DNA of 64,000 nucleotides. Origin: Escherichia phage Ec_Makalu_002. Positions within the stretch are counted from its first letter, which is position 1, and each line of letters opens with the position of its first letter. The notes below the pieces were generated by a model, which saw nothing but the letters and a program-made list of their open reading frames with translations, did not search any database and was not told the origin of the DNA. The translations under genes were made by a program, and so were the position numbers. The stretch is from sequence record MN709127.1. One strand, 5' to 3'. Below are positions 1 through 64,000 of the stretch, piece after piece.

Positions 1-134
1 GAGCAGGTGATCGCCGGAGATTGCCAAACATCAACATTAATTTGCTCAATCAGAGTAACACCGCCCTGATCAACTGCTTTGAATGCTTCGAACATTGCCT
101 TTTTCATTGCTACGTGGTTTTTACGGAATTTCAT
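1..134 (-). CDS. hypothetical protein, partial (N-terminal part in window; gene runs off the window start)
   Basis: ATG at about 134 preceded by GAGGTG RBS; open frame to position 1 (MKFRKNHVAMKKAMFEAF...). Confidence 0.3.
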   Translation of the reverse strand, partial: MKFRKNHVAMKKAMFEAFKAVDQGGVTLIEQINVDVWQSPAITC

Positions 135-180
135 AATTAGTCACCTCTATTGATTAGTTATTCAGAATATTAATTACAAA

Positions 181-456
181 TCAGGACATTGCCCGTTTGA
201 ATGCGTCCATTATAACAGTGTTATTTGGCTTGTCAACACGTTTTTGAACTTTATTTTTAAATTTTTTGTTTATGTGGTGTTTACGATAAACAACCTTTTC
301 ACGGCTGGCGTAAGCCTCGCGTGCATCTTTTACCATCAACCATGCCTTAGCCGCATCTTGTCCGCTGATCCCGCCAATCTTCTTAGCAATATCAACAAAA
401 TTAAGACCGTGATCTTCGCGTAGCATGTAAACCATTAACGCTGTTTTCTTGTCCAT
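181..456 (-). CDS. hypothetical protein (91 aa)
   Basis: ORF track; compact minus-strand arrangement downstream of hoc. Confidence 0.4.
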   Translation of the reverse strand: MDKKTALMVYMLREDHGLNFVDIAKKIGGISGQDAAKAWLMVKDAREAYASREKVVYRKHHINKKFKNKVQKRVDKPNNTVIMDAFKRAMS

Positions 457-653
457 TACTTCGCCTCATTGACGATTAACAGGATAGTGATCAGTACCGG
501 AAACTGGATCATGACAGTACCAATAAACCGGATAAACGCATTTTCTGACTTCCACACATGACATGCGACTAGCTGATAGACCATTGTTGCAACCAAAGCC
601 AGAAAATACATCTCGATTGGCGTTTCTTTGATCAATCGTACAATCTCATTCAT
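456..653 (-). CDS. hypothetical small membrane protein (65 aa)
   Basis: ORF track; hydrophobic segments; start overlaps stop of next gene. Confidence 0.4.
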   Translation of the reverse strand: MNEIVRLIKETPIEMYFLALVATMVYQLVACHVWKSENAFIRFIGTVMIQFPVLITILLIVNEAK

Positions 654-810
654 ACTTCACCTCATACATTCATAAACACAACAACGAATAGGACAGTAAC
701 AGTTATTAAAGCCATTTTCAACCCCATATTCATAATATTTTCTTCGCCTCACGATGACAGTAGCATGTCGATGCGTGCCATTATAGGCATCTAAATCGCT
801 CTGTCAAGCA

Positions 811-841
811 CAAAAACAAAAAAGCCACCCCGAAGGATGGC
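811..841 (-). terminator. rho-independent terminator after hoc
   Basis: Hairpin GCCATCCTTCGGGGTGGC on minus strand followed by T-run. Confidence 0.55.
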
Positions 842-853
842 TGATAGATTTCA

Positions 854-2056
854 TTAATCACGAATGCGTAGAACTCGCTCTAACGTCTCTCGGTCCAGTT
901 TATGTAACTCTTTGGAATGATACATGAAACCATTGCGAGATTCCATGCAAGTGCAATCACTATATTTTTCTTCCGCTGCCGCGATTGTCTCCAGATCTTT
1001 GGCGTACTTGCTGGTTGAATAAACTTCTCGGTTACGCCACTCTAACCCAGCCTCATTGAATTTAACAATCTCGTCAAATACCCACCATCCAATGTAGATA
1101 AATGAAGTTTTGCGCCACGGGATCGGGTGTACGTAACGAAACATTTTAACAACTTCCATTGAACATTTTCTACTTGTACTTGTTGCAACTTCTACTGTTT
1201 CATCTTCGATCTGTTGATATAGTTTAGCAACACACCAGAATTTGGCTGTGTCATCGTAAGTAGCACTCTCTTTGAACAGATGACCGTCTGGCATGATAGA
1301 AAATCCTTCCAGTGCTTCGCCGACCTCACTACCGATTAGAGTCGGTGACAGTTGTCCTTCGCGCTGCAAATACCAGTTATGTTTGATCGTCAATGTAGGC
1401 ATACCGCTAGAATCGCCTACAATGTCCTCTGACACAACATAATTAAGTGAGATCTCATTACCTAGTGCCACGGTCTTTGATTCCACCACATCCTGTTCTA
1501 CGTTCATTGTTGCCAGCATGATTTTAGTCGATGCGCTATCGGCTGAATCTTCCGACTCACCCCACACTTTTACAGTATACACGCCGTTTTTATCTGCTGT
1601 AAATTTTTGGATCGTAATATCCTGTGTTGTGTCTATAACTTCTTCGCCCTTACTCCAACTATAATGTAGTTCATAGTTGTCTGCTGGAGTCTTCCCACCC
1701 GAAAATTTTACTGTTGCATGTAATTCTACGTTTGTTTGTGATGATACGTAGAATTGCTGCGGTTCGGTGATATTTACGATTAATTCAGCTTCTTCCATGA
1801 GGAAAACTTCAGATTCTACTGATTCCATCGTATCGGTATCTTGTACCGTTACTTTATAGCTACCCGCATTTTCACTTGTTGCGTCTGCTACAGTTAGCGT
1901 AGCTGTGCTATTTTCATGCGGTTGGTCGTCTTTTGTCCATGTATATGTCAAATTGCTGGGTAATGGTTCGTCACCCGCTACAGTCGCCGTTAAGGTGAAA
2001 CCATCTCCAGCAAGAAAACATCTTTTGTTGGATTGTATTGATACTGTGAAAGCCAT
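854..2056 (-). CDS. hoc: Hoc-like outer capsid decoration protein (Ig-like repeats)
   Basis: 400 aa; repeated Ig-like segments; C-terminal YVHPIPWR...GWWVFDEI...ESRNGFMYH matches remembered T4 Hoc capsid-binding tail; position next to inh/uvsW. Confidence 0.85.
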   Translation of the reverse strand: MAFTVSIQSNKRCFLAGDGFTLTATVAGDEPLPSNLTYTWTKDDQPHENSTATLTVADATSENAGSYKVTVQDTDTMESVESEVFLMEEAELIVNITEPQQFYVSSQTNVELHATVKFSGGKTPADNYELHYSWSKGEEVIDTTQDITIQKFTADKNGVYTVKVWGESEDSADSASTKIMLATMNVEQDVVESKTVALGNEISLNYVVSEDIVGDSSGMPTLTIKHNWYLQREGQLSPTLIGSEVGEALEGFSIMPDGHLFKESATYDDTAKFWCVAKLYQQIEDETVEVATSTSRKCSMEVVKMFRYVHPIPWRKTSFIYIGWWVFDEIVKFNEAGLEWRNREVYSTSKYAKDLETIAAAEEKYSDCTCMESRNGFMYHSKELHKLDRETLERVLRIRD

Positions 2057-2154
2057 ATAAAGCCACTCCCATAGAAAATCCGAATTTAATTAATTGAAAT
2101 AGTTGATTGCCATCAACCAGATAACCATTGCGAGATTCCAATACATGAGTATTA

Positions 2155-2316
2155 GAATAGTGATGTAACGAGGCCGAAATAGTATCGATCTCGTCTTGGT
2201 ATTTGTTCTGTTATAAAGTCTGCTGTACTAACAACAATCTTTAACAGAAGTGGATGACCAACGGAGCCATAAACCGGACCTTCTGTTTGATGTAATACAT
2301 TGATTTTGTTAGACAT
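2155..2316 (-). CDS. hypothetical small protein (about 54 aa)
   Basis: Hand-translated minus ORF (MSNKINVLHQTEGPVYG...) between hoc and inh; below ORF-track size cutoff. Confidence 0.3.
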
Positions 2317-2394
2317 GTAGTATCCTCTTTTAATTGCATAACGGAACTACAATTAAAATTATAACAAATATTTCACAACTTTTATCACCCAAAA

Positions 2395-3120
2395 TTACTT
2401 GAGTGTGTGGAATTGGCTATGTTTAGTCTCTCGCACCTTGACAGACCCATCGCGTTTGATATAATAGATCAGTGACTTGAGGGTGTCGTGTACATACGCG
2501 TGCGGGAAACGCTCTGGATACTTCTTCCAATCTGGAGTATTAACGATCCAGTCGAAAATCCACCACGGGCAGGAGTAGTAACCACGACCGCCACCGATCA
2601 AGCAAATGGTCGGACGGAAACCAGTAAGATCACAAAATGAATCAGTGTCATGTGCAGGAGAACGATGCTCTGCTTCGTCAGAGAAAATGTTTGCTACCGG
2701 AGATTCCACTTTAACTTCCGGTGCTTCTTCAACATCTGACTTAACTTCTTCGACCACTGGTTCAACTGCTGGAGATTCTTCTTTTGTTTCTTCAATGACG
2801 ATCTCAGGTTCTTTCATTGCTTCAACCAGAGACGGATCAACTTCGTCGAATACCACTTTATCATCTGCGGTATCTGCTGCCAGAATAAGGTCGTTAATAC
2901 TGGTTCCTTCTGCCGGAGTTTCTTCTTCCATTTCGGAAGCCAGTTTAGTTAATTCGGTTTCTACGAACTCGATCATGTTCTCTAGTGATAAAGTCTTTTT
3001 GACCTTGATATCAAATTGTTTTGCATAGTCTGCTAATTCTGTTTTAGCTGTTTTCTGTGCTTCTTTGTCGTCGGACGCCGCAATAGCGCGGAGTTCTTCG
3101 AAATATTCTTTATCAAACAT
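2395..3120 (-). CDS. inh: Inh-like protein (putative prohead protease inhibitor); acidic middle, Hoc-like C-terminus
   Basis: 241 aa; C-terminal CPWWIFDWIV... resembles Hoc C-terminus; synteny between hoc and uvsW. Confidence 0.6.
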   Translation of the reverse strand: MFDKEYFEELRAIAASDDKEAQKTAKTELADYAKQFDIKVKKTLSLENMIEFVETELTKLASEMEEETPAEGTSINDLILAADTADDKVVFDEVDPSLVEAMKEPEIVIEETKEESPAVEPVVEEVKSDVEEAPEVKVESPVANIFSDEAEHRSPAHDTDSFCDLTGFRPTICLIGGGRGYYSCPWWIFDWIVNTPDWKKYPERFPHAYVHDTLKSLIYYIKRDGSVKVRETKHSQFHTLK

Positions 3121-3146
3121 GCTATTCTCCTGATTGGGGGTGTTTG

Positions 3147-3154
3147 TATAAATA
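3147..3154 (+). promoter_or_regulatory. T4-type late promoter box TATAAATA upstream of uvsW
   Basis: Exact TATAAATA about 37 nt upstream of the ATG at 3191. Confidence 0.55.
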
Positions 3155-3175
3155 TTTGTATACTGTATTTATTGA

Positions 3176-4693
3176 GTGAGGCTATTCGCTATGCAAGATA
3201 TTAAAATTCACTTTCTGAACTACTCCCACGTTCAAATTGAATGTAGCGATTCAATTTTATTAGAAATGCGAGATTATTTTAGTTTTGAAGTCGAGGGAGC
3301 GCGGTTTCAAAAAAGATTTAAGTATGGCGGATGGGATGGGCGTATTCGTCTTTTAGATTACAATGGAAAGTTGCCAATCGGACTAACTAAAACCGTTGGT
3401 ATCTTCGCTAAAAATATGGGTTATTCTGTTTGGGTAGACCCTCGCTTATTCGAGAAAGAACAGGTTACAGAAGAAGAGATCACAAAATGGTGTAACGACT
3501 TAGAATTATATTCCGGTGCTAACAGGATCACCCCGCATTGGTATCAATCAAAGGCTGTCTTTGAAGGTATTCATCATAAACGCCGTATGTTAGTTTTGCC
3601 TACGTCCGCTGGTAAATCTGCGATTGCTTGTATGTTGTCTCGCTGGTACTTAGAGAACTACGAAGGGAAAGTGCTGATCATCGTTCCTACCACGTCTCTA
3701 GTGCTGCAAATGCGAGATGACTTTGTTGATTATCGCCAGTTTCCTTATGAAGCAATTCATACTATCATGAGCGGTACTAGTAAACACGTAGGTGATCGCC
3801 TGATCGTTGTTAGTACGTGGCAATCTGCATGTAAACAACCTCGTGAGTGGTTCCAACAATTCGGGATGGTTATTGTTGACGAATGTCACAAGGCCACGGC
3901 TAAAAACCTGCTAAACATCGTTACTGATATGGATCATTGCCAATTTAAGATCGGTATGACTGGTTCCCCTCGTGACGGGAAAGCTAACATGATGCAGTAT
4001 GTCGGGCTTTTCGGTGATATTTCTAAGATCGTGAGTATTGACCGCCTGATGGAAGAAGGTCAAGTGACAAAACTGAAAATTAACTGTCTTTTTCTTCGTT
4101 ATACCGATGAGGAATGTAGCGCGGTTAAGGGGAGAGAATATGCGGAAGAGATCAAGTATATTACATCTAACCCACGACGTAATAAGTTTGCTTGCAATTT
4201 GGCGCTAAAACTCGCTAAGAAGGGCGAAAACGTATTCCTGATGTTCCGCAACACTAAGCACGGAAAACTTATGTATGATGCGTTACAGAAGGTACATGAC
4301 AAGGTTTATTATATTGACGGTGGAGTTAAGACAGAAGAACGTGATGAATTTAAGAAAATGGCGGAAGGTGACACCGGGATCATTTGTGTTGCGTCTTATG
4401 GTGTGTTCTCTACTGGTGTTTCCATCAAGAACTTGCATCATGTTATTTTCGGTCATCCAGTGAAGGAATCAACCATCGTTCGTCAGAGTATCGGTCGTGC
4501 ATTGCGTAAACATGGTTCTAAGGATATTGCTACCGTTTGGGATCTTATCGATCATTTGGCGGTGAAGACAAAGAGCAAGAATGCTAAGAAACAGTTTAGT
4601 CACCTTAATTATGCTCTTAAACACGCGCTTTTGAGGATACAGCTTTACAATACCGATAAATTTGAGTATGCCACGAAAACCATCGAGATTTAA
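3176..4693 (+). CDS. uvsW: UvsW DNA/RNA helicase (SF2)
   Basis: Aligns with remembered T4 UvsW from MQDIKIHF; Walker A LPTSAGKS, DECH box; track start 3176 is GTG, ATG at 3191 more likely. Confidence 0.9.
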   Translation: MRLFAMQDIKIHFLNYSHVQIECSDSILLEMRDYFSFEVEGARFQKRFKYGGWDGRIRLLDYNGKLPIGLTKTVGIFAKNMGYSVWVDPRLFEKEQVTEEEITKWCNDLELYSGANRITPHWYQSKAVFEGIHHKRRMLVLPTSAGKSAIACMLSRWYLENYEGKVLIIVPTTSLVLQMRDDFVDYRQFPYEAIHTIMSGTSKHVGDRLIVVSTWQSACKQPREWFQQFGMVIVDECHKATAKNLLNIVTDMDHCQFKIGMTGSPRDGKANMMQYVGLFGDISKIVSIDRLMEEGQVTKLKINCLFLRYTDEECSAVKGREYAEEIKYITSNPRRNKFACNLALKLAKKGENVFLMFRNTKHGKLMYDALQKVHDKVYYIDGGVKTEERDEFKKMAEGDTGIICVASYGVFSTGVSIKNLHHVIFGHPVKESTIVRQSIGRALRKHGSKDIATVWDLIDHLAVKTKSKNAKKQFSHLNYALKHALLRIQLYNTDKFEYATKTIEI

Positions 4694-4698
4694 TAAAT

Positions 4699-4722
4699 AG
4701 GGGCTTTAATGCCCCTTTATTC
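4699..4722 (+). terminator. terminator hairpin after uvsW
   Basis: AGGGGCTTTAATGCCCCT followed by TTTATTC. Confidence 0.5.
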
Positions 4723-4736
4723 TACGGAGATTAAAA

Positions 4737-4973
4737 ATGATTAGCTTTAAACGTTTTTTGGTTGAGGCCGCTATTGACGGTTTCATGAGTAAGATTTATT
4801 CTTGTAATACTATCGAGGGATTGAATGAACTTGAGGCATATTATGAGAAGCGCAAGAAAGAAACAGAATTGAAACCTGCTGATGATATTTCGATCCGTGA
4901 TGCCATCGCCGGACGCCGTAAGCAACTGGAGGCCGACAACGAGCCAGAAGAGGAGCCGGAAGAGGATTTTTAA
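4737..4973 (+). CDS. uvsW.1: UvsW.1-like small acidic protein
   Basis: 78 aa ORF immediately downstream of uvsW, same size and position as T4 UvsW.1. Confidence 0.6.
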   Translation: MISFKRFLVEAAIDGFMSKIYSCNTIEGLNELEAYYEKRKKETELKPADDISIRDAIAGRRKQLEADNEPEEEPEEDF

Positions 4974-4977
4974 GATA

Positions 4978-5003
4978 TAAAAAAGCCCCATCAATGATGG
5001 GGC
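4978..5003 (-). terminator. terminator hairpin for minus-strand small gene
   Basis: GCCCCATCAATGATGGGGC with U-run on minus strand. Confidence 0.45.
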
Positions 5004-5036
5004 AAAATAAACCAATTAAAATCGGTTATCAACAAA

Positions 5037-5213
5037 TTACATTAACAGCATTGTTTGCTCTACGAGTTGTTCTTGTTCTTCGCCGTTCGCATCTTCACTA
5101 ATCGAACGTTCTGTTACTAGCTGTAAGCAGTAGCCAGTGTGAACAACGCCGTTTTCTGTCTGGACGGCTAACGCATCCTCGACAGGTTGTTTACAACAAA
5201 TACAGATTTTCAT
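5037..5213 (-). CDS. hypothetical small Cys-rich protein (58 aa)
   Basis: Hand-translated (MKICICCKQPVEDALAVQTENGVVHTGYCLQ...); sits where T4 has small uvsY-adjacent ORFs. Confidence 0.4.
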   Translation of the reverse strand: MKICICCKQPVEDALAVQTENGVVHTGYCLQLVTERSISEDANGEEQEQLVEQTMLLM

Positions 5214-5233
5214 AAAATTCCTCCTGCATGTAT

Positions 5234-5641
5234 TTAGCGACCAGATTCCAGCATACGCAATTCTATTGCATTCTTGATCGCAAAGCCACGAGATTTAACG
5301 ATATCAAGTGCGCGACCAGCGAAATCCATTACCATCTGGTAATATGCAATTTTCGTATCAAGTGGTAAGATCTCGTCATCTGCTGCCATGACAACTTTCA
5401 ATTCTGATTTCTCATACTCAGCGCGACACCAGTCATCACTACGGTTAGTGTAAAAGTCAAGACGATTTTTCATAGCCTTTTTCTTTTTAGCCTCAAGAGC
5501 AATCGTCTCTCGCTTCGCCTCGCTGTAAATCCTTAACCACTTTGAGTATACTACCGGATTATTCAGCGCCTCCCATTGCAACTTAGTCGCATCGATCTTC
5601 ATGTCAGCTTCTAATTGTTCTTTCAAATCGTTTAGGTCCAT
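5234..5641 (-). CDS. uvsY: UvsY recombination mediator
   Basis: 135 aa; close match to remembered T4 UvsY along whole length (e.g. KSRGFAIK). Confidence 0.9.
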   Translation of the reverse strand: MDLNDLKEQLEADMKIDATKLQWEALNNPVVYSKWLRIYSEAKRETIALEAKKKKAMKNRLDFYTNRSDDWCRAEYEKSELKVVMAADDEILPLDTKIAYYQMVMDFAGRALDIVKSRGFAIKNAIELRMLESGR

Positions 5642-5688
5642 AATATCCCCTTATTCACACTAAGACCTATATCATATCACACGCAAAA

Positions 5689-6087
5689 TCATTTTGCAAG
5701 TCTTATGCGTAGTTGTTCAAGATCATCTGGGTTATCTATTACTGAAAAGTAGATTGATACTATGATTGAATTATCGTCGTACTGCGGAGTTACTTCTACT
5801 GTCAGGTTTCGGACCCGTGGTTCATAGTTTCGGATTGCCTCATTAATGTTTTTTGATAAGGTATCCACTGTCAGTGGGTTCATGTTCTCAAACAGTGATT
5901 TATTGAGGTCACATCCAAACAGTGGATCAAATGGACGAGATCCCTTGCGAGTAGTCACGATCAGTAGAATAGAATCCTTAACCGCTTTAATTCCTATGTT
6001 CTTTTTAACGTCGTTATTCCACGATCTGGATATATTGAGATCCAAATCAGTATACATCTGATTAATTGTTGCCATGTTATACCTCAA
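5689..6087 (-). CDS. 25: baseplate wedge protein gp25
   Basis: 132 aa; TTRKGSRPFDPLFGCDL and FSVIDNPDD match remembered T4 gp25. Confidence 0.9.
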   Translation of the reverse strand: MRYNMATINQMYTDLDLNISRSWNNDVKKNIGIKAVKDSILLIVTTRKGSRPFDPLFGCDLNKSLFENMNPLTVDTLSKNINEAIRNYEPRVRNLTVEVTPQYDDNSIIVSIYFSVIDNPDDLEQLRIRLAK

Positions 6088-6713
6088 AGAATTTTAAGGA
6101 AACTGGATAGACCTGATAATGAATATACACCAGATTCCCCGCATTCGCATTTGATCGGTACTGCCAGCGTGATTTGATTTCTTGTTAGCTCGTCGATCAC
6201 TTCTTCCACTTTATCCGTGGTAAGCATATCCAACACGCGGTCAAAGTCCTGCGCGTTCAGGTCGTCTATATTGAATTGCTGATCGCCGATCACGATATAT
6301 TCGATACATGCAATTACCATCTGCATAATATCAACATCTTCTGTAAACTTAGGTTGACGAAACTTGATTTTTACTTGTCCTAAGTCTAGAATATACGGTT
6401 CGACTTCTGGTATCTGTGTGCGTGAAACATCAAGAGAATATACTTTCTCTTTATTGCATACACCACACACCCAAGTAGCATCAATTTTCATCTTATTGAG
6501 GCTGTGACACCATAAGAGAAGAAAAATATATTCTGCTTCGCATTTCTCTAGCTCTAATGCATTGATCCCCGTACATTCGTATATAATCTCTATAACAACA
6601 TCTGACAGCTTGCCAGTCTCTTTTGCTGCTACCAGTTTTTGAAATTCGCCGAAGGTGAAAGCACGGGCGTGTATCAACTTTTCGCCTATTTGGATCTTGA
6701 AAAAGTATTGCAT
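6084..6713 (-). CDS. 26: baseplate hub protein gp26
   Basis: 209 aa; position between 25 and 51; Cys pairs; paralogous to adjacent gp51. Confidence 0.7.
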   Translation of the reverse strand: MQYFFKIQIGEKLIHARAFTFGEFQKLVAAKETGKLSDVVIEIIYECTGINALELEKCEAEYIFLLLWCHSLNKMKIDATWVCGVCNKEKVYSLDVSRTQIPEVEPYILDLGQVKIKFRQPKFTEDVDIMQMVIACIEYIVIGDQQFNIDDLNAQDFDRVLDMLTTDKVEEVIDELTRNQITLAVPIKCECGESGVYSLSGLSSFLKIL

Positions 6714-6755
6714 AATAAAACACCCTTTATAAACACATAGAATTATTTAGTATTT

Positions 6756-6763
6756 TATAAATA
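6756..6763 (+). promoter_or_regulatory. late promoter box TATAAATA upstream of gene 51
   Basis: Exact TATAAATA about 20 nt upstream of ATG 6784. Confidence 0.6.
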
Positions 6764-6783
6764 CCCGAAAGGGGGATTATACC

Positions 6784-7554
6784 ATGAATATTATCCGAAT
6801 AAAACTACCGGAAGGTGTACAGCGATTTAAACCATTCACGGTAAAAGATTATAGAGATTTCCTTCTGGTGTCAACTGAAATTAAGATGAATCCAGAAGAA
6901 GAACAAACTATACTGGATGAGCTACTAGAAGAAATATATCCAGACGTAGACCCTGCATTTCGTGAATATATTTTCCTGAACGTTTTTACTAGCTCAATAG
7001 GTAAAACAAAGATACCGCTTTGCTTTACTTGCCCGACTTGCAACAAAGAAAGAAAAATGTTGCTCAACTTACAGGTCGAAGCACTAAAACCAATCGTTCT
7101 GGAGGCCGCAGGGCTTAAAATAACTTTCCGGTATGTGAAACCATCAACCGACTATGCAAAAACGTTTCTAGATGCGATAGAGCGTGTCTCTGATGGTGTT
7201 AATGATTATCTATGGACTGAATTACCGGAAGAAGTTAGAGATCAGGTTATCGATTCAATCTCATTTGCTGAATTTGAAGAAGTTGTTAAGCAGATGCACA
7301 CGATCAAGATCGAACAAAAGATATCTTGCTGTGAAAGTCATGACCTGAAATACATAGGTCTTCTTCCATTATTCAAATTGTTGTTGAATCCAGATGAGTT
7401 ATTCATCTTTTATCGAATAAACCATCTATTGGCAAAATCAAATTATTCTATCAGTGATCTTATGGACATGTTACCCGTCGAGAGAAACATTGCACTGACA
7501 CTGGTCGAGAAAGACGTAAAAGAGGCAAACAATGCAAAGAACGGGGTTTCCTAA
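6784..7554 (+). CDS. 51: baseplate hub assembly protein gp51
   Basis: 256 aa; first gene of the 51-27-28-29-48-54 block; synteny and size. Confidence 0.7.
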   Translation: MNIIRIKLPEGVQRFKPFTVKDYRDFLLVSTEIKMNPEEEQTILDELLEEIYPDVDPAFREYIFLNVFTSSIGKTKIPLCFTCPTCNKERKMLLNLQVEALKPIVLEAAGLKITFRYVKPSTDYAKTFLDAIERVSDGVNDYLWTELPEEVRDQVIDSISFAEFEEVVKQMHTIKIEQKISCCESHDLKYIGLLPLFKLLLNPDELFIFYRINHLLAKSNYSISDLMDMLPVERNIALTLVEKDVKEANNAKNGVS

Positions 7555-8641
7555 TGTCTCAATAAAACTTTATCAGGATTATGAGGCATTTCTAAATCAT
7601 CGCTTTATAGAATTGGGTGCTACCTTTGTTACAATGACTCTGCGTGATTCGATTCGTGGGGTGAACGAAGGATTGTTGCAATTCTATGATAATAAAGCGA
7701 TGCATACAAAATTAAACGGGCGGGAGATCATTCAGATTTCGTTATCTACTGCCAACACAGATGAAGTGTTCAACCGAATCTATGGGATCTCTCATAGTAA
7801 TGTAACGATTGACCAAAAATCCGACAACATTTTAACATTCCAGTTAAAGAGCTATCACGAAACACTAAACCTTAAATTTTCTCGCGCATTGACAAATAAC
7901 GCTGTTAATAACGTAACCAGTATGATTGATGCCATCTATAAGGAAGTCCCTTTATGGAAACCAGCTATAAAAGGTGATAACGTTGTTATTCCTCGTTGTC
8001 CGTGGGTTAGTACCATAAATGACTATATGGATTTTGTGAGGGCATACGGGCAAAGCGTAGAAACCGAGTCTTTCGTGTATTGTTGGGAAGATTTTGATGG
8101 TATAACTATAGCCGGACACGATACAATATTAAAAAATGAGCCAATACCAGCTATAATCTGTGAGCCTAGACTCATGGGGCAATTTATTGATATGTCACCT
8201 AATCTGATGGTTTTTAATTTCGAGTGGCAGACTAAGAGCAATGCTAAAGTTAAAAATTCATTTAACAATGTGACATACACGACTATTGATTTTGTTACTA
8301 AGCAGTATAATAAAATTGTTGTTGGTAACGGGGATAACATTGCTCATTTTGCACATGGTGGCGCTTATGGGGAGTTGACTTATAAGAATGCATTTTTGGA
8401 AGGTTCTAAACTTGCCACAATAGAACAGTATGATTCATATGCTACCGCCGTGTGTCATGGTAATTTTTCATTGCGTCCTGGTATGGTAATTCGATTCTTT
8501 GACGAGAAGCAACAAGCACGCAATGATTTTATTGTTGACGAAGTGGTGCATGAAATTAGCCGAGAACAATCATTAACTCACCTGTATATGATCGGTAACA
8601 GCGAAGAATTACAGGAAGTCAAATTTGAAGGTAAGATATAA
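7532..8641 (+). CDS. 27: baseplate hub protein gp27
   Basis: N-terminus and HTKLNGREI...ISHSNVTIDQKSDNILT match remembered T4 gp27. Confidence 0.9.
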   Translation: MQRTGFPNVSIKLYQDYEAFLNHRFIELGATFVTMTLRDSIRGVNEGLLQFYDNKAMHTKLNGREIIQISLSTANTDEVFNRIYGISHSNVTIDQKSDNILTFQLKSYHETLNLKFSRALTNNAVNNVTSMIDAIYKEVPLWKPAIKGDNVVIPRCPWVSTINDYMDFVRAYGQSVETESFVYCWEDFDGITIAGHDTILKNEPIPAIICEPRLMGQFIDMSPNLMVFNFEWQTKSNAKVKNSFNNVTYTTIDFVTKQYNKIVVGNGDNIAHFAHGGAYGELTYKNAFLEGSKLATIEQYDSYATAVCHGNFSLRPGMVIRFFDEKQQARNDFIVDEVVHEISREQSLTHLYMIGNSEELQEVKFEGKI

Positions 8642-9159
8642 TGACAGAAACTAAACCTATGTTAAAATTTGTTGTTCCTGTAAAAACTTTAGAGATAAAC
8701 GGGAAACATATCAAGATCCCAAAAATGGGTATTAAGCAACATCGATTATTAAAAGATGTTCGTAGCTGCGATGAAACATTAAAGATTCTTCTTGATTCAA
8801 TCTGCCCTGGGTTAAACGCTGCTGAGTCTGAATTGGTTATGCTTAATCTTTGTGCGTTTAATGGTAAATGTCTGGAAGAAAAAGACGGTCTTAAACTATC
8901 TGATGTGTATATTTGTACAGAAACTGAATTTGATTTAAATGGCAAAACATTTAAATTTAAAAATCCGATGTATACTTCTGACCCCATTATCGATGACGCT
9001 GATTTCTTGAGTCATCATTATCACGATCCTAGTGTAGACTTCCATGACTTCCCAGCTTTTATTATGGATTGGGCTACAGGATTAAGAAAAACTATTGCAC
9101 TGGATACGCCGGAAGGTACTATCTATGGTGGAATTAACATATTGGATCGCCTATCATGA
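8641..9159 (+). CDS. 28: baseplate hub distal protein gp28
   Basis: 172 aa; INGKHIKI...KQHRLLKD...CDETL matches T4 gp28. Confidence 0.85.
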   Translation: MTETKPMLKFVVPVKTLEINGKHIKIPKMGIKQHRLLKDVRSCDETLKILLDSICPGLNAAESELVMLNLCAFNGKCLEEKDGLKLSDVYICTETEFDLNGKTFKFKNPMYTSDPIIDDADFLSHHYHDPSVDFHDFPAFIMDWATGLRKTIALDTPEGTIYGGINILDRLS

Positions 9160-10889
9160 ATGACGCATTAACATCATTTCGCGGGATGCGCAAGGAAGCG
9201 GAAGAAAATCCGATTGATAAACTTAACAAATTAGATAAACTTGATTCTATTGATAATTTGCAAGCCGCTACCGAATTGGTGGCGGAGACAGTAGAACAAA
9301 AATCTAATGAAGTTGTTGGTGCGGTAGAGGATAACACCGCAGCCAATGAATTAACGGCAGAGAATACACAATCTACCGCTGGCAATACCCAAAAAACTTA
9401 TGAAGAATTGCAAAAACTCAATAATTTCTCTTCTCAGATGAATGAGAAATTACGTGGTTTTGGCGTTATGATGGAACGTAGATTTGGTGTTGTCAGTAAA
9501 ATGGCGAGCGGTATTGGTGCGATTGAAGAAGCACTGAAAAAACCGGAACAACCGCAAACAATGCCATCACCTCAGCCAGTTTTGCCTACTGTACCGGAAC
9601 AGCCTAATAATGACAACTATCAAGGTCTTCCAAAGAAAAAACCAGATGTTGATGACCGAAAGAAAAAGAACGCCACAGATAAGCGTAATGCGGATTCTAT
9701 GGAGAATCTTATTAAAGTTGTTCGTGGTGGATTTAAAGAAACCATAGGAATCTCTAATAAGGTCTTAGGGATGTTATTTAAGATCACCTTAACCGCAATG
9801 GCAGAAGCCGCAAAATGGGGTGCTATTTTGATGGGTATTGTTTTCGTCATTGATACCCTGATGGTTCATTTCAGATATTGGAGCGATTTATTCGAAACAA
9901 AATTCGATGATTTTATGGATAAGGCCGGAGAATGGGCTGGACCAATTAGTGATATTCTAACAACTATTCGTCAAGTTCGAGATTATTGGTCTAAAGGCGA
10001 ATATGGAGAATTAATTAAATCTCTTGTTATGGGTATTGGTGATGCATTCTATAAAACCTTTATCCAACTTGATCGAATTATCACTACTGGTATTGCTAAA
10101 ATTCTTCGCATGATTCCTGGTATGGGTGATTATGCCGATAAGTTAGAATATGGTGCTTTAAAATCTGCTGTCGCTCAAGGATATACGCCAAATGAAAGAG
10201 AACTCGAATTAATGGATAAGGTCGAGTCTGAACACGAAAAAGACAAGTATGGAGAGCGCACAGGGTGGACCGGAAAAGCCCGTGATATTGGCGAAGCTAT
10301 CGGGGATTCTATTAAGGATAAAGTTAACGAAGGTCTTGTTAGTCTGGGTTGGCGAGATCAAAAGGATGTTGACGCAGAGAAGCGACAAGAAGAATTAAAG
10401 CGCGGAGAATATGAGTCTGTTTCTGCTGAACAACGATCTGCTAGTCGTAAACTTAGAATTAAAAGTGAGGGCGCGATCAACAATATTAATGAAGTTATGG
10501 AGAATTTGAGCGGTGACTATGACAAAGAAAGAATGGGAGAGTTGAAAAAGGATATTGATGTTTACCGTGAGAAAGTTCAAGATCCTACATTAGTTGAAAG
10601 TGATCGTTCTCAGTTAGAGCGTCTTATTGAAAAATTTGATGAGATGTATGCTGATAAAACTAAGGGTGTTGTGCAAACACAGCCAGTTCCTGCAACTGAA
10701 ACGGAAACAGCAAAACAAGCGGAACGTACTGAACAAATGCAGAAACAAGCTGCAATCCAGCAACAAACGACAAATCAGACCTCAAACGTAAATAATACAC
10801 AAATTGTAACAAACAATAGAACTATTAAACAGGGTGCACCAACAACTAGAATTGATGCCCCAGGTACAATTAATATGGGGAACTTTTAA
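9156..10889 (+). CDS. 29: baseplate hub / tail-length determinant gp29
   Basis: 577 aa; synteny, size, ATGA-coupled to gp28. Confidence 0.8.
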   Translation: MNDALTSFRGMRKEAEENPIDKLNKLDKLDSIDNLQAATELVAETVEQKSNEVVGAVEDNTAANELTAENTQSTAGNTQKTYEELQKLNNFSSQMNEKLRGFGVMMERRFGVVSKMASGIGAIEEALKKPEQPQTMPSPQPVLPTVPEQPNNDNYQGLPKKKPDVDDRKKKNATDKRNADSMENLIKVVRGGFKETIGISNKVLGMLFKITLTAMAEAAKWGAILMGIVFVIDTLMVHFRYWSDLFETKFDDFMDKAGEWAGPISDILTTIRQVRDYWSKGEYGELIKSLVMGIGDAFYKTFIQLDRIITTGIAKILRMIPGMGDYADKLEYGALKSAVAQGYTPNERELELMDKVESEHEKDKYGERTGWTGKARDIGEAIGDSIKDKVNEGLVSLGWRDQKDVDAEKRQEELKRGEYESVSAEQRSASRKLRIKSEGAINNINEVMENLSGDYDKERMGELKKDIDVYREKVQDPTLVESDRSQLERLIEKFDEMYADKTKGVVQTQPVPATETETAKQAERTEQMQKQAAIQQQTTNQTSNVNNTQIVTNNRTIKQGAPTTRIDAPGTINMGNF

Positions 10890-11947
10890 TGAAAATTAGT
10901 GTTATCAATGATGCCGTTGATAGCTTTAAAGCGGGGGTTAAAACCTCCGCTGGTTTTACCTCAAAAAATAAAGGGAAAACATTAACCGCTCAATTCCCCG
11001 CTGAACGTGCTAGCGGTAATGATGCTAGCGGTTATTATATCAACGACTTATATAATAATGGTCTGTTATTCACTGCATACGATTATACATCTCGTACTAC
11101 CGGATCGTTGCGTGATTTCAGGAAAAAGAAAAATGTTGCTAGTGGTTTTGGTGGTAGCGTTAATATCGCTGGTTTTGATTTAAATTTGGGTGGGAGAAAT
11201 GCTGCATTTGACCGAGAGGCAATTGCTAATATTCTTCTTCCTCGTAGTCAATCTGACGTTGACGCTGCTAGCCATAAGTTTAATGATGTTGGTGAATCTG
11301 TTATTTCTCGCGGTGGTGGTACTTTAGGAGGTGCTCTTTCTAATATGGCATCTACTGCCGTTTTTGGTGGTATCGAAAGTATTACTGGTGGATATCTTGC
11401 CGATCACGGTGAACAGATTTATAATACTGCTCGAAGCATGTATGCTGGTGCTGACGCACGAACTAAAAACTACGTATGGCATCTAACCCCACGTAGTATT
11501 GAAGACCTTCGCAATATTCTAATCATATACGAAACGTTTTTAGAATTGTCTTATGGTTCTAGTGGTATTTCCAGCACCGCAAAAGAATTAAAAGCGGAAG
11601 TTGATGCGTGGTATAAAAATACACTATTGAGAAAATCCACCCCAGAGGAAGCGAAGAGAAACGATACTCTGTTTGAAGGGATCACCGATTTTCTATCAAA
11701 CGTAATTACTGTATCTAACCCGACAATATGGATGATCTCTAACTTCGGCAAGCGTACATCGTTTGAAGGGCGTAGCGATGCATTTGGTCCCGCTCAGATC
11801 TCAAGTGTACGTCTGGACAAGTCGCCTGATGGTAAGTTTAATGGCCTTGCTATTTCTCCTAACTTGCCGAGTACCTTTGTTCTGGAAGTATCATTTAGAG
11901 AGATCTTGACACTTTCCCGTGGTACTATATTTGGGAGTGCGGCATAA
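10889..11947 (+). CDS. 48: baseplate tail-tube junction protein gp48
   Basis: 352 aa; synteny and size. Confidence 0.8.
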   Translation: MKISVINDAVDSFKAGVKTSAGFTSKNKGKTLTAQFPAERASGNDASGYYINDLYNNGLLFTAYDYTSRTTGSLRDFRKKKNVASGFGGSVNIAGFDLNLGGRNAAFDREAIANILLPRSQSDVDAASHKFNDVGESVISRGGGTLGGALSNMASTAVFGGIESITGGYLADHGEQIYNTARSMYAGADARTKNYVWHLTPRSIEDLRNILIIYETFLELSYGSSGISSTAKELKAEVDAWYKNTLLRKSTPEEAKRNDTLFEGITDFLSNVITVSNPTIWMISNFGKRTSFEGRSDAFGPAQISSVRLDKSPDGKFNGLAISPNLPSTFVLEVSFREILTLSRGTIFGSAA

Positions 11948-12879
11948 TGTTTGATTTAAATGACTTTAACGAACAAGCCGCTAACCTTGACTTTCAGCGA
12001 TCTAACTTATTCAGCGTGGCATTTGCCACCACTCCAAGTAATAAGACACAAGCGATCCTAGAAAGTATGGGCGGTGCGGTATATGATATTATACCAAATG
12101 CATTAAATGACTATTTCGGGATTACTCGTGGTGATTATACTGACGCATTAACAAATCTTGCTGTACAGGGTGTTAGGCGTGCTGTTGATTCATCCGGTGT
12201 CAAAAAGTATCTTTTAGGTGCAATGTCATCCCGCGTAGTTCAATCTCTTCTGGGGCAATTTGATGTTGGTACATATGCGCTTGACTGGTTCAATATGGCA
12301 TATAAGACAAGCGGTCTTCTGGTGTATGCTGTTAAGGTTCCAGAAAACAGATTGAATTATGAAATAGACCGCAACCACAATGCGCCAAACATTCGAATTA
12401 CGGGACGTGATTTTGATCCGCTTGTATTGAGCTTTAGAATGGACTCTAGCGCATCAAACTATAGAGCAATGCAGGATTGGGTTAACTCAGTAGAAGACCC
12501 CGTTACAGGGCTTCGTGCGCTTCCTGTTGACGTTGAAGCAGATATTCAGGTTAACTTACATAACCGAATGGGAGTTCCTCACACGATCATGATGTTTAAT
12601 GGTTGTGTTCCTGTTGGTGTGAGTGCACCGGAATTAACCTATGAAAATAACAACGAAATTACAACATTCGATGTTACTTTTGCGTATAGGACTATGCAAA
12701 CTGGTGCTGTAGGAGAGCAAGCCGCGCGAGAATGGATTGAGGATAAGGCAATAAACGCAATAACAAACACTTTCGGCAACAATTTACTTGATAGTGGGTT
12801 ATCTGCTGCTGGTAATGCTTTATCGCGTCTAAATGGCGTCGGTGGGCGTGTGGTGAATACTGTCACTAACTGGTTCTGA
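11947..12879 (+). CDS. 54: baseplate tail-tube initiator gp54
   Basis: 310 aa; synteny and size. Confidence 0.8.
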   Translation: MFDLNDFNEQAANLDFQRSNLFSVAFATTPSNKTQAILESMGGAVYDIIPNALNDYFGITRGDYTDALTNLAVQGVRRAVDSSGVKKYLLGAMSSRVVQSLLGQFDVGTYALDWFNMAYKTSGLLVYAVKVPENRLNYEIDRNHNAPNIRITGRDFDPLVLSFRMDSSASNYRAMQDWVNSVEDPVTGLRALPVDVEADIQVNLHNRMGVPHTIMMFNGCVPVGVSAPELTYENNNEITTFDVTFAYRTMQTGAVGEQAAREWIEDKAINAITNTFGNNLLDSGLSAAGNALSRLNGVGGRVVNTVTNWF

Positions 12880-12885
12880 TAAGCG

Positions 12886-12919
12886 AAAGGCGGGGGACAA
12901 TCCCCCGCCTTTTTATTTT
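12886..12919. terminator. strong GC-rich hairpin terminator (bidirectional)
   Basis: AAAGGCGGGGGACAATCCCCCGCCTTTTTATTTT between convergent gene 54 and lipoprotein gene. Confidence 0.6.
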
Positions 12920-13398
12920 GCTAAATCATTGCAATATTTTAGTGCCTTAGTTTGAAACTCTGCGCTGTTAAGTTCTTCATAACGGTCATAATCACCGTTT
13001 AATGCTGCCTTTCTTGCTTCTTGTTCTATCTGCATGTCAGACATGATAATACAACGATCCCGCGCTTTCATCTTCTCAAGTTGTATAGACTCTTCTTGTT
13101 GCTTGCGCAATTCTTCTTGATGCTTCTTTTCTTCTCGTGCTTTCTCTTCCCGCGCTTCTTTGATTGCATCTTTGAACATCTGCGTTTGTGGTGCTAAACC
13201 AACTTTAACGCGATCCACGTCTCGACGTTCCATTTTAGAAATAAAACATGATTCGATCTGGTCATCGCTTGCATATGCTGCTTTACATTCACGAAGCAAG
13301 AAAACCGGATCTGATTTAGCATTCATCATAGCTTCCATGTTAGTACAACCAGTAAGCATGAATGCAGCCGCAAGACCAATCAGTTTAATCATTTTCAT
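12913..13398 (-). CDS. predicted lipoprotein (signal peptide, lipobox LTGC), coiled-coil rich
   Basis: MKMIKLIGLAAAFMLTGC N-terminus; Lys/Glu-rich middle. Confidence 0.55.
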   Translation of the reverse strand: MKMIKLIGLAAAFMLTGCTNMEAMMNAKSDPVFLLRECKAAYASDDQIESCFISKMERRDVDRVKVGLAPQTQMFKDAIKEAREEKAREEKKHQEELRKQQEESIQLEKMKARDRCIIMSDMQIEQEARKAALNGDYDRYEELNSAEFQTKALKYCNDLAK

Positions 13399-14219
13399 TT
13401 AGTCACCTCACCGAAAATTGTAAATTGTCTACGATTCTCATCGCCGAAAGATTCTACTACGTCGTTTACCTTGATGCAAGTCCCGCGCGGTAAAATTACT
13501 TCACATTCGCAAGGATTCCATGCAATAGACCCAACAACAAAACCTTTATGATCTTTTACGTCAATTACCCATGATACATTACAAGAATGTTGCATCTTTC
13601 CGGTCATTGATTCATATCGATTCTCACAATAAAGGCTAGTGCTGTTTGAAAGCCATCCTCCAAAGATGATCGGTGTCATGCTGGTCGATACAAAGTTTTT
13701 AAAGGTAAATTCCTTATCTTCAATAATACGCTCTATTGTCTGAATGTCAAGATGTTGACCGCGATAAAGAGTACCGTTTAACTTTTCGGTTTTATCCATG
13801 ACACAATCCATCAAATCGACAATCTCTGATATCTCATCGGTCATGTCTTCTTCCCCTAAGAGAGCACCATTTACCCATTCGTATTGTTCAGACACATAAT
13901 CGCAGATTGCATTATATTCTGCTGGGGTTATGTTGTTATGTTTGTAATGTTTGAATACATTATCTCCAAAATCTTCGGAATGTACTTCATACATCACATT
14001 AATGATTTTCTTGACAAATCCATAATCTTGCGTTTCTTGCTCAAGGAAACGGATAACTTTCACGTAATCATCAAAGTTAATATGATCGCTGATCATTTCA
14101 GTGATCATGTAACCATTAATCCCCTCAATGCCATATGTTTCGATGTAATTATCCATACGTTCCATCATTGATTCGCGTGATTCTTCGGAAAGGCGAAAAT
14201 CCTGTAATTTCTTGAACAT
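13395..14219 (-). CDS. ADP-ribosyltransferase, Alt-like paralog
   Basis: LYRG...FVSTS...ECEVILPRG (R-S-ExE motifs) parallel the ART region of adjacent Alt. Confidence 0.7.
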   Translation of the reverse strand: MFKKLQDFRLSEESRESMMERMDNYIETYGIEGINGYMITEMISDHINFDDYVKVIRFLEQETQDYGFVKKIINVMYEVHSEDFGDNVFKHYKHNNITPAEYNAICDYVSEQYEWVNGALLGEEDMTDEISEIVDLMDCVMDKTEKLNGTLYRGQHLDIQTIERIIEDKEFTFKNFVSTSMTPIIFGGWLSNSTSLYCENRYESMTGKMQHSCNVSWVIDVKDHKGFVVGSIAWNPCECEVILPRGTCIKVNDVVESFGDENRRQFTIFGEVTK

Positions 14220-14240
14220 TTTAAACCTCCCATATAACAG

Positions 14241-14271
14241 AAAACGGGGCTAGTATAAAACTAGTCCCCGT
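14241..14271 (-). terminator. terminator hairpin after alt
   Basis: ACGGGGACTAGTTTTATACTAGCCCCGT followed by TTTTCTGTT on minus strand. Confidence 0.45.
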
Positions 14272-14298
14272 TTGAGTCAACCATTATTTCTTAAAAAA

Positions 14299-16350
14299 TT
14301 ACATTTTAAATTTATCCGGCATAGCGTCTACAGACACAAGATCAGCGATAAGCTGACGTAGAGTTGCCTTATCTGCTTTCTTACGTTCGGTTTTAGCTTC
14401 GGTAATGAAGCTGGAGAAAGACAGGTCAGAAGCAGGTTTAACAACACCTTCACGGATGAATGCATCACCGTCCGCGATCATCTCACCAGATTCTTGTAAT
14501 GCTGCCAGTTCATTTTTGTTCATAATATGTGCCTCGATGTAATAAGTTTCTTGTGAATCCGTCGATGCCGTAGCACGAGTTACCGTATCAAAGGATAACA
14601 CAACACCGCGAGGAAGTAAAATCTCGCATTCTTTGTAAGCAAATGCTTTGTTACCTACTGGCAATACAGGGATGTTTTCCGCGCCAGCAATGGAGAAAGC
14701 AACATTAGCGCCACCTTCACCGCGAGATCCCGCCATAGAATCAACACCAGCAACGGCACTAGCCACGTTTGCATTCCAGCCACCAAAAATATTAGGTGCA
14801 AGGGAAGTGCTCACATAGTTTTTAAAGTAAAACGCTTTTTGCTTACGTGCAGTTTCCCACATTTGCGACCGGAAGTCCATACCACGATACAAGATAGTAC
14901 CTGGATCAAGTTTAACACCATAGTTAGCAAATGCGTTATCCAGTGCATCACACATCTTGACCAATTCTTCTGGGTCTGCGATGCCTTCAAACTCTTCCAG
15001 CTTACGGTCGGTTAGGAAGTTGTTCATATTGATGTATGCTGCATCCGCATATTCGCTCAACACAAAACCTTCCGCGCCAGGCAGATCAAGATCAATATCT
15101 GCCATCATTTCACCCATGTTGCTAGCAATTGCTTCAAACATACCGGAAGCAACATTACGCAGGGCATCGGTTTTAATCTGCGTGATGTGACTACGCAGCA
15201 TTTCAGCTTTTACATCTGCTGGCATAGACTGGTCGACGCGATCCATTGCCAGGGCGGTGATCTTGTTTTCGAATACTTCCTCGCTCATGATTTCTTTTAA
15301 GCGTTTGATTGATGCTGCGATGACTTCCGCAGACAACGGATCATATTGATCCTGAACTTTTACCAGTTCGCTTACTGCATATTTTGCATCGGCTTCGCTT
15401 TCAAAAATAGTACGCATGAAACCATAGCGAGTGATAATATCACTTGTCCAGTCATTCAGAGAACGGGCGGTTGAACGTTCTAAGGCTTGACGGTCAATCA
15501 GAGTATTAAACTGTTTCTTAGGTTCTGCTTCGGTGATATCTTCTTCCGGTTTAAGATTAATTTTTTCTGGATGATTCACATAGTCGCTGTTATAGGTCGC
15601 TTGAGTTTTCAGCATTTCTTCTTTAGTCAAACGAGATTTAGCCGCTACGCGTTGTTCTGCTTCCGCGTTTCGTTCTTCTTCCGACACAAGACTAGCCGCA
15701 TACGCCTCATCTTTAGTCAGAGATTCACCAGTAGCCTTAGATACCCAGCGATCACCTAAATCACTTTCTACTTTAGTGAACAGGGATTCATCGAGTTTAA
15801 TCCCTTTAATCTTATCAATCGCCATCCCGCGACGTTTGACAACAACTAAAGCGATCTTTTTGCTGGTCATTACTTCCTGCTGGAATACTTCAAACTTCGG
15901 TGTACGACGCACCAAACGCTCTATAACGCGCTTAACCAGTTCGGTCTTACCTTTCATGCGGGATACGTTAAAACGGAACATAACAGCGTCTAATTGCGCT
16001 TTACGGGCTGTTTCCATGACCACATCAAAAGCACTTGACATAACTGCAATCGGGTTATCTCCTAGACCATTTTTAAGCTGTACAATACGACCGCTTTTGT
16101 TCATTTCGCACAGTACAACATGTGCGGTCTTGTCACCCATACGAATGATTTTAGGTGTTTTGTTGGTGAAGTTACAAAGACGGACAATCACATCTTTATC
16201 GCGTGTCTGTACTGCAAAAAGCTGTTTAGGATTCTGCTTAGGCTTTAAGCACTGTACCGGAGCAATACTGCCAAAGTTTTCTTCCTCTTCCGTCAACAGC
16301 CATTTCTCGAAAGATTCAATCATTAGATCGTCGATTTCTAAGTTAAACAT
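14299..16350 (-). CDS. alt: Alt ADP-ribosyltransferase (head-packaged)
   Basis: 683 aa (T4 Alt about 682); ART motifs YRG/STS/ECEILLPRG; position after gene 54. Confidence 0.85.
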   Translation of the reverse strand: MFNLEIDDLMIESFEKWLLTEEEENFGSIAPVQCLKPKQNPKQLFAVQTRDKDVIVRLCNFTNKTPKIIRMGDKTAHVVLCEMNKSGRIVQLKNGLGDNPIAVMSSAFDVVMETARKAQLDAVMFRFNVSRMKGKTELVKRVIERLVRRTPKFEVFQQEVMTSKKIALVVVKRRGMAIDKIKGIKLDESLFTKVESDLGDRWVSKATGESLTKDEAYAASLVSEEERNAEAEQRVAAKSRLTKEEMLKTQATYNSDYVNHPEKINLKPEEDITEAEPKKQFNTLIDRQALERSTARSLNDWTSDIITRYGFMRTIFESEADAKYAVSELVKVQDQYDPLSAEVIAASIKRLKEIMSEEVFENKITALAMDRVDQSMPADVKAEMLRSHITQIKTDALRNVASGMFEAIASNMGEMMADIDLDLPGAEGFVLSEYADAAYINMNNFLTDRKLEEFEGIADPEELVKMCDALDNAFANYGVKLDPGTILYRGMDFRSQMWETARKQKAFYFKNYVSTSLAPNIFGGWNANVASAVAGVDSMAGSRGEGGANVAFSIAGAENIPVLPVGNKAFAYKECEILLPRGVVLSFDTVTRATASTDSQETYYIEAHIMNKNELAALQESGEMIADGDAFIREGVVKPASDLSFSSFITEAKTERKKADKATLRQLIADLVSVDAMPDKFKM

Positions 16351-16417
16351 TTTATATCCTCTAGTTGATAACCTATAAACCTATATTTATGAAAAAGGGG
16401 CTTAACACCCCCATTTA

Positions 16418-16630
16418 TTATAATGCACCATCGAGCAATTGCTCTAAGGTGTATCCTGAATAGTCTTTTTCAATCAGGATATATTTTCCTACTCGTTTAA
16501 TACAACCGCGCATTTCAACGTATTCTGCGTAGTTGATGGTGCGAGTTGTTCCATCTTCTAGTAAAGCAGTACCGATTTCGTTAATGCGGTCATAAGTTAC
16601 GTCGGTAATGATGATTTCGATGTTAGCCAT
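16418..16630 (-). CDS. hypothetical small protein (70 aa)
   Basis: ORF track; ATG with RBS; own upstream promoter. Confidence 0.5.
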   Translation of the reverse strand: MANIEIIITDVTYDRINEIGTALLEDGTTRTINYAEYVEMRGCIKRVGKYILIEKDYSGYTLEQLLDGAL

Positions 16631-16666
16631 TTGATACTCCTTAGTAGTTCGTTTCGGTATGGGTGT

Positions 16667-16695
16667 ATTATGATATACACCCTCTGTTATGTCAA
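16667..16695 (-). promoter_or_regulatory. sigma70-like early promoter (TTGACA-17-CATAAT)
   Basis: -35/-10 hexamers at 17-nt spacing on minus strand, upstream of conserved leader and RBS. Confidence 0.45.
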
Positions 16696-16701
16696 CAACT
16701 T

Positions 16702-16881
16702 TTAGAACATTTTTGAAATTAATTCTGCTTTGATTTCGCAGAGAACATCTAAAGATTTCTCGTCACCCGCTTTTGCTGCTTCTGCTTGCATTTTTGAAAT
16801 GGCTTCAATGTCAGTGCAATTATAAGCCGCTTGAACTTTAGCGATTGCGATGATTGCCGATTCGATGGTTAAGTGTTTCAT
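16702..16881 (-). CDS. hypothetical small protein (59 aa)
   Basis: Hand-translated (MKHLTIESAIIAIAKVQAAYNCTDIEA...); RBS AGGAGA; own promoter. Confidence 0.45.
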   Translation of the reverse strand: MKHLTIESAIIAIAKVQAAYNCTDIEAISKMQAEAAKAGDEKSLDVLCEIKAELISKMF

Positions 16882-16913
16882 GTTTGATTCTCCTTTCGTT
16901 TCGGTATGTGTGC

Positions 16914-16942
16914 AGTATAGGGGATCGCCGATCCCCTGTCAA
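16914..16942 (-). promoter_or_regulatory. sigma70-like early promoter with palindromic spacer (TTGACA-GGGGATCGGCGATCCCC-TATACT)
   Basis: Consensus -35, 17-nt GC-rich palindromic spacer with two GATC, -10 TATACT. Confidence 0.5.
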
Positions 16943-16949
16943 CAACTTT

Positions 16950-17504
16950 TTAGTTATTTTTTAATTGCTCATCTTGCAATAATGCAATCACATGCTGGCG
17001 ATGTTCTTCCGATTGAGGAACACCGAAAAAGTTTGTTTTGTAGAAATACTCTAATCGGTCTTCTCGTGTGCTCTCTTCCATCATGATCGCGGGTAGTCCA
17101 AGATTTCGGAAACGTCGCTTTTCTGCTGGCGTAAAATCACTGTAATACAACATAGAATCATCATTACCAGCAATGCTAAACTCATCCTTCATAAAGGAGA
17201 ATATTGCGTTTAAACGCTGTTTACCGTCCACGATTTCGATCTCATAGCGAGAGCCATCATCAATCTTAGCCATTGCGATAGCACCAACCGGAAAATCATT
17301 AATCAGGTTTTCGATAAACATACGTTTGTTTTCGGTGTCCCATACCAAAGGACGCTGATAATCTGGGTTCATGTTGATATAGCCATCTTCTAACCACGCC
17401 TCATAAACAGAGATGACAAAGTTTTTAGTATTGGTATAGTAACGGCGTTTAGGCGTTAAACGGTTCATGTTATAGTCTCCTGAATGGATCATCACGTAAA
17501 TCAA
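16950..17504 (-). CDS. DUF262 / ParB-like nuclease-domain protein (GmrS N-terminal-like), short form
   Basis: PDYQRPLVWD and DGKQRLNAI motifs; track start is TTG, ATG at about 17468 with AGGAG RBS more likely (172 aa). Confidence 0.65.
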   Translation of the reverse strand: MIYVMIHSGDYNMNRLTPKRRYYTNTKNFVISVYEAWLEDGYINMNPDYQRPLVWDTENKRMFIENLINDFPVGAIAMAKIDDGSRYEIEIVDGKQRLNAIFSFMKDEFSIAGNDDSMLYYSDFTPAEKRRFRNLGLPAIMMEESTREDRLEYFYKTNFFGVPQSEEHRQHVIALLQDEQLKNN

Positions 17505-17802
17505 TATCTTTTAAGAACTCATCCCATGAATGGCGGATAATGTTCTTAATTCTCCAGATAAGCGCAGGGATTGAACGCTCTCCCATCTGGAAGTAAGGAT
17601 CATATGATCCATATGCCCAATATGCTACTACAATTCCACAATCGGCGCAATAATATTCTATTTCACTTGCTGGCGACCAAAGTCCATCAATATGATCACG
17701 GATCTTGCTTTCGATGTTATGGCTATGGCAATCAGGGCAACGGATGCAATGACCTTGTTTATCGTAATTTGACGTTAGCGAATACTTAAACAATCTCATC
17801 AT
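17470..17802 (-). CDS. zinc-ribbon protein (two CxxC pairs)
   Basis: CIRCPDC ... CADCG; ATGA-coupled to upstream gene. Confidence 0.5.
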   Translation of the reverse strand: MMRLFKYSLTSNYDKQGHCIRCPDCHSHNIESKIRDHIDGLWSPASEIEYYCADCGIVVAYWAYGSYDPYFQMGERSIPALIWRIKNIIRHSWDEFLKDIDLRDDPFRRL

Positions 17803-18515
17803 AGATCCTTATTGGCTTCAAATACTGCCTTTGCGAATCCTCGCGGGGTAAGTGACCTGATAGTCTTTGTTCTGGTTCCTTTCCCGCCTAGCTTAGAATG
17901 CTGTTTACTGTACCCTTTATTAATCTGCAACGGTTTCTTTTCTGGCATTATAAAGCCTTGTCCGGTCCATAAGCAAGTCTTTTTCGGGTACATATCACGG
18001 GCGGCAATATACTCAGGAAACGTAGGATGCTTATCATCTTCCGGCAAATAACCGCCATATTCCCACGGATGGAACATGTAATCAGGCTTACGCCACATGC
18101 TAGAGATAACGCTTACAGGATTCTCTATCATGTAGGGAACTCCTAGCCATTCACCCAAATAAGCGGTTATTTTAGCTGCCCTTACATCATGAACTTGAAT
18201 TAATGGTCCTTGTTCTCGTTTCTTTCGTTCAAAGTGCGCAGCGCCACTAACAGCTAAATTGGTGCATGGTGGGAATGCAAAGATAATATCCGGTTTCCCC
18301 CATTCAAGGTCCATTGCTCTTTCCAGCCAATTTAAATCAATCCATGTGTTTACATATGTAATGTTTGGATGTTCAAATCGGGTATTATATTTTTTGTATG
18401 TACCGTGGTCGCCATCGTCAGCATTAAAGCAGATCACCTTATGACCTGCTTTAGCCCATTCTAACCCCATTATCCCCGATCCGTCAAAGTTGCAGAATAT
18501 TAATTTTTGTTTCAT
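17799..18515 (-). CDS. C5-cytosine-methyltransferase-like protein (SAM-dependent MTase fold, no obvious target-recognition domain)
   Basis: Motif I-like FDGSGIMG, motif IV-like FPPC with catalytic Cys, motif VI-like IENP; 238 aa. Confidence 0.5.
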   Translation of the reverse strand: MKQKLIFCNFDGSGIMGLEWAKAGHKVICFNADDGDHGTYKKYNTRFEHPNITYVNTWIDLNWLERAMDLEWGKPDIIFAFPPCTNLAVSGAAHFERKKREQGPLIQVHDVRAAKITAYLGEWLGVPYMIENPVSVISSMWRKPDYMFHPWEYGGYLPEDDKHPTFPEYIAARDMYPKKTCLWTGQGFIMPEKKPLQINKGYSKQHSKLGGKGTRTKTIRSLTPRGFAKAVFEANKDL

Positions 18516-18757
18516 ATACGCCCCTTTAACCCAACACAGATTTTAGAAGGTTCTTTGCCGTGCCACATTAAGTAAATTCCGTTAATGCGTCCTTGTTTTG
18601 TATATGATTCTTTTCTGATCTTCTTATAGTGTCGTGCTTCCTCAGCCGATTGTTTAGAATGTCGATCATAAAGGAAGAGGAACAAAGGCCAACCATTAGC
18701 GGCCTTAATGCAGTTATTCAAAAATTCCTTATTTCGTTTAATTAATTTTCTTTTCAC
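18512..18757 (-). CDS. hypothetical basic protein (81 aa)
   Basis: ORF track; apparent GTG start overlapping upstream stop. Confidence 0.4.
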   Translation of the reverse strand: MKRKLIKRNKEFLNNCIKAANGWPLFLFLYDRHSKQSAEEARHYKKIRKESYTKQGRINGIYLMWHGKEPSKICVGLKGRI

Positions 18758-19005
18758 GCTGCCCCCATTGGTTTGATAGTAACAGAATCTAAAAGACCTT
18801 TGTTAGCCAGTTCGCGGCAAGTTTTCAGATCCGCAACTTCCCAGCCAGCCGCAATAAGGTTATCAATGAGGCTGTTAGCAACTTCTTCGCTCATGAAAGA
18901 GCACTGTTTGCCGATGGTGTAGCGTACACGCTGTAATTTCAGTTTACGGAAGCCTTTAACGTTCAGGTCTTTAGCGATTTTCTTTGCGGTTTCGATGTTA
19001 GCCAT
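18754..19005 (-). CDS. hypothetical protein (83 aa), first gene of the 5-gene operon
   Basis: ATG with RBS and promoter just upstream. Confidence 0.5.
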   Translation of the reverse strand: MANIETAKKIAKDLNVKGFRKLKLQRVRYTIGKQCSFMSEEVANSLIDNLIAAGWEVADLKTCRELANKGLLDSVTIKPMGAA

Positions 19006-19045
19006 TGTTTGATTCTCCTAAGTGGTATCTCGTCTTGATGGTTGT

Positions 19046-19074
19046 ATTGTAGGGGAGTTATCCTCCCCTGTCAA
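19046..19074 (-). promoter_or_regulatory. sigma70-like early promoter for the 19005-16950 operon (TTGACA-GGGGAGGATAACTCCCC-TACAAT)
   Basis: -35/-10 at 17-nt spacing; palindromic spacer; conserved leader. Confidence 0.5.
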
Positions 19075-19088
19075 CACTTTTTATAAAA

Positions 19089-19256
19089 TTATTTGTTAAT
19101 TTCTGGTGCGTTGCTAGGATAGTAACCTTCTTTAACTCCGAGGTATTTCGCAACCATCCCTACAATCTTCTGTGCTACTACAATGTCAAATTTCAGATAA
19201 TCTTCGCCGTGGGTTTCAATGATATATGCTTCACATGCTGCTTTAGTCTCGAACAT
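19089..19256 (-). CDS. hypothetical small protein (55 aa), paralog A of the 22372-22539 gene
   Basis: Hand-translated MFETKAACEAYIIETHGEDYLKFDIVVAQKIVGMVAKYLGVKEGYYPSNAPEINK. Confidence 0.5.
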   Translation of the reverse strand: MFETKAACEAYIIETHGEDYLKFDIVVAQKIVGMVAKYLGVKEGYYPSNAPEINK

Positions 19257-19289
19257 TTTGATTCTCCTATTTCGTTTCGGTATGTGTGT

Positions 19290-19318
19290 ATTATAGGGGA
19301 TCTCCCGATCCCCGTCAA
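19290..19318 (-). promoter_or_regulatory. sigma70-like early promoter (TTGACG-17-TATAAT)
   Basis: Palindromic GC spacer GGGATCGGGAGATCCCC. Confidence 0.5.
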
Positions 19319-19332
19319 CAACTTTTTTAAAA

Positions 19333-19614
19333 TTATTCGTGATTAGTTTCGATATTGTGCATTTTGCACCAGTTCAGCCAATCGCCAAGATCTTGATAGT
19401 TGATGCTTTTATCTGCTGCCATCGTTTTTGTCTTGATACCCATATGTGCGTTATGAGTAAGCATTTTTACAGTGAACTCAATTTTATCGCCTTTAGCTTT
19501 AACATCAACCAGTTTGGTCCACTGGCTACCAGCACCGCGAATGTTCATACCAACGATGTTTCCGATGTATGCTTCTTTGTTGTTCAGGATTTCGGTTGCT
19601 TTGATGAATTTCAT
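19333..19614 (-). CDS. hypothetical protein (93 aa)
   Basis: ORF track; ATG, RBS, own promoter. Confidence 0.5.
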   Translation of the reverse strand: MKFIKATEILNNKEAYIGNIVGMNIRGAGSQWTKLVDVKAKGDKIEFTVKMLTHNAHMGIKTKTMAADKSINYQDLGDWLNWCKMHNIETNHE

Positions 19615-19647
19615 TTTTGATTCTCCAGTTCGTTTCGGTATGGGTGT

Positions 19648-19676
19648 ATTATGCTATGTTCTTACTTTGGTGTCAA
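19648..19676 (-). promoter_or_regulatory. sigma70-like early promoter (TTGACA-17-CATAAT)
   Basis: Hexamers at 17-nt spacing upstream of conserved leader. Confidence 0.4.
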
Positions 19677-19684
19677 CAACTTTT

Positions 19685-19954
19685 TTAGATATTTTCAGAA
19701 ATAAATTTTAAAACTTGACGTAAATGTTTCTCATCTTTGATAGTCGCCGGAAGTTCTTCTTTTACTTCCTGTGCAAGATAGATATTTCCGTTCCAAGTGA
19801 AAGACCCGTCTTCGTTTACGCGATAGCTGAACATCCATTCGCAATCATTTTCGATTTCATATACACACAGAAGGGTGTAATCTTCAAAGCTATTGATTTC
19901 AAGGTCGAAGCCGTGGCGTTTTGCAAAGTTGGTAGTGGTTTTAGTCAGTGCCAT
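19685..19954 (-). CDS. hypothetical protein (89 aa)
   Basis: ORF track; ATG and RBS. Confidence 0.5.
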   Translation of the reverse strand: MALTKTTTNFAKRHGFDLEINSFEDYTLLCVYEIENDCEWMFSYRVNEDGSFTWNGNIYLAQEVKEELPATIKDEKHLRQVLKFISENI

Positions 19955-19994
19955 TGTTTGATTCTCCTAAGTGGTATCTCGTTTCGATGGGTGT

Positions 19995-20023
19995 ATTATG
20001 CTATAGGCGTGATCAGGTGTCAA
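19995..20023 (-). promoter_or_regulatory. sigma70-like early promoter (TTGACA-17-CATAAT)
   Basis: Hexamers at 17-nt spacing. Confidence 0.4.
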
Positions 20024-20047
20024 TGCCTTTTTTAAAATTTTATGCAA

Positions 20048-20072
20048 TAAAAAAGCCGACACTAAGGTCGGC
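20048..20072 (-). terminator. rho-independent terminator
   Basis: GCCGACCTTAGTGTCGGC followed by TTTTTTATT on minus strand. Confidence 0.55.
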
Positions 20073-20080
20073 TAATAAAA

Positions 20081-20536
20081 TCATTTAGACAAATAATCAT
20101 TCAGTGCAATCCGGTCGGCATGTTCCGGCGTTACATCAATCGCAATCACTTTAACGCGTGCTTTCTTGCGACCTGGGTTTTCTCGTAACCAGTGCTCATG
20201 ACCGTGAACATTTTTATACTGCGATGCTTCTTCGAAGGTACGGATCGGACCAGGGTAATCAGCGTAAAGGATCTCTAGGTCATCGGTGATGTAAAAATAT
20301 ACGTTGTAATTACTGTTCTCTAGCTTAAGCAGAGACTTTCGGAACATTGGGAGATTTTCGCGGGTAAATTCAAAAGTAATATCTTTCATAGTATTATCCT
20401 CAATAGTTGGATGAAAAGGGGGCTTAACGCCCCATATATTAAAACAGTCCTTCCTGTACACCGTAGTAGAGTTCGTCGCTGATAATTTCATTAATGCGAC
20501 GGTGTGCATATTCCTGATTTGCGAAGTTGTCAGCAA
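20081..20536 (-). CDS. His-motif family small protein, member 1
   Basis: YFYITDDL ... HGHEHW ... VIAIDV; ATG at about 20389 with GAGGA RBS more likely (102 aa). Confidence 0.5.
   Translation of the reverse strand: MLTTSQIRNMHTVALMKLSATNSTTVYRKDCFNIWGVKPPFHPTIEDNTMKDITFEFTRENLPMFRKSLLKLENSNYNVYFYITDDLEILYADYPGPIRTFEEASQYKNVHGHEHWLRENPGRKKARVKVIAIDVTPEHADRIALNDYLSK
20414..20433 (-). terminator. terminator-like hairpin
   Basis: GGGGCGTTAAGCCCC followed by CTTTTC on minus strand. Confidence 0.4.
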
Positions 20537-20726
20537 GTTCTACTTTAGTTTCACCGTCATGAGTCCATTTAGTGATAACTTTACCATCTGCAAATTTGAA
20601 GTTGAACTCTTTAGCTACTGCATCGCGTACCAGACGTGCGAACTTGTTGTTACGGATTGCATTATCGGTTTCGTGTGCAGCGTGAGCAAATTTGTTAACT
20701 TTCAGAGTGATAGTGATGTATGCCAT
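20439..20726 (-). CDS. hypothetical protein (95 aa)
   Basis: ORF track; ATG, RBS, own promoter. Confidence 0.5.
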   Translation of the reverse strand: MAYITITLKVNKFAHAAHETDNAIRNNKFARLVRDAVAKEFNFKFADGKVITKWTHDGETKVELADNFANQEYAHRRINEIISDELYYGVQEGLF

Positions 20727-20772
20727 AATTTGATTCTCCTAGTTAGAAAGTGTATCTCGTTTCGATGGGTGT

Positions 20773-20801
20773 ATTATGCTATACACCCGATCTTATGTCA
20801 A
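20773..20801 (-). promoter_or_regulatory. sigma70-like early promoter (TTGACA-17-CATAAT)
   Basis: Hexamers at 17-nt spacing; palindrome GGGTGTAT..ATACACCC. Confidence 0.4.
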
Positions 20802-20809
20802 CACTTTTT

Positions 20810-21103
20810 TTATAAAATAATTTTTTGATATTTTTCTATGATGTTTGTGTAATCCACATCAACCGCTATCACCGTTGCTTCGAATCCACCGTTTAGCCAA
20901 TGGCTATGGTCATGATCGTGAAAGAAACCAAGACCAGTACGAAGACCTTCTTTATATTCGGCGCGTACATTTAGATCATCATCGATAAACAGATAAAACC
21001 ATGAATTTTTACTAGGATTGATGATACAACCTTTCAGATTAGGGAGAATATCACGACTAAGAATAAACTTATCACCTACTTTGAACATAATATTAGTCCT
21101 CAC
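20810..21103 (-). CDS. His-motif family small protein, member 2
   Basis: FYLFIDDDL ... HDHDHSHW ... VIAVDV; ATG at about 21088 more likely. Confidence 0.5.
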   Translation of the reverse strand: MRTNIMFKVGDKFILSRDILPNLKGCIINPSKNSWFYLFIDDDLNVRAEYKEGLRTGLGFFHDHDHSHWLNGGFEATVIAVDVDYTNIIEKYQKIIL

Positions 21104-21494
21104 TTATAAGGTCAAACCAATTGTTTTTCGCATAATGCTTAATGCGTGCTTGATCTGCTTCCGCTGGTGATAGATTCCATGCAACCACTACAACTTCTGA
21201 CGCGTCGTCATCCGTTTCTGATACCCAATGATTGTGATTCATACAGTTATTTGCGATCGAGTGAGCAAATGATTTCATCACTGGAGACGTATAATCATAG
21301 TAACGGATTTTCAGATTTTCATCAACATACAAGTAGATCGTATAAGGTTTATATTCAGTAACCAGTAACAGACAGTTACGCAATTCTGGGAAAATCTTTT
21401 TAGTTAATTTCATTTTATAATCCTCGGTCGCGGCTATAGTACACGGTACGCCATACAATTTCATGTTTCGTGTCGCTCCAGCACACGATCTCAT
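21093..21494 (-). CDS. His-motif family small protein, member 3
   Basis: IYLYVDENL ... NHNHW ... VVVVAW; ATG at about 21413 more likely (106 aa). Confidence 0.5.
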   Translation of the reverse strand: MRSCAGATRNMKLYGVPCTIAATEDYKMKLTKKIFPELRNCLLLVTEYKPYTIYLYVDENLKIRYYDYTSPVMKSFAHSIANNCMNHNHWVSETDDDASEVVVVAWNLSPAEADQARIKHYAKNNWFDLISED

Positions 21495-21654
21495 TTACTC
21501 TTAAATCTTTGTTATCAACAAAAGATGAACATTGTGACGCTTCTTTCATCATTTTATCTGCTGTTTTCTCATCAAATACAGCACAGATTTCTTTATACAC
21601 TCGATAATCTTTGAATTGACTCTGGATACCCATAATTAACACCATTCCAACCAA
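21415..21654 (-). CDS. hypothetical small protein, tandem paralog of 21593-21850
   Basis: Shared motif FKDY.VYKEI...F(D/A)EK.A(D/E)KMM(K/E)(E/D)AS.C.SF; likely start about 21633. Confidence 0.45.
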   Translation of the reverse strand: MVGMVLIMGIQSQFKDYRVYKEICAVFDEKTADKMMKEASQCSSFVDNKDLRVNEIVCWSDTKHEIVWRTVYYSRDRGL

Positions 21655-21850
21655 TTGTTTTTGAGAAAACGTTTATCCACTGTTGAGTGTAGCATGTTTC
21701 TTTCCATGATACAATACGAGTAGAATAATGGTTTTTGTTTCCAGAAAAGGACGGGCATTTTGATGCATCTTCCATCATCTTTTCGGCGAACTCCGCGTCA
21801 TATACCCGCAGGATCTGTTGATATGCTTTATAATCTTTAAATTTGCTCAT
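21593..21850 (-). CDS. hypothetical small protein, tandem paralog of 21415-21654
   Basis: ORF track; see paralog. Confidence 0.45.
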   Translation of the reverse strand: MSKFKDYKAYQQILRVYDAEFAEKMMEDASKCPSFSGNKNHYSTRIVSWKETCYTQQWINVFSKTIGWNGVNYGYPESIQRLSSV

Positions 21851-22115
21851 AATTGTTAACTACCTTATCAGCTTCTTTTATTGTTTTTACATCAACTGCG
21901 ATAATCCGTAAAGGTTCGTCGAAGGTCCACCAGTGGTCATGAATATCAGCTTGTGATTTATCACCAAAGGAATCACGAATATCATTTTTACATTTATAGC
22001 TAATATGGCCTTCATAGTCAACATAAAGGTAATTATCGAAAATCGGCGTTTTTAAGATCATACCGAAAAATCTTTCTTTGTGTGTCTTATCAAGTGTTGC
22101 AGTAATTCGCATCAT
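21837..22115 (-). CDS. His-motif family small protein, member 4
   Basis: YLYVDYEG ... HDHWW ... IIAVDV; ATG with GAGGA RBS. Confidence 0.55.
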   Translation of the reverse strand: MMRITATLDKTHKERFFGMILKTPIFDNYLYVDYEGHISYKCKNDIRDSFGDKSQADIHDHWWTFDEPLRIIAVDVKTIKEADKVVNNYEQI

Positions 22116-22127
22116 AATATATTCCTC

Positions 22128-22307
22128 TTAGAAAGGGATGGTCATTTCTTGAGCTTGTACATTCTCGTTAGGATTAAACTTCATCCAACCGATATTGTCT
22201 ACCAGCATATGTACATTTTTATCATATCCTACGTGAGTAGTCAACACTAAATGTGCTTTACCTTCAACGATGATTTCCATGTACTTCTGAACTTCGATAG
22301 CTTTCAT
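22128..22307 (-). CDS. hypothetical small protein (59 aa)
   Basis: Hand-translated (MKAIEVQKYMEIIVEGKAHLVL...); RBS GGAGAA; own promoter. Confidence 0.4.
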   Translation of the reverse strand: MKAIEVQKYMEIIVEGKAHLVLTTHVGYDKNVHMLVDNIGWMKFNPNENVQAQEMTIPF

Positions 22308-22339
22308 TTTGATTCTCCGTTTGTTGTCTTGATGGGAGT

Positions 22340-22368
22340 ATCTTACTACTCCCTTTAATCATTGTCAA
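22340..22368 (-). promoter_or_regulatory. sigma70-like early promoter (TTGACA-17-TAAGAT)
   Basis: Hexamers at 17-nt spacing; palindrome GGGAGTA..TACTCCC around -10. Confidence 0.4.
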
Positions 22369-22371
22369 CTA

Positions 22372-22695
22372 TTATTTGTTAATTTCCGGTGCGTTGCTCG
22401 GATAGTAACCTTCTTTAACACCCAGATATTTTGCAACCATTCCGGTGATCTTCTGTGCTACTACGATATCGAATTTCAGGTAGTCTTCACCGTGGTTTGC
22501 TACAATGTATGCTTCGCATTCTGCTTTAGTCTGGAACATTTTTGATTCTCCTATATCTCGTTGGTATGTGTGCATTATAGGGGATCGGTGATCCCCTGTC
22601 AACAACTTTTTATGATTTTTCTTTATATGCGTATTGAATAAATTGGTCCGCCACTTCGTCGGCTTTTTCGGGTTTGACTTCTGACGCCAGGACAA
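22372..22695 (-). CDS. hypothetical small protein, paralog B of the 19089-19256 gene
   Basis: Upstream part of track ORF is read-through of the leader (MHTY..GES); real gene probably 22372-22539 (55 aa, 49/55 identical to paralog A). Confidence 0.5.
   Translation of the reverse strand: MSWRQKSNPKKPTKWRTNLFNTHIKKNHKKLLTGDHRSPIMHTYQRDIGESKMFQTKAECEAYIVANHGEDYLKFDIVVAQKITGMVAKYLGVKEGYYPSNAPEINK
22574..22602 (-). promoter_or_regulatory. sigma70-like early promoter (TTGACA-GGGGATCACCGATCCCC-TATAAT)
   Basis: Consensus hexamers, 17-nt palindromic spacer. Confidence 0.5.
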
Positions 22696-22906
22696 TAGCT
22701 AGATCGGTTTCGTCGTTCCCGTCATACCAATGATTATGAGTGTCTTTTTCTTTGATATAGAATGAGTCATTTGGAGTTGGACGACAATATACGTCTAAAT
22801 TCTCGTCGATGTAAAAGATCCAATCTTCATAAAGAATAACCGTATTAGCAAGGTTCTTATTACCTTCAACGAAAGGTTCGGTTACAAACAAATCAGTACG
22901 TTCCAT
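22610..22906 (-). CDS. His-motif family small protein, member 5
   Basis: WIFYIDENL ... THNHW ... AIVLASEV. Confidence 0.55.
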   Translation of the reverse strand: MERTDLFVTEPFVEGNKNLANTVILYEDWIFYIDENLDVYCRPTPNDSFYIKEKDTHNHWYDGNDETDLAIVLASEVKPEKADEVADQFIQYAYKEKS

Positions 22907-22921
22907 AGTATTTTCCTCAAA

Positions 22922-23083
22922 TTAAGAAAAAGCGTTGAAAACAACCGCCAACACAACTACGTTAGCGATAAGGCTTAAAAAGCATTTCTTGAAACTTTCA
23001 GTGCAGATACCAATACTGGCAGGAATTACACCGATCACGATAGCATAAAGAATAACTGCGATTTCTTGAAATACACCGTTCAT
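22922..23083 (-). CDS. hypothetical small hydrophobic protein (53 aa)
   Basis: Hand-translated (MNGVFQEIAVILYAIVIGVIPASIG...); predicted membrane peptide. Confidence 0.35.
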   Translation of the reverse strand: MNGVFQEIAVILYAIVIGVIPASIGICTESFKKCFLSLIANVVVLAVVFNAFS

Positions 23084-23140
23084 AATATTATCCTCAAAGT
23101 ATGGGAGAGTGTTACCCCTCCCGATGATTGTTATATTGCA

Positions 23141-23473
23141 TCACACAAAATGGCGTGTCAATGCTTCTTTTGCGGTTCCGCTAAGATTCTCGATCTCTCC
23201 TGGCATAACATCAACCGCCAGAACTTCTACAACATCCTCTGTTCCTAACCAGTGAGTATGACCTTTGTAGAACTTGATGCCCATATTGCCTTCTTCGTCC
23301 CATTTAACGCCCCATTTAACGTTATCACTAGCCCACCACACATCACCGTCGATAAAGTTGATGTAAAGCACACTACGCCACATTGAATTAGTTACTTTCA
23401 ATACCGCGCCTTTCATCTCTTCCACGGTGTGGTCTTCCATTTTGAAGACCTCGCCTACCTGAACTTTTGCCAT
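23141..23473 (-). CDS. His-motif family small protein, member 6
   Basis: LYINFIDGD ... GHTHW ... VLAVDV. Confidence 0.55.
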   Translation of the reverse strand: MAKVQVGEVFKMEDHTVEEMKGAVLKVTNSMWRSVLYINFIDGDVWWASDNVKWGVKWDEEGNMGIKFYKGHTHWLGTEDVVEVLAVDVMPGEIENLSGTAKEALTRHFV

Positions 23474-23490
23474 TTAGTCACCTCTCTTTA

Positions 23491-23706
23491 TTACATAACA
23501 ATCACGCCAGCCGTTGAAAGTTGATGTTTCAACTGAGCATTTTCTGCTACTGTCAAATCAATGATTTCTTGTGACGCTGCAATCATATAGCCATTGGTGA
23601 TATTGTTTTGCATCAGTTCAATGGTTTCTTCGTTGTAGCGGATTTTAGCGATGATTTCGTTGAAGTTCATGTTTGATTCTCCTAGTTCGTTTCGGTATGT
23701 GTGCAT
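23491..23706 (-). CDS. hypothetical small protein
   Basis: Track ORF includes leader read-through; likely ATG at about 23670 (59 aa, MNFNEIIAKIRY...). Confidence 0.45.
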   Translation of the reverse strand: MHTYRNELGESNMNFNEIIAKIRYNEETIELMQNNITNGYMIAASQEIIDLTVAENAQLKHQLSTAGVIVM

Positions 23707-23734
23707 TATAGGGGATCTCCCGACCCCCTGTCAA
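23705..23734 (-). promoter_or_regulatory. sigma70-like early promoter (TTGACA-18-TATAAT)
   Basis: Palindromic GC spacer GGGGGTCGGGAGATCCCC. Confidence 0.45.
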
Positions 23735-23747
23735 CAACTTTTTTGAA

Positions 23748-24224
23748 TTATTTTTCTTGATGCTCGCGCTCGTACTTTTCGAAATAAAATTCTACTGGCT
23801 GATCGTGGATTGAAAGCAAGCCAAAGCGTTTAGCCGCACGTAATCCCATGTTACGTTGAATGTACTTCTGGAAGTTCTCGCGTATACACTTACGCCAGTA
23901 TTCTAAGCCCATACAGCTTTTGTAAAGATTGCATTGCACACAAGCCGGATTCATGTTGTCAAGTATATCGTGCTCCGGTTTATGCATTCCTACAACCTTA
24001 TACTTCCACGACCCATCATCATTACGGGCAATTCGTCCATTTTCATCATAGACTACTTTTGAGCGTCGCAATACTGGTTTGATGTGGTCTGCGTGCCAGC
24101 GATCCCCTAGTTCCTCGCCACAATAGGCACAACGTCCACCGTATTTCATTTTCAGGATCTGGCGTTGCTCTTTCTTTGACAATTTTTTAGGTTTAGGGGC
24201 TTTCGCCCCTTCATTATCACACAT
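23748..24224 (-). CDS. HNH endonuclease
   Basis: CAYCGEEL...WHADHIKP...N...CVQCN (HNH with Zn-ligand Cys pairs); 158 aa. Confidence 0.7.
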   Translation of the reverse strand: MCDNEGAKAPKPKKLSKKEQRQILKMKYGGRCAYCGEELGDRWHADHIKPVLRRSKVVYDENGRIARNDDGSWKYKVVGMHKPEHDILDNMNPACVQCNLYKSCMGLEYWRKCIRENFQKYIQRNMGLRAAKRFGLLSIHDQPVEFYFEKYEREHQEK

Positions 24225-25719
24225 CGAATACCTCTTTTACTGTATTTGCAGTGGTCTTGTCGTAGCGAATACGTTTGATGATTGGGAGAAATAAAGAGAA
24301 CTCCGGTTCATCTTCTTTACGTGATTTGCTGCGGATATATCCGTTGCATGTCATCTCAATGACTTTTCCAATCAGGTTATGACGGTCAGCCCATAACATT
24401 TCTCGGTCAAGTTCATTTCGACGATCGAACGGAATTACACGTTCAATACCATCATCACCTTTTTCGGTTGTGGTGTCTGTCAATCCCGATCCGGTGTTAG
24501 TCATCATTCGTCCGCACGCACTACGGACAGTAAAACCGCCTACCTTGTTAGGTTCTTTACTGTGCGGATATACATCAACAATTTCCGCGTCGAAGTCAAT
24601 CACTTCTTTAAATTTAACCTGGTCTTTACTGCGACGATCTTCAAATACACCATGTAAATTTTTAAGGATAATACCTTCTAATCCCATGTTGACATAACGA
24701 TGATATACTTCGCGAGCTTCATCGATATTGTTAACTACAGTATTTTCGATTATCTGAACACGAGGATCGTTAAGTTCTTCAACAATCTGTTTTAGTTCTT
24801 CGAATCGATCTTTATATTGCTTCGTTGCTTTCTCGTTTCCGTAATACACATCACGGTCGATAACATCCCAGACAGTGTAAACAATACATTGGGCTTCTTC
24901 TTTTGGAATAGTTCCTTTCAGTGATTTGTTGAGGATACCATTTCCGGTCTGACGGTCTGCAACAACGGATTCTTTCACTGCTTCCGCTACTGGCGTTAAT
25001 GGCATTTCCTCTTCTTCAAATATCCATGATAGAGTACCATCATAAACGCTCTCAACGAAGTTCTGCGCTGGTGTTTGAGAAAGGGTAGGCATATATACCA
25101 ACTCACCATCTAAAACAATTCCACGGCCTCGTAGACGCTCTAAAACAGCAAACAAATCATCCAGCCCCTGATAGGTATTACCTGAACGGGTATAGATTGC
25201 TAATGTTTCTCCGTCAATATCAGCCATACCACGAGCGCCATCGCTTTTAAGTTGTGCATACGCCGGATATTTGATATTGGCAATAGTCTTATCAGAACAT
25301 GACGATGCAAGGTGGCACGGCTGCTGAGGAATCAGCTTCTTCCATACCTTGTTTGCGGTGGTAGCGGAACAACCGCATTCCAGATCACGATTCAGGACCA
25401 TCATTGCAACTTTAGCATCATCTTCTGACAAGCAAGTCAGAGTATCGGTAACTAGCTGTAATGCAGCATTACCAGTTACTTGACGCGTGGCAAGTTTATT
25501 TTTAAAGACCTGTAATGCACCGGATAAAGACAATACAGACGAATAGCGAGACGGTTTATCGTATTTCTTTACGCCAAACGTAACCTGCTTGCAATATGCC
25601 AGATAAAAGCATTCTTTCAGCGTTTCATTGCTTGCAGATTCTTTCAGGATCTTTTCTTTCAGCGATGTTTTGTCAGTAGCTGCAAGCTGATTAATGATAT
25701 TAAGAATTGACATTTTCAC
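24217..25719 (-). CDS. 30: ATP-dependent DNA ligase gp30
   Basis: AQLKSDGARG adenylation motif with catalytic Lys; aligns with remembered T4 ligase; ATG at about 25713 likely. Confidence 0.9.
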   Translation of the reverse strand: MKMSILNIINQLAATDKTSLKEKILKESASNETLKECFYLAYCKQVTFGVKKYDKPSRYSSVLSLSGALQVFKNKLATRQVTGNAALQLVTDTLTCLSEDDAKVAMMVLNRDLECGCSATTANKVWKKLIPQQPCHLASSCSDKTIANIKYPAYAQLKSDGARGMADIDGETLAIYTRSGNTYQGLDDLFAVLERLRGRGIVLDGELVYMPTLSQTPAQNFVESVYDGTLSWIFEEEEMPLTPVAEAVKESVVADRQTGNGILNKSLKGTIPKEEAQCIVYTVWDVIDRDVYYGNEKATKQYKDRFEELKQIVEELNDPRVQIIENTVVNNIDEAREVYHRYVNMGLEGIILKNLHGVFEDRRSKDQVKFKEVIDFDAEIVDVYPHSKEPNKVGGFTVRSACGRMMTNTGSGLTDTTTEKGDDGIERVIPFDRRNELDREMLWADRHNLIGKVIEMTCNGYIRSKSRKEDEPEFSLFLPIIKRIRYDKTTANTVKEVFDV

Positions 25720-26179
25720 CTCGTTTTGTTAAACGTTCACGAATATCGTTTAGGATACTACAAAATTCCGATTCGGTCAATATGGTCTTTAACGGATCAG
25801 TTCCACCTATGCTATGACGCAATTTCTTATTTCCGGTAGCGAGCAATGCTTTACAAAAATCTGGGTTATTTCGTGCCATCGTAACAAATGCCAGATGTAC
25901 CAGTCTGTAATAATGCTCACTCATTCGATGAATCGGGCGACCCTGAAAATATAGCATGTGATTCTCTATCTTTTCAGTCCTTCCGGTTCTTTTTGCTTTG
26001 CAGCCGTGCATCAAAAAGATTTCTCTTTGTCTCTGAGGGTTCTTAAATCTTAGCCCCTGTAAAAATCCTTCTGTGCTGTTAATATCGCAACCAAATAGAC
26101 GGAATGGCCTTTTATTGAAATTACTCAACTCGCCAGATGGATAAGGTCCACCCGCATAGATATCAATTTCAGAAGTCAT
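25700..26179 (-). CDS. NADAR-domain (YbiA-like) protein
   Basis: GELSNF...P...STEGF.QG.RF and ALLATGNKKL resemble remembered E. coli YbiA; 159 aa. Confidence 0.6.
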   Translation of the reverse strand: MTSEIDIYAGGPYPSGELSNFNKRPFRLFGCDINSTEGFLQGLRFKNPQRQREIFLMHGCKAKRTGRTEKIENHMLYFQGRPIHRMSEHYYRLVHLAFVTMARNNPDFCKALLATGNKKLRHSIGGTDPLKTILTESEFCSILNDIRERLTKRGENVNS

Positions 26180-26333
26180 TGAAACTAATCTCGCTAATCA
26201 GAGAGAACGGATCATAATCGTCATGAGGAATATCGATAGTAATCGAGTGAGGATTTACCCATACACCAAACTGGTCTTCTTCGGTGAATACTTCGGTATG
26301 GATTTCGTGGATGTTTACATTCATAGTTTTCAT
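26169..26333 (-). CDS. hypothetical small protein (54 aa)
   Basis: Hand-translated (MKTMNVNIHEIHTEVFTEED...); overlaps start of downstream gene by about 11 nt. Confidence 0.3.
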   Translation of the reverse strand: MKTMNVNIHEIHTEVFTEEDQFGVWVNPHSITIDIPHDDYDPFSLISEISFNDF

Positions 26334-26378
26334 AATAAAAATTCCTTAATAATCAATAACTTACAAAATCATATAGCC

Positions 26379-26405
26379 AAAATATAGGCGGGATTATTTC
26401 CCGCC
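26379..26405 (-). terminator. terminator hairpin after gene 31
   Basis: GGCGGGAAATAATCCCGCC followed by TATATTTT on minus strand. Confidence 0.45.
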
Positions 26406-26416
26406 GTTTAAACTCA

Positions 26417-26740
26417 TTAACCGTAAACTACCACAATATTCTGTTTGTGTGTTACAGTCCATTTCAGGTCGATCTCTTCTTCCTTCTTAACGCCGTTAAT
26501 AACGTCTGGATGAGGAACTTTATTCATCTTGCCGTGTGGCAGTAGAACAGTTTTACCCAGCAATTCTTTATCTACAGTTTCACCAATATCAATAATCTTA
26601 CCTACCAGCGGAATCTCGCCCATAGTGCGCTTTTGCTCAATAATGATCCCCATAGAGCTTTTTACTTCGGTTCCTGCGCTTTCTGCTTTAGCTTCGATAA
26701 TTACATAATCACCAAGTGCTTTAGGAGTTTTAACGGTCAT
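26417..26740 (-). CDS. 31: co-chaperonin gp31 (GroES-like)
   Basis: 107 aa; GroES-like pattern; position between cd and gene 30 as in T4. Confidence 0.75.
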   Translation of the reverse strand: MTVKTPKALGDYVIIEAKAESAGTEVKSSMGIIIEQKRTMGEIPLVGKIIDIGETVDKELLGKTVLLPHGKMNKVPHPDVINGVKKEEEIDLKWTVTHKQNIVVVYG

Positions 26741-26780
26741 AATTTCTTACCTCTTCAAATCAATACAGTTTAATGATGAA

Positions 26781-27101
26781 TTATTTATAAATTTCGACGA
26801 TCTGCGCTGGAGTCAGCCCGTCTACATTAATCAGACTATCAAGCCCAAAACTACGGAAACCTTCAACTGCAATTTCATATACTGGCAAAGATGTTTCTGA
26901 TTCTTTACGCGGTTTTTCTACATTAGGAACTAACCACTTTTCGTATGTTTCAAAAGGCATCAGTGCCGGATCTCGCGTGGCGATCATCTCGCGGACAGTA
27001 CCATCTTTCTTAGTAAACTGCAAAGAGTGAGTACCGACCGAAAACATTTTCTTTAGTGCTTCACGAAGTGCGATAATATCAATTTGTTCAGTCATTATCA
27101 A
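26781..27101 (-). CDS. hypothetical protein (about 104 aa)
   Basis: ORF track; ATG at about 27095 likely; overlaps cd stop. Confidence 0.5.
   Translation of the reverse strand: MIMTEQIDIIALREALKKMFSVGTHSLQFTKKDGTVREMIATRDPALMPFETYEKWLVPNVEKPRKESETSLPVYEIAVEGFRSFGLDSLINVDGLTPAQIVEIYK
26782..26789 (-). promoter_or_regulatory. late promoter box TATAAATA upstream of gene 31
   Basis: Exact TATAAATA on minus strand about 40 nt upstream of gp31 ATG, inside 3' end of upstream ORF. Confidence 0.4.
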
Positions 27102-27615
27102 TACCCTTCAAATCAGTCAGTAATGCTTTTGGAATACGCGTAACCGTAATGTCGGCTTTATCCAAAATATCAGCCCAATCACGCCCACCATTTCGATCAT
27201 ATGTGTCGCAATAGTATAGATGTTTAATTCCACTGTTTGCAATTGCTTTAGCGCAATCTGGACACGGTGAAGCCGTACACCACATACTAGCTCCTTCAAT
27301 CGATACACCGCTACGGGCAGCAAACAAAATAGCATTTAATTCAGCATGGATCTCGTTTTTCTGTGACCATGCACTATGCTCTGGTCGTTTTTCTGGGATC
27401 ATTTTACCTTCATCATCCAGCCAACCGCTTTTATGTGCATGACAGCTACAGTTTTCTTGTCCTGCTGGAGTACCATTAAATCCAGTAGAAATGATTCGCC
27501 CGTCTTTTTCAATTAGTGCGCCTACCTTCCACGAAACACATTTAGAGTTCTTTGCGATCAGGTAGGCGATCTGCATGTAAGTTTGTGATAACATAATATA
27601 ATCCTCACATATCAA
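27088..27615 (-). CDS. cd: dCMP deaminase
   Basis: HAELNA ... PCPDCAK zinc-binding motifs; aligns to T4 Cd from internal Met (about 27594). Confidence 0.85.
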   Translation of the reverse strand: MICEDYIMLSQTYMQIAYLIAKNSKCVSWKVGALIEKDGRIISTGFNGTPAGQENCSCHAHKSGWLDDEGKMIPEKRPEHSAWSQKNEIHAELNAILFAARSGVSIEGASMWCTASPCPDCAKAIANSGIKHLYYCDTYDRNGGRDWADILDKADITVTRIPKALLTDLKGIDND

Positions 27616-27819
27616 TTAACCGTATACGCGAAAGTATTCTACTGACCCGTCGCTATACTGTTTTACATTGAATGTATTCACACCATGATTATTTCTCATG
27701 ATGACATATAAACTACGACGTTCATCGCTAAACGGCATAACTGGTGCTGGTTCAATGTCAACATTAAAACCACGTTTAGCAAGTGCGTCGCCTAATTTCT
27801 TGATTTTATCGGTAAACAT
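27616..27819 (-). CDS. hypothetical small protein (67 aa)
   Basis: ORF track; between pseT and cd. Confidence 0.45.
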   Translation of the reverse strand: MFTDKIKKLGDALAKRGFNVDIEPAPVMPFSDERRSLYVIMRNNHGVNTFNVKQYSDGSVEYFRVYG

Positions 27820-28697
27820 TAAAAGTCTCCGTAGTTAACCTGAAAACATTCTACACCGATTGTGCGGTACATGTCAACCACTTGGTCACGGTCATCCACT
27901 GCCAAAACAACATGATAACGTGGTGCAATTTCCGAGAAAAAGATCTCTTTCTTCACTTCATGATCTGGACGTCGATCATTAGTTTCACGTTGAAAGTGAT
28001 CGCTAGGTTCAATACCCTGTTCACGCAACCATTGCAGAGTATCTTCTTCGCAAACATCCTCACGCCCTGAGCATGTAATGATACGATAACCATTATCACG
28101 ATACAGTTTAAGCATTTCGATCACTTGCGGACGCGGTTTATCTTCTTTGACCTTTGTCCAGTCAAACGGATGACGACCGCCCTTATCCGCTAATGTTCCA
28201 TCAATATCAAAGATCACTGCCTTTGGCAGCATGGTATTCGGTTTGTATACTTCTTGACCCATATATTCCTGCATCAGATAAAATTGGTTACGTAAATGAG
28301 ATAGCGGAATTGCTTTCTCGCCGCGATAGAAATTACGTTTCTTTAGTGTCTCAAACGGTTCATTGAACACTTGTTCAGTATACACCGCGTTAAATTCTTT
28401 TGCAAGTTCTTTGTAGAATACACGATGTTTTTCTTTCAGGTTGGTATCAGAGATAATTATACTCAATCCGCGCGATAGAGTCTCGCGAGCAATCATTCTC
28501 TGAACAGACTCTACCAGCTTTTCCTTTTCCTTAGTATATTTGTATTTCAAAGGTGAGTCAACACCAAACAACATAAGACGAAGATCATCACGATTCACAT
28601 TACGATAATTACTAAACCGTTTACACGTTTCCATAGCCCATGTAGTTTTACCGGACCCAGAACAACCAACGGTTAAAATCACTTCACATTTCGGCAT
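27819..28697 (-). CDS. pseT: polynucleotide 5'-kinase / 3'-phosphatase
   Basis: P-loop GCSGSGKTT; phosphatase DxDGT (FDIDGTLA); aligns with remembered T4 Pnk. Confidence 0.9.
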   Translation of the reverse strand: MPKCEVILTVGCSGSGKTTWAMETCKRFSNYRNVNRDDLRLMLFGVDSPLKYKYTKEKEKLVESVQRMIARETLSRGLSIIISDTNLKEKHRVFYKELAKEFNAVYTEQVFNEPFETLKKRNFYRGEKAIPLSHLRNQFYLMQEYMGQEVYKPNTMLPKAVIFDIDGTLADKGGRHPFDWTKVKEDKPRPQVIEMLKLYRDNGYRIITCSGREDVCEEDTLQWLREQGIEPSDHFQRETNDRRPDHEVKKEIFFSEIAPRYHVVLAVDDRDQVVDMYRTIGVECFQVNYGDF

Positions 28698-29149
28698 TAT
28701 TTCTCCTTCGGTTTACACCGTTCCTCATTGAGTTCTTTGCGATAATAACACATGATCAACTTACTTTCAAGTGTATATCTCTTAATATCAGCCAACCAGA
28801 CTCTAAATTTTTGGGAGTCCTCCCATGACATAGAAACTCTAGGCTTACCGTCTATTGTATCCACATTCAGGTCAATGTCAACTTTTTCTATTGGTGCTGG
28901 TAGTGGTGGATGTAATTTCGGTTCCTGTGAATAATGGTCCAGTGTACACGAAGAAAGCGCAAATACAATAGGCACAGCGAAGACATGGATTATGGCGGTC
29001 TGAAAATTCTTATGTGCTTTCTTAAATATCCAGTGTATCACGAAAATTGAAAACACCATCAGGATAATAATGCTTGCACCTATCCACAGATAATCAACCA
29101 GATTAAAATTGCTTATCTGCTCTTGCGTAGGCAATATTTCTATGCTCAT
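28697..29149 (-). CDS. hypothetical membrane protein (150 aa)
   Basis: Two hydrophobic segments; where T4 has alc, but no similarity I can assert. Confidence 0.45.
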   Translation of the reverse strand: MSIEILPTQEQISNFNLVDYLWIGASIIILMVFSIFVIHWIFKKAHKNFQTAIIHVFAVPIVFALSSCTLDHYSQEPKLHPPLPAPIEKVDIDLNVDTIDGKPRVSMSWEDSQKFRVWLADIKRYTLESKLIMCYYRKELNEERCKPKEK

Positions 29150-29520
29150 TTAGTAGCCTCCTTTAATTCTTCGGTAAACTCCTTAAATGAGTCATTAAGC
29201 TGTTTCTCTACCAACTTGGGTTTTTGTGCTACTACATAGCCTCGTGTAGCGTCTTTCATTGCTTTGTTTTGTTCTTCTGCAAACTTAGTTCTTATTCCGT
29301 ACATATCCTTTTGTAGTGAGTCTACGACCTTCATCTTTTCATCTGTCTTTTTCTTATACTCTGTAAATTCCTGATTCAGTCGATCTACCTCCTTTTTATT
29401 TTCCCACCACATATTGCCACCTACCCCCAGCAACACAGATATGATAACAATGTATATCAGCTTTGACATATTACCCCCAACGACAAAAGGCGGGGAACTA
29501 GCCCCGCTTATTATTACCAA
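29146..29520 (-). CDS. hypothetical membrane-anchored protein
   Basis: Likely ATG about 29469 (MSKLIYIVIISVLLGVGG...), N-terminal TM helix then charged domain. Confidence 0.45.
   Translation of the reverse strand: MVIISGASSPPFVVGGNMSKLIYIVIISVLLGVGGNMWWENKKEVDRLNQEFTEYKKKTDEKMKVVDSLQKDMYGIRTKFAEEQNKAMKDATRGYVVAQKPKLVEKQLNDSFKEFTEELKEATK
29485..29507 (-). terminator. GC hairpin (terminator-like) after rnlA
   Basis: GCGGGGCTAGTTCCCCGC followed by CTTTTG. Confidence 0.4.
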
Positions 29521-30683
29521 TCAATCTTATCAGCCGGAATAAGTTTCTTATAATTCCGTAGATAGTAAGTTTTCATTGAATCCAGAATACGGTCATAATC
29601 AAGACCATCAAATGCAATCATCAGACACATGAAAATATATGCTTGTGCATCACCATGTTTACGTGATTCGATAGTCGCATTGGATGCATATGTCTTTCTG
29701 TCTTCTCCCGCGTGTGCGTTATAAAATTCTGTTGCTGTCGTGAATGCATTGCGAAGAATAGACCTGAATGCTTCCTCGAATAGCTCGATTCGTTCCAGTG
29801 CTTCCGGTTCACCTTCATATGCAGCACGCAAATCATCGGTTTCGCTTTCTACGACATAGTAGATCAGGTTATTAGGAAACATCGATGTGTTTTTAATGTT
29901 ATGCACACCAATATACCATTCACTTTTCACCTTGAACATCTGACCGTCTTTGGTTCGTGCAACAATTCCCTCGATACCTTCCGCTACCCGAACTTCATCA
30001 AGAATATTGCTAAAACGCGCTGAATCAACCTGTAACGCATTTACCAGATGAGGACGCAGGATTGCATCAGCGAATAGTATTTGATGCGGTACATACTCTC
30101 CTGTGACGTTATGGCGTACATTCAGAAGTGTTAGCGACGGTTCAGAATATTCTACAACAATTCGGTTGCTGGGTGCTGTATATTCAAAGTTGAAAGTATA
30201 ATCAGATCCAATATCGGCGATCTTAGCACGTAGTTCCGCATACTTCTCTGAATACAGAAGACCGTTTGCTCTCTCTGCCTGGCTTGAGTACAAGGCCGCT
30301 TTAGACTTCAACTGAACATAGCCGTTATCAATGTATGTGCTTACTAGACTACCGTCCATTTTGTCCATGACCATTTCCACATCTTCCGGCTTAAAGCGAG
30401 CGCGATCATTCTCGCCTAAATTAAAAAACTTCTCCATAGGACGAGATGCAATGCGGACCGGACGACCTTTATCGTCAATTTCAAACATGATCCCGCGACA
30501 CTCTAACGCATCTGGTTTATTCCACATTTCCGGTTTGCTCAAGTACAGATAGCTAAAAATGCGCATATGGGTTTGCATCGCCGTAATTTCATCTTTGTAA
30601 TAGAACGTATCAGATCCGTCACATAGTGCCATCAGATTTTTGAACAATGCTAAAACTTTTTTGTTGTTTTCTTTTGTTGACAT
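29514..30683 (-). CDS. rnlA: RNA ligase 1
   Basis: Aligns with remembered T4 Rnl1 (ECRGIMFE, EDGSLVS region); 389 aa. Confidence 0.9.
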   Translation of the reverse strand: MSTKENNKKVLALFKNLMALCDGSDTFYYKDEITAMQTHMRIFSYLYLSKPEMWNKPDALECRGIMFEIDDKGRPVRIASRPMEKFFNLGENDRARFKPEDVEMVMDKMDGSLVSTYIDNGYVQLKSKAALYSSQAERANGLLYSEKYAELRAKIADIGSDYTFNFEYTAPSNRIVVEYSEPSLTLLNVRHNVTGEYVPHQILFADAILRPHLVNALQVDSARFSNILDEVRVAEGIEGIVARTKDGQMFKVKSEWYIGVHNIKNTSMFPNNLIYYVVESETDDLRAAYEGEPEALERIELFEEAFRSILRNAFTTATEFYNAHAGEDRKTYASNATIESRKHGDAQAYIFMCLMIAFDGLDYDRILDSMKTYYLRNYKKLIPADKIDW

Positions 30684-31080
30684 AATTTGTGTTCCATTCT
30701 GGTTTAAATTTGGTGATCAAAACAGGTTCTTCGATATCGGCAGTGCTTATAATATCCTTACCCGTTGGATTCTCAATATATAACTCAAAGCACTGGCGGT
30801 AATAGAATGTTACTGTCTTACCTTCCTCTAGCGCCTTATGAATATTCTTACTCTTGCGAGTATCCGCTGTTGGTGTTTGTCTGTTAATGCTAGTCCGATA
30901 ATAATTGATCCTCTTTCTGAGATTGACAGTCTGACCAATGTATACCAGTTCATCATCAACCGCAATAGCGTAAAGAACGTTTAAACGGTTCTTCTGAGGA
31001 GGCAGAATCACATCACCATCTTTACACTCTAAACATGAATATTTAACGAATCCATAGTTTTCTATTAGCTCATTAACCAT
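30619..31080 (-). CDS. denA: endonuclease II (GIY-YIG)
   Basis: NVLYAIAVDDELVYIGQTVNLRKRINYYRT nearly identical to remembered T4 DenA; 3' end overlaps rnlA start by about 65 nt. Confidence 0.85.
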   Translation of the reverse strand: MVNELIENYGFVKYSCLECKDGDVILPPQKNRLNVLYAIAVDDELVYIGQTVNLRKRINYYRTSINRQTPTADTRKSKNIHKALEEGKTVTFYYRQCFELYIENPTGKDIISTADIEEPVLITKFKPEWNTNYVNKRKQQKSFSIVQKSDGTM

Positions 31081-31100
31081 TATCCTTTCCTCACGTCACA

Positions 31101-31123
31101 ACAAAGGCGGGATTTCTCCCGCC
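31101..31123 (-). other. intergenic GC hairpin
   Basis: GGCGGGAGAAATCCCGCC between upstream ORF and denA. Confidence 0.35.
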
Positions 31124-31130
31124 CACCTTA

Positions 31131-31529
31131 TTAACTTTCCAGAATATCGCGAGCTTCGTTACGCTCCTTGATGATTTTCAGGACAAATTCCAGTTTTTCT
31201 TTGTTTAGTGTTCCGTTTTCCATTGCTTCTTTGACGGTAAACACTCCGCCACCTTGCCCGTATACAGTGACAGTGATTTCACCTAACATCGTGGTATGAA
31301 AACCTCCAATTTTCGGTGATTCGAAAGAAACAATTACCTCGCGGACAGTATTACCGTCGTTGATTTCTGAGAGGGTAATGTCGTTTTTGTAGGCGGTTGC
31401 TTTAACCATACGGATCAACATAGTCTGATCTGGGGAGATGGTCATTTTGTCCATTGCATGTTGCAATGCAGCGTAACCGAAAACTTTAACGAAGTCCAGA
31501 ACGTCTTTGCGAGTTTGAAATTTAATCAT
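31131..31529 (-). CDS. hypothetical protein (132 aa)
   Basis: ORF track; ATG, own promoter. Confidence 0.5.
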   Translation of the reverse strand: MIKFQTRKDVLDFVKVFGYAALQHAMDKMTISPDQTMLIRMVKATAYKNDITLSEINDGNTVREVIVSFESPKIGGFHTTMLGEITVTVYGQGGGVFTVKEAMENGTLNKEKLEFVLKIIKERNEARDILES

Positions 31530-31562
31530 CTTGATACTCCTTAGTTGTTTTGGGATGGGAGT

Positions 31563-31591
31563 ATCTTACTACTCCCGTGATATGCTGTCAA
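31563..31591 (-). promoter_or_regulatory. sigma70-like early promoter (TTGACA-17-TAAGAT)
   Basis: Hexamers at 17-nt spacing. Confidence 0.4.
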
Positions 31592-31599
31592 CTGCTTTT

Positions 31600-31749
31600 T
31601 TATGCAACCGCAAACATCAACATTTGAACATTCTTGGCTGTCTGGCTTTCAAAGTTCTGACATTCTTTGATAATGTCCTCTACTTTCTCGCCGGAGATCT
31701 CCGCGTAAGTTTCGATTGCCATTTTCAGTACCGCGTCAAAGTTGTTCAT
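31600..31749 (-). CDS. hypothetical small protein (49 aa)
   Basis: Hand-translated (MNNFDAVLKMAIETYAEISGEKVEDII...); RBS GGAGAA. Confidence 0.35.
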   Translation of the reverse strand: MNNFDAVLKMAIETYAEISGEKVEDIIKECQNFESQTAKNVQMLMFAVA

Positions 31750-31787
31750 TTGATTCTCCTTAAAGTGTATTTCGTTTCGATGGGGGT

Positions 31788-31816
31788 ATATTAATACCCC
31801 CGTTTCATGCTGTCAA
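31788..31816 (-). promoter_or_regulatory. sigma70-like early promoter (TTGACA-17-TAATAT)
   Basis: Hexamers at 17-nt spacing. Confidence 0.35.
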
Positions 31817-32035
31817 CTACTTTTTAATGACAAGTTCGAATTTTGCTACCTTGCGTCCTCGTTTATTGAAAGCAACCCACGGACGGTTTTCAATGTAGAA
31901 CAATTCTTCGCCAATAATGAATACTGGCTGATTGTAAAGGCGACCCATCAGGTCACGCTGGCGAATGGTATTAGATTCGTATACTTCGCCTACTACAAAG
32001 TGCTTGCTGATAGAGTCGGTGCAAGTAAATTTCAT
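31817..32035 (-). CDS. hypothetical small protein (72 aa)
   Basis: ORF track; ATG, RBS. Confidence 0.45.
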   Translation of the reverse strand: MKFTCTDSISKHFVVGEVYESNTIRQRDLMGRLYNQPVFIIGEELFYIENRPWVAFNKRGRKVAKFELVIKK

Positions 32036-32068
32036 TTTGATTCTCCTTTGTTTCGTTTCGATGGGAGT

Positions 32069-32097
32069 ATCTTACAACTCCCAATATTCAGTGTCAA
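32069..32097 (-). promoter_or_regulatory. sigma70-like early promoter (TTGACA-17-TAAGAT)
   Basis: Hexamers at 17-nt spacing. Confidence 0.4.
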
Positions 32098-32104
32098 CTG
32101 CTTT

Positions 32105-32323
32105 TTACTTGTTGTATTCATTCCACCAACGAGTAAGTTTATCGATTATTTTTGTGTTTCTATCCAATTTCTCCCACCGTTTACGCGGGTTTATAAGCCG
32201 GAATAGGTAGGGTGTACTTGTTAAGTGAACTCGGTCAAAATAATGGTTGATAAGCTGGCATTCAATTCTCAATTTCATCTTTTTACGATGAAAATATGCA
32301 ATTACTTGTTCTTCTGTTTCCAT
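32105..32323 (-). CDS. hypothetical small protein (72 aa)
   Basis: ORF track; ATG, RBS. Confidence 0.45.
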   Translation of the reverse strand: METEEQVIAYFHRKKMKLRIECQLINHYFDRVHLTSTPYLFRLINPRKRWEKLDRNTKIIDKLTRWWNEYNK

Positions 32324-32347
32324 ATGTTCCTCCGTTTCGATGCGTGC

Positions 32348-32376
32348 ATTATGCTATGGCAAGATCCGATTGTCAA
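32348..32376 (-). promoter_or_regulatory. sigma70-like early promoter (TTGACA-17-CATAAT)
   Basis: Hexamers at 17-nt spacing. Confidence 0.4.
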
Positions 32377-32382
32377 CACCCA

Positions 32383-32412
32383 ATAACAAAAAAGTCGCCA
32401 CTATGGGCGACT
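32383..32412 (-). terminator. rho-independent terminator
   Basis: AGTCGCCCATAGTGGCGACT followed by TTTTTGTTATT on minus strand. Confidence 0.5.
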
Positions 32413-32423
32413 TAGGTTAAACA

Positions 32424-32900
32424 TTAATCATGACCGTGGTTGGCAAGATCCGCTCGTGTCTTATCTTTGTGATTTCCTACGTCAAAGACACGATAGCCGT
32501 TTTCTCGGAGAACTTTAATCACTTCTGGGTTATCCTCAAAGACTCCCACCACTTCATCTTTATCAAATGATTTAATTACCTCTAATTTGATGTGATAGTC
32601 TTTACGGGAATCGGTACGGCCTCTCATAAAGATTTTATCAAAACACACCCCGTTAGAAATTAACCAATCAATTGTTTCCATGTAAGCATGTGAACTTCGT
32701 CCGGTGAGGATGTAAATCAAATGACCGTTGTCCGAAAGAGCATTGATAACACGAATTACATCGTAAATGGGGGAATCTCCCCCACATGCCTTGTTATATT
32801 CGATCCATGACTCGACTTTATCAAGATTTTCGGTTGGCATCTTTGCTAGTCGATGCGTTGGATCTGTGATCGTAAAATCTAAATCGACAAAATATATCAT
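32424..32900 (-). CDS. HAD-superfamily phosphatase-like protein
   Basis: N-terminal DxDxT motif (VDLDFTIT), later GRSS and terminal GD; ATGA-coupled to nrdB. Confidence 0.5.
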   Translation of the reverse strand: MIYFVDLDFTITDPTHRLAKMPTENLDKVESWIEYNKACGGDSPIYDVIRVINALSDNGHLIYILTGRSSHAYMETIDWLISNGVCFDKIFMRGRTDSRKDYHIKLEVIKSFDKDEVVGVFEDNPEVIKVLRENGYRVFDVGNHKDKTRADLANHGHD

Positions 32901-34057
32901 AGATATTTCCCGAATCGGTTGTAGTCGTCGTCTGTTAAATCGGTATTAACCTGAGATACCAGATACATAATCTCTACTTCTTGCGCCGCGTTTTGAACTT
33001 CGTCAGAGTTTAACCACTTACGCATCCACGGTAAAGGATGACGACGAACACTAAACGGGCTTTTCAGTCCGGCAGCACGCATACGGGAATCTGCCAGGTA
33101 TTCTACATAGGTTTTCAGAATTTCCGGTGACAGGTTAGGAATTGCCCCCATTGCGAATAAGTGATCTACCCATTCTTTTTCTTGCTCGACAACATCCAGA
33201 AAGATTTTCGTTGCTTCGTCTTCAAGTTCTTCCGCAATCTGTTTCCACTCATCACCATCAGCCCCCGTTTGCCATTGACGAATAATGTATTGTGTTCCTT
33301 TTAAGTGAAGTTGTTCATCACGCGCAATAAATTTCATGATCTTCGCGTTACCTTCCAGTAAACCACGTTCGGCAAAGCTGAAAGTACATGCAAAGGACAC
33401 ATAAAAACGGATTGCTTCCAAAGCATTAACGCAGTGTGCACACAGATAAATCGACGCCATCAGATCTCGTTTTGTATCTTCAAAAACTCTTCTTGCATCA
33501 TCTAATGCTGTCTGGTCGTCTCGTTCTTCCCAATAGCGGAGATCTTCTTTTGCGTTCTCATACTTACGAATCCAATAAAGAACATCATCATAATATTGCC
33601 CGATAGATTCCGCTCGCTTCATGATCGCAGGGTTATCGATGATCTGGTCAAACTCACTAGCCGGATCAATGAAACAGTTACGCATGATGTGAGTATAACT
33701 GCGGCTATGAATTGTCTCGCTGAATGTCCAGGTTTGTAACCATGTATCGAGAGTTGGATCAGATACAATTGGACCAAAGGCTGCGGACGGTGCGCGACCT
33801 TGAATAGAATCAAGTAATGTCTGATACTTCAAGTTTTCTGTAAAGAAACGTTTTTCAACATCGCCCATATTCAGATATTGAATGCGGTCGGTTGCAAGTG
33901 AAATCTCTTCTGGACGCCAGAAAAATGACAGAGATTTTTCAATTAATTCTTCAAATACTTGATGACGCTGAATGTCATAGCGAGCAATCCCTAAATCACT
34001 ACCCAGAAACATTGGTTCGTTCATAATATCAACATGTTCGCGGTTAAATACGCTCAT
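32897..34057 (-). CDS. nrdB: ribonucleotide reductase small subunit
   Basis: 386 aa; di-iron/tyrosyl radical R2 pattern; next to nrdA. Confidence 0.9.
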   Translation of the reverse strand: MSVFNREHVDIMNEPMFLGSDLGIARYDIQRHQVFEELIEKSLSFFWRPEEISLATDRIQYLNMGDVEKRFFTENLKYQTLLDSIQGRAPSAAFGPIVSDPTLDTWLQTWTFSETIHSRSYTHIMRNCFIDPASEFDQIIDNPAIMKRAESIGQYYDDVLYWIRKYENAKEDLRYWEERDDQTALDDARRVFEDTKRDLMASIYLCAHCVNALEAIRFYVSFACTFSFAERGLLEGNAKIMKFIARDEQLHLKGTQYIIRQWQTGADGDEWKQIAEELEDEATKIFLDVVEQEKEWVDHLFAMGAIPNLSPEILKTYVEYLADSRMRAAGLKSPFSVRRHPLPWMRKWLNSDEVQNAAQEVEIMYLVSQVNTDLTDDDYNRFGKYL

Positions 34058-34060
34058 TAA

Positions 34061-34240
34061 TTCACCTCACTATCACTTTTTAATACAAAAGAACTTAGTA
34101 TTTCTGTTTATGTCTCTATCCTGTTGCAATTCCTGCATGGCTTCAAAACAACTTTGATGTGATGAAAACTCTACGCTGGTAACAGTTCCTTTATTATATA
34201 CCCCGACACTAACGGACAGCAATAACCATAATGTAGCCAT
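34061..34240 (-). CDS. hypothetical small protein with hydrophobic N-terminus (59 aa), tandem paralog
   Basis: Hand-translated MATLWLLLSVSVGVYNKGTVTSVEFSSHQSCFEAM... Confidence 0.35.
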
Positions 34241-34413
34241 TAGTTCACCTTCTGCTTTTCAATGCAATACAGATTCATAAAGCGTTTATTGTCTTCGCGG
34301 ATAATCTCGCGAGCTTTAACGCAATCCTGCTTTGTTGCAAACTCAATGCTTGACATATTTCCGTAATTATACATTGAATTGCTTATTGCAATCAATAACC
34401 ATACAGTAGCCAT
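34240..34413 (-). CDS. hypothetical small protein with hydrophobic N-terminus (57 aa), tandem paralog
   Basis: Hand-translated MATVWLLIAISNSMYNYGNMSSIEFATKQDCVKAREII...; TAATG overlaps on both sides. Confidence 0.35.
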   Translation of the reverse strand: MATVWLLIAISNSMYNYGNMSSIEFATKQDCVKAREIIREDNKRFMNLYCIEKQKVN

Positions 34414-34643
34414 TATCCGACAACCTCAAAACATTTATCATCAGGAAGAATAGCCCATTCTACGCCGTATTCATCCTTAACGTAGTAGCAAGTCCCATCA
34501 TGTCGAGCATCATATTCATCACCGACAACAAAGCTATCAGCTAGCTCAAAATCTACAGCAACACATTTTAATTTTGCCATAATAAAATCCTCATTTGTTT
34601 TTGATGGTTGCATTATAGCGGGGATTTCTCCCCGCGTCAACAC
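34413..34643 (-). CDS. hypothetical small protein
   Basis: Track ORF starts upstream of the promoter; likely ATG about 34580 (MAKLKCVAVDF..., 55 aa). Confidence 0.45.
   Translation of the reverse strand: MLTRGEIPAIMQPSKTNEDFIMAKLKCVAVDFELADSFVVGDEYDARHDGTCYYVKDEYGVEWAILPDDKCFEVVG
34612..34640 (-). promoter_or_regulatory. sigma70-like early promoter (TTGACG-CGGGGAGAAATCCCCGC-TATAAT)
   Basis: Consensus -10, 17-nt palindromic spacer. Confidence 0.5.
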
Positions 34644-34648
34644 TTATT

Positions 34649-36892
34649 TTACAGTTTGCAAGATGAACATTCGCTAGCGTCTTCCGTACCATCAGCACCA
34701 TCACGCACGTTAGCGTAATACAGTGTCTTGAGGCCGTAATATTGAGCAAACAGCATATCATCTAACACATCAGCAATATCGACTTTACCAGTCTTATAAG
34801 TGCTTGGATCGTAGGATGTATTGGAACTAATCGCCTGATCTACAAACTTCTGCATGATCGCTGCCAGTGTCAGATAAGGTTTGTTACCTTTCTTGATCAG
34901 TGTCCAAAGCAGGTCAATAACATCAGCATTATTCTCTACGTTCGGAATAACCTGATTAAATTGTCCTTCCTTTGATCCTTTAACCGATACAATCCCGCGA
35001 GGCGGTTCTATTCCATTGGTGCTATTAGATACCTGAGAAGACGACTCACAAGGCATCAGCGCCGATAGTGTACTGTTACGAATGCCATATTTTTTCAGGT
35101 CTTCGCGCAGTTCTTCCCAATCCATCTCATACACCGGGTCAACCAGTTCATCTACTGTCTTTTTGTACCAGTCAATAGGAAGTTCACCGCGACCATAACG
35201 TGTTTCGTGCATCAGTTCGCAAGCGCCCTTCTCTTTTGCTAGCTGCACACTAGCTTTAATCAGAGCATATTGCAAGCGTTCAAACGTTTTATGCGTAAAC
35301 TCGTTAGCGTCTTCATATGTGAAGAAATTATCCGCCAGATATGATGCAAAGTTAGTCACACCAACACCCAGAGAGCGACGTTTCTTAGCTGTCAGTGCTT
35401 GTTTTACAGGATAATCCTGATAATCTAACAGGTTATCAAGTGCACGCACCATAACCATAGCGATCCGCTCTACTTCTTCCATGTTTTCGATATCGAAATT
35501 ACCTAAAACATATGCTGCCAAAGTGCATAGGCTGATCTCTGAATCATCACGACCCATCGGTTTTGTCGGCAGAGCGATTTCACAACACAGGTTAGATTGT
35601 TTAATCGGTGCTACATTACGAATAAACGCCCCGTGATTGTTCATGTTGTCTGTGAACGCTGGATAGATTCGACCAGTGTTAAAACGTTCAATTGCCACCG
35701 CTAAAAACAGGTCTTCGGCTTTAACACGAGTTTTACGCACACTCGGATCTTTTTCCAGTTTTTCGTAAAGCTGGCGGAAACCTTCCTCATCTCGGAAGTA
35801 CAGATCCCACAACAAGCCACCCGCAACATCTGGACTAAACAGAGTAATGTAATCGCGTTTAAGGAATCGCTCTACCATCAGGTTATTAATCTGTACGCCG
35901 TAGTCAAGATGACGAATGCGGTTATCTTCTACCCCTTTGTTGTTCTTCAACACAATAAGACTTTCAAACTCTAAATGCCACATTGGGTAATAGAGAGTCG
36001 CCGCCCCGCCACGAATACCGCCTTGTGAGCATGACTTAACAGCAGTCTGAAAATGTTTCCAGAATGGGATAACGCCAGTATGACGAACTTCACCATACCC
36101 GATCTTAGATCCTTCCGCTCGAATCATACCAGCATTGATACCGATACCAGCACGCTTACTAATATACTTGATGATTGCATTTGCTGTTTCGTTGATGCCC
36201 TGCAATGAGTCATCACTTTCAATCACCACACACGAACTAAATTGTCGTGTTGGAGTACGCACACCAGCCATGATCGGAGTAGGCAGAGAAATTTGCTTAT
36301 TCGCAACAGCATTATAAAAATCAATCACATGTTCAAGTCGATTTTCTGTCTCTTCTTGATGTAAGCACATACCGATCAGCATATAAGCAAATTGCGGTGT
36401 TTCAATGATTTTCTTAGTGCTGCGATCCTGAACAAGATATTTCTCTTTTAACTGCATTGCACCAGCATAGGTCATTTTAAAATCAAGTTTATGATCGATG
36501 AATTTCTCCAGATATTCCACTTCTTCACGGGAATACTTTTGCAGAATTTCGCGATCATATTTTCCGGTTGCAATATTACGCTCAATATGGCTATAAAAAT
36601 CAATCGGTTGGAATTGACCGTATACTGATTTACGAAGCGCGAACATTGCAAGGTTACTTGCTACATATTGATAATCAGGTGTTTCTACAGTAATGTTATC
36701 TGCGGCGACCTTAATCAATACTTTCTGGATATCGTTAGTAGACATACCTTCTGTCAGAAGTGGTTCAACCATATCAAACAATTCATATGGATCAACGTTA
36801 TGACCTTCGGCTGCCGCTTCCAGAATTTTCATTACTTTTTCTTTTTCAAACGGAACAGTCAGACCGGAAGACTTAACAACATTTTTAATCAT
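34649..36892 (-). CDS. nrdA: ribonucleotide reductase large subunit
   Basis: 747 aa; N-terminal ATP-cone region; active-site NLCCEIALPT; C-terminal CSSC. Confidence 0.95.
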   Translation of the reverse strand: MIKNVVKSSGLTVPFEKEKVMKILEAAAEGHNVDPYELFDMVEPLLTEGMSTNDIQKVLIKVAADNITVETPDYQYVASNLAMFALRKSVYGQFQPIDFYSHIERNIATGKYDREILQKYSREEVEYLEKFIDHKLDFKMTYAGAMQLKEKYLVQDRSTKKIIETPQFAYMLIGMCLHQEETENRLEHVIDFYNAVANKQISLPTPIMAGVRTPTRQFSSCVVIESDDSLQGINETANAIIKYISKRAGIGINAGMIRAEGSKIGYGEVRHTGVIPFWKHFQTAVKSCSQGGIRGGAATLYYPMWHLEFESLIVLKNNKGVEDNRIRHLDYGVQINNLMVERFLKRDYITLFSPDVAGGLLWDLYFRDEEGFRQLYEKLEKDPSVRKTRVKAEDLFLAVAIERFNTGRIYPAFTDNMNNHGAFIRNVAPIKQSNLCCEIALPTKPMGRDDSEISLCTLAAYVLGNFDIENMEEVERIAMVMVRALDNLLDYQDYPVKQALTAKKRRSLGVGVTNFASYLADNFFTYEDANEFTHKTFERLQYALIKASVQLAKEKGACELMHETRYGRGELPIDWYKKTVDELVDPVYEMDWEELREDLKKYGIRNSTLSALMPCESSSQVSNSTNGIEPPRGIVSVKGSKEGQFNQVIPNVENNADVIDLLWTLIKKGNKPYLTLAAIMQKFVDQAISSNTSYDPSTYKTGKVDIADVLDDMLFAQYYGLKTLYYANVRDGADGTEDASECSSCKL

Positions 36893-36903
36893 ATTACCTC
36901 ACT

Positions 36904-37206
36904 TCATATATCAAGCGTATTTTCTGGAGTATCGCCGAAAACTCTATTAACGAGATCCGCCAATACTTCACCGTGGCATTTCTTAGGGTAGCAAGTACAA
37001 CCTAAGCGCATATGTCTTAATACTTCTAAATGCGCCCGTGTTATCTCACCATTTCGAATCTTATTATACAACCACTCTTTGTATAATGCAATAGCTTTCT
37101 CTCGTCCGTATTCTTTGGCGGTGTATGGATTTCCCCACATAGTACCACGCTGAATATTAACATCAAAATCGCTATTGTATTTGTTTACAACGCGGCATAT
37201 TTTCAT
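36904..37206 (-). CDS. hypothetical protein, DUF4326-like
   Basis: WGNPY ... LGCTCYPKKCHG pattern as I recall for DUF4326; RBS AAGGAG. Confidence 0.45.
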   Translation of the reverse strand: MKICRVVNKYNSDFDVNIQRGTMWGNPYTAKEYGREKAIALYKEWLYNKIRNGEITRAHLEVLRHMRLGCTCYPKKCHGEVLADLVNRVFGDTPENTLDI

Positions 37207-37218
37207 TTGATACTCCTT

Positions 37219-37236
37219 GCGGGGATTCCTCCCCGC
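37219..37236 (-). other. intergenic GC hairpin (no U-tract) between td and downstream gene
   Basis: GCGGGGAGGAATCCCCGC directly upstream of RBS. Confidence 0.35.
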
Positions 37237-37242
37237 ATTTGT

Positions 37243-38475
37243 TTATACTGCCATTTGAGCGGTGATTGCCGGATGGCTTTGATAGTTGTGAATTTTAAAG
37301 TCTTTCGGAGTTTTTGTCAATACCTCATCTAAAGATTTAAATTCCGGCAACTCAATTGTTGGTTTATCAAACGGAACACGGCTTAACTGTTCCATCACTT
37401 GGTCAAAGTGATTTTTGTAAATGTGAGTATCTCCGCCGGAGAAAATCAGTTCTCCTACTTCGAGATCACACATTTTCGCTATGATGTGAGTTAACAGCGC
37501 ATAGCTGGCGACGTTAAAGGGCAAGCCCAAAAAGCTGTCTACGCTTCGCTGAAACCACATACAAGACAGTTTACCCTCATTGACATAGAATTGCACGAAC
37601 GGATGACATACACCTAATACAGCATTATGTGTTCCTTGTACGTTCCATGAGTCAATAATGATCCGGCGATCCGTTGGATTGTTTTTAATTTGTTCAATCA
37701 CGTTTTGTAACTGGTCTTCCCAAATCTTCGGGCGATAGACATATTCTTCATCGTCTTTAGTGCTCGATGTGTCTATGTCCATACTAGCAAAGATCGTGGT
37801 ATCTGGCGCTAAAATATCCCCGCCTAGATAATCACTATCAAGCAGATAACCGAAATAACCATCATCTACCCATTCCTGGAATCCCCACAAGCAATATGCA
37901 TCATTAACAAAATTAGATTGAGTCTTCCAGTGGTCTGCTACTAAGAATTGATTATATTCAGAATCAAACTCTTCATAACGCATACCACGCCAGATAGCAC
38001 ATAAACGGTCTTCTGTGTCGTTGGTTGGCGTAAAGTCTTCTACCCACGGGTGTTTAAATGTATGTGTATATTTGCTCTTAACGCGCTTAATTTTGATTTC
38101 ACCGTGTGGATGAATCGGTTTGCGTCGCCACGCCATACCATACATATTGCCGACATTATAACCATTGAATCGCAAGGGATTCTTTTCTTTCATATCAAGA
38201 CAGTTGCCGCGCCAAATATCAAATGCTTCCTCGTCAAACTTTCCGCGTGTAATTTCCTGTAAGCGACGGCGGTCAAGTGATCCCTCCATAAACCATAGCA
38301 ATTCGCCAATTACAGAGGCTGTAGCCATCTTTTTAGTGGTCAGTAATGGGAAACCCTTGCTTAAATCAATTCGCATCTCTGTGCCGAATTTAGAGAGCGT
38401 ACCTACCCCCGTTCGGTCTTCACGAGGCCAGCCATTATCAAGAACATCACGCAATAGTTTCAAATATTCTTTCAT
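37243..38475 (-). CDS. td: thymidylate synthase with about 125-aa internal insertion
   Basis: DRTGVGT, DRRIIIDSWN, catalytic CH, QRSVDSFLGLPFNVASYALL, GGDTHIYKNH; 410 aa vs about 265-286 for typical ThyA. Confidence 0.85.
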   Translation of the reverse strand: MKEYLKLLRDVLDNGWPREDRTGVGTLSKFGTEMRIDLSKGFPLLTTKKMATASVIGELLWFMEGSLDRRRLQEITRGKFDEEAFDIWRGNCLDMKEKNPLRFNGYNVGNMYGMAWRRKPIHPHGEIKIKRVKSKYTHTFKHPWVEDFTPTNDTEDRLCAIWRGMRYEEFDSEYNQFLVADHWKTQSNFVNDAYCLWGFQEWVDDGYFGYLLDSDYLGGDILAPDTTIFASMDIDTSSTKDDEEYVYRPKIWEDQLQNVIEQIKNNPTDRRIIIDSWNVQGTHNAVLGVCHPFVQFYVNEGKLSCMWFQRSVDSFLGLPFNVASYALLTHIIAKMCDLEVGELIFSGGDTHIYKNHFDQVMEQLSRVPFDKPTIELPEFKSLDEVLTKTPKDFKIHNYQSHPAITAQMAV

Positions 38476-38743
38476 CCCACATCACCTTTTTCTTATTGAT
38501 TGCTTTCTTACGCAGTTTTGCTACTGTCTCGTCAATATCGATAAAGACAACGCCACGGTTGAATATAGTAGCAGGTCTTGAGATATCGCTATTTTCTTGC
38601 ACAGGAAGCCATGATGCGCTCGCTTCATCATAGAGATATTGTAAACCGTAATAATCTACGGCTACTGCGTAGTTTTCACTGGTAGCCGTCCATAATTGAA
38701 TAATACCGACTTTCATTATTGTTCCCGTCCGCAATGTAAGCAC
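38447..38743 (-). CDS. hypothetical protein
   Basis: ORF track; likely internal start (MKVGIIQLW...). Confidence 0.4.
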   Translation of the reverse strand: MLTLRTGTIMKVGIIQLWTATSENYAVAVDYYGLQYLYDEASASWLPVQENSDISRPATIFNRGVVFIDIDETVAKLRKKAINKKKVMWDERIFETIA

Positions 38744-38809
38744 CGACTACCAGCAAACATCAAAGATTCACCACAATGTTTGCACTCATAATCTGTAAGA
38801 ATTTTCATG

Positions 38810-39379
38810 TTACGCCTTCTTACGTTCTAAAATTTGTTCGCTGATCAGGTAATTATCAAGGAAGTAATTATGTTCTTCTTTGGTTACAAAGTCAAAATAC
38901 AATTCCTGAATCATTTCCTTAGAGATACCAACATCATATTCAAATGGATCGTTGATCCCTGAACGCTGAACATACGTTAACACAATACGGTCCGCAAAGT
39001 CAACCGCTTTTTCAATCAGGGAAGGTCCGCCGATAACACTTACCAAACCTTGCGTTTTCTCCAGGACTTTTAACAGATCCTTTAATTCAATTCCAGTATA
39101 CACATTAGGCTGGTCGCCGTTTTTGGCTTTCGGTGTCGGCTTGCTGGCATCGGTACTAATAACCACATTAAGACGACCTTCCAGTGCTTTAGGGAGACTT
39201 TCAAAGGTATTACGTCCCATTACAACCGCCGCAAGATCAACATCTCCCATAGTGCGCATTTTAAAGTTTTCCATGTCCTTTTTGATTGGACGACCCCACG
39301 GTAAACCACCTTTAAAACCAAAAGCCCAATTTTCATCTGACATTTTAGTGTCACCAATCGCAAATACACATTGAATCAT
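38810..39379 (-). CDS. frd: dihydrofolate reductase
   Basis: 189 aa; GLPWGR-type motif; adjacent to td. Confidence 0.8.
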   Translation of the reverse strand: MIQCVFAIGDTKMSDENWAFGFKGGLPWGRPIKKDMENFKMRTMGDVDLAAVVMGRNTFESLPKALEGRLNVVISTDASKPTPKAKNGDQPNVYTGIELKDLLKVLEKTQGLVSVIGGPSLIEKAVDFADRIVLTYVQRSGINDPFEYDVGISKEMIQELYFDFVTKEEHNYFLDNYLISEQILERKKA

Positions 39380-39394
39380 AATATAAATCTCCCA

Positions 39395-39724
39395 TCAAAT
39401 CAGTTTGAAATAGTTTTCGTTTACATTTTCTTCTGTGATTGCTGTCTTAAATTCAGCTTCATCATCAGGCGAAACATAATAGCGTTCGGAATAATCACGC
39501 CACATTTTCAGTAAGCTAACACCAACATTAACACCGTTTTCCCAGAAACGGAATACAATTTTATGTGCGGTGTAACGGTAATCACTTTGAATCAAGCTAC
39601 CATCCCCGCGACGGGCTTCATAAACCGTAATACATTCACGATTAGCGGCTTTAAGGCATTCTTCAATAGTTCCGCATGAGACAATTTCGGTTGATTCGTC
39701 TACGATTTTTTCTACTGTCCACAT
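39395..39724 (-). CDS. hypothetical protein (109 aa)
   Basis: ORF track; between frd and gene 32. Confidence 0.45.
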   Translation of the reverse strand: MWTVEKIVDESTEIVSCGTIEECLKAANRECITVYEARRGDGSLIQSDYRYTAHKIVFRFWENGVNVGVSLLKMWRDYSERYYVSPDDEAEFKTAITEENVNENYFKLI

Positions 39725-39779
39725 AATATAATCCTCTCTTTGTTTCGATGTTTGTATTATACATCATCTGTATTCGGTG

Positions 39780-40148
39780 TCAACCTTTTTGTTCCATGAA
39801 AAGCGGTGCTGTTTCTTCTTTCAGTTTAATAACTAGCGCGGAAACTTCATCAAGAAAATCTTTTTCCATATGAGCAAGCATTGATTTAGAATCTTTGATG
39901 ACTTTCAAAGAATATTCACTTAGATTTCCTTTTCCTAACAATAATGCAGGATACACACTATGTGGGATCTCGATTTCATGATATTCGCTCATAGTATAAT
40001 ATTTGTGAATTTTTAAATCTATATTTCTTCGTTGTACGTCCACATCAGCAATGACATACAGAAGTTCGATTTTATCACTTTTCTGGGAAAGGGTAGCATT
40101 CAAAAACATTGTTAATCCTCCGTTGTTTCGATGTGTGGTATTATACAT
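39780..40148 (-). CDS. hypothetical protein (122 aa)
   Basis: ORF track. Confidence 0.45.
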   Translation of the reverse strand: MYNTTHRNNGGLTMFLNATLSQKSDKIELLYVIADVDVQRRNIDLKIHKYYTMSEYHEIEIPHSVYPALLLGKGNLSEYSLKVIKDSKSMLAHMEKDFLDEVSALVIKLKEETAPLFMEQKG

Positions 40149-40192
40149 TACCGCGCCAGAATGTCAATACATTTTCATAAAATTTTAGGCAA

Positions 40193-40216
40193 TAAAAAAG
40201 CCTCCCCGAAGGGAGG
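40193..40216 (-). terminator. rho-independent terminator after gene 32
   Basis: GCCTCCCTTCGGGGAGGC followed by TTTTTTATT on minus strand. Confidence 0.6.
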
Positions 40217-40228
40217 CCATAAAATTCA

Positions 40229-41203
40229 TTACATCGCTAACAGAGAATCCAGGTCATCCAGATCAGAAGCGGAGGAAGTACCGCCACCCAGGTCCAGAGA
40301 TGCCATCAGGTCATCAGCGGAAGAATCTAACGCCGTGCTAGCTGCGTTAATACCAACTACAGTGCTAGCTGCGGTAGTACCAGCGTCGAATGCATTCATC
40401 TGTGCGTCAAAATCATCAAGCTGGCTGTTAATCGCTGCCGCAGCACTGGAAGCCGCAGCACCAGCTACCATAGAAACGCCCATAGTTTTCTTAAATTTGG
40501 TTTCCAGTTCATCGAACGGTTTAAACTGGCTAGGCGCTACAATCTCACTCAGATCAACCATGTTTTCCATCAGATATTTCTGATATGCTTCGTCTTCAAT
40601 TTTCGGAAGCTGTGATTGCTGCATGAAACGAGAATCATCATAGTTCTGGTGTTTATCAACCTTCTTAGCTTTCAGGAGGAAGTTAGCACCGGAGAACACA
40701 CAAGTTACATCTACCGGAACTTCGCCCATGTCGGTATTCACGTTAACCATCGCAACGATCTTATCATAAATTTTCTGACCGAAGCGGAATTTAAATACCT
40801 TACCTTCGTTTTCTGGTGCTTGAGGATCTTTCAGTACCAGAATGTTTGCGTAGTAAGACGCTTTACGCTTAATCAGTTGCCATTCGGTTTTATCGGTATT
40901 GTACAAATCTTTTTCGTTAATATATTTGCACACAGGGCAAGAATCAAAATCACCGTGGGTGCTGGAGCAGTTTTCCCAATACCATTTTCCATTAACTTTG
41001 AAGGAATGGTTTACCAGTTTCACAATCGGCAGACCGTCTTCTGTCTTAGACGGCAGGAAGCGAATCAGGGCTTCACCGTTACCTGCTGCATCAGTCTTAA
41101 TCTTCCACTCTTTCGGGTCTTCTTTGGAGAAACCGTTGCCACCTTTCAGTGCGGCCAGTTGAGCTTGCAGTTTGGAAGAATCTTGACGACGGAACATGTT
41201 CAT
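40229..41203 (-). CDS. 32: single-stranded DNA-binding protein gp32
   Basis: FLPSK, zinc site HGD.DSCPVC, acidic C-terminus; aligns with T4 gp32. Confidence 0.95.
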
Positions 41204-41263
41204 AATTATACCTCTTTATATATTAACTATTGATTAATTTACGTTTTATACTATATCAGATAC

Positions 41264-41860
41264 TTAATTGCTTGTCAATATTTTATCAATTATATCTAAC
41301 AGTTTTGGTTTTCTATTTTCAAATTCTAACATCTCTTCGGGAGAAATGTCAACTACTTCTGTTTTGTTGAAAAAGTTTGGGTCTATAGCATCAGCAACAA
41401 AGTTTCTCGCAAGTGCTGCCGCTTTCTCATGAACATATATTCCCAAATATATCAACTTCTTTCTTTCGACCTGAATATTGGCAACATATTTACCATCTCG
41501 TTTATAAAGACTAACGCCGATATATTCAGATGATCGACCTTTCTGTTTACCCATATTTCTTGAGTTTTGTTGCTCGTTCGCATCTCTCAAGTTTTCAATC
41601 CGATTATCTGTTATAATTCGGTTAATATGGTCAACGTATTTTGGCATGTATCCATGATGCATAAAGAAAATTATTCTATGCTCCTTATGATGTTTACCAT
41701 CGATACACACCAATCTGTATCCATGACTAGGATTAACTCCACCCGCTCTAGATCCGACTTTATGCTTTCTGTTTGTCGATATCTTGCGAATCAGCTTACC
41801 GTTATCATATTTAAAGAGTTCATGACAACGGGCATACAATTCAGGATCATATGTTTTCAC
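41264..41860 (-). CDS. HNH homing-type endonuclease with AP2-like DNA-binding domain
   Basis: HHGYMPKYVDHINRIITDNRIENLR (HNH) plus SEYIGVSLYKRDGKYVANIQ (AP2-like); 198 aa. Confidence 0.7.
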   Translation of the reverse strand: MKTYDPELYARCHELFKYDNGKLIRKISTNRKHKVGSRAGGVNPSHGYRLVCIDGKHHKEHRIIFFMHHGYMPKYVDHINRIITDNRIENLRDANEQQNSRNMGKQKGRSSEYIGVSLYKRDGKYVANIQVERKKLIYLGIYVHEKAAALARNFVADAIDPNFFNKTEVVDISPEEMLEFENRKPKLLDIIDKILTSN

Positions 41861-42524
41861 CTTTTAACCTCGATATTTCTTTACACTCTTTAACTACTTT
41901 AACAAATAATGCTCTTGCTTTTGTGGCGTCAATAACAAGTAGTTTCTTGTACGCCTTCATTTTAACACTATAAGTTTGCCAAATCAAGTCTTTGGCTACC
42001 TTGTCGTGTTCGTCGATTATATTTAGAAAGCTATCTAACAACATAAACGACTCAAACGATATAATCCGATTTTGCAGTAGTTTAAAGATACCGCTAGTTT
42101 CGGTTGCGGGATTGTATGTAATTAGCTCTTTAAGAGTAACCCCGCGTTTCTCTGAGAAATATACAAGACTTTTAATGTCATCGTCAAATCGTGTTGCCGC
42201 ATCGGTTATCTTTCCTATGTATTCCATATAAAAGCCGTATGCGTCAACATCAGTGATTTCACCTACCCATGCATCGGTATTAGCTACCAGATTGCTTAGG
42301 AATAGGAAGTATAATTCTCTTAGATTGTACTTTTCCGCTAATTTCGCGAAATAATACTTATCTCTGCGTTTATTGAATGCGGCATCAGATAACCGCATCC
42401 TCCAATTGTATTTTACGCAATCATAACGCCCGTTCATATGAGCTTTCATCATGCAATATAACATATACACAGATTTAGCATTAATTCGCATATCTGGATC
42501 TGGAGGAAGACGGTTTCTGATCAT
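41847..42524 (-). CDS. 59: helicase loader gp59
   Basis: Strong match to remembered T4 gp59 (KSVYMLYCMMKAHMNGRYD, ISFESFMLLDSFLNIID). Confidence 0.9.
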   Translation of the reverse strand: MIRNRLPPDPDMRINAKSVYMLYCMMKAHMNGRYDCVKYNWRMRLSDAAFNKRRDKYYFAKLAEKYNLRELYFLFLSNLVANTDAWVGEITDVDAYGFYMEYIGKITDAATRFDDDIKSLVYFSEKRGVTLKELITYNPATETSGIFKLLQNRIISFESFMLLDSFLNIIDEHDKVAKDLIWQTYSVKMKAYKKLLVIDATKARALFVKVVKECKEISRLKGENI

Positions 42525-42533
42525 ACATACCCC

Positions 42534-42803
42534 TTAAATATCGAGAGTGTTGGTCGGTTCGTCGATCACTCCCTTCCTGAGCGTTCTATTTACTATACAT
42601 TCTTGTGTGATCTTGTCAATAATGGACACCGGAATATACTTCTGATAGTGACCATATTCGATAGAGTTTTCCTCTACAAACTGAGTGGTCGCTTCAAGAT
42701 AAGTCAATCCCTCTTCAACAACCAGTTTTTCGATTGCAAGACCGTTTGCTGTTTTGTTCGCGGCTTTTACCGCATGTTCATTAAGCATTGAACACCCGAT
42801 CAT
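42534..42803 (-). CDS. 33: late-transcription co-activator gp33
   Basis: EEGLTYLEATTQFVEENSIE matches T4 gp33 core; synteny. Confidence 0.75.
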   Translation of the reverse strand: MIGCSMLNEHAVKAANKTANGLAIEKLVVEEGLTYLEATTQFVEENSIEYGHYQKYIPVSIIDKITQECIVNRTLRKGVIDEPTNTLDI

Positions 42804-43056
42804 AGAGTTCTACCGCTTCGTCGCGTTCTGCTTCGAAGGTTTCGCGCTGTTGCTGGTGATATAGTTTAAACAGAATACCCCACATTTTACCATCTACGCC
42901 TAATTCTTCTTTAGCACGCTGTTTGATCTCTTTGATCTTATCGCCATATGCTTCTTGAATGGTTTTCTGATCGCTGGCTTCTTTAATCAGTTGTGCCAGT
43001 GTATTTCCGTGTACTGCTTCATCAAATACTACTTTTTCTTTTTTCTGTTCAGTCAT
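42781..43056 (-). CDS. dsbA: DsbA-like dsDNA-binding protein
   Basis: 91 aa ORF in the T4 dsbA position between 33 and rnh. Confidence 0.55.
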   Translation of the reverse strand: MTEQKKEKVVFDEAVHGNTLAQLIKEASDQKTIQEAYGDKIKEIKQRAKEELGVDGKMWGILFKLYHQQQRETFEAERDEAVELYDRVFNA

Positions 43057-43060
43057 AATA

Positions 43061-43657
43061 TTAACCCTCTTTAGTCATTAATTGAAAACCACGTTCAGCT
43101 TTTGAGATTTCGCTAGGACTTAAATCGTCACCCACATATTCTAGCATCATTTCTCGGATAATGTCAAGTGCTTTTTCATCACCTGATTTTAACTCGAACT
43201 CAAGTTCATAGTGAGCCTCTCCCATTCTTTCGCCGACTTTGCAATAATAGAAAGTGTCTTTGCACATTTCCACTATAGCACCCTCAAGGTCAAGTGTCAA
43301 TGACTTGCGGTATGTCATTACTTGCAATAAAGGAACGATAAGGTCGGAGTTTACGCCTAGACTATCAACATAATGATAGAAATCATCCATTGTTGAAAAA
43401 GTGATTTCTTCTCGGTTGAATAGTCCAGATTCACTATCACCTATTTTGACCATGATCAATGATCTATTAACGTCAAGTCGAGCATAAATTCCTTTTCGAC
43501 GCAGTGCATGATCTTCGGTATCATAATAAAATTCGTGTTTTAGTGTGTTAGCATGATCTACGATATTGTACCCGTCATACATTGCTACCAACAAATCACA
43601 GATTGTTTCGACGCCAATTTGTGAGTGTGCATAGTATTTTAATTCAAGTTCTTTCAT
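43061..43657 (-). CDS. CYTH-like (triphosphate tunnel metalloenzyme) domain protein
   Basis: N-terminal ELELK (ExExK) and C-terminal ELEFE acidic strand; 198 aa. Confidence 0.5.
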   Translation of the reverse strand: MKELELKYYAHSQIGVETICDLLVAMYDGYNIVDHANTLKHEFYYDTEDHALRRKGIYARLDVNRSLIMVKIGDSESGLFNREEITFSTMDDFYHYVDSLGVNSDLIVPLLQVMTYRKSLTLDLEGAIVEMCKDTFYYCKVGERMGEAHYELEFELKSGDEKALDIIREMMLEYVGDDLSPSEISKAERGFQLMTKEG

Positions 43658-43667
43658 ATGTCAACCC

Positions 43668-44615
43668 TTAGAACTCACCAATTTTCTGCAACATTTTAAC
43701 TAACGCATTTGTTACAAAATAGTTATAAATTTTACCGCGTGGTGCTGGTTTAGATTTCTCCCATGCTAACAAAATTTCATATTCGATGTTATCAGGAATA
43801 AATTCAAAATCAATAAGTTCGCGGTTTTCGTCAAAGCGTCGTGCTTCTTCCTCTGTCATCAAAGACTTTGGATCTTCGGCATCGAAAATTTGCTCTAACC
43901 ATTTGGTTGCAATTGGTTTAGCTCGTTCCCCTTCCAGTCGTGAGATAATGAAATCACTACGGCACTTGATAGAAGCTACACCGTCTTTTGCGTCACCCTT
44001 AACACATTTTACCATAAGGTCTTTGTAAGGACTACCATATTTGCATTTCTTCCATGCTTTCTGTACTGGTGCCCACTGTTTCACATTTTTGTATTTGTGC
44101 AACTGTGTGTAGTCACCATCGCCGGAGTTGATTAGCACTTGGCGACCTTCTACAGAAAACTTTTTAGTTAACACAGCGATTATATCATCCGCTTCAACTT
44201 TGTCAACCTTAATAACGTGATAAGGCATGTTCTCTTTAAACTCTTCGGTGATCTTATTGATCGCAGCAAAGATCATATCCCAATCACGCGGATCTGCGTC
44301 TCGTTTTTCCTTACGGTTGCGTTTATAGTAAGGTGCGATATCACGTCGCCAGTAACCTTTGCTTGAATCAAAGGCAAGTACCGTAATTGGGTATTGCTCT
44401 TTGAATTTTGTCATATTATAACGCATGGTGTCAAGAATAAGATGACGGATCATACCTTCACTAATAGGATCTTCCGGTTTAAAGGTATGCGAGATAGTAG
44501 CAATCATAAGCTGCGACATATCAATCAAATGCACACCTTCCGGTAGTTTATCTTCTGGATCATCGAAGAAATCATTAAGTGTAGCGGTCGTTTTTGTAAA
44601 CGGGTTATACGTCAT
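43668..44615 (-). CDS. rnh: RNase H / flap endonuclease
   Basis: Aligns with remembered T4 RNase H (SGYWRRD, INSGDGDYTQLHKYKNVKQW). Confidence 0.9.
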   Translation of the reverse strand: MTYNPFTKTTATLNDFFDDPEDKLPEGVHLIDMSQLMIATISHTFKPEDPISEGMIRHLILDTMRYNMTKFKEQYPITVLAFDSSKGYWRRDIAPYYKRNRKEKRDADPRDWDMIFAAINKITEEFKENMPYHVIKVDKVEADDIIAVLTKKFSVEGRQVLINSGDGDYTQLHKYKNVKQWAPVQKAWKKCKYGSPYKDLMVKCVKGDAKDGVASIKCRSDFIISRLEGERAKPIATKWLEQIFDAEDPKSLMTEEEARRFDENRELIDFEFIPDNIEYEILLAWEKSKPAPRGKIYNYFVTNALVKMLQKIGEF

Positions 44616-44617
44616 AA

Positions 44618-44803
44618 TTAAGTTCTCTCCACTCTCACAACAACAGACTCATCAAACGAGTTAGATACTTCACGGTCATACCCGTATTTCTCCATAACTC
44701 GCAGAATTGCATTGTTTAATTCGGCACGGAAATAATTATAATCCTTATCAGGGATTCTGTCAACTACCCATTTTGCACCTTCTGACAAATCAACTTTAAC
44801 CAT
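44618..44803 (-). CDS. hypothetical small protein (61 aa)
   Basis: ORF track; ATGA-coupled upstream of rnh. Confidence 0.4.
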   Translation of the reverse strand: MVKVDLSEGAKWVVDRIPDKDYNYFRAELNNAILRVMEKYGYDREVSNSFDESVVVRVERT

Positions 44804-44841
44804 AATATATCATCCTCTTTTGTTTCTATCAAGCCTCATTT

Positions 44842-44849
44842 TATAAATA
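44842..44849 (+). promoter_or_regulatory. late promoter box TATAAATA upstream of gene 34
   Basis: Exact TATAAATA about 29 nt upstream of ATG 44878. Confidence 0.65.
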
Positions 44850-44877
44850 TGAACATACTATAAAAGGAGACCCAATA

Positions 44878-47800
44878 ATGGCAGATTTTTCTCAACATTT
44901 CAAGGCCACATTTGGCTTTGACGCTGGTAATGAAAAGGTCGTCAATGTAGCATTGGCTGATAAAAACACATCAACGGATGCGGTCAACGTTGAGTTTTTC
45001 AATTACCATAATGGTATTACTCAGTATGACACAACTCGCGGTTATGATCAATACGGAACTACAATCTATCAAAACCGTCCGTATTATGCAAAAGAAGATA
45101 TCACAAAGCCAGCAGGTGATTTTGACCCGACTAAATGGCAAGCACTGCGCACGGACCCACGTTGGGATTATATTGCAGCAACTTCCGGTGATACTCCTTT
45201 AAAGTCTGGTGATTATATCGCAGCAGATGGTCAATTTGCAAACTTGACTTTCTCTATGCCAACTAAACCAGCAGAGGGAGACACTATAACAGTAAAAGAT
45301 ATCGGTGGCAAGTGTGGTGTTAACGAATTATCGTTCTTGAGTTCAGGACATGAGTTTTACCATAACGGTAATGTGTATAACCGAAAATGGTATTGCACTA
45401 CCCCGTATGCAATGAACTATTTCATCTTTGTTCGTAATCGTTGGCATGTTTATCAGACAGGAACAGAGCCACGCGGTGTGTACGCACAGCCAGCGATTGA
45501 TGCTATTCAAATGCAGAATGGTGATCAGGTATTTCGTCGTAGTTCTTTGGGTAATATTACCTTAGTGCTTCCTAAGTTTGCCAACAATGGCGACATGATC
45601 CAGACTACAGACCTTGACGGATTAACCGTAACCAACCACGTTACGGTTAAAGTTCATGAGCACGCAGAAGAACAATCAATTGGCACGTCCGGTCTAAAAG
45701 AGATTATCGGTAAGCGTAGCGGTCATGGTGTATTCATCTTTGACAAGACGGAAAACTTATGGCGTTTGTGGGATGGTGATCAGTCTGTTCGTCTTAAACC
45801 GATCATCGATGACACTCGCTTGCAACCTAATAGCTATGTTGCCGTATTTGGTGATCGTGATGTTACTCTGACGCTGCCGACCAATGTCGAGCCGGGTGAT
45901 CGTATTCAAGTTTCTATGCAGTATATGCACGGAAACCAGAATTGCCGTATTATCACCGCCACAGAGGATACAAAAATCCTCATGTCGAAAAACATGGTTC
46001 AGTTTCCGAAGCGTAGCGAGTACCCATTCAACGGGACCGACACATGGAAGGAAGTGTCTGAATTGTCGTTCAATGCGGCTAGTGATTATGTACCTTATCT
46101 GGAGTTCTCTTATTCAGAAGGTGATGATGGTAAGAAACATTGGCTGGTAGCACACTCTCATCCGATCGTCGAACGAGTAGACCCTACTCGTAAAGATCGT
46201 GTTGGTGTCATTGCACTGGCTACCCAGACTGAAACGAATAAAAACCATGAAGAGAATCCTAGCGACGAAGTTGCCGTAACACCAAAAATGCTGGCTAATA
46301 AAACAGCCAACGAAACTCGACGCGGTATTGCTCGTATTGCTACTCAGGCGGAAACGCATCAAGATACTGGTTCCAGCTTCCTGGATGATGTTATCGTTAC
46401 ACCTAAAAAGTTAAATGACTGTGTTGCTACCGAAGCCCGTCGTGGTGTGATGGAAATTGCAACCCAGCACGAAACCAATGAAGGTTTAGACGATACACGC
46501 GCTATTACTCCTAAGAAATTAGAAGAACGTCGCGCTTCCGAAGACCTCGCTGGTATTGCTGAAATTGTTCAGGTAGGCGGTCGTGCTGCCGCTCGACGTG
46601 GTGAAGCTGGTACAGGGATCTATAACATCAATGACCATGCTAAAATTGTTACACCACAAAACATCAACGAGGTCAAGGCGACCGAAACTTCCCGTGGTGT
46701 TGGCTATCTGGCAACTGACGCGGAAGTGCAAGGGGCTACAGAATCAACACCGCAAGATGCTTTACTAATCACGACTCGCACGCTAACGAAACGTACTGCT
46801 ACCGAATCGCGCACTGGTATCGCTGAAATTGCAACTCAGGAAGAAACAAACTTAGGTCAAAGTGATAACCATATCATCACGCCTAAAAAGCTGCATACTC
46901 GCCGTGCGACGGAAACTCTACACGGTTTAGCAGAAATTGCAACTCAGCCGGAATTTGACGCAGGTCTTGACGATGCTCGCATTTCTACCCCATTGAAGAT
47001 TAAAACCTTCTTTGAGAATGCACAGCGTTTGAAAGTAGATCCGACTCAGGGGCTTAACCTTACTGGTGATTTGTGGCAAGGTATCATGATCAGCGGTCTG
47101 GACGCAACCGAAGACACAAAAGGTGTCGCTAAAGTTGCTACTACTCAGCTTACTGACGCTGGTCAAGATGATACTACAATCATCACGCCTAAAAAGCTGC
47201 AAGGCAAAAAGGCCACCGAAGGTAAAGAAGGTATTATCCGAGTTGGTACTCAAGCCGAAACCGTGGCTGGTACACTGGCTAATGTAGCAATTTCTCCGAA
47301 GAACTTCAAATATGTTGTTCAGACAGAGGATACATGGAAAGCAACCGAAGCTCGTCGTGGTTTCTTGAAAGTTGCTACTCAGGAAAACTGTTTTGTTGGT
47401 GACAATCTGCAAGGTTCTACTCAAGAACTAGGAAACTACCAGCATGACGGAATTGCTGTTACTCCGAAAGGATTAAACTACGCACTTGCTAATTTCTTGC
47501 CTAAGATGGCAACCGCTCAGAATAGTTTGAAATTGGGTAACGTAGAGGCCGCTAAATGGGCGCGTAGAGACATTGACCAGACCATAGAGAGCAATTACAC
47601 GTTTAATAAAAACGTTAACGTGAAGGGCGATTTAGAGTGCTTAAAATCAGGTTCCTTTGAAACTCTGTATGTGACTAAGAACTCTACTGATGATCCGAGT
47701 AATGGTCATCTGGTGTTGGGTGAGCGTGGAGTTGACGGTCACACCGGAATTACTCTGCATGGCACAACCGCATCGGAAGGCATGAAAAACTCCTGGTCTA

Positions 47801-48618
47801 TTATCGTTGGTGGTACTGGAACGGCGCAAGCAGTTAATAGTGGCGCTATCGCTTTCGGTCAAATCAATGATGGTGGAGTCGTCGAGCATTACGCCTTTGC
47901 TATGGAACACAATGGCGACGCGACAGCATATAGAGACTTTATTGCAGGTCGTAACCTGTATGCGAAACAAGGCGGTTTATACATTGTTGACCAGTCTAAT
48001 CCGGCAATGACTCGTTCCCCAGATGGTATGCTGAATATCGGTCACGGTGGAAGTGTTAACATCAAGGCAGGTTCTCAAACGTTAACTACAGAGATCGCCG
48101 GACAGAAATATCAGATCGTACACGCAGGAAACGCCGACGAAGTTCTTAACCGTCGGTTTGTTAAGAATGCTGGCGATACAATGGTCGGTAAGCTGACTAT
48201 GGATAATGCGCCTATTGTTTCTGTTAAACATGAAGCTAGCGCGGCAACCGCTCCGGCAATTGGTAACATCGGTTTCTGGAATATGCGAGTTACTACCCAG
48301 AACATCAAAGAAACTTATCCAGAGAAGAAAAACGGTACTCTGATGCAATGGGGTACTGACGCGGACGGGCTTACCCAGCTTTGGTCCCCTGATGGTACTC
48401 ATAAACATTATATCCGTTCCGGTACTGGTGGTCAATGGACCGCATGGGGTGAAATTTACACCAAACAGAATAAGCCTACCGCTCAGGAAATCGGGGCGGT
48501 AGTTGCAGAAGGTGGTTTAATGAACTCTATGACGGTTCGTGATTGGATTAAAGTTGGTAATGTTAAAATCATCGCCAATAATCTGACTCGTACCGTAGAC
48601 TTTATCTGGGAAGACTAA
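44878..48618 (+). CDS. 34: long tail fibre proximal subunit gp34
   Basis: 1246 aa; repetitive ITPKKL segments; synteny rnh-34-35-36-37. Confidence 0.9.
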   Translation: MADFSQHFKATFGFDAGNEKVVNVALADKNTSTDAVNVEFFNYHNGITQYDTTRGYDQYGTTIYQNRPYYAKEDITKPAGDFDPTKWQALRTDPRWDYIAATSGDTPLKSGDYIAADGQFANLTFSMPTKPAEGDTITVKDIGGKCGVNELSFLSSGHEFYHNGNVYNRKWYCTTPYAMNYFIFVRNRWHVYQTGTEPRGVYAQPAIDAIQMQNGDQVFRRSSLGNITLVLPKFANNGDMIQTTDLDGLTVTNHVTVKVHEHAEEQSIGTSGLKEIIGKRSGHGVFIFDKTENLWRLWDGDQSVRLKPIIDDTRLQPNSYVAVFGDRDVTLTLPTNVEPGDRIQVSMQYMHGNQNCRIITATEDTKILMSKNMVQFPKRSEYPFNGTDTWKEVSELSFNAASDYVPYLEFSYSEGDDGKKHWLVAHSHPIVERVDPTRKDRVGVIALATQTETNKNHEENPSDEVAVTPKMLANKTANETRRGIARIATQAETHQDTGSSFLDDVIVTPKKLNDCVATEARRGVMEIATQHETNEGLDDTRAITPKKLEERRASEDLAGIAEIVQVGGRAAARRGEAGTGIYNINDHAKIVTPQNINEVKATETSRGVGYLATDAEVQGATESTPQDALLITTRTLTKRTATESRTGIAEIATQEETNLGQSDNHIITPKKLHTRRATETLHGLAEIATQPEFDAGLDDARISTPLKIKTFFENAQRLKVDPTQGLNLTGDLWQGIMISGLDATEDTKGVAKVATTQLTDAGQDDTTIITPKKLQGKKATEGKEGIIRVGTQAETVAGTLANVAISPKNFKYVVQTEDTWKATEARRGFLKVATQENCFVGDNLQGSTQELGNYQHDGIAVTPKGLNYALANFLPKMATAQNSLKLGNVEAAKWARRDIDQTIESNYTFNKNVNVKGDLECLKSGSFETLYVTKNSTDDPSNGHLVLGERGVDGHTGITLHGTTASEGMKNSWSIIVGGTGTAQAVNSGAIAFGQINDGGVVEHYAFAMEHNGDATAYRDFIAGRNLYAKQGGLYIVDQSNPAMTRSPDGMLNIGHGGSVNIKAGSQTLTTEIAGQKYQIVHAGNADEVLNRRFVKNAGDTMVGKLTMDNAPIVSVKHEASAATAPAIGNIGFWNMRVTTQNIKETYPEKKNGTLMQWGTDADGLTQLWSPDGTHKHYIRSGTGGQWTAWGEIYTKQNKPTAQEIGAVVAEGGLMNSMTVRDWIKVGNVKIIANNLTRTVDFIWED

Positions 48619-48623
48619 TTAAA

Positions 48624-48639
48624 GGGGGCGAAAGCCCCC
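48624..48639 (+). other. intergenic GC hairpin between genes 34 and 35
   Basis: GGGGGCGAAAGCCCCC, no clear U-tract. Confidence 0.3.
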
Positions 48640-48651
48640 TATGGGGTTATT

Positions 48652-49791
48652 ATGACACAAGATATAGAATTACGCAACACTGGAATTAGGTTTGCGCATT
48701 TCGATGAGGACTCCGCGACATTTACCAGCATTTCAGAAAACAACTCTGTGATGTATAAGCTGGAAGTGCGCGGATCTAATGCGGATTCTACCAAACCAGC
48801 AAGGATTAGATTTAATGGAGTGGAGATCGTTGGCACTGGCTATGAAAATGGCCTAAATTTTAAAGTTCTTACTCCAACTGGACAACTACACGAAGAAAAG
48901 GTATTCTATGGTCGCGGTGCTGTTTTGGCAATGCGTGATTATCTTTCTTTGCTGAAAGGCGACTATATCATTGCGATGGCAACGCATGGAGAATTGTTCG
49001 CAGATCCGATAAGTGATGTTGTATTTTCTAAGATGGGATCTGTATCATTCCCGAATCACATTTTGTTACAGCAAATGCCTCGTGTATCATATGCAGCAAT
49101 TTATTCTACTAAAATGGGTAAAATTGTTTGTGAGGGTATGCAAGCGACCCACGGGGAAGGACAAGATTCGTCTATACAAATTGAGAAGGTTTATGATACT
49201 ATAGATGATCTTGCGATCACAGGAACACCGCAGAGATTTTTAGATTATCCGGTTGAGTATGTTAGCGAAGATGCCGAACATTTCGAGCTAATACAATGGC
49301 CTCACGATGAGATCAGCGCCCCACTTGAGGATTTTAACATAAAGGCAGGTGACAAACTATCAATATCCTTTGAATTGTTCCGTGATAGTGCCGCAGCCGC
49401 AGCCAACGTAACAGCGCGTTTCTATCACAACTACTTCACCGATGGACAATATAAAACTGGTGTTCGATACAATGCCAGCAAAAAAGATCAATGGGAAAAG
49501 TTTGAAGCCGTCTATACCGTACCGGAAGGAGTTGATAGTGTAGTAACTGGTTGTATCAGATATCCAACCAACTCAAATGAAGGTATTGTTAAAATTAGAA
49601 ACATACTAATAACGCCGATCAGTGGAGTCGTCAAAACTACTGGTCCTACTTCATTTGGTGTTAATGGTGTTAGAACAACTCATATTCAGGATAACGGTGA
49701 TTTTACTAACCCTGTAATGAGTCTTCTTAAGCTGCCTAGAGACAATAAACATATCACATCCAACAACTTTAAAGAGTTCGATGTTGATTAA
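48652..49791 (+). CDS. 35: long tail fibre hinge protein gp35
   Basis: 379 aa; synteny and size. Confidence 0.8.
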   Translation: MTQDIELRNTGIRFAHFDEDSATFTSISENNSVMYKLEVRGSNADSTKPARIRFNGVEIVGTGYENGLNFKVLTPTGQLHEEKVFYGRGAVLAMRDYLSLLKGDYIIAMATHGELFADPISDVVFSKMGSVSFPNHILLQQMPRVSYAAIYSTKMGKIVCEGMQATHGEGQDSSIQIEKVYDTIDDLAITGTPQRFLDYPVEYVSEDAEHFELIQWPHDEISAPLEDFNIKAGDKLSISFELFRDSAAAAANVTARFYHNYFTDGQYKTGVRYNASKKDQWEKFEAVYTVPEGVDSVVTGCIRYPTNSNEGIVKIRNILITPISGVVKTTGPTSFGVNGVRTTHIQDNGDFTNPVMSLLKLPRDNKHITSNNFKEFDVD

Positions 49792-49812
49792 CATTTTTTA
49801 CAAGCCGATCCA

Positions 49813-49842
49813 TGTGGTCGGCTTTATTTTTATACAGTTGGT
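49813..49842 (+). terminator. rho-independent terminator after gene 35
   Basis: AGCCGATCCATGTGGTCGGCT followed by TTTATTTTTAT. Confidence 0.6.
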
Positions 49843-49952
49843 TAAAATGTAACCAAAACGAAGAAAGATCTTTAGAATAATAGAAAATTTGTTTCGGTTA
49901 AAAATTAGTCAGTGCCTACGGCACGTCGCGAAGCGATATTTTGTTAACATTC

Positions 49953-49960
49953 TATAAATA
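49953..49960 (+). promoter_or_regulatory. late promoter box TATAAATA upstream of gene 36
   Basis: Exact TATAAATA about 34 nt upstream of ATG 49994. Confidence 0.65.
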
Positions 49961-49993
49961 CTCGGAACTATAACTAATTTTTGAGGTTACTTT

Positions 49994-51484
49994 ATGGCAG
50001 ATTTGAAATATGGATCTACTGTAGGTGGATCTCCCATTTGGACGCAAGGAAACTTGACGATCCAGCCAGCGGGGGACCAGCTTTTCTACAAAGGTCATAA
50101 AATATATACCGCTTTTGATAGACCTTCGGCTACCGATTTTGATGCTGTTAGTGCATCCGAAGGTGGCACATTTCAAAAGCAAGTTCATTTCGAGGAAGGT
50201 TTAAGCGTAGGTAGCGCATCGGCTGGAGAAACCAAAAAGAATGGTATCTTTAAAGGTCAGAGTGACGCTGCTAATTTTGACGGTGTAAGCTGGGGTTTTC
50301 ATTCATGGAAGTCAATCGGCTTTGTTAATGCCCGTGATGGCGTTATCATGGCTTATATTGACACCACAACGGGCGAATTTAAGTCTAAAGGGACTATCGA
50401 AGGGACAACCATTAAAGACACAGGTCAACGCGTCTATAGCCCTGTTAATAAACCAACGAATAATGATTTAGATTTGGTGTCTCGTCGCGGTGATACCCTC
50501 ACAGGAACATATAATTTAAACACTGTCACTGTTAAACTATCGGTTGATTCGAAATTAATTGCAAGGGAACGTGATTTAATTAATTTTGATGCGACTAAGA
50601 TCTATTATGGTAACGTTCTTGATACGTTGGTATTCCGAAGTAAAGATGAGCCTACCATTTTTGTTAATGGCAAAGAAGGTCGTTTTTATCACACCAACAA
50701 TAAACCAACTAAAGCCGATGTGGGACTAGGCAATGTCACCAATGATGCACAGGTTAAACGTGCTGGTGATATTATGGAAGGTAACTTGCAAGCGCCTAGA
50801 ATGTTGGCGACAAACGATCCTGGTGGTCCGAATGAATTGGTTCGTTTGAGCTACTTTGAGAGAAAATCAATGGTAGCAAATCCAACCATCATAGGAAACG
50901 TTGATTGGAACACTCTTATTAATCGCGGTATCTATCGTGTGGAAAATGCGGGATCAGGTACTAATAAACCGTCTGATAGCTATTATAACGGCGTTTTGAT
51001 GGTATACCGCCCAGAAGATGCGGTCGGTACTCGTCGAATTGTTCAGGTGTATTATCCTGAATCTATTGACCATCCGATGTGCTGGCGTTCTTGTTCTAAT
51101 GAATCATGGACTGCATGGAACTATGTAGATCACCGTAAATTAGCCGATATTCGCTATGTTAACGTAACTGGCGATACCATGACAGGACCGTTAACTGTTC
51201 CGGCTGCAAACGGTGTTAGAACGGCTAGAGGTGCATATAATGGTGATAACTATTATGCCGGGTTAAATAGTGCTGATGGTACTGCTATGATTCACCGCAT
51301 TAGTGATATTAAAGGGACCGAAAAGCTGGGGATCACCCACGACTCAAAGGTCGTGTTTTTCCGTTCTAGAAACAATACTCAAACCGTGGATCGCTATCAG
51401 CTTTATCATGAAGGTAATAAACCTACTCCGGCTGATGTTGGTGCGGTTCCACTTAATGCGGTGATTGATTTTGGTACTTTCTAA
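49994..51484 (+). CDS. 36: long tail fibre distal connector gp36 (expanded, 496 aa)
   Basis: N-terminus MADLKYGSTVGGSPIWTQGN matches T4 gp36; about twice the T4 length. Confidence 0.8.
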   Translation: MADLKYGSTVGGSPIWTQGNLTIQPAGDQLFYKGHKIYTAFDRPSATDFDAVSASEGGTFQKQVHFEEGLSVGSASAGETKKNGIFKGQSDAANFDGVSWGFHSWKSIGFVNARDGVIMAYIDTTTGEFKSKGTIEGTTIKDTGQRVYSPVNKPTNNDLDLVSRRGDTLTGTYNLNTVTVKLSVDSKLIARERDLINFDATKIYYGNVLDTLVFRSKDEPTIFVNGKEGRFYHTNNKPTKADVGLGNVTNDAQVKRAGDIMEGNLQAPRMLATNDPGGPNELVRLSYFERKSMVANPTIIGNVDWNTLINRGIYRVENAGSGTNKPSDSYYNGVLMVYRPEDAVGTRRIVQVYYPESIDHPMCWRSCSNESWTAWNYVDHRKLADIRYVNVTGDTMTGPLTVPAANGVRTARGAYNGDNYYAGLNSADGTAMIHRISDIKGTEKLGITHDSKVVFFRSRNNTQTVDRYQLYHEGNKPTPADVGAVPLNAVIDFGTF

Positions 51485-51488
51485 TTTT

Positions 51489-51513
51489 AGCGGGGATTAT
51501 CTCCCCGCTTTTC
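51489..51513 (+). terminator. terminator hairpin after gene 36
   Basis: AGCGGGGATTATCTCCCCGCT followed by TTTTCT. Confidence 0.5.
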
Positions 51514-51554
51514 TAAATAATGTTATTCTAATAACCGTTTAAGGATTTTATAAA

Positions 51555-54323
51555 ATGGCAGATTTAAGCAGAATCCAATTTAAACGTACTAGCACTAAAG
51601 GCCGTCGACCTGATGCTGGTACGATGAATCCGGGGGAATTGGCAATCAACCTTGCGGATCAATATCTTCTTACTAAAAATGATTCCGGCGCTATTATCAA
51701 TTTAAGTTGTCCTCCGGTTTATGACCGTGATGTTACAATGGCGGGTAAGGTTAAAGGAAATAATTATATTTTAAGTAAAACCGCCAATTATCTGGAAGAC
51801 CAGACAGCGAGAGATCTTAACTACTTTGGTGCTTTCCGTACCAATAGTCTAGATGGACTCATGGATCTAACCCTTAACGTTCCTCACTCTTCCGGTAAAG
51901 CGCATGGTCGAGGATTTACTTTCCGTTATGGGACTGGCGGATCTCGTGTTGAAACCTATGGTTTTGATGTTCAGGGACAAAAAGCATTTAGTTATAAAAT
52001 GTATCATGAAGGGGATAAACCGACTCCCTCAGAATTGAACGTTTATAGCAAACAAGAAGTTGACCGTATGTTTGTTAAAACCGTTAAACTTGCTACAGTT
52101 CCTGTTGATATCGTTGACGGTTATTTTAAATTAGCAACTGCATTGATTCCGCAAAACGGTCGTAGTGTATTTTTCCGTATTCATGGTGGTAACGGATATA
52201 ACGTTACTGCATACGATCAAGTTGATATTGTAGAAATTGTTATTCGCAGTGGAAATAATCGTCCTAAAGGTGTTAACGTTATTGCATACCGCCGAAATAC
52301 AAACAAAGCATTTGATGTTTTGGCTGTTAATACTTCTGGTGATAACTATGATATCTACGTGAAATATCAGCGTTACACTGATAACGTTATTGTTGAATTT
52401 GGTAAAAGTGTTGATGTTGATCTGGTAGTCCATGACGTTCCAGACTTTGTTGTTGATCGTCCTGTTGGCGATAATGTTATTGGCGGTCGCGCGGTAACTC
52501 TTTTTAACACCGAAAACAAACGAGGTGTGTTGAGTTTTGACGATAACACACAAAATAGTTATGATATTGTTCACTTGAGTAATGATAAAGGTACTGGACG
52601 GAAATATATTCGTAAATTCCGTAGTAACTATAATGAAATGATCTGGCATGAGACTGTTCAAGGTTCTACTTATCGACTCGCCACGGGTAGTACAGATGCT
52701 CAGGAAATTATAACTATTGAATCTAGTAGCTCAATTGCTGGAACTCATAAAGGTAATATTATTTCTGGTCGTATGCTGTTAAATGGCGGATCTAATGCCA
52801 TTACACTACGCCGACCTGCTGGTCAATCTAATCATATTGCGTTTCAAGATAATCGTACTGGAGATATTACCCGTCAAGGTTGGCTGGGCTACGCAAACGC
52901 CGATACTGACGTTTTTGAATGGTATAGTGATGTAGGTGGCAGTTCTATTCGTCAACATATCGACGGACAGATCGAATTTCAGACAGGTAACATGAAGCGA
53001 GTCTATACCAACGGTCAATTCATTTCTTTATATGCTGATGGCTTCCGTACTGTATATGGTAACTATGGTTCATGGTGGCGAAATGACGGCAGCAACGTTT
53101 ATCTGATGAGCACAAAATCAGGCGACACTATGGGTCCGTGGAATACCTTTAGGCCGTTCATCTATAGCCTAGCCAATGGAAACGTTACACTAGGTGGTAG
53201 CGACGCTGGCAACCATTTAATGCGTCTCAACAATGAAAATCGTCAAGTAGAAATAAATGCAACAACACATTTAGGGTCTCGATTATATTGGGAAGGTAGC
53301 GAAGGTTCTGCATCTAGATTTTTTATTAAGAATTGGGGTGATGGAACTTCTCGCGCTCAGGTGTGGGAACTTGCAGACGAAACAAGCTATCATCTATATT
53401 CTCAGCGTGATTCTAACGGTTCGATTCAATTCCGAGTTGCTGGTAGTTTAGAAACGGGTGGTCGTGCTCAGATAAATGGTGATTTGGTGGTTACTAATGT
53501 TTTGCGTACCAATAACCAAATTCAGATTTATCGCGATAACAACAAAGAAATCTGGTTTAAGGATGCTGATGGTACTAACCGTGGTGTTATCTGGGGTGGC
53601 GCTGACGGTAAAATGAGACTGCGCAATTATTCTAGCGGAGAGTATGACCATGTGTTTGAAGCTGGTATGATTCGCCTTGAGCGTGGTTATGCTAATGGAC
53701 AAGGTGCTGGCTTGATTCGTGGTGAGGTTCAAGGTGGAGCGTGGTCCGACTGGAGAACTCGTGCTGCTGGTTTATTAGTTGACTGCCCTAATGCTCAAAC
53801 TTCCGCATATAACGTATGGAAAGCGACCAAATGGGGATTAGACCACATCGCGGCAATGGGCGTTCATATTCCTAGCGGTGTTGTTGGTAACTCTATTGCG
53901 CGTTTGCATGTTGGTGGCACTAACTTTGATTTTAGCGCTACTGGTGACTTTACCGCAGGTCGTAACGGTTCGTTTAACGATGTGTACATTCGTTCTGATG
54001 CTCGCCTGAAAATCAATAAGGAAGAGTATAAAGAGAATGCCACCGATAAAGTTAATCGCTTGACTGTGTACACCTACGATAAGGTTAAGTCTTTGACGGA
54101 CCGCACTGTTATCGCTCATGAAGTTGGTATTATTGCTCAGGATCTTGAGAAAGAATTGCCGGAAGCAGTAACAACTTCTAAGGTCGGCGATCCTGATAAG
54201 CCAGAAGAGATCTTAACAATTTCTAACTCTGCTGTCAACGCTCTTTTAATTAAGGCGTTTCAGGAAATGAGCGAAGAATTGAAAGCCGTTAAAGCTGAAC
54301 TAGCGGAACTTAAAAAGAATTAA
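51555..54323 (+). CDS. 37: long tail fibre distal subunit gp37 with C-terminal intramolecular chaperone-like domain
   Basis: N-terminus matches T4 gp37; C-terminus SDARLKINKEE...IIAQDLEKELPEAV...coiled coil resembles S74-type auto-cleaving chaperone. Confidence 0.85.
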   Translation: MADLSRIQFKRTSTKGRRPDAGTMNPGELAINLADQYLLTKNDSGAIINLSCPPVYDRDVTMAGKVKGNNYILSKTANYLEDQTARDLNYFGAFRTNSLDGLMDLTLNVPHSSGKAHGRGFTFRYGTGGSRVETYGFDVQGQKAFSYKMYHEGDKPTPSELNVYSKQEVDRMFVKTVKLATVPVDIVDGYFKLATALIPQNGRSVFFRIHGGNGYNVTAYDQVDIVEIVIRSGNNRPKGVNVIAYRRNTNKAFDVLAVNTSGDNYDIYVKYQRYTDNVIVEFGKSVDVDLVVHDVPDFVVDRPVGDNVIGGRAVTLFNTENKRGVLSFDDNTQNSYDIVHLSNDKGTGRKYIRKFRSNYNEMIWHETVQGSTYRLATGSTDAQEIITIESSSSIAGTHKGNIISGRMLLNGGSNAITLRRPAGQSNHIAFQDNRTGDITRQGWLGYANADTDVFEWYSDVGGSSIRQHIDGQIEFQTGNMKRVYTNGQFISLYADGFRTVYGNYGSWWRNDGSNVYLMSTKSGDTMGPWNTFRPFIYSLANGNVTLGGSDAGNHLMRLNNENRQVEINATTHLGSRLYWEGSEGSASRFFIKNWGDGTSRAQVWELADETSYHLYSQRDSNGSIQFRVAGSLETGGRAQINGDLVVTNVLRTNNQIQIYRDNNKEIWFKDADGTNRGVIWGGADGKMRLRNYSSGEYDHVFEAGMIRLERGYANGQGAGLIRGEVQGGAWSDWRTRAAGLLVDCPNAQTSAYNVWKATKWGLDHIAAMGVHIPSGVVGNSIARLHVGGTNFDFSATGDFTAGRNGSFNDVYIRSDARLKINKEEYKENATDKVNRLTVYTYDKVKSLTDRTVIAHEVGIIAQDLEKELPEAVTTSKVGDPDKPEEILTISNSAVNALLIKAFQEMSEELKAVKAELAELKKN

Positions 54324-54363
54324 GGAAACTCCCAGGGAAGGGAACTACTAAGGAGAAACGGCT

Positions 54364-54603
54364 ATGGTCTATAATATCGTCATTGGTGCTTTGTCTAATT
54401 TCGGAATGAAATTATTGTCAAAGTTAATTAGTGAAAAGATGCTCACTAAAATTTTCTTCTATTGCGCTCGTCGTCTTGCGGCTTATACCAATACGCCAAT
54501 TGATGATCGTTTTGTGGAAGAACTTTATAAGGAGTTTAATAAAGATCAGTCAGAAGATAGTAACGAGCAAGATAAACCTAGTGATAGTCAACTACCTAAA
54601 TAA
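54364..54603 (+). CDS. hypothetical small protein (79 aa) in the gene 38 position
   Basis: ORF track; hydrophobic N-terminus, acidic C-terminus. Confidence 0.4.
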   Translation: MVYNIVIGALSNFGMKLLSKLISEKMLTKIFFYCARRLAAYTNTPIDDRFVEELYKEFNKDQSEDSNEQDKPSDSQLPK

Positions 54604-54636
54604 GAGTACACTGTCATAGTTATCTTAGGGCATTAT

Positions 54637-55293
54637 ATGCAAGTTTCTGAAAAAGGGAAAGACTTTGCTATCTCAAATGTCCTGCGCGCTATTTTCACAA
54701 CTAAAAGCACGGAGTTGCTCGTACTTCGTGTTTTTGCTGCCGTCGTGTTGTCCATATTAGCATTTGTCGTTTATAGTAAAAACGAGTTATTCGCGCTTTA
54801 TAAAGAGACTCGTTATGAGACTTATGCTCACATTCTCCAGGTAGAGAAAGACCGCAATTTTGATAATGCAGCACAGGAGCAGTTACAGATAGTTCATGTA
54901 TCGGCTGATGCCGATTTTTCTGCTGTTTTTAGTTTTCGTCCGAAAAACCTAAACTATTTTGTTGATTTGGTGGCATATGAAGGAAAGCTACCGCATACAA
55001 TCGATGAAAAAAATTTAGGCGGATTCCCTATCAATAAAACGAGTGAAGAATATCGTAGGCATCTTTTAGGTAAATCATATTTTACCGATAAAGATTTCCA
55101 GTATATTCCATCAAGAGAAAAGAAATTAGAGAATATCGATATAGGTTTCATGTATTCTTGTCCTATATTCAATCTCGATAATGTCTATTCTGGTAGTATC
55201 GCCATTTCATGGAAGAATAAACCGGATATTGACATTGAGAATTTAGATACTCTTTGCAATCAATCTGCCAGAATCCTCGGAAGGATTAGATAA
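54637..55293 (+). CDS. t: holin
   Basis: 218 aa; one N-terminal TM; EQLQIVH.SADADFSAVFSFRPKNLNYFVDLVAYEGKLP nearly identical to T4 T. Confidence 0.9.
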   Translation: MQVSEKGKDFAISNVLRAIFTTKSTELLVLRVFAAVVLSILAFVVYSKNELFALYKETRYETYAHILQVEKDRNFDNAAQEQLQIVHVSADADFSAVFSFRPKNLNYFVDLVAYEGKLPHTIDEKNLGGFPINKTSEEYRRHLLGKSYFTDKDFQYIPSREKKLENIDIGFMYSCPIFNLDNVYSGSIAISWKNKPDIDIENLDTLCNQSARILGRIR

Positions 55294-55299
55294 ATTAAA

Positions 55300-55330
55300 G
55301 GGGAAGCCTTTCGGCCTCCCCTTCTTTTTT
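55300..55330 (+). terminator. rho-independent terminator after t
   Basis: GGGGAAGCCTTTCGGCCTCCCC followed by TTCTTTTTT. Confidence 0.55.
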
Positions 55331-55577
55331 ATTGGCGCATAGAAGCCCCTGAATCGCATTTTGACGCTGTATGATGAAAACAGGTAGCGTACCAGTCATC
55401 GGCTTGTTTGTCTTCGTCAGAAAACGCGTAATTTCGTTGTATGTCGTTTTCTACTTTGACCAGTGCAATAGCTGTTTCTGGAAGATCAATTAATCTGACA
55501 AAATCACCATCTTCCCACTCTACACGAGCAATATCATAGCCCATCTCAAAGTATACAATCGCTTGTTCTAGTTTCAT
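55329..55577 (-). CDS. hypothetical protein (82 aa)
   Basis: ORF track. Confidence 0.4.
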   Translation of the reverse strand: MKLEQAIVYFEMGYDIARVEWEDGDFVRLIDLPETAIALVKVENDIQRNYAFSDEDKQADDWYATCFHHTASKCDSGASMRQ

Positions 55578-55906
55578 TTTGGAAACTTCCCGTAAATGTT
55601 TTCTGCCAGCTTACGTGCATCGATGATAATGTCATTCATGCTATGCCCGTAGTGTTCAGCCATTGACATAATACAATCAACAAAGAAATTATATCGGCAA
55701 CGATTCAAGATTTGCTCTTTGCTGTAAACTTCATACTTGACGGTCGCGTGTACTTTCTCGATTGCCTTAATCGCTGTATTGACTTCACTGATAATGGTTT
55801 TCGCATTGTATGCACCACGACGGATCAGGATTTGAGTCAATTCTCTTGCAATATCTTGCATTTCTTCATATTCATGTTCAAGCATAATTAACCTCTCAAA
55901 ATACAA
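55574..55906 (-). CDS. hypothetical protein (110 aa)
   Basis: ORF track; ATGA coupling. Confidence 0.45.
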   Translation of the reverse strand: MYFERLIMLEHEYEEMQDIARELTQILIRRGAYNAKTIISEVNTAIKAIEKVHATVKYEVYSKEQILNRCRYNFFVDCIMSMAEHYGHSMNDIIIDARKLAENIYGKFPK

Positions 55907-55909
55907 TAA

Positions 55910-56242
55910 TTACAGATGAAACCCTGTTACGATCACCGCGTCGATCATACCGCTAGGGATAAACGGTTCACCCTCTTTTATCTCAACTTTGAATTGATGC
56001 CATTTCGCTAATACTTCTTCCGGTACACCCAGCGATTCGGCATCTGCTTTAGTTTCATCCATAATCCAGCTAGGATGCATGAGAGCATAGTTTACATAGT
56101 CCATTTCTGGGGTCATGTCATCAATGTTAATATATTTGCAGTTGACGCGTTTCAGAATTTCAAATTCTTTTTCATCAACCTGTACCATGTATAATTCAGT
56201 AGTTTCTGGAATCAGTTCCCACACAATCAGTACATTTTTCAT
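55910..56242 (-). CDS. hypothetical protein (110 aa)
   Basis: ORF track. Confidence 0.45.
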   Translation of the reverse strand: MKNVLIVWELIPETTELYMVQVDEKEFEILKRVNCKYINIDDMTPEMDYVNYALMHPSWIMDETKADAESLGVPEEVLAKWHQFKVEIKEGEPFIPSGMIDAVIVTGFHL

Positions 56243-56250
56243 AGTTCACC

Positions 56251-56619
56251 TCACTTAACAAAGATTTTCTTTAATGCTTTCAGGATCGTTGCTTCCGGCG
56301 CTTCTTCCGGTGGAGGAAGCAATTCTACCACTTCCTCTTCCAACTCGATATAGTCTACCAGATATTCTACATAGAATGCAAGTGCTTCCATGAAATTAGA
56401 TGCTACATCCGATTCACCACAAGCGCCTACATGCATTGTATAAACATCACTGCGATCAAGTTTGTGGATGCTTCCCAGATAGTTCCGGTTATACCAGACT
56501 TCCCACACTTTCAGTTTTCCGGTTTTGGTTGCTGTCTTATAATCTGTTTCGTAGTGGTGCAGTTGACGTTGCAGATCATTGATAATAACACATTTTTCGT
56601 AATTGTTTTGAATTTCCAT
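56251..56619 (-). CDS. hypothetical protein (122 aa)
   Basis: ORF track. Confidence 0.45.
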   Translation of the reverse strand: MEIQNNYEKCVIINDLQRQLHHYETDYKTATKTGKLKVWEVWYNRNYLGSIHKLDRSDVYTMHVGACGESDVASNFMEALAFYVEYLVDYIELEEEVVELLPPPEEAPEATILKALKKIFVK

Positions 56620-56629
56620 GATGTAATCC

Positions 56630-56821
56630 TCACTTATCGTTAAGAAGTTCTAAAACTTTCTGTCGTACTTTGTCAATATTAGTTGACTCAAATACTGTAC
56701 GGTATCCCCAACTTTGACCGTATGATCGAGAGCAATCCCCGTATCCCCATTGTTCAACCTGATAGTATTCAAGGAATGGGTGTTGCCGAACTATGATACC
56801 ATCGCGATTAAAAATTACCAT
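56630..56821 (-). CDS. hypothetical protein (63 aa)
   Basis: ORF track. Confidence 0.4.
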   Translation of the reverse strand: MVIFNRDGIIVRQHPFLEYYQVEQWGYGDCSRSYGQSWGYRTVFESTNIDKVRQKVLELLNDK

Positions 56822-56844
56822 AATATAATCCTCACGTCAACAAA

Positions 56845-57123
56845 CTATTTTCGGTTATACTTCTGCCACTTTCGGTAATACTGCTTGTAATGTTGTTTAA
56901 TGTTTGGCGGTTCGTCACTATACATGTTATCAACCATCATGTCAATAAGACCCTCCGGTGTTTGATAGCTCCCCGCTCGAATAAGTTCCTTAATTAAAAG
57001 ATCTTGTGTCGCTTTATACTCTACAATAACAACTGTCTTTTCTGCCTTTCCAATTCCGATCCGGTCGTTAGCTCTCATAGCATCCCACCAGTCTTTTTTA
57101 AACTTCATGTTATTGAATTGCAT
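56845..57123 (-). CDS. hypothetical protein (92 aa)
   Basis: ORF track. Confidence 0.45.
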   Translation of the reverse strand: MQFNNMKFKKDWWDAMRANDRIGIGKAEKTVVIVEYKATQDLLIKELIRAGSYQTPEGLIDMMVDNMYSDEPPNIKQHYKQYYRKWQKYNRK

Positions 57124-57134
57124 AATTTAACCTC

Positions 57135-57893
57135 TTACTTGCAAACGTATTGATCTACATCAATTGCGCCACCGAATGTAGGATGACGTTTTTCAAATCG
57201 AATAGTTCCGTCGTTTGGTTCGAAAACGGAGTATTCATATAGATCTTTCTTGCCAACATTCTTATAAAACCCGCCTTTAGTCATAACGGTTTCTTGTACG
57301 TTTGCTTTGTGTACATTGTATTCATCAATGTACACAAAATCAACCATCTTCCCATTTTTAATAGTTACTTTAAGATCCCCTGGCTGGTTTCCATATTTTG
57401 CATACAGTGGAGATTCTTTAATTTTGGTGGAAATTCCATCTTTCATACTCCACTCATAACGAACGGTGCATTGATAGGTAAAAGTTTCGACCTTCGGTTC
57501 TTCCACCACTTTTGCTTCCTGTTTCGGTTGTTCTTCTTCAACCTTCGCAGAAGTCTCTGAATCGCTTTCTGACGCGGTTTCTTCTTTAGGTAATACATTC
57601 ATCAAGTTTTGGATTTGAGCGTTATATACAGCCTCCAGTGGCTGAATCTGCCCGATATTGATCATTGTATCACGAACAGTTTTATTCCAGTTGCGTTGCT
57701 CTTGTTTCAGAGACGGATCAATCTTAACAGCCTTAACATATACTTCATGAAGTTTAGAATCAAGTGCGGAGATTGACTCGTTAGCACAAATAAACTTCTC
57801 TGATTTGGTAGTAGCCTTAGTGCAATCAAAGGACGCAGCATTAGCACCGATGGCAGTAGCAGAAAGAAAGATAGCAGCGATAATGTTTTTCAT
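57135..57893 (-). CDS. secreted protein with LprI/DUF1311-like N-terminal domain and Cys-bracketed C-terminal domain
   Basis: Signal peptide MKNIIAAIFLSATAIGANA; CANESISALDSKLHEVY...QRNW pattern; C-terminal domain bounded by Cys. Confidence 0.5.
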   Translation of the reverse strand: MKNIIAAIFLSATAIGANAASFDCTKATTKSEKFICANESISALDSKLHEVYVKAVKIDPSLKQEQRNWNKTVRDTMINIGQIQPLEAVYNAQIQNLMNVLPKEETASESDSETSAKVEEEQPKQEAKVVEEPKVETFTYQCTVRYEWSMKDGISTKIKESPLYAKYGNQPGDLKVTIKNGKMVDFVYIDEYNVHKANVQETVMTKGGFYKNVGKKDLYEYSVFEPNDGTIRFEKRHPTFGGAIDVDQYVCK

Positions 57894-57927
57894 AATATAT
57901 TCCTCAATGTCTTGTCTTGATGGGAGT

Positions 57928-57956
57928 ATCTTACTACTCCCTTAATCCGGTGTCAA
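57928..57956 (-). promoter_or_regulatory. sigma70-like early promoter (TTGACA-17-TAAGAT)
   Basis: Hexamers at 17-nt spacing. Confidence 0.4.
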
Positions 57957-57963
57957 CTACTTT

Positions 57964-58119
57964 TTAAATTTCTTCTACAGTAAAGTCTTCAATGTTGTTG
58001 TGCTCGGAGAACGTTGCCAGACCAGCATTCCATGCATCATCCTCAGAGAAGAATACACCGTAACGTTCATATCCTTTAGCGCCTTCAAATTTAATCATTA
58101 ATTTGTGAGTATGTTTCAT
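57964..58119 (-). CDS. hypothetical small protein (51 aa)
   Basis: Hand-translated (MKHTHKLMIKFEGAKGYERYGVFF...); RBS GGAGAA. Confidence 0.35.
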   Translation of the reverse strand: MKHTHKLMIKFEGAKGYERYGVFFSEDDAWNAGLATFSEHNNIEDFTVEEI

Positions 58120-58150
58120 TTTGATTCTCCATCGTTGTCTTGATGAGTTT

Positions 58151-58179
58151 AGTATAGGGGATCACCGATCCCCTGTCAA
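58151..58179 (-). promoter_or_regulatory. sigma70-like early promoter (TTGACA-GGGGATCGGTGATCCCC-TATACT)
   Basis: Same palindromic-spacer architecture as 16914 and 22574. Confidence 0.45.
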
Positions 58180-58188
58180 CAACTATTT

Positions 58189-58401
58189 TTAATTTTTACC
58201 CACGCGTAAATTAATGCGCATTTTCTGCATAGCCATGATCTGGTTTACTGCTTCTTCTTTACGCTCTTTCGTGATAATGTGACCAGATTCCGCAAACGCT
58301 CCCGCAACTTCTTCTACGATCTCGCGAACTTGAGAACGTCCAAAGATGCGATTTCCTTCGTAGCTCATAAACTCGGTTACTACTTGCTCAATAGATTTCA
58401 T
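58189..58401 (-). CDS. hypothetical small protein (70 aa)
   Basis: ORF track. Confidence 0.45.
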   Translation of the reverse strand: MKSIEQVVTEFMSYEGNRIFGRSQVREIVEEVAGAFAESGHIITKERKEEAVNQIMAMQKMRINLRVGKN

Positions 58402-58470
58402 GTGATTCTCCTTCTTTCGTTTCGGTGTGGGAGTATGTTAATACTCCCGTTTCTTTACATCAACCAGTTT

Positions 58471-58776
58471 TTAGAAATTTTTCGCTTCTTCTTCGGTCAT
58501 CATAACCGCGCATTCGTGCATAACTTTGAAAACCGGATCAATCATGTCGAATGCTTCGCGAGACAGTTTACGAGAAGCGATTTTGATTGCTTCAACGTCT
58601 TCTACTACAGGAACAAAAACAGTTTTCAGTTCATCGAGCACAGCAGCTTCTTTTTCATTCAGGAAGATTCCAGCGTCGTACAGTGCAACTTCGATAACAT
58701 TAACTTTAACCATTTTTATTTCCTCCAGTTCGTTTCGGTATGTGAGTATAATACTACCGATGACCTTTGGCGTCAA
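58471..58776 (-). CDS. hypothetical small protein
   Basis: Track ORF includes leader read-through; likely ATG about 58713 (MVKVNVIEV...). Confidence 0.4.
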   Translation of the reverse strand: MTPKVIGSIILTYRNELEEIKMVKVNVIEVALYDAGIFLNEKEAAVLDELKTVFVPVVEDVEAIKIASRKLSREAFDMIDPVFKVMHECAVMMTEEEAKNF

Positions 58777-58977
58777 CTAGTTTTTGTTATTTTCGTGAAA
58801 ATTTTTCGTCGCCTCATGTGCTTTTCGCTGGGCTTCTTGTTGTGCTTGCTGGCGTGCTGCCTCTTGTGAAGCCATAACGGAAGCATTTGCAGCAGTTACA
58901 GCCGCTACCATCGCTGCGGTATTAGCATTTACAGTACATGCACTAGCCAGCAAAGCAATTGCAATCATTTTCTTCAT
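58777..58977 (-). CDS. small secreted or lipoprotein-like Ala/Gln-rich protein (66 aa)
   Basis: Signal peptide MKKMIAIALLASAC. Confidence 0.45.
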   Translation of the reverse strand: MKKMIAIALLASACTVNANTAAMVAAVTAANASVMASQEAARQQAQQEAQRKAHEATKNFHENNKN

Positions 58978-59159
58978 AGTTTCCCCTTTAGGTTATCTTC
59001 GACCTTCATCCATTCCGCGTATTCTTGCGCAGCTACTTTCGGATTTAGTCCGTCTTCGTACATTGCATCGAGTAATTCTTCGTCGGTGGGCTTATACCCT
59101 AGATAAGCCTCCACCTGATTTTTCCAAATTTTATACCAGTTCATATTATCACCAATCAA
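58974..59159 (-). CDS. hypothetical small protein (61 aa)
   Basis: ORF track; ATGA coupling. Confidence 0.4.
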   Translation of the reverse strand: MIGDNMNWYKIWKNQVEAYLGYKPTDEELLDAMYEDGLNPKVAAQEYAEWMKVEDNLKGKL

Positions 59160-59481
59160 GAGCGCGTGTCTCTGCGTCTTCCCATGCTTGATCCATTACA
59201 GCCTTAAAAACATACTCTAAGGTATCATCTTTAGAGAATCCGAAGACTTTAGACGGAATATCTTCGATTGCCACTCCCGAAACTTCTGCATTACGCGCTT
59301 GGCAATAATGCAACTCTAAGTTATCGAGATAGCGACCGCCTAATTTCTCCATATCGTCCCAGCATTTCCAATAACCGACTTTATCGGCAATTGCTAACAC
59401 TTTGCTGTTTTTGTTGCTCATCTTTGATTCTCCTTTTGTTTGGTGTGGGAGTATTTTACTACTCCCTTGTTCTGGTGTCAA
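59149..59481 (-). CDS. hypothetical small protein
   Basis: Leader read-through in track ORF; likely ATG about 59421 (MSNKNSKVLAI...). Confidence 0.4.
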   Translation of the reverse strand: MTPEQGSSKILPHQTKGESKMSNKNSKVLAIADKVGYWKCWDDMEKLGGRYLDNLELHYCQARNAEVSGVAIEDIPSKVFGFSKDDTLEYVFKAVMDQAWEDAETRALDW

Positions 59482-59487
59482 TAGACT

Positions 59488-59736
59488 TTATTTGATTATT
59501 TCAAATTTTGCTACCGGGTCGCCGTTTCTTTTGTTGGCAGTAAGTTGTTGCTTGTCAAAGTAAAACCAAATATAGTCACCATGAACTACATCAAATGTAT
59601 TTCCGCTATTGTCCGTGAATACATCAACATCATAATCACACCCGACACTAAAGCTATAATTGATGTGGTCGGTTTCAATGCAACGTACTTTCATTTTTTG
59701 ATTCTCCTGTTGTTTCAGTTTGGGTGTATTATGCAA
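59488..59736 (-). CDS. hypothetical small protein
   Basis: Likely ATG about 59694 (MKVRCIETDH...). Confidence 0.4.
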   Translation of the reverse strand: MHNTPKLKQQENQKMKVRCIETDHINYSFSVGCDYDVDVFTDNSGNTFDVVHGDYIWFYFDKQQLTANKRNGDPVAKFEIIK

Positions 59737-59768
59737 TGTTTGATTATGGGAGTCAACAACTTTTCAAA

Positions 59769-59795
59769 TAAAAAAGCCGACCACAAGGATCGGCT
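59769..59795 (-). terminator. rho-independent terminator
   Basis: AGCCGATCCTTGTGGTCGGCT followed by TTTTTTATTTG; near-identical stem to terminator at 49813. Confidence 0.55.
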
Positions 59796-59805
59796 TAATA
59801 ATCAA

Positions 59806-60201
59806 TTACTTACTAAATTTCTTTTTGGCTTCGTCTACTGCATGAGATGCTAGTACCGCTGCCGCATGTGCACTTTTATCTGTGTTACAGAGAACACCCA
59901 GATAAACATCACGCCAAAGTTTAATCATCTCGTAGATCATATCAATATCATTTTCTTGTTTGTTGGCGATGTTATTCGTCGTTATCTGGTAAGGCAACGG
60001 TTTGATCTGTACTGGTTCCGCCATCGGGCTAATCGGTTTCGGATCGGTCATAATAGGTGCTGTTGTCGGTGATGTTTTCCATACGCCATTATCCCACGGT
60101 TTAATCGTTGTATCGTACAGTTTATAAGGATTTTTGTCTGGATTAACCATCCATGCATGATGATTACCCAAACCATTTGCAGTGATGCGTCGTTCAGTCA
60201 T
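59806..60201 (-). CDS. hypothetical protein (131 aa)
   Basis: ORF track; downstream of gene 52. Confidence 0.45.
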   Translation of the reverse strand: MTERRITANGLGNHHAWMVNPDKNPYKLYDTTIKPWDNGVWKTSPTTAPIMTDPKPISPMAEPVQIKPLPYQITTNNIANKQENDIDMIYEMIKLWRDVYLGVLCNTDKSAHAAAVLASHAVDEAKKKFSK

Positions 60202-60204
60202 AAT

Positions 60205-60408
60205 TTATTTCCTCTCTGATAATTCTTTCATCAAGCTGTCGATCTTTGCTCTGTGTTCTGGCGTGTTTGTCATCTCTGCTAATTTGCTCAGAGATTCACT
60301 GGTGATCCGGTTGGATTCTTCCAGTGTTTCAACGACCATTGGCACAATCTTTTTATTATTGTACACAAATGCAATATAACCGCCTTCTGGATACTCTTTC
60401 ATAATCAA
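60205..60408 (-). CDS. hypothetical small protein (67 aa)
   Basis: ORF track; ATGA-coupled to gene 52. Confidence 0.4.
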   Translation of the reverse strand: MIMKEYPEGGYIAFVYNNKKIVPMVVETLEESNRITSESLSKLAEMTNTPEHRAKIDSLMKELSERK

Positions 60409-61784
60409 CCCTTCTTAAGTTCTTTAAGATCTTTCTTATATTCCTTCATTGCGGTCGTCTTTGTCCAATACTCATATTCACTATGATGTTTATCGGCATC
60501 TTTGACCAGTCGATCATACTCTTCTTGGGTAACGCTGTACAATGGCATAGAAACTAGCTTATCGGCGTATGGACGCAGTTTTTCATGTCCATTGATGGAT
60601 TGCATTACCTCGGCCTTTTTCTTTCCCTGTAGCTCGATTTCGCCCTTAATTACGCGATCGATAAATTCTGCTTTAGCCATTGCATAATTGTATGCTTCCA
60701 GCGTTTCGGCTTGCATCAATTCAATGCGTTTATCTACATAGCCTAATCGGATTTCGACGAATCGACGGATCAGATCGCTCGCTTTCTCGAATACTTCAAC
60801 TAAACCACGTTCGTTAACTACTACGATATTTTGGGCTACTAACTGCGTTAGTTTAAAATCCTTCATGATTTGCTCATGTCGAGCGGATTCATCTTCGCTT
60901 TTGAAATAATCGCGTTTCAGTGTTACTTCAAATCTGAATCCATCCTTAGAGCAACGGTCATTATACGATACAATCAGATCTTTTTCTTCCAGTGCATCCA
61001 GTACCGCTACATATTCTTCACGGTCGAACTTATAAGGAACTTCCGTTATTGTCAGCTTAGTCTTGCCGTTTAGTTCATATGTACCCTCAAGAATCACACC
61101 ATCGCGATCATCTCGCGGGATAACTTTACCCGTGAATTTCGGGAATTGAACAGTAGGTTCTTTATCCAGTTTTCCGGCAAGTGCTAGCTCTGTGCATTCG
61201 ATGAGGCTTTCCAGTGAATGCGGTAAAATGTCAGTTTTATACCCTGTAGCAATACCACTAATACCATTAGCCAATACCATTGGTACAACTGGCAAGTAGA
61301 ATGCTGGCGGGATGTGTTCCAGATCTTCGTGCTTAGGTGCGCAATTCATATCTTTATAGATTTTAAAGAAGTTTTCATGCACACGAGCAAAGATATAACG
61401 TGCTGCCCCCGCTTTCTGGACTAAACGCGATCCAAAGTTACCTTGACCGTCAAGCAGCGGAGTATTATTGCTCCATGTATTCGCCATGAGTGATCCGGCT
61501 TCTACGGCATTAGTTTCCCCGTGATGATAACCTAACTCAGCAACACCAGATCCAATATCTGCCATCTTACGGAATTTTTTACGGTCGCCTTTACTCTTTT
61601 GCAAAGCACATTCCATAACAAAGCGTTGCACTGGTTTAAGCCCATCTACTAATTGAGGAATCCCGCGTTCCTCGGCAGAATAGATCGCATATTCCTTAGC
61701 TTCATTGTGTACAATGCTTTCAAGGCTACGGTAAGTAATTGTGTTTATAATTTGACTAATTTTATCCATCTTCACCTCATACAC
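60405..61784 (-). CDS. 52: DNA topoisomerase II medium subunit gp52
   Basis: GLKPVQRFV and GQGNFGS GyrA/ParC-type motifs; 459 aa. Confidence 0.9.
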   Translation of the reverse strand: MYEVKMDKISQIINTITYRSLESIVHNEAKEYAIYSAEERGIPQLVDGLKPVQRFVMECALQKSKGDRKKFRKMADIGSGVAELGYHHGETNAVEAGSLMANTWSNNTPLLDGQGNFGSRLVQKAGAARYIFARVHENFFKIYKDMNCAPKHEDLEHIPPAFYLPVVPMVLANGISGIATGYKTDILPHSLESLIECTELALAGKLDKEPTVQFPKFTGKVIPRDDRDGVILEGTYELNGKTKLTITEVPYKFDREEYVAVLDALEEKDLIVSYNDRCSKDGFRFEVTLKRDYFKSEDESARHEQIMKDFKLTQLVAQNIVVVNERGLVEVFEKASDLIRRFVEIRLGYVDKRIELMQAETLEAYNYAMAKAEFIDRVIKGEIELQGKKKAEVMQSINGHEKLRPYADKLVSMPLYSVTQEEYDRLVKDADKHHSEYEYWTKTTAMKEYKKDLKELKKG

Positions 61785-62139
61785 GCTTACAAATCACATT
61801 CTTTACTTTATCAGATTTATCAGCCCAATCCAATAGCCATTTTAACGGAAGGATTGAAACAATAAACGGGGCAGCAATCAAAGCAAACATGATACACCGG
61901 ATAATCAGGAAAACGCAAGTAACAAAGCTAGCGATAGTGATCCCGACAAAACAAAATACCATAGAAAACAGAGTAATGATATAGAAAGGCCAGAATACCC
62001 ACTCCCGCATCTTAACGCCTTTGTATTCCCTGAATTGCTTAAAATCTACAAACAACTCTCGGATAGACGCATACAGAACAGAAAAATCATCTTTCATTGC
62101 TCTGAATGAGCAATCTTCTATTTTAGAATGACCTAGCAT
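61777..62139 (-). CDS. hypothetical membrane protein (120 aa)
   Basis: Several hydrophobic helices. Confidence 0.45.
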   Translation of the reverse strand: MLGHSKIEDCSFRAMKDDFSVLYASIRELFVDFKQFREYKGVKMREWVFWPFYIITLFSMVFCFVGITIASFVTCVFLIIRCIMFALIAAPFIVSILPLKWLLDWADKSDKVKNVICKRV

Positions 62140-62141
62140 TA

Positions 62142-62435
62142 TTAACCGCCTTTCATCATTGATACTGGAATTGTTTTCTGGTTTGTGTATAGGTGTCCTA
62201 CTTCAAATTTTTCTTGAATCACCACAACGTTACAATATCCGCTGTCTTTAAGTTTTCTGATAATGTCTCGCTTTTGTTCGTCGGTGATAGGATTGACGGT
62301 TCGAACAAGTTCACCGCAAATAATAGCACCATCTTTACAATTACCAGTAACTTTCATGCTACGACCGTGAACAACAACCACATCACCGTAAATCACATTT
62401 TCGTCGTCGTACTTGGTAATAATCGTGACCGTCAT
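62142..62435 (-). CDS. hypothetical protein (97 aa)
   Basis: ORF track. Confidence 0.4.
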   Translation of the reverse strand: MTVTIITKYDDENVIYGDVVVVHGRSMKVTGNCKDGAIICGELVRTVNPITDEQKRDIIRKLKDSGYCNVVVIQEKFEVGHLYTNQKTIPVSMMKGG

Positions 62436-62480
62436 AATATATTCCCTCTAAGAAAGGCCGCGCAAAGCGGCCTACGTTGA

Positions 62481-62804
62481 TTATTGTTCTACAGTATAAC
62501 CGTTGTTTTCAAGCCATGCAATAACAATCTTTTCGCCAATTTCATCGAGCATTTCATCAGCGCCATATTCTTTAATGAAAGTCGATGGGTCATTATTGCT
62601 TACTACATGCTGAATAACAACATGTTCAGGGATTGCGTCTAACAGTTCATCATGGTCATACTCGTTAGCAATATCTTCAACGGTAACATTATTAGCCAGA
62701 TCCACATCGTCTAAAGTCACCGTAACGCGATGAGATGGATATAATACCTGTTCTACTTCAACATGTGCACTTTCGCAAGTAACCTTCATATCAATCATAA
62801 TCAA
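62481..62804 (-). CDS. hypothetical acidic protein (107 aa)
   Basis: ORF track. Confidence 0.4.
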   Translation of the reverse strand: MIMIDMKVTCESAHVEVEQVLYPSHRVTVTLDDVDLANNVTVEDIANEYDHDELLDAIPEHVVIQHVVSNNDPSTFIKEYGADEMLDEIGEKIVIAWLENNGYTVEQ

Positions 62805-62812
62805 TTCCTCTG

Positions 62813-63814
62813 TTAGTAATGGCTAAAACCTTCGGTTACATCTTCAACCACATAGTAACGATGACAGCGCATTTTGGCATTCGCATAATCTTTCGGGATA
62901 CTTACAACGTGACGCGGGTCAACTTTACATTTAATGATTCGGCCTCGTCCACCGCCATAGTGTGGAATATAGTGTTTCGCTGCAACGTGGAGGCCATTAG
63001 AGCAAGTGCGATCATCATCTGGGTCCACGTCTTTACGCTTCATTTTAACCGTGCGCCCTGGGCTATTATCAAACGTATGCGTAAAGAAATCTTTATAATC
63101 AACATCAACACGTTTCCATGCATAGAAACAACCATCTTCCCCGATCTCAATGTCGTTGTGCTCTAAGAAGTCAAACAGACGATCTACCGCCTTACGGCTA
63201 GGATTCTTCTTGCACTTCTCAAAGAAGTTCAGATAGTGCGTATATGGCTTATTCTCTTTAATCGACTCAACAACTCGACGAGTCAGATTATTATCAAGAA
63301 CAATATTATGATAATACACAATACCATTTTCGATACGGAAAGCGCCGTGATAATATACTTCAACCGCTTTCTTAATGTCAATCAGCGTAATAGCTTTGAT
63401 GAAATCATTTTGTTTAATCGCTTCCAGTGCTTCATTAAAGTTAACATGTGATGGGTCAGCAGTATAAACAATGTCACCACATGTAATAGTAATGAATTTA
63501 GATGAGGCTATTGCTACGATTTTTGAGGAAGTGGTCACGGGCTTTTTTGCGCGTTCACCGCCTTTTCCTTTACTGGTTTTACGGCGTGCTTTACGGTTTT
63601 CCAGTGCCTTGCGACCTTCCGCTACTGCGTCTTTCTGAATCAGTAATACACGGGAGGCAGTGCGACGAGATACACCAAATGCTGCCGCAAGTGCTTCGCG
63701 GGTAGTAAACTTACCTTCGCCCCACTGTTTAGCCAGTTTGATTTGTTTCGCAGAGTCCAGGCATTGAACGTTACGGTCAGAGACGGTGATTTTTGCTTTA
63801 GTCATAGTATTCAT
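62813..63814 (-). CDS. rIIB: rIIB membrane-associated protein
   Basis: C-terminal two-thirds match remembered T4 rIIB (RLFDFL..NDIEI.EDG.FYAWK, TFDN.PG..V.M, CS.GLHV); N-terminal HTH. Confidence 0.85.
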   Translation of the reverse strand: MNTMTKAKITVSDRNVQCLDSAKQIKLAKQWGEGKFTTREALAAAFGVSRRTASRVLLIQKDAVAEGRKALENRKARRKTSKGKGGERAKKPVTTSSKIVAIASSKFITITCGDIVYTADPSHVNFNEALEAIKQNDFIKAITLIDIKKAVEVYYHGAFRIENGIVYYHNIVLDNNLTRRVVESIKENKPYTHYLNFFEKCKKNPSRKAVDRLFDFLEHNDIEIGEDGCFYAWKRVDVDYKDFFTHTFDNSPGRTVKMKRKDVDPDDDRTCSNGLHVAAKHYIPHYGGGRGRIIKCKVDPRHVVSIPKDYANAKMRCHRYYVVEDVTEGFSHY

Positions 63815-63866
63815 TCCTCTATTAGTGGGCGACTATCGCCGCCCGATTCACAACATTATACCAGAA

Positions 63867-63998
63867 TTATTTTGCTTCGACAACCTTGCGGATCGTGCGG
63901 TCTGATACATTATAGATTCGTGCCAGTTCGCCTTTAGTCAAGCCGCGAGCGTATTGTTTACGGATGGTTTCTTTCTGGATAGCGGTCAGTTTAGTCAT
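63867..63998 (-). CDS. small HTH ORF resembling the rIIB N-terminus (may extend past window end)
   Basis: Hand-translated MTKLTAIQKETIRKQYARGLTKGELARIYNVSDRTIRKVVEAK; pattern like remembered T4 rIIB N-terminus; ATG only 2 nt from window edge. Confidence 0.3.
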   Translation of the reverse strand: MTKLTAIQKETIRKQYARGLTKGELARIYNVSDRTIRKVVEAK

Positions 63999-64000
63999 AA

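Follow-up and report, generated by a model that had tools for sequence, protein, structure and literature searches.

The gene at 41264..41860 on the minus strand of the window (the whole 64,000-nucleotide stretch of Escherichia phage Ec_Makalu_002 that was analyzed, record MN709127.1) is very probably a free-standing HNH-AP2 homing endonuclease gene inserted at the gene 59/gene 32 boundary of a Krischvirus, as judged by comparison with related sequences. A sequence-only reading had placed such a gene at this position, and that observation is confirmed, the list of open reading frames, Pfam and PHROG all locating here a coding sequence for 198 amino acids with a GTG start and a TAA stop. That the protein cleaves DNA and homes is what we infer, along with the position of the cut and the choice between a nick and a double-strand break. 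The gene is of the textbook free-standing type and not a new kind of element, and it leaves the current understanding of homing endonucleases unchanged; both HNH-AP2 homing genes in RB49-type phages and family replacement at one locus have already been described. It does illustrate in nature how unrelated families of selfish nucleases, two in this case, can converge on one boundary between essential replication genes, both of them embedding in gene 32 regulatory DNA, and it explains presence/absence polymorphism in Krischvirus isolates, including some put forward for therapy. Carriers and non-carriers, more than 97% identical and growing on the same host, also make an easy experimental system for an HNH-AP2 enzyme and its target. 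Finally, annotations can be corrected to HNH-AP2 homing endonuclease, from ‘Fis family transcriptional regulator’ in phages E26 and 011D4 and from ‘hypothetical protein’ in kvi, Cognac, pEJ01, and FL20.

The gene, its surroundings and its protein

The window genome is a Krischvirus of the RB49/Phi1/JSE/GEC-3S type. The region of genes 32 and 59 is matched by 58 phage records, all of them Krischvirus and mostly 96-99% identical, with MIZ4 and MIZ5 the best matches (98.3%), and the same 597-nt coding sequence is annotated in the GenBank records of near-identical phages, in Skers, ELT4, and MIZ4 as ‘HNH homing endonuclease’. The downstream neighbor is gene 32, for the ssDNA-binding protein (40229..41203, minus strand; Pfam gp32, 1e-51), followed by a terminator-like hairpin at 40199-40218 (terminator scan). 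On the other side lies gene 59, for the helicase loader (41847..42524, minus strand; Pfam T4_Gp59_N, 4.5e-41, and T4_Gp59_C, 6.4e-29), with homologues of gp33, DsbA, a CYTH-domain ORF and RNase H upstream of it. The CYTH-domain ORF (198 aa, 43061-43657, minus strand, between dsbA and rnh; Pfam E = 5e-7; PHROG 14893, of unknown function) occupies a position at which T4 has no gene, and one part of it, 43500-43590, shows no more than 85-88% identity between window and E26, against 95-100% in its surroundings, which marks a small mosaic segment.

The Shine-Dalgarno sequence of the endonuclease gene, GAGG, lies within the 3' end of gene 59 (41868..41871, minus strand; from junction alignments), 7 nt 5' of the GTG, and non-carriers have TCAA at the equivalent place. 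The GTG start is supported, since the alignment with homologues begins at the first residues (helix 6-15, ELYARCHELF). The GC content of the endonuclease region, 0.32-0.36 versus 0.35-0.44 nearby, presents no anomaly. Folding of 41800-41930 (z = -0.17 versus shuffles) revealed no RNA hairpin sequestering the Shine-Dalgarno sequence or the start codon, of the kind found in some T4 endonuclease genes, and no second copy of the gene was detected in the window by tblastn.

A sigma-70-type promoter for gene 32, TTGACA-17-TATAGT, is predicted at 41250..41278 (minus strand; consensus scan, 11/12 matches), with its -35 box (41273-41278) inside the last endonuclease codons, the ORF reading through the TTGACA. 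In GEC-3S and RB49, the homologous element, TTGACA-16-TATAAT, carries a gene 32 promoter annotation; drawn from consensus matches and from this third-party annotation, the gene 32 promoter assignments are putative. Another promoter-like site, TTGACA-18-TAGAAT with TG, a consensus match only (11/12), is situated in the tail of the endonuclease ORF (41323..41352, minus strand) and is kept in the E26 allele. The T4-type late promoter, TATAAATA, is not found near the gene, and the five occurrences in the window are at chance level. The gene 32 leader and translation-initiation region (41204-41263; first codons 41190-41203) comes in at least three mosaic versions in near-identical phages, including a window/ELT4 type, AAAGAGGTATAATTATGAACATG, a JSE/E26 type, AAAAGAAGGAATAGTGAATATG, and the leaders of ELT3 and phiS, which are hybrids of these two. 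Which version a phage has does not depend on the endonuclease gene, the window-type initiation region being present also in the non-carriers ELT3 and phiS, and UUAA/UUAAA repeats, the proposed gp32 operator units, are found in all of them.

The protein is composed of an I-HmuI-like HNH domain, an AP2 domain and a helical tail. The N-terminal HNH (beta-beta-alpha-metal) nuclease domain (residues ~1-105; 41546..41860, minus strand), with the motif D77-H78 ... N90 ... N99, is matched by Pfam HNH_3 (PF13392; E = 5.2e-12, 45.6 bits versus a cut-off of 24.8, residues 61-101) and by PHROG 99, ‘HNH endonuclease’ (E = 2.4e-51). The AP2-type DNA-binding domain (residues ~112-160; 41381..41527, minus strand), a three-stranded sheet plus a helix, is matched by Pfam AP2 (PF00847) at E = 7.4e-5 and 23.4 bits, under the curated cut-off of 33.3, and precomputed PF00847 matches exist for the E26-type allele and for many homologues. 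A profile built of 64 homologues matches the plant AP2 domains of WRI1 (E = 4e-10) and TEM1 (1e-7), thus confirming the AP2 assignment independently of Pfam. The same profile matches the HNH homing endonuclease I-HmuI (8e-6), whose ‘VDHKDGNKDNNLSTNLRWVTQKINVEN’ aligns with the family pattern ‘VDHIN…DNRIENLR…N..N’, D77, H78, N90, and N99 corresponding to its VDH…N…N. Residues G21, H61, R62, D77, H78, E89, N90, R92, and N99 are invariant across the alignment of the 64 homologues, and D77, H78, N90, and N99, that is, the catalytic histidine with the adjacent aspartate and both asparagines typical of HNH/His-Me finger endonucleases, are intact in both the window and the E26 alleles. The AlphaFold2 model (pLDDT 95.9, pTM 0.85) predicts a beta-beta-alpha-metal fold for the first domain, as in HNH/His-Me finger endonucleases, and for the second a three-stranded antiparallel sheet on a helix, like solved AP2 domains. 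The combination of HNH and AP2 modules that had been read from the sequence is therefore borne out, by HNH_3 over its threshold, AP2 through the homologue profile, and the intact catalytic residues.

A search of a set of 5.8 billion proteins returned 259 homologues; among the matches listed, none is more than 50% identical besides the two Krischvirus alleles, most are ~160 aa long, and about half of the 120 homologues listed carry precomputed PF13392 and PF00847. These ~160-aa proteins end just past the AP2 domain and lack the helical tail of ~35 aa (residues ~163-198; 41267..41374, minus strand), for which one long helix is predicted (174-197 in the model). In the DNA of the tail the window and E26 alleles are 93% identical, as against 62-88% in the core. 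As to an origin of this 3' extension and of the gene 32 leader outside the carriers, blastn with 41204-41400 matched only the 11 carriers and a 32-nt stretch of the ELT3 leader.

Insertion site, distribution and alleles

Alignment of the junctions of three carriers (the window, ELT4, and E26) with JSE, GEC-3S, Makalu_003, ELT3, phiS, Phi1, and two IMG/VR contigs places the segment inserted relative to the empty-site genomes at ~41280..41854 (minus strand). The empty site reads ‘…AAAGAAATATCTCAATTAAAAGCCGAAACAAATAGTTGACAAGTAAATTTAAATCTGTATAAT…’ in these alignments, the left junction of the carriers reads ‘…AAAGAAATATCGAGGTTAAAAGGTGAAAACATATGA…’, and the right junction reads ‘…GATAAAATATTGACAAGCAATTAA…’ in the window and ‘…AATAAAGTATTTGACAAGTAA…’ in E26. 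In E26 the insert adds ~570 bp net, and in the window, where the gene 32 leader is longer as well, 586 bp; the interval between genes 59 and 32 is 60-72 nt when empty versus 630-646 nt when occupied. The insertion point lies 12 nt ahead of the ancestral stop codon of gene 59, and the insert changes the very end of gp59 from …SQLKAETNS to …SRLKGENI; two replacements, of TCAA by GAGG and of GCC by GGT, create the endonuclease Shine-Dalgarno sequence and GTG start, and the start of the ORF overlaps gene 59 by 14 nt. The junctions are identical in every carrier examined, and the 3' ends of the alleles differ by a frameshift, the proteins terminating in LTSN or in FDK. Comparison of ~1.65 kb of gene 59 and gene 32 sequence separates carriers from non-carriers consistently at 41871-41868, 41860-41859, 41285, and 41279 and nowhere else; these fixed differences all lie within ~12 bp of either junction, with no co-conversion tract, in the form of carrier-specific SNPs in gene 59 or gene 32, found beyond the junctions. 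This confinement would point to a target at the insertion site itself, and the fixed differences appear compatible with immunity of the carriers; they need not be immunity changes, because the same substitutions create the Shine-Dalgarno sequence and the start codon.

The gene is carried by 11 of the 58 Krischvirus records, and the other 47 (~40 distinct phages once RefSeq/GenBank duplicates are removed) have an intact 60-bp empty spacer, 95.7-100% identical over 93 bp. The site is empty in RB49, Phi1, and JSE themselves, a search of IMG/VR for close relatives added only three more close Krischvirus loci, all empty, and no intact empty site was found elsewhere in the 11 carriers. With empty sites precise and identical, and with the ORF full length in 11/11 carriers, this comparison of phages with and without the insert agrees with the earlier view of a free-standing gene that is optional, not universal, at its site. 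The carriers form no cluster by flank similarity. In the 1.8 kb upstream the closest relative of the window is JSE (98.5%; the carrier ELT4, 97.9%), in gene 32 it is Makalu_003 (99.5%; ELT4, 98.8%), and both of these nearest flank relatives are without the gene. Thus the element shows one fixed site with precise empty sites and a distribution decoupled from the flank phylogeny, the marks of a homing endonuclease gene.

Two alleles are recognized, one in nine carriers with a 98.5%-identical protein and one in E26 and 011D4 with an 84%-identical protein. The endonuclease core (41760-41380) of the window shares only 62-88% of its nucleotides with that of E26, against 97-100% in the flanks, suggesting that the two alleles are much older than the phage backbones that carry them and therefore entered independently or were replaced by recombination. 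The core has dS = 1.16, dN = 0.14, and dN/dS = 0.12, with a whole-gene dN/dS of 0.14 (Nei-Gojobori) and dS ranging over ~0.75-1.2; the low dN/dS (0.12-0.14) is indicative of purifying selection on the protein.

Other variation is seen around gene 32. In one Krischvirus genome (L006/L021; IMG/VR UViG_2974573495, 164,706 bp), gene 32 is only ~84% identical to all the others at the nucleotide level while gene 59 is 98% identical, suggesting that gene 32 itself has been exchanged as a cassette. Krischvirus genomes also vary in the slot just downstream of gene 32 (window 39780-40148, minus strand; L014:1-1383, L013:136-1380, L003:575-1384, L005:1-181). Phi1 ORF240 (460 aa) and phiS gp092 (414 aa), located there, carry CapR-homology and DUF4379 treble-clef domains, an ‘endonuclease’ is annotated in GEC-3S, ELT4 has an unrelated 269-aa ORF, and in the window a 122-aa ORF without a Pfam match lies behind a perfect TTGACA-16-TATAAT (40167..40140). 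With a variable slot on either side, gene 32 appears bracketed by two mobile-gene slots, like an ‘HEG island’.

Proposed mechanism and rival explanations

The endonuclease gene, with no upstream promoter of its own, would be transcribed with gene 59 and translated from the GAGG/GTG overlapping the gene 59 end. On co-infection with a relative that has no such gene, the AP2 domain would bind the uninterrupted ‘…ATATCTCAATTAAAAGCCGAAACAAATAGTTGACAAG…’ junction or a nearby sequence, possibly with help from the C-terminal helix, and the I-HmuI-like HNH domain would nick or cut there, the expected position in empty-site DNA being near the joint of …AAAGCCGAAAC and AAATAGTTGACA…. Recombination-dependent repair would then copy the endonuclease gene, along with adjacent markers, from the carrier genome. 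A nick is plausible because of the single HNH site and the resemblance to I-HmuI; that the extra C-terminal helix mediates dimerization for a double-strand cut is a speculation. The carrier itself would be immune, its site being interrupted by the insert and 6-8 of the flanking bases being altered. The target could instead be remote and identical in carriers and non-carriers, with immunity achieved otherwise, since SegG of T4 is listed as cleaving in gene 32 (PMC2988022 Table 1). Once in place, the gene may be hard to remove, as the putative gene 32 promoter overlaps the endonuclease frame, so that a clean deletion is proposed to be disfavored, T4 segG being in the same situation. The patchy distribution could partly reflect loss rather than gain.

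Such loss is central to one alternative, a single ancestral invasion whose product is now inactive and is being deleted in most lineages. The minority status of the gene (11/58), the private substitutions of the window allele (such as I79, versus V in the ELT4 and E26 alleles) and the frameshifted last codons would all fit a decaying relic, but every carrier retains a full-length ORF with an intact catalytic motif, dN/dS has stayed at 0.12-0.14 over a dS of ~0.75-1.2, the empty sites are precise and identical with no ragged deletions, and alleles far more diverged than their flanks are unexplained by simple vertical decay, so we consider this alternative very unlikely. Selection on the protein is also what one would expect to see of a domesticated DNA-binding regulator, whose AP2 domain, a transcription-factor fold, would bind near the gene 32 promoter or at another phage or host site and modulate transcription, the nuclease being lost or irrelevant. 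The overlap of the ORF with gene 32 promoter elements and the annotation as a Fis family regulator in E26 (MN655998) and 011D4 (MT478991) speak for this possibility. No Fis-like domain is detected by Pfam, however, the family-invariant HNH residues persist in both alleles, and a gene needed by the phage would not be missing from 47/58 close relatives, making a regulatory role hardly credible.

A third possibility retains the nuclease activity and makes homing secondary, the main function being inter-phage competition or another target, through marker exclusion, anti-satellite action or nicking of host DNA. SegG causes marker exclusion, according to the title of Liu et al. (2003) as cited in PMC535899, and domains derived from homing endonuclease genes have been co-opted in phage-satellite conflicts (Barth et al., 2023, PMC10448857). 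Yet the only consistent differences between carriers and non-carriers are at the gene's own insertion site and no further target can be inferred, and such a function overlaps mechanistically with homing rather than excluding it; as the main role of the enzyme we regard it as very unlikely. Homing into the gene 59/gene 32 boundary thus remains the preferred explanation.

Comparison with SegG and other homing endonucleases

The T4 annotation places SegG (gene 32.1) between genes 32 and 59. The sequence-only reading had set the Krischvirus gene in the slot of segG, and this is upheld: both endonuclease genes follow gene 59 immediately and precede gene 32, with the same orientation. The segG gene has its left junction at the gene 59 stop codon, and the HNH insert has its own 12 nt ahead of the ancestral stop. 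Alignment of T4 with a contig that is otherwise 99.5% identical but has no segG loses homology at the gene 59 stop codon and regains it at the gene 32 operator. Likewise, segG is optional in close relatives (absent from contig L025, present in L026 and L032). The protein families are different, as had been proposed, and unrelated, with a BLASTP E-value of 11 between SegG and the HNH protein. Pfam detected no GIY-YIG domain in T4 SegG and its homologues, so that the GIY-YIG assignment of SegG rests on the T4 annotation and the literature.

The interval was surveyed at 100 loci, from 20 fetched records and 80 IMG/VR contigs. The order 59 to 32 is nearly universal at these loci, the spacer is usually 14-130 nt, and only two endonuclease families occupy the interval, SegG in T4-type contigs and the HNH-AP2 gene in Krischvirus. 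A SegG homologue is found in another genus (L038; 58% identity, E = 2e-88). In the cyanophage-type contigs of this sample, the interval holds a DUF1825 ORF or ORFs of unknown function, and in representatives of Winklervirus, Mosigvirus, Jiaodavirus, Gaprivervirus, Gualtarvirus, and Muldoonvirus the spacers are short and all empty. Across these loci the site is recurrent but not crowded. Of the earlier suggestion of a recurrent target site for mobile endonucleases, what is shown is the recurrence of the insertion locus, with two families, and not a shared cleavage target; the SegG site is listed in gene 32.

More tentatively, the 59/32 boundary may be a cross-genus landing pad, colonized independently by the GIY-YIG endonuclease SegG in Tevenvirinae and by the HNH-AP2 endonuclease in Krischvirus, the latter recognizing the junction itself, a proposal to which we give somewhat less than an even chance. 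Each would enter at the last gene 59 codons and fuse its 3' end to gene 32 regulatory DNA, and this fusion would make either endonuclease hard to delete. A candidate recognition element is GCCG in ‘AAAGCCGAAAC’, which is GGTG in carriers and ACAG in JSE; if GCCG is the element, JSE-type sites could be naturally resistant alleles. The two 84%-identical alleles of the endonuclease might also differ in specificity.

The HNH-AP2 class of homing endonucleases was reportedly described by Magnani and co-workers in 2004. The window protein shares with this class an N-terminal HNH domain, a C-terminal AP2 domain and a free-standing gene in a phage genome, beside essential genes. It differs by its extra ~35-aa helical tail; its locus is empty in RB49, Phi1, and JSE, and its homologues outside Krischvirus are at most 50% identical among the matches listed. 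I-HmuI of Bacillus phage SPO1 (PDB 1u3e) resembles it as a monomer that has one HNH active site and, after it, a DNA-binding module, but is intron-encoded, unlike the free-standing window gene, and its C-terminal DNA-binding modules are not AP2. These modules are NUMOD-type helices and a helix-turn-helix, and I-HmuI is a nicking enzyme. In the literature searched, no close relative of the window protein has been characterized biochemically. The ‘HNH-AP2’ class of homing endonuclease genes has been tabulated for RB49 (1), JSE (2), RB43 (3), and RB16 (6), as well as for KP15 (Petrov et al., 2010, PMC2993671 Table 5), the ‘IPA-HNH’ genes of ICP1 phages are related to this class, and one locus can hold endonuclease genes of the same class or of entirely different classes in related phages (Barth et al., 2023, PMC10448857).

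The closest parallel in position is provided by segG, a free-standing GIY-YIG gene inserted at 32/59 whose listed cleavage site is in gene 32 (Edgell et al., 2010, PMC2988022 Table 1), whereas here the fixed differences are found only at the insertion junction. The segG cassette has no promoter of its own and embeds the middle and late promoters of gene 32 (Edgell et al., 2010, PMC2988022), and the Krischvirus gene is likewise a promoter-less cassette, presumably read from upstream transcripts and with putative gene 32 promoters embedded in its coding sequence. The two differ in that SegG replaces the promoter-containing spacer, while next to the HNH insert the predicted sigma-70 promoter is retained and the ORF runs into it. 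The suggestion that segG is a chimera that has extended into the gene 32 operator of its recipient (Borjac-Natour et al., 2004, PMC535899) has a direct parallel in the HNH ORF reading into the -35 box.

Follow-up and report, generated by a model that had tools for sequence, protein, structure and literature searches.

YgiF, a member of the CYTH or triphosphate tunnel metalloenzyme (TTM) superfamily, is a specific inorganic triphosphatase (PPPase) without cyclase activity (PMC3440374), and in both sequence and structure it is the closest neighbor of the phage protein described here. Its Glu 160 completes metal site 1, and Glu 4, Glu 6, and Glu 162 hold the water-activating metal 2. Lys 69 binds the substrate and orients the first Glu, and structural and mutagenesis work found Arg 56 to be essential and proposed it as the proton donor (PMC4641920). 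AtTTM3 can do without the second Arg of its RxR strand, and the concept of a plug helix in TTMs comes from the same study (PMC4641920). Class IV adenylyl cyclases carry the signature HFxxxxExExK, a small residue in place of the first Arg, and ExA on strand β8 (Vogt et al., PMC8233210). Thiamine triphosphatases are marked by W/Y-x-R-x-R, and in the remaining hydrolases the first slot is filled by a small residue and ExE is kept (PMC8233210). "Adenylate cyclase" labels on CYTH proteins are often mis-annotations (PMC8233210, PMC3440374). The role of the class IV cyclases is yet to be established (PMC8233210), that of YgiF has been doubted (PMC3440374), and the physiological roles of CYTH/TTM proteins are largely elusive even in E. 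coli.

Phage CYTH triphosphatases have been noted before (PMC7824862; Aeh1ORF004c in PMC1524935), and the clearing of unmodified NTPs in modified-base phages has been proposed as the role of some of them (PMC7824862). The CYTH Pfam match of RB49ORF244c was tabulated already in 2006 (PMC1524935). The presence of a CYTH protein in a T4-like phage is thus correct, already on record, and not surprising; the domain assignment has been published, and what is new here is the pattern of allele exchange and evolution. Throughout, "the window" is the whole stretch of 64,000 nucleotides that was analyzed.

Identity of the gene

The window is a segment of a Krischvirus genome (an RB49/JSE-like relative of T4). 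Over positions 42500-45000 its DNA is 98.2% identical to that of JSE and 96.8% identical to that of RB49, and the CYTH protein is 97-98% identical to the RB49 and JSE proteins. The orthologs are RB49ORF244c, JSE EpJSE_00248 (labeled "hypothetical protein"), and phi1 ORF245. The 198-codon ORF starts at the first possible start codon following an in-frame stop, and its checked translation begins M-K-E-L-E-L-K and has E-L-E-F-E-L-K at residues 151-157. The preliminary description, which had placed a 198-residue ORF with ELELK and ELEFE motifs between dsbA and rnh, agrees with the ORF, its coordinates, and its translation (Table 1). It had also stated that T4 has no gene in this interval, which is correct, since T4 dsbA and rnh are only 8 nt apart.

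A search of PHROGs gave a full-length match to phrog_14893, which is the family's own group and is categorized as of unknown function, and neither the NCBIfam models nor PADLOC matched the protein. Pfam matches in the neighborhood were to RNase H, DsbA, gp33, gp59, an HNH-AP2 homing endonuclease, and gp32. This is an intact, real gene of RB49-like coliphages, predicted from its sequence to encode a small, metal-dependent CYTH-family enzyme.

Table 1. Positions of the CYTH gene, its neighbors, and the sequence features discussed in the text
Feature	Position	Strand	Basis or remark
CYTH/TTM gene, 198 aa	43061..43657	-	ORF; Pfam PF01928; phrog_14893
rnh (T4-type RNase H / 5'-3' exonuclease)	43668..44615	-	Pfam RNaseH_C, 5_3_exonuc_N; immediately upstream of CYTH gene
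dsbA (late-transcription dsDNA-binding protein)	42781..43056	-	Pfam Phage_DsbA; 4 nt downstream of CYTH gene
Shine-Dalgarno-like AAGGG	43665..43669	-	7 nt upstream of CYTH ATG, overlaps rnh stop (TAAGGGTTGACATATG)
Perfect sigma70-consensus promoter-like site, TTGACA-17-TATAAT	44735..44763	-	Upstream of rnh; consensus match only
Second perfect (12/12) sigma70-consensus site	44206-44179	-	Inside rnh
Exchangeable fast-evolving core, aa 11-149	43211..43627	-	DNA alignment with Skers
ExExK, E3-L-E5-L-K7, β1	43637..43651	-	Aligns to YgiF E4/E6/K8
Variant RxR strand, Y58-A-R60-L-D62, β3	43472..43486	-	hhalign, AF2 hairpin geometry, bridging-sequence alignment
K71	43445..43447	-	Equivalent of YgiF K69; invariant column
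R82-E83-E84, β5	43406..43414	-	R82/E84 equivalent to YgiF R81/E83; invariant columns
R117, β6	43307..43309	-	Equivalent of YgiF R126; invariant column
E151-L-E153-F-E155-L-K157, β8	43187..43207	-	E153/E155 align to YgiF E160/E162; invariant
Plug helix, K186-AERGFQLM-T195	43073..43102	-	AF2; aligns to YgiF S190-K191-A-A-R194-G-Y; K186, R189 conserved

Fold and active site

The protein matches Pfam PF01928 with 30.1 bits (gathering cut-off 23.2; E = 5.3e-7) over profile positions 1-178 of 179, and 12 of the 18 family members match it individually (E <= 0.01). A CYTH-type protein had been proposed from the two acidic motifs, together with a structure prediction as a check. The AF2 model is an eight-stranded antiparallel β tunnel with a C-terminal helix at residues 186-195, a plug that in the model closes one end of the tunnel. 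The proposal is supported by the Pfam match, the predicted tunnel, and the aligned motifs, with the acidic residues E3, E5, E153, and E155 falling on the YgiF catalytic positions E4, E6, E160, and E162. The highest identity to any characterized TTM is 28%. Both the ExExK motif, aligned to the metal-2 ligands, and the ExE on β8 are present; the RxR pair on β3 is incomplete, with a single Arg in either of the registers discussed below. Judged by its sequence, this makes the protein a variant within the CYTH superfamily and does not exclude it from membership. Pfam mRNA_triPase (PF02940) gave no match at E values up to 10, and the structural match to the RNA triphosphatases is much weaker than that to the small-molecule TTMs. 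The CHAD domain (PF05235) likewise had no match at E <= 10, and the protein stops three residues past the plug helix.

No family member departs from the ExExK motif, nor does any of 16 diverse CYTH proteins. The residues E3, E5, K7, K71, R82, E84, R117, E153, E155, and K186 are invariant throughout the family and in 12 distant CYTH proteins, and G56, Y58, R60, and D62 are invariant within the phage family. By analogy with YgiF, E3 and E5 are predicted to be metal-2 ligands and K7 to contact phosphate, while E153 is the predicted ligand of metal 1 and E155 a predicted ligand of metal 2.

The β3 strand, G56-I-Y58-A-R60-L-D62, can be aligned in two registers. HMMER and BLASTP place Y58 opposite YgiF R56, whereas hhalign places R60 opposite R56 and D62 opposite R58, both with YgiF alone and with a 65-sequence profile of the YgiF family. 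In the AF2 model of the YgiF tunnel, the hairpin has a tight two-residue N61-G62 turn, with K69 facing G54 and R56 facing T67; the phage model has a four-residue loop at 63-66 and K71 lies across from Y58. Bridging sequences from the exhaustive profile search lead from K-G-M-V-F-R-V-R in P0182, a canonical stand-alone CYTH protein, through K-G-M-V-A-R-V-D in the nearest outgroup, P0164, to the phage K-G-I-Y-A-R-L-D. Only the R60 register leaves a full catalytic set, which fits the strong conservation of the other catalytic residues. On these grounds (the hhalign result, the hairpin geometry, the bridging sequences, and the complete catalytic set), R60 is very likely the essential first Arg, equivalent to YgiF R56, and D62 the replacement of the second. 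If the Y58 register were right, the enzyme would be without the proposed proton donor; we rejected it on the profile-profile alignment, the YgiF model built by the same method, and the bridging sequences. In either register the phage protein has one Arg where the characterized hydrolases have two, as well as an invariant tunnel-facing Tyr. K157 was considered as a compensating novelty and rejected, given that YgiF-type proteins from Haemophilus and Pelagibacterium also have EIEFELKSG.

Comparison with characterized CYTH enzymes

YgiF (PDB 5A60/5A61) is a CYTH-CHAD protein of 433 amino acids, whereas the phage protein has 198 and no CHAD domain; the bacterial relatives likewise extend past the tunnel domain (345 amino acids in Haemophilus, 493 in Pelagibacterium). 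The phage β3-β4 hairpin is two residues shorter than that of YgiF, and the slot of YgiF G54 is occupied by the invariant Tyr. Among the invariants of the YgiF family, R56, K69, and R126 have the phage counterparts R60, K71, and R117, but R58, E65, T67, and K128 are not kept; D62, L67, M69, and S119 stand in their places, and all of these but D62 vary between phage alleles. Unlike YgiF, the protein is phage-encoded and fast-evolving, and by these comparisons it is not a YgiF ortholog.

The 25-kDa mammalian thiamine triphosphatase (ThTPase; PDB 3BHD, 5A64) has W/Y-x-R-x-R with both Arg, whereas the phage strand reads Y-x-R-x-D, and the two proteins are only about 14% identical. Phage Y58 occupies the -2 slot; in ThTPase this slot belongs to Trp-53, which is stacked against the thiazole ring beside the plug helix (PMC4641920). 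The Tyr in this ThTPase-like slot is replaced by Val or Ile in the nearest outgroups, P0164 and P0165. The stand-alone TTMs (NeuTTM, CthTTM, SaTTM, BH2851) and metagenomic CYTH proteins of about 200 amino acids are at most 30% identical to the phage protein and keep both Arg, the sole exception in the alignment of distant CYTH proteins being P0168.

Other viral CYTH/TTM proteins, including those of jumbo phages and Aeromonas phages and the capping triphosphatases of giant viruses and poxviruses, have the same fold but are structurally far more distant than bacterial YgiF (Foldseek TMq at most 0.5-0.56). The role proposed for other phage CYTH enzymes fits poorly here, because RB49 DNA carries unmodified cytosine (PMC4041780). 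Clearing of unmodified dNTPs for base replacement is therefore unlikely, as regards hydroxymethylcytosine only.

Distribution

A tblastn search of the phage collection found the gene in 58 Krischvirus records and in phage Skers (58% identity), and in no other phage group of that collection. A word-indexed search of 5.8 billion proteins returned only 43 clusters, all at least 44% identical, and HMMER, run with the phage-family profile against all 1.84 billion cluster representatives, gave 213 proteins at E <= 0.001, only six of them below 1e-10. The top four HMMER matches (P0040, P0043, P0164, and P0165) are encoded at the same place in T4-like contigs. The genes for P0043 and P0042 sit between rnh and dsbA; in the case of P0164 and P0165, dsbA and gene 33 follow directly downstream, and remnants of rnh are found on the upstream side. 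Among cellular proteins, those of the YgiF type come closest, at about 25% identity. In the library of viral structures, the close matches were all to members of this family, and the other phage CYTH proteins were more distant than YgiF. As far as these searches reach, the family is an accessory gene confined to RB49-like relatives of T4, always in the order rnh-CYTH-dsbA.

Exchange of the core and conservation of the tunnel

Between Skers and the window, genes 32, 59, 33, dsbA, and rnh are 98-100% identical (98-99% in the genes adjoining the core), and block averages over the whole 64 kb are 91-97.6%, whereas the DNA of the CYTH core is only 51% identical, with 51-54% across positions 43231-43590. 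The conserved backbone includes the first 30 nt and the last ~150 nt of the CYTH ORF. The alignment of Skers with the window has nine breaks, six of which are presence/absence indels; the others are the distal tail fibre, a 159-nt patch, and the CYTH core. Among the nine, only the CYTH core replaces part of an enzyme gene in frame and at equal length (417 vs 420 nt).

In the Skers comparison, the dS of the CYTH gene is 1.2-1.3, against 0.04-0.19 for the flanking genes, and its dN/dS is 0.28-0.31. The Phi1-type allele has a CYTH dS like that of its flanks and a dN/dS of 0.38, against at most 0.12 in the neighboring genes. In more distant phages the CYTH protein is 30-44% identical where DsbA and gp33 are 70-82% identical. 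Because synonymous divergence is also saturated, these sequences are best read as functional allele classes of long standing that recombination has carried between phages, and the gene evolves several times as fast as its neighbors. A diversity-generating or hypermutation mechanism for the core was rejected on the same saturation. The near identity of the C-terminal 50 amino acids was considered as a protein-level constraint, and this too was rejected, since they belong to the backbone outside the recombined core and are identical at synonymous sites as well. Base composition gave only a weak signal of foreign origin (cassettes of 0.32-0.39 GC, against 0.40).

Within residues 31-140, 20 of the 36 tunnel-facing strand positions are invariant and none of the 36 outward-facing ones (p = 5e-8), and helices α1 and α2 are nearly fully variable between alleles. 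A frozen tunnel within a changing shell argues for a working enzyme, and the pattern is compatible with phage-host conflict. Besides the slightly variant β3 strand, this fast-changing surface is the only trait that sets the protein apart.

The gene is intact in 58 records, and in the one other, vB_EcoM_G2494 (MK327935), it has a 1-nt deletion at codon 59. This deletion lies in the Y58-A59-R60 codons, with several transversions nearby, and splits the gene into two annotated ORFs; either this isolate has a genuine pseudogene, and the gene is dispensable, at least in culture, or the record has a sequencing error. The metagenomic allele P0033 has a 7-residue insertion (VSKVKVGDSEYE...) in the β3-β4 hairpin, apparently duplicated from the VKxGDSE segment just after it, which shows that the hairpin tip tolerates a change in length.

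Elsewhere in the comparison with Skers, a 53-amino acid, strongly hydrophobic ORF at 22922-23083 (minus strand) has a 190-nt counterpart that is 57% identical within a block of ~96% identity and is thus a second small replaced segment; its product is possibly a membrane protein in exclusion or lysis control. In place of the 321 nt at 39791-40111, Skers carries a GIY-YIG nuclease gene of 1.16 kb. The distal tail-fibre region at 51726-54311 is also replaced in Skers (2.6 kb vs 3.8 kb, 58% identity), as is expected for receptor-binding genes.

Probable function of the phage protein

We consider it likely that the phage protein is a stand-alone, catalytically competent TTM hydrolase, and not a cyclase, which has a YgiF-like scaffold, uses the two-metal mechanism, and possibly acts on an organic substrate. 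By homology to the two-metal TTM mechanism, from which we infer both catalysis and the class of substrate, a triphosphate-bearing substrate would enter the eight-stranded tunnel and be held by K7, R60, K71, R82, R117, and K186/R189. E153 would complete metal site 1 on the triphosphate, while E3, E5, and E155 would hold metal 2, so that water is activated to attack the terminal phosphate. R60 would assist the leaving group, and the products would be Pi and diphosphate. The exterior diversifies, and the core is exchanged between phages, while the tunnel is preserved. The natural substrate may bear an organic moiety, as in a nucleotide, thiamine triphosphate, a triphosphorylated signal, or an RNA end. 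The change of the second Arg to Asp, the Tyr in the ThTPase stacking slot, and the removal of PPPi by the host pyrophosphatase hint weakly at an organic-group substrate in preference to bare PPPi; the hint is weak because the nearest outgroups have Val or Ile for the Tyr.

Several other activities can be weighed against an organic-triphosphate hydrolase. A plain specific inorganic triphosphatase like YgiF or NeuTTM, removing PPPi during infection, is possible, though we doubt it. The PPPi could come from host dGTP/dNTP triphosphohydrolases or other PPPi-forming reactions, and defences based on dNTP triphosphohydrolases that release PPPi exist (bioRxiv 10.1101/2021.04.26.441389). YgiF is the nearest relative by both measures, the full two-metal site and the essential Arg are kept, and one GenBank record already carries the name "inorganic triphosphatase". 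However, the phage protein does not keep the YgiF invariants R58, E65, T67, and K128, has no CHAD domain, and carries an additional invariant Tyr in the tunnel. PPPi in E. coli extracts is hydrolyzed mainly by inorganic pyrophosphatase, the contribution of YgiF being insignificant (PMC3440374), so a phage PPPase seems redundant, and the removal of PPPi would not reverse a depletion of dNTPs. Other GenBank records of the gene are labeled "adenylate cyclase", but a class IV (CyaB-type) enzyme that makes cAMP or another cNMP in the infected cell, whether as an adenylyl cyclase or as some other nucleotidyl cyclase, seems to us most improbable. The class IV cyclases (CyaB; Yersinia pestis AC-IV, PDB 2FJT/3N10) have HFxxxxExExK. 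The phage protein is without the HF motif, and such an extension is impossible: the first Glu already stands at position 3, and the ORF has no room to grow upstream. Where the cyclases strictly have ExA on β8, the phage protein keeps ExE, with E155 invariant, and where the cyclases have a small neutral residue in place of the first Arg, R60 fills the column, so that the gate-keeper Arg is present in the better-supported register; the minority register would put a Tyr there, which is also not small. YgiF, the closest relative, is itself without cyclase activity. From the missing HF extension and the retained ExE and first Arg, the "adenylate cyclase" labels on several records are probably wrong.

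The constant position of the gene after rnh gave rise to the idea of an RNA or oligonucleotide 5'-triphosphatase, which would trim the 5'-ppp of lagging-strand primers (with the adjacent RNase H) or of transcripts and so alter their processing or decay. We think this improbable: there is no mRNA_triPase match and the fold is nearer to the small-molecule TTMs, one end of the tunnel is shut by the plug helix, as in small-molecule enzymes, and T4 manages without the gene. The fixed position may reflect vertical inheritance of the insertion and is not functional evidence. The protein might also be a non-enzymatic ligand-binding or decoy protein (a triphosphate "sponge", or a protein that inhibits a host factor or is its target) in which the diversifying surface is the functional part. 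The exterior and helices α1 and α2 are almost wholly variable, the core is swapped between near-isogenic phages, a pattern common for proteins of host-phage conflict, and the second Arg of RxR is lost. However, the metal-binding Glu and the catalytic Arg and Lys residues are invariant across alleles that are 44-59% identical and outgroups that are 30-35% identical, which would be hard to explain without catalysis, and dN/dS is well below 1; such a role is very hard to credit.

Taking the protein again to be a triphosphate hydrolase, it could serve as a counter-defence or host-takeover factor that hydrolyzes a triphosphate-bearing, nucleotide-like molecule, although we regard this as rather unlikely. 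Candidate targets would be an immune signal or the molecule from which it is made; alarm metabolites, among them thiamine triphosphate and adenosine-thiamine triphosphate; and oligonucleotides with a 5'-triphosphate. The conserved tunnel within a variable shell, the swapped allele classes, the aromatic residue in the stacking slot, and the redundancy of a plain PPPase all allow such a role, and a core that is swapped and evolves fast around a frozen active site hints at a part in phage-host conflict. If the proposal is true, the diversifying, exchangeable exterior would be the mark of an arms race with host factors sensing or inhibiting the enzyme. Neither PADLOC nor the literature indicated a particular defence system, and a literature search on phage CYTH function, PPPi and defence, and RB49 anti-defence found no functional study. 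A phage in which selection maintains a TTM at a constant genomic position could be a tractable route to a natural TTM substrate.

Expression signals and neighboring features

The CYTH gene lies on the same strand as rnh and dsbA, with gaps of 10 nt from rnh and 4 nt to dsbA. The junction of rnh with the CYTH gene is conserved in Skers, Phi1, and P0042 and also in the distant P0164 contig, and the dsbA Shine-Dalgarno sequence (AAAGAGGG) falls within the final CYTH codons. From the short gaps, the ribosome-binding site over the rnh stop, and the perfect sigma70 sites upstream, the CYTH gene is probably co-transcribed with rnh and dsbA and probably expressed early together with them. The site upstream of rnh is a candidate early promoter for an rnh-CYTH-dsbA transcript; near-perfect sigma70 early promoters are known for RB49-type phages (PMC4122927). 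The minus strand of positions 42400-45000 has 18 near-consensus sigma70 sites, two of them perfect 12/12 matches, against 7.8 +/- 2.9 expected.

Another sigma70-like site, TTGACA-N18-TAGAAT at 43138-43167 (minus strand), lies inside the 3' part of the CYTH ORF, ~80-110 nt before the dsbA start. All Krischvirus alleles have a site at the equivalent position, as do the very divergent P0164 and P0165 despite their different coding sequence, and the P0164 version is a perfect TTGACA-N17-TATAAT. This suggests that a real internal promoter for dsbA and gene 33 is embedded in the CYTH gene. At the other end, TTGACA-N17-TAAAAT at 43636-43664 (minus strand) spans the rnh stop, the ribosome-binding site, and the first CYTH codons, its -10 element being formed by the E-L-K codons. 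The motif is conserved in all alleles, its end is the exact start of the variable core, and it resembles the promoter-containing PeSL shuffling elements of RB49 and phi1. It could be a 5' recombination anchor, but coding constraint on ExExK is an equally good explanation.

The gene 32 side of the neighborhood holds an HNH_3-AP2 homing endonuclease gene (198 aa; 41264-41860, minus strand), which lies between genes 32 and 59 and shares 14 nt with the end of gene 59. Skers has it, and JSE, the RB49-like genome L005, and Phi1 do not; the same slot in T4 holds a different homing endonuclease, the GIY-YIG SegG. Upstream of rnh, a 61-amino acid ORF at 44618-44803 (minus strand) has no Pfam match and is conserved in JSE, Skers, Phi1, and metagenomic contigs. 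A T4-type late promoter box, TATAAATA, at 44842-44849 (plus strand) precedes the start of gene 34 by 29 nt, in the intergenic region between divergent genes; the window has only five boxes of this type.

Follow-up and report, generated by a model that had tools for sequence, protein, structure and literature searches.

In the fibre of the Krischvirus RB49, the distal subunit gp37 carries a self-cleaving chaperone and subsequently binds gp38 (Efimov 2022, PMC9569957), and it is to gp38 that the host-range mutations E230K/Y231S have been mapped (PMC9569957). Gene 38 of RB49 is displaced from its usual position, which is occupied by a small ORF (Trojet 2011, PMC3157838). Both the gp37 chaperone and the displaced gp38 are therefore already known, the displacement and the host-range role having been published for RB49. 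In S16 and T2-like phages the intramolecular chaperone and gp38 are always found together, the S16 structure (as described in PMC7917993) shows the gp37 tip capped by gp38, and the cleavage sites are DLNVS^SDRRIKK in S16 and DVYIR^SDGRLKI in T2-like phages (PMC7917993). Since S74 cleavage exposes the gp38 docking tip in these phages, the domain is expected to accompany gp38 and not to replace it. A receptor-screen study pairs RB49 with OmpA in an AlphaFold3 receptor-adhesin model (bioRxiv 10.64898/2026.04.02.716166), and the paper on the completed BASEL collection contains nothing specific on Krischvirus fibres.

The window, that is, the whole 64-kb stretch of DNA from Escherichia phage Ec_Makalu_002 analysed here, derives from a Krischvirus (RB49-like T-even coliphage) and shows 98.3% identity with phage Ec_Makalu_003 across 25 kb. 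Its fibre genes follow the order 34-35-36-37-79-aa ORF-t, with gp34, gp35 and gp36 encoded upstream of gp37 (Table 1), and gene 37 shares 92–95% nucleotide identity with gene 37 of JEP8, GEC-3S, Makalu_003 and Phi1. Taking the evidence below together, we consider it highly probable that this gp37 is an ordinary Krischvirus distal fibre precursor with a self-cleaving chaperone, served by a displaced gp38 adhesin. The late promoter consensus TATAAATA has five exact matches in the window, a count not above chance, and those near fibre genes on the + strand are at 49953 and at 44842 (upstream of gene 34); an exact-match search found none between 37, the 79-aa ORF and t. Judged by position only, a 36-37-ORF79-t late transcript likely starts at the promoter upstream of gene 36.

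Table 1. Features of the distal fibre and adjoining lysis genes (window coordinates)
Feature	Position	Strand	Evidence and remarks
T4-type late promoter consensus TATAAATA, upstream of gene 36	49953..49960	+	Exact match
gp36, long-tail-fibre hinge/distal connector, 496 aa	49994..51484	+	phrog_16472 full length, phrog_1425, weak Phage_T4_gp36 match; RB49 gene 36 in same position
gp37, distal long-tail-fibre subunit precursor, 922 aa	51555..54323	+	phrog_1699 E 2.9e-177
Gp34_trimer-like trimerisation domain, gp37 shaft aa 443-537	52881..53165	+	PF21446 E 2.1e-23
Mosaic distal shaft and tip of mature gp37, aa 486-813	53010..53993	+	Protein alignment with JEP8, Makalu_003 and RB49 gp37
Predicted autoproteolytic site Arg813 / Ser814	53991..53996	+	Partner Lys819 codon 54009-54011
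Intramolecular chaperone / Peptidase_S74, gp37 aa 814-922	53994..54320	+	PF13884; coiled-coil helix aa ~891-921 at end
79-aa ORF, RB49ORF251w/Dc5 homolog	54364..54603	+	phrog_402 E 5e-20; strong Shine-Dalgarno AAGGAG
t holin, 218 aa	54637..55293	+	PF11031 Phage_holin_T E 4.5e-61; phrog_860 E 5e-88

The trimerisation domain in the gp37 shaft matches the T4 gp34 structures 4UXE and 5NXF and the Mu fibre 5YVQ in sequence, and full-length gp37, compared with the PDB by phmmer, matched only the shafts of gp34 and the Mu fibre. With the query cut down to the C-terminal 282 aa, the best sequence match was 6F45_A, the gp37 component of the S16 gp37-gp38 complex. Residues 701-813 are 45–56% identical to the gp37 tips of T-even-type phages. 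In RB32, the relative of this type that was checked, gene 38 adjoins gene 37 (37-38-t), and the tip and chaperone together (C-terminal 223 aa) share 63% identity with RB32 gp37 aa 801-1013 over 217 aa. Lower identity (33–40%) was observed between residues ~711-813 and tail-fibre tips annotated in T5-like siphoviruses. A Pfam scan of the window gp37 gave no match to the gp37_C and needle-domain models of the T4-type tip, neither PF12604 nor PF20744, both of which were detected in a Felix O1-like fibre with the same profile library. The last ~100 residues of mature gp37, immediately before Arg813, are predicted to form the docking tip for gp38, and the predicted monomer model has pLDDT below 50 for aa 700-754.

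Protein alignment further revealed gp37 to be a mosaic, with aa 1-485 of the Makalu_003 type and aa 486-813 of the JEP8 type. For the latter region two markedly divergent alleles exist, which are swapped among otherwise near-identical Krischviruses, and the JEP8-type distal allele, joined here to a Makalu-type proximal part, lacks the 57-residue extra length found in RB49/Makalu. The protein accordingly has 922 aa here versus 979 aa in RB49, with an overall identity of only 65%. Such allele exchange, together with the homology of the tip to T5-like fibre tips, would be consistent with dual recognition, in which gp38 binds an outer-membrane protein while gp37 aa 486-813 adds a receptor or O-antigen contact, and the gp37 allele would then matter for host range too. 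The authors of PMC9569957 also call it counter-intuitive that a small gp38 alone should recognise several O antigens. However, the selected RB49 host-range mutants changed only in gp38 (PMC9569957) and gp38 caps the gp37 tip in the S16 structure (PMC7917993), and we regard dual recognition as unlikely.

No gene 38 (PF05268 + PF21721) lies directly downstream of 37, where only the 79-aa ORF separates 37 from t, in agreement with what a sequence-only reading of this locus had noted. A tblastn search with RB49 gp38 against the whole 64-kb window likewise gave no match (best E 0.17). A 238-aa ORF at 17799-18515, considered as gp38 on account of its size, was rejected as it has only a weak DNA-methylase-like match, as was RB49ORF143w (between genes 8 and 9), which is a methyltransferase. 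Homologs are present elsewhere in the genomes of relatives: RB49 encodes gp38 at 45367-46143, some 105 kb away from gene 37 (Pfam GP38 E 7e-72, Gp38_N E 6e-18), Makalu_003 gp38 is annotated at a displaced locus (45280-46059), and tblastn recovered a displaced gp38 also in JEP8, GEC-3S, ELT4, JK32, Phi1, JSE and others. Of the top 25 gene-37 matches, 24 have gp38, as do most of the 58 Krischvirus records, judged by the gp38 matches listed, in which about 11 of the 58 do not figure. Six other Krischviruses (FL04, MIZ4/5, KMB43, FL15, LF73P4) have the usual 37-38-ORF-t arrangement. As gp38 occurs in all close relatives listed, including the 98.3% identical Makalu_003, the Ec_Makalu_002 genome probably encodes it as well, outside the 64-kb window.

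The sequence-only reading had gone further and proposed a fibre that folds without a gp38-type chaperone or adhesin and has its receptor-binding tip in gp37 itself. This is not supported: in the tblastn results all closest relatives, Makalu_003 included, carry gp38, and the RB49 host-range mutations are located in gp38 (PMC9569957). An unrecognised gp38 homolog elsewhere was among the things that the reading had itself listed as counting against it. Either a loss of gp38 in Ec_Makalu_002 or a receptor or O-antigen contact made by gp37 aa 486-813 itself would put host range partly or wholly under the control of gp37, as that reading had it; we judge this pair of possibilities improbable. In its strongest form the proposal is a self-sufficient fibre like T5 pb1, folded by its chaperone in a genome without gp38 and binding the receptor with the gp37 tip. 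T5 itself carries an S74 chaperone, as reportedly described by Garcia-Doval et al. (2015), and is not known to encode gp38, and the self-sufficient arrangement would be compatible with the absence of gene 38 from the 64-kb window, with the genome beyond it unseen, and with the tip similarity to T5-like siphovirus fibres. It is nevertheless very unlikely, firstly because one gp38 is present in each of the close relatives listed, with a displaced copy in Makalu_003, secondly because the tip is much closer (45–63% identity) to gp38-bearing phages, and thirdly because experiments place the host specificity of the RB49 group in gp38 (PMC9569957).

The displaced-gp38 reading is consistent with the C-terminal end of gp37, where the profile search bore out the auto-chaperone-like domain suggested from the sequence (PF13884, E 9.4e-12, 45.5 bits versus a cutoff of 22), and the predicted fold agrees. 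This Peptidase_S74 match is far beyond chance, with aa 814-873 covering profile positions 1-58 of 58, and the chaperone domain as a whole comprises the last 109 of the 922 gp37 residues, opening with SDARLKINKEE at residue 814. In the AlphaFold model of aa 700-922 the chaperone part has pLDDT values of 84–95 and ends in a long helix (aa 891-921). A Foldseek search of the PDB, with the predicted monomer model and not a trimer as query, returned 7DC3 (E 1e-4, probability 1.00), 3GW6 (E 1.1e-2, 0.94) and 3GUD (E 1.6e-2, 1.00) as top matches, and sequence identity to these solved chaperones is 12–23%. The Ser814/Lys819 dyad lies in NDVYIR|SDARLKI, where Ser opens the domain and Lys follows at a distance of five residues (S-D-x-R-x-K). 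This motif can be aligned with S^SDRRIKK of S16, and the full stretch agrees with both the S16 and the T2-like sites. We predict from this motif that the chaperone is released after trimerisation by a cut at Arg813|Ser814. The S, D, L and K of SDARLK are invariant in 31 homologs, and all but three of the 109 domain residues are identical among four aligned Krischvirus gp37 proteins (including JEP8, Makalu_003 and RB49). The near-invariance of dyad and domain beside a mosaic shaft, and their conservation in the 31 homologs, point to selection for function and, although cleavage is here a prediction from sequence, make it least likely of all that the S74 domain is an uncleaved relic borne by full-length gp37 in the virion.

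The 79-aa ORF and its RB49 homolog share 97.5% identity. The ORF is found directly upstream of t in the window and in all Krischviruses seen, and in those with gene 38 in its usual place it is retained between that gene and t. Fifteen homologs (61–98% identical) carry a precomputed match to PF26925 (Phage_PM2_Gpl); that model was not among the matches that the local Pfam copy gave for the window ORF itself. Aligned with PM2 gp l, the window protein is colinear at 22% identity, a pairwise similarity that is not significant; the two proteins share small size, the motif order ..LL..SE......A..LA..T.T..DD.. and a lysis-cassette location, and differ in an extra acidic tail in the window protein. 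In PM2, the gene for gp l follows that for gp k and closes the gene order, and homologs of the 79-aa ORF are encoded upstream of an annotated holin in Suspvirus mistaenkt (Felix O1-like) and directly after a GH108 endolysin in Vibrio phage 1.036.O. No clear membrane span was evident in the ORF (maximum Kyte-Doolittle 19-residue mean 1.31). A role as substitute fibre chaperone or adhesin was rejected because the ORF persists beside gene 38 and has homologs in lysis cassettes of unrelated phages. On homology and gene context it is probably a small lysis-cassette gene travelling with t, and not a fibre gene, and is provisionally assigned to the PM2 gp l (lysis factor P18) family.

Based on these features, we posit that three gp37 chains would trimerise with the help of the C-terminal chaperone (aa 814-922), after which the Ser814/Lys819 dyad would cut the chain at Arg813|Ser814 and so release the chaperone of 109 residues. 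Cleavage is expected to uncover the hydrophobic tip at the distal end of mature gp37 (aa 1-813), on which one gp38 could dock via its Trp-bearing N-terminal domain, the receptor-binding loops being carried by gp38. Gene 38 itself would lie outside the window, as expected for the Krischvirus lineage, where some 105 kb separate it from gene 37.

Current understanding of the fibre is unchanged by this analysis, which shows how a missing gene 38 beside 37 in RB49-like phages is to be read, namely as gene relocation and not as loss. For annotation and host-range work, the lesson is that an S74 chaperone ending a T-even gp37 accompanies a gp38 adhesin. Receptor-prediction pipelines that search only downstream of 37 would name the wrong receptor-binding protein in this genus.

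Among known fibre systems, T4 gp37 occupies the same fibre position and has homologous N-terminal parts. Its tip is, however, a needle and T4 gp38 serves as an assembly chaperone only, whereas the window gp37 gives no gp37_C needle match. T4 gp37 is not known to carry an S74 domain, and T4 gp38 and the T2-type adhesin are unrelated proteins. Both points are also made in the introduction of PMC9569957. The T5 L-shaped fibre pb1 ends in an S74 chaperone, as here, and T5-like fibres bind the receptor directly with no gp38, whereas the Krischvirus lineage has gp38. The chaperones of the K1F endosialidase and GA-1 neck appendage (3GW6, 3GUD; MEROPS S74) and the MyRF ICA (7DC3) belong to the same Pfam family with the same predicted fold and, like gp37, have a Ser-Lys dyad at the domain start, although the chaperoned part is a tailspike or appendage in K1F and GA-1 and a T-even distal fibre here. 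Closer are S16 gp37-gp38 (PDB 6F45; Dunne 2018) and the T2/T6-like Tequatrovirus fibres (RB32), which share the C-terminal S74 chaperone and cleavage motif. The tips that precede the cleavage site are likewise homologous in S16, RB32 and the Krischvirus lineage, all of which have a gp38 adhesin belonging to PF05268/PF21721, with the difference that the S16 and RB32-type phages carry gene 38 directly between 37 and t, whereas here that slot is without 38, which in relatives is about 105 kb away. The closest counterpart is the RB49/Krischvirus fibre (Desplats 2002; PMC3157838; PMC9569957), which belongs to the same genus and has the same gene order and a near-invariant chaperone.

On its + strand the window carries a long-tail-fibre operon of the usual T-even type, as delineated by ORF and profile searches, together with a 79-aa ORF. 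Its gene 37-to-t stretch shares 92–95% nucleotide identity with Krischvirus (RB49-like) coliphages; the closest record for the last 25 kb is Ec_Makalu_003 (98.3% identity), and, in the deposited RB49 record, the approximate counterpart of the window is the final 64 kb.

Features of the fibre region, other window genes and comparison loci (window positions unless a record is named)
Feature	Position	Strand	Remark
gp34	44878-48618	+	
gp35	48652-49791	+	
Late-promoter consensus	49953		upstream of gene 36
gp36	49994-51484	+	
gp37	51555-54323	+	922 aa
79-aa ORF	54364-54603	+	between gene 37 and t
t holin	54637-55293	+	
Alt-like ADP-ribosyltransferase	13395-14219	-	274 aa; adjoins alt
GmrSD_N protein	16950-17504	-	184 aa; domain E 5e-20
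LprI (lysozyme inhibitor) protein	57135-57893	-	252 aa; domain E 1e-5
Gene 38 of FL04 (L015)	3753-4535		canonical position
Extra ORF of KFS-EC (L016)	4071-4394		107 aa
Gp10_C protein of metagenomic relative L011	1722-3296		524 aa; gene 37 position

The C-terminal domain of gp37, which a sequence-only reading had described as auto-chaperone-like, is confirmed by sequence and structural modelling as an S74-type auto-chaperone with predicted self-cleavage. The profile search suggested in that reading was positive: the whole Pfam Peptidase_S74 profile matches aa 814-873 (E 9.4e-12, 45.5 bits; cutoff 22 bits), with Ser814 as the first residue of the domain, at the start of SDARLKI in NDVYIR-SDARLKI, and Lys819 five residues later. 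Published gp37 cleavage sites are DLNVS^SDRRIKK in S16 and DVYIR^SDGRLKI in T2-like Yersinia phages (PMC7917993), and an alignment of 31 homologs shows S, D, L and K of SDARLKI to be invariant. When aa 700-922 were modelled with AlphaFold on that alignment, the model gave pLDDT 84-95 for the chaperone part and a long helix at its end; as its top PDB matches, Foldseek identified the MyRF ICA domain (7DC3) and two phage intramolecular chaperones, 3GUD and 3GW6. The 109 chaperone residues differ at only three positions across four Krischvirus gp37 sequences, and the shaft directly before the domain is mosaic. In the window, gp37 aa 1-813 (51555-53993) is a recombinant mosaic, near-identical to Makalu_003 over aa 1-485 and carrying the JEP8 allele over aa 486-813; the distal allele of RB49 and Makalu_003 is very different and 57 residues longer.

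No gp38, the T2/S16-type adhesin, is encoded between gene 37 and t, as the same reading had noted, and none was found anywhere in the 64-kb window (tblastn with RB49 gp38, best E 0.17). Its further proposal, that the phage lacks a gp38 adhesin and bears its receptor-binding tip in gp37, is unsupported, since relatives carry a displaced gp38 and the host-range mutations E230K and Y231S map to gp38 (Efimov et al. 2022, PMC9569957); the reading as a whole was half right, the S74 chaperone being real. That gene 38 is missing beside gene 37 reflects a peculiarity already known for this lineage, not a loss, and the combination of gp37 chaperone and displaced gp38 has already been described for RB49 and relatives (Trojet et al., PMC3157838, for the displaced g38; Efimov et al. 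2022 for the self-cleaving chaperone on gp37 and attachment of a gp38 monomer once it is removed). The RB49 annotation places gene 38 at 45367-46143 on the opposite strand, ~105 kb from gene 37, and the protein it encodes has Pfam hits to GP38 (E 7e-72) and Gp38_N (E 6e-18). Of the 25 best matches to gene 37, 24 have an RB49-type gp38 gene by tblastn, among them JEP8, GEC-3S, ELT4, JK32, Makalu_001/003, Phi1 and JSE; that of Makalu_003 is annotated as a 'receptor-recognizing protein' (45280-46059, near rI). Given that gene 38 is missing from the canonical slot of the window and that Makalu_003 is its nearest record, we infer from these relatives that gene 38 of this phage would lie at the displaced locus.

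Six Krischvirus records (FL04, LF73P4, MIZ4, MIZ5, KMB43 and FL15) show the canonical placement of gene 38, in the order 37-38-small ORF-t, and tblastn revealed a single gp38 locus in each, with no second copy; the sequences therefore indicate that the gp38 locus is polymorphic within the genus. The Krischviruses among the matches listed, which cover all but about 11 of 58 records, each have exactly one gp38, at either the canonical or the displaced locus. The canonical-slot gp38 is 95.8% identical to that of Tequatroviruses (fPS-65, IP008), and the polymorphism probably stems from module exchange with this group. The metagenomic relative L014 likewise has the order 37-38-small ORF-t. In KFS-EC-type Krischviruses an extra ORF that matches no Pfam family separates gene 37 from the small ORF; gp37 there has a divergent distal tip and retains the S74 domain, and the displaced gp38 is kept. 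In L011 the small ORF and t come straight after the short Gp10_C protein, which has no S74 match on record, and gene 38 is not adjacent. An E. coli record encodes a 303-aa chimera (P0019) joining the N-terminal ~160 residues of gp38 (Gp38_N + GP38) to a gp37 S74 chaperone, a probable artefact of assembly or permutation involving the neighbouring genes 37 and 38.

The 79-aa ORF is no stand-in for gp38, as genomes with gene 38 in the canonical slot still have this ORF between 38 and t. It is preceded by a strong Shine-Dalgarno sequence, belongs to phrog_402 and shows no clear transmembrane segment; fifteen homologs (61-98% identity) have a precomputed Pfam hit to PF26925 'Phage_PM2_Gpl', which probably places the ORF in the family of PM2 gp l. 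Phages unrelated to this one carry homologs in a lysis setting: in the Felix O1-like phage mistaenkt after the tail fibre gene and directly upstream of an annotated holin, and in Vibrio phage 1.036.O immediately behind a GH108 endolysin. In PM2, gp l, which aligns colinearly with the 79-aa ORF, is the last gene, after gp k. Krupovic et al. (2007) reportedly assigned PM2 P18 to gene l. P18 is needed for outer-membrane disruption (PMC9502842). Gene context and homology suggest that the 79-aa ORF most likely serves as an accessory lysis gene and shares a transcript with t. RB49 annotates pseT.2 and pseT.3, the spanin genes in T4, with window counterparts at ~28.4-29.1 kb. The LprI protein is a homolog of RB49ORF260c; by eye, its N-terminus seems hydrophobic and resembles a signal peptide.

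We posit that 36-37-ORF79-t would be transcribed late from the consensus upstream of gene 36, with no second consensus found downstream in this stretch. As in other family members, the chaperone domain would guide gp37 trimerisation, after which Ser814 and Lys819 could effect autoproteolysis between R813 and S814. Tip homology, relatives and the literature suggest that one gp38, encoded far off, would then dock on the exposed tip and bind the receptor, reported for RB49-group phages as OmpA and certain O antigens. The S74 domain works together with gp38 and does not replace it: in S16 the surface on which gp38 docks is laid bare once the last 113 residues have been released (PMC7917993). For the C-terminal 282 aa of the window gp37, the best PDB match by sequence is S16 gp37, as a fragment in the gp37-gp38 complex (6F45_A), and RB32, with gene order 37-38-t, has a gp37 63% identical to the last 223 aa, which together tie the window gp37 to the S16/RB32-type fibre.
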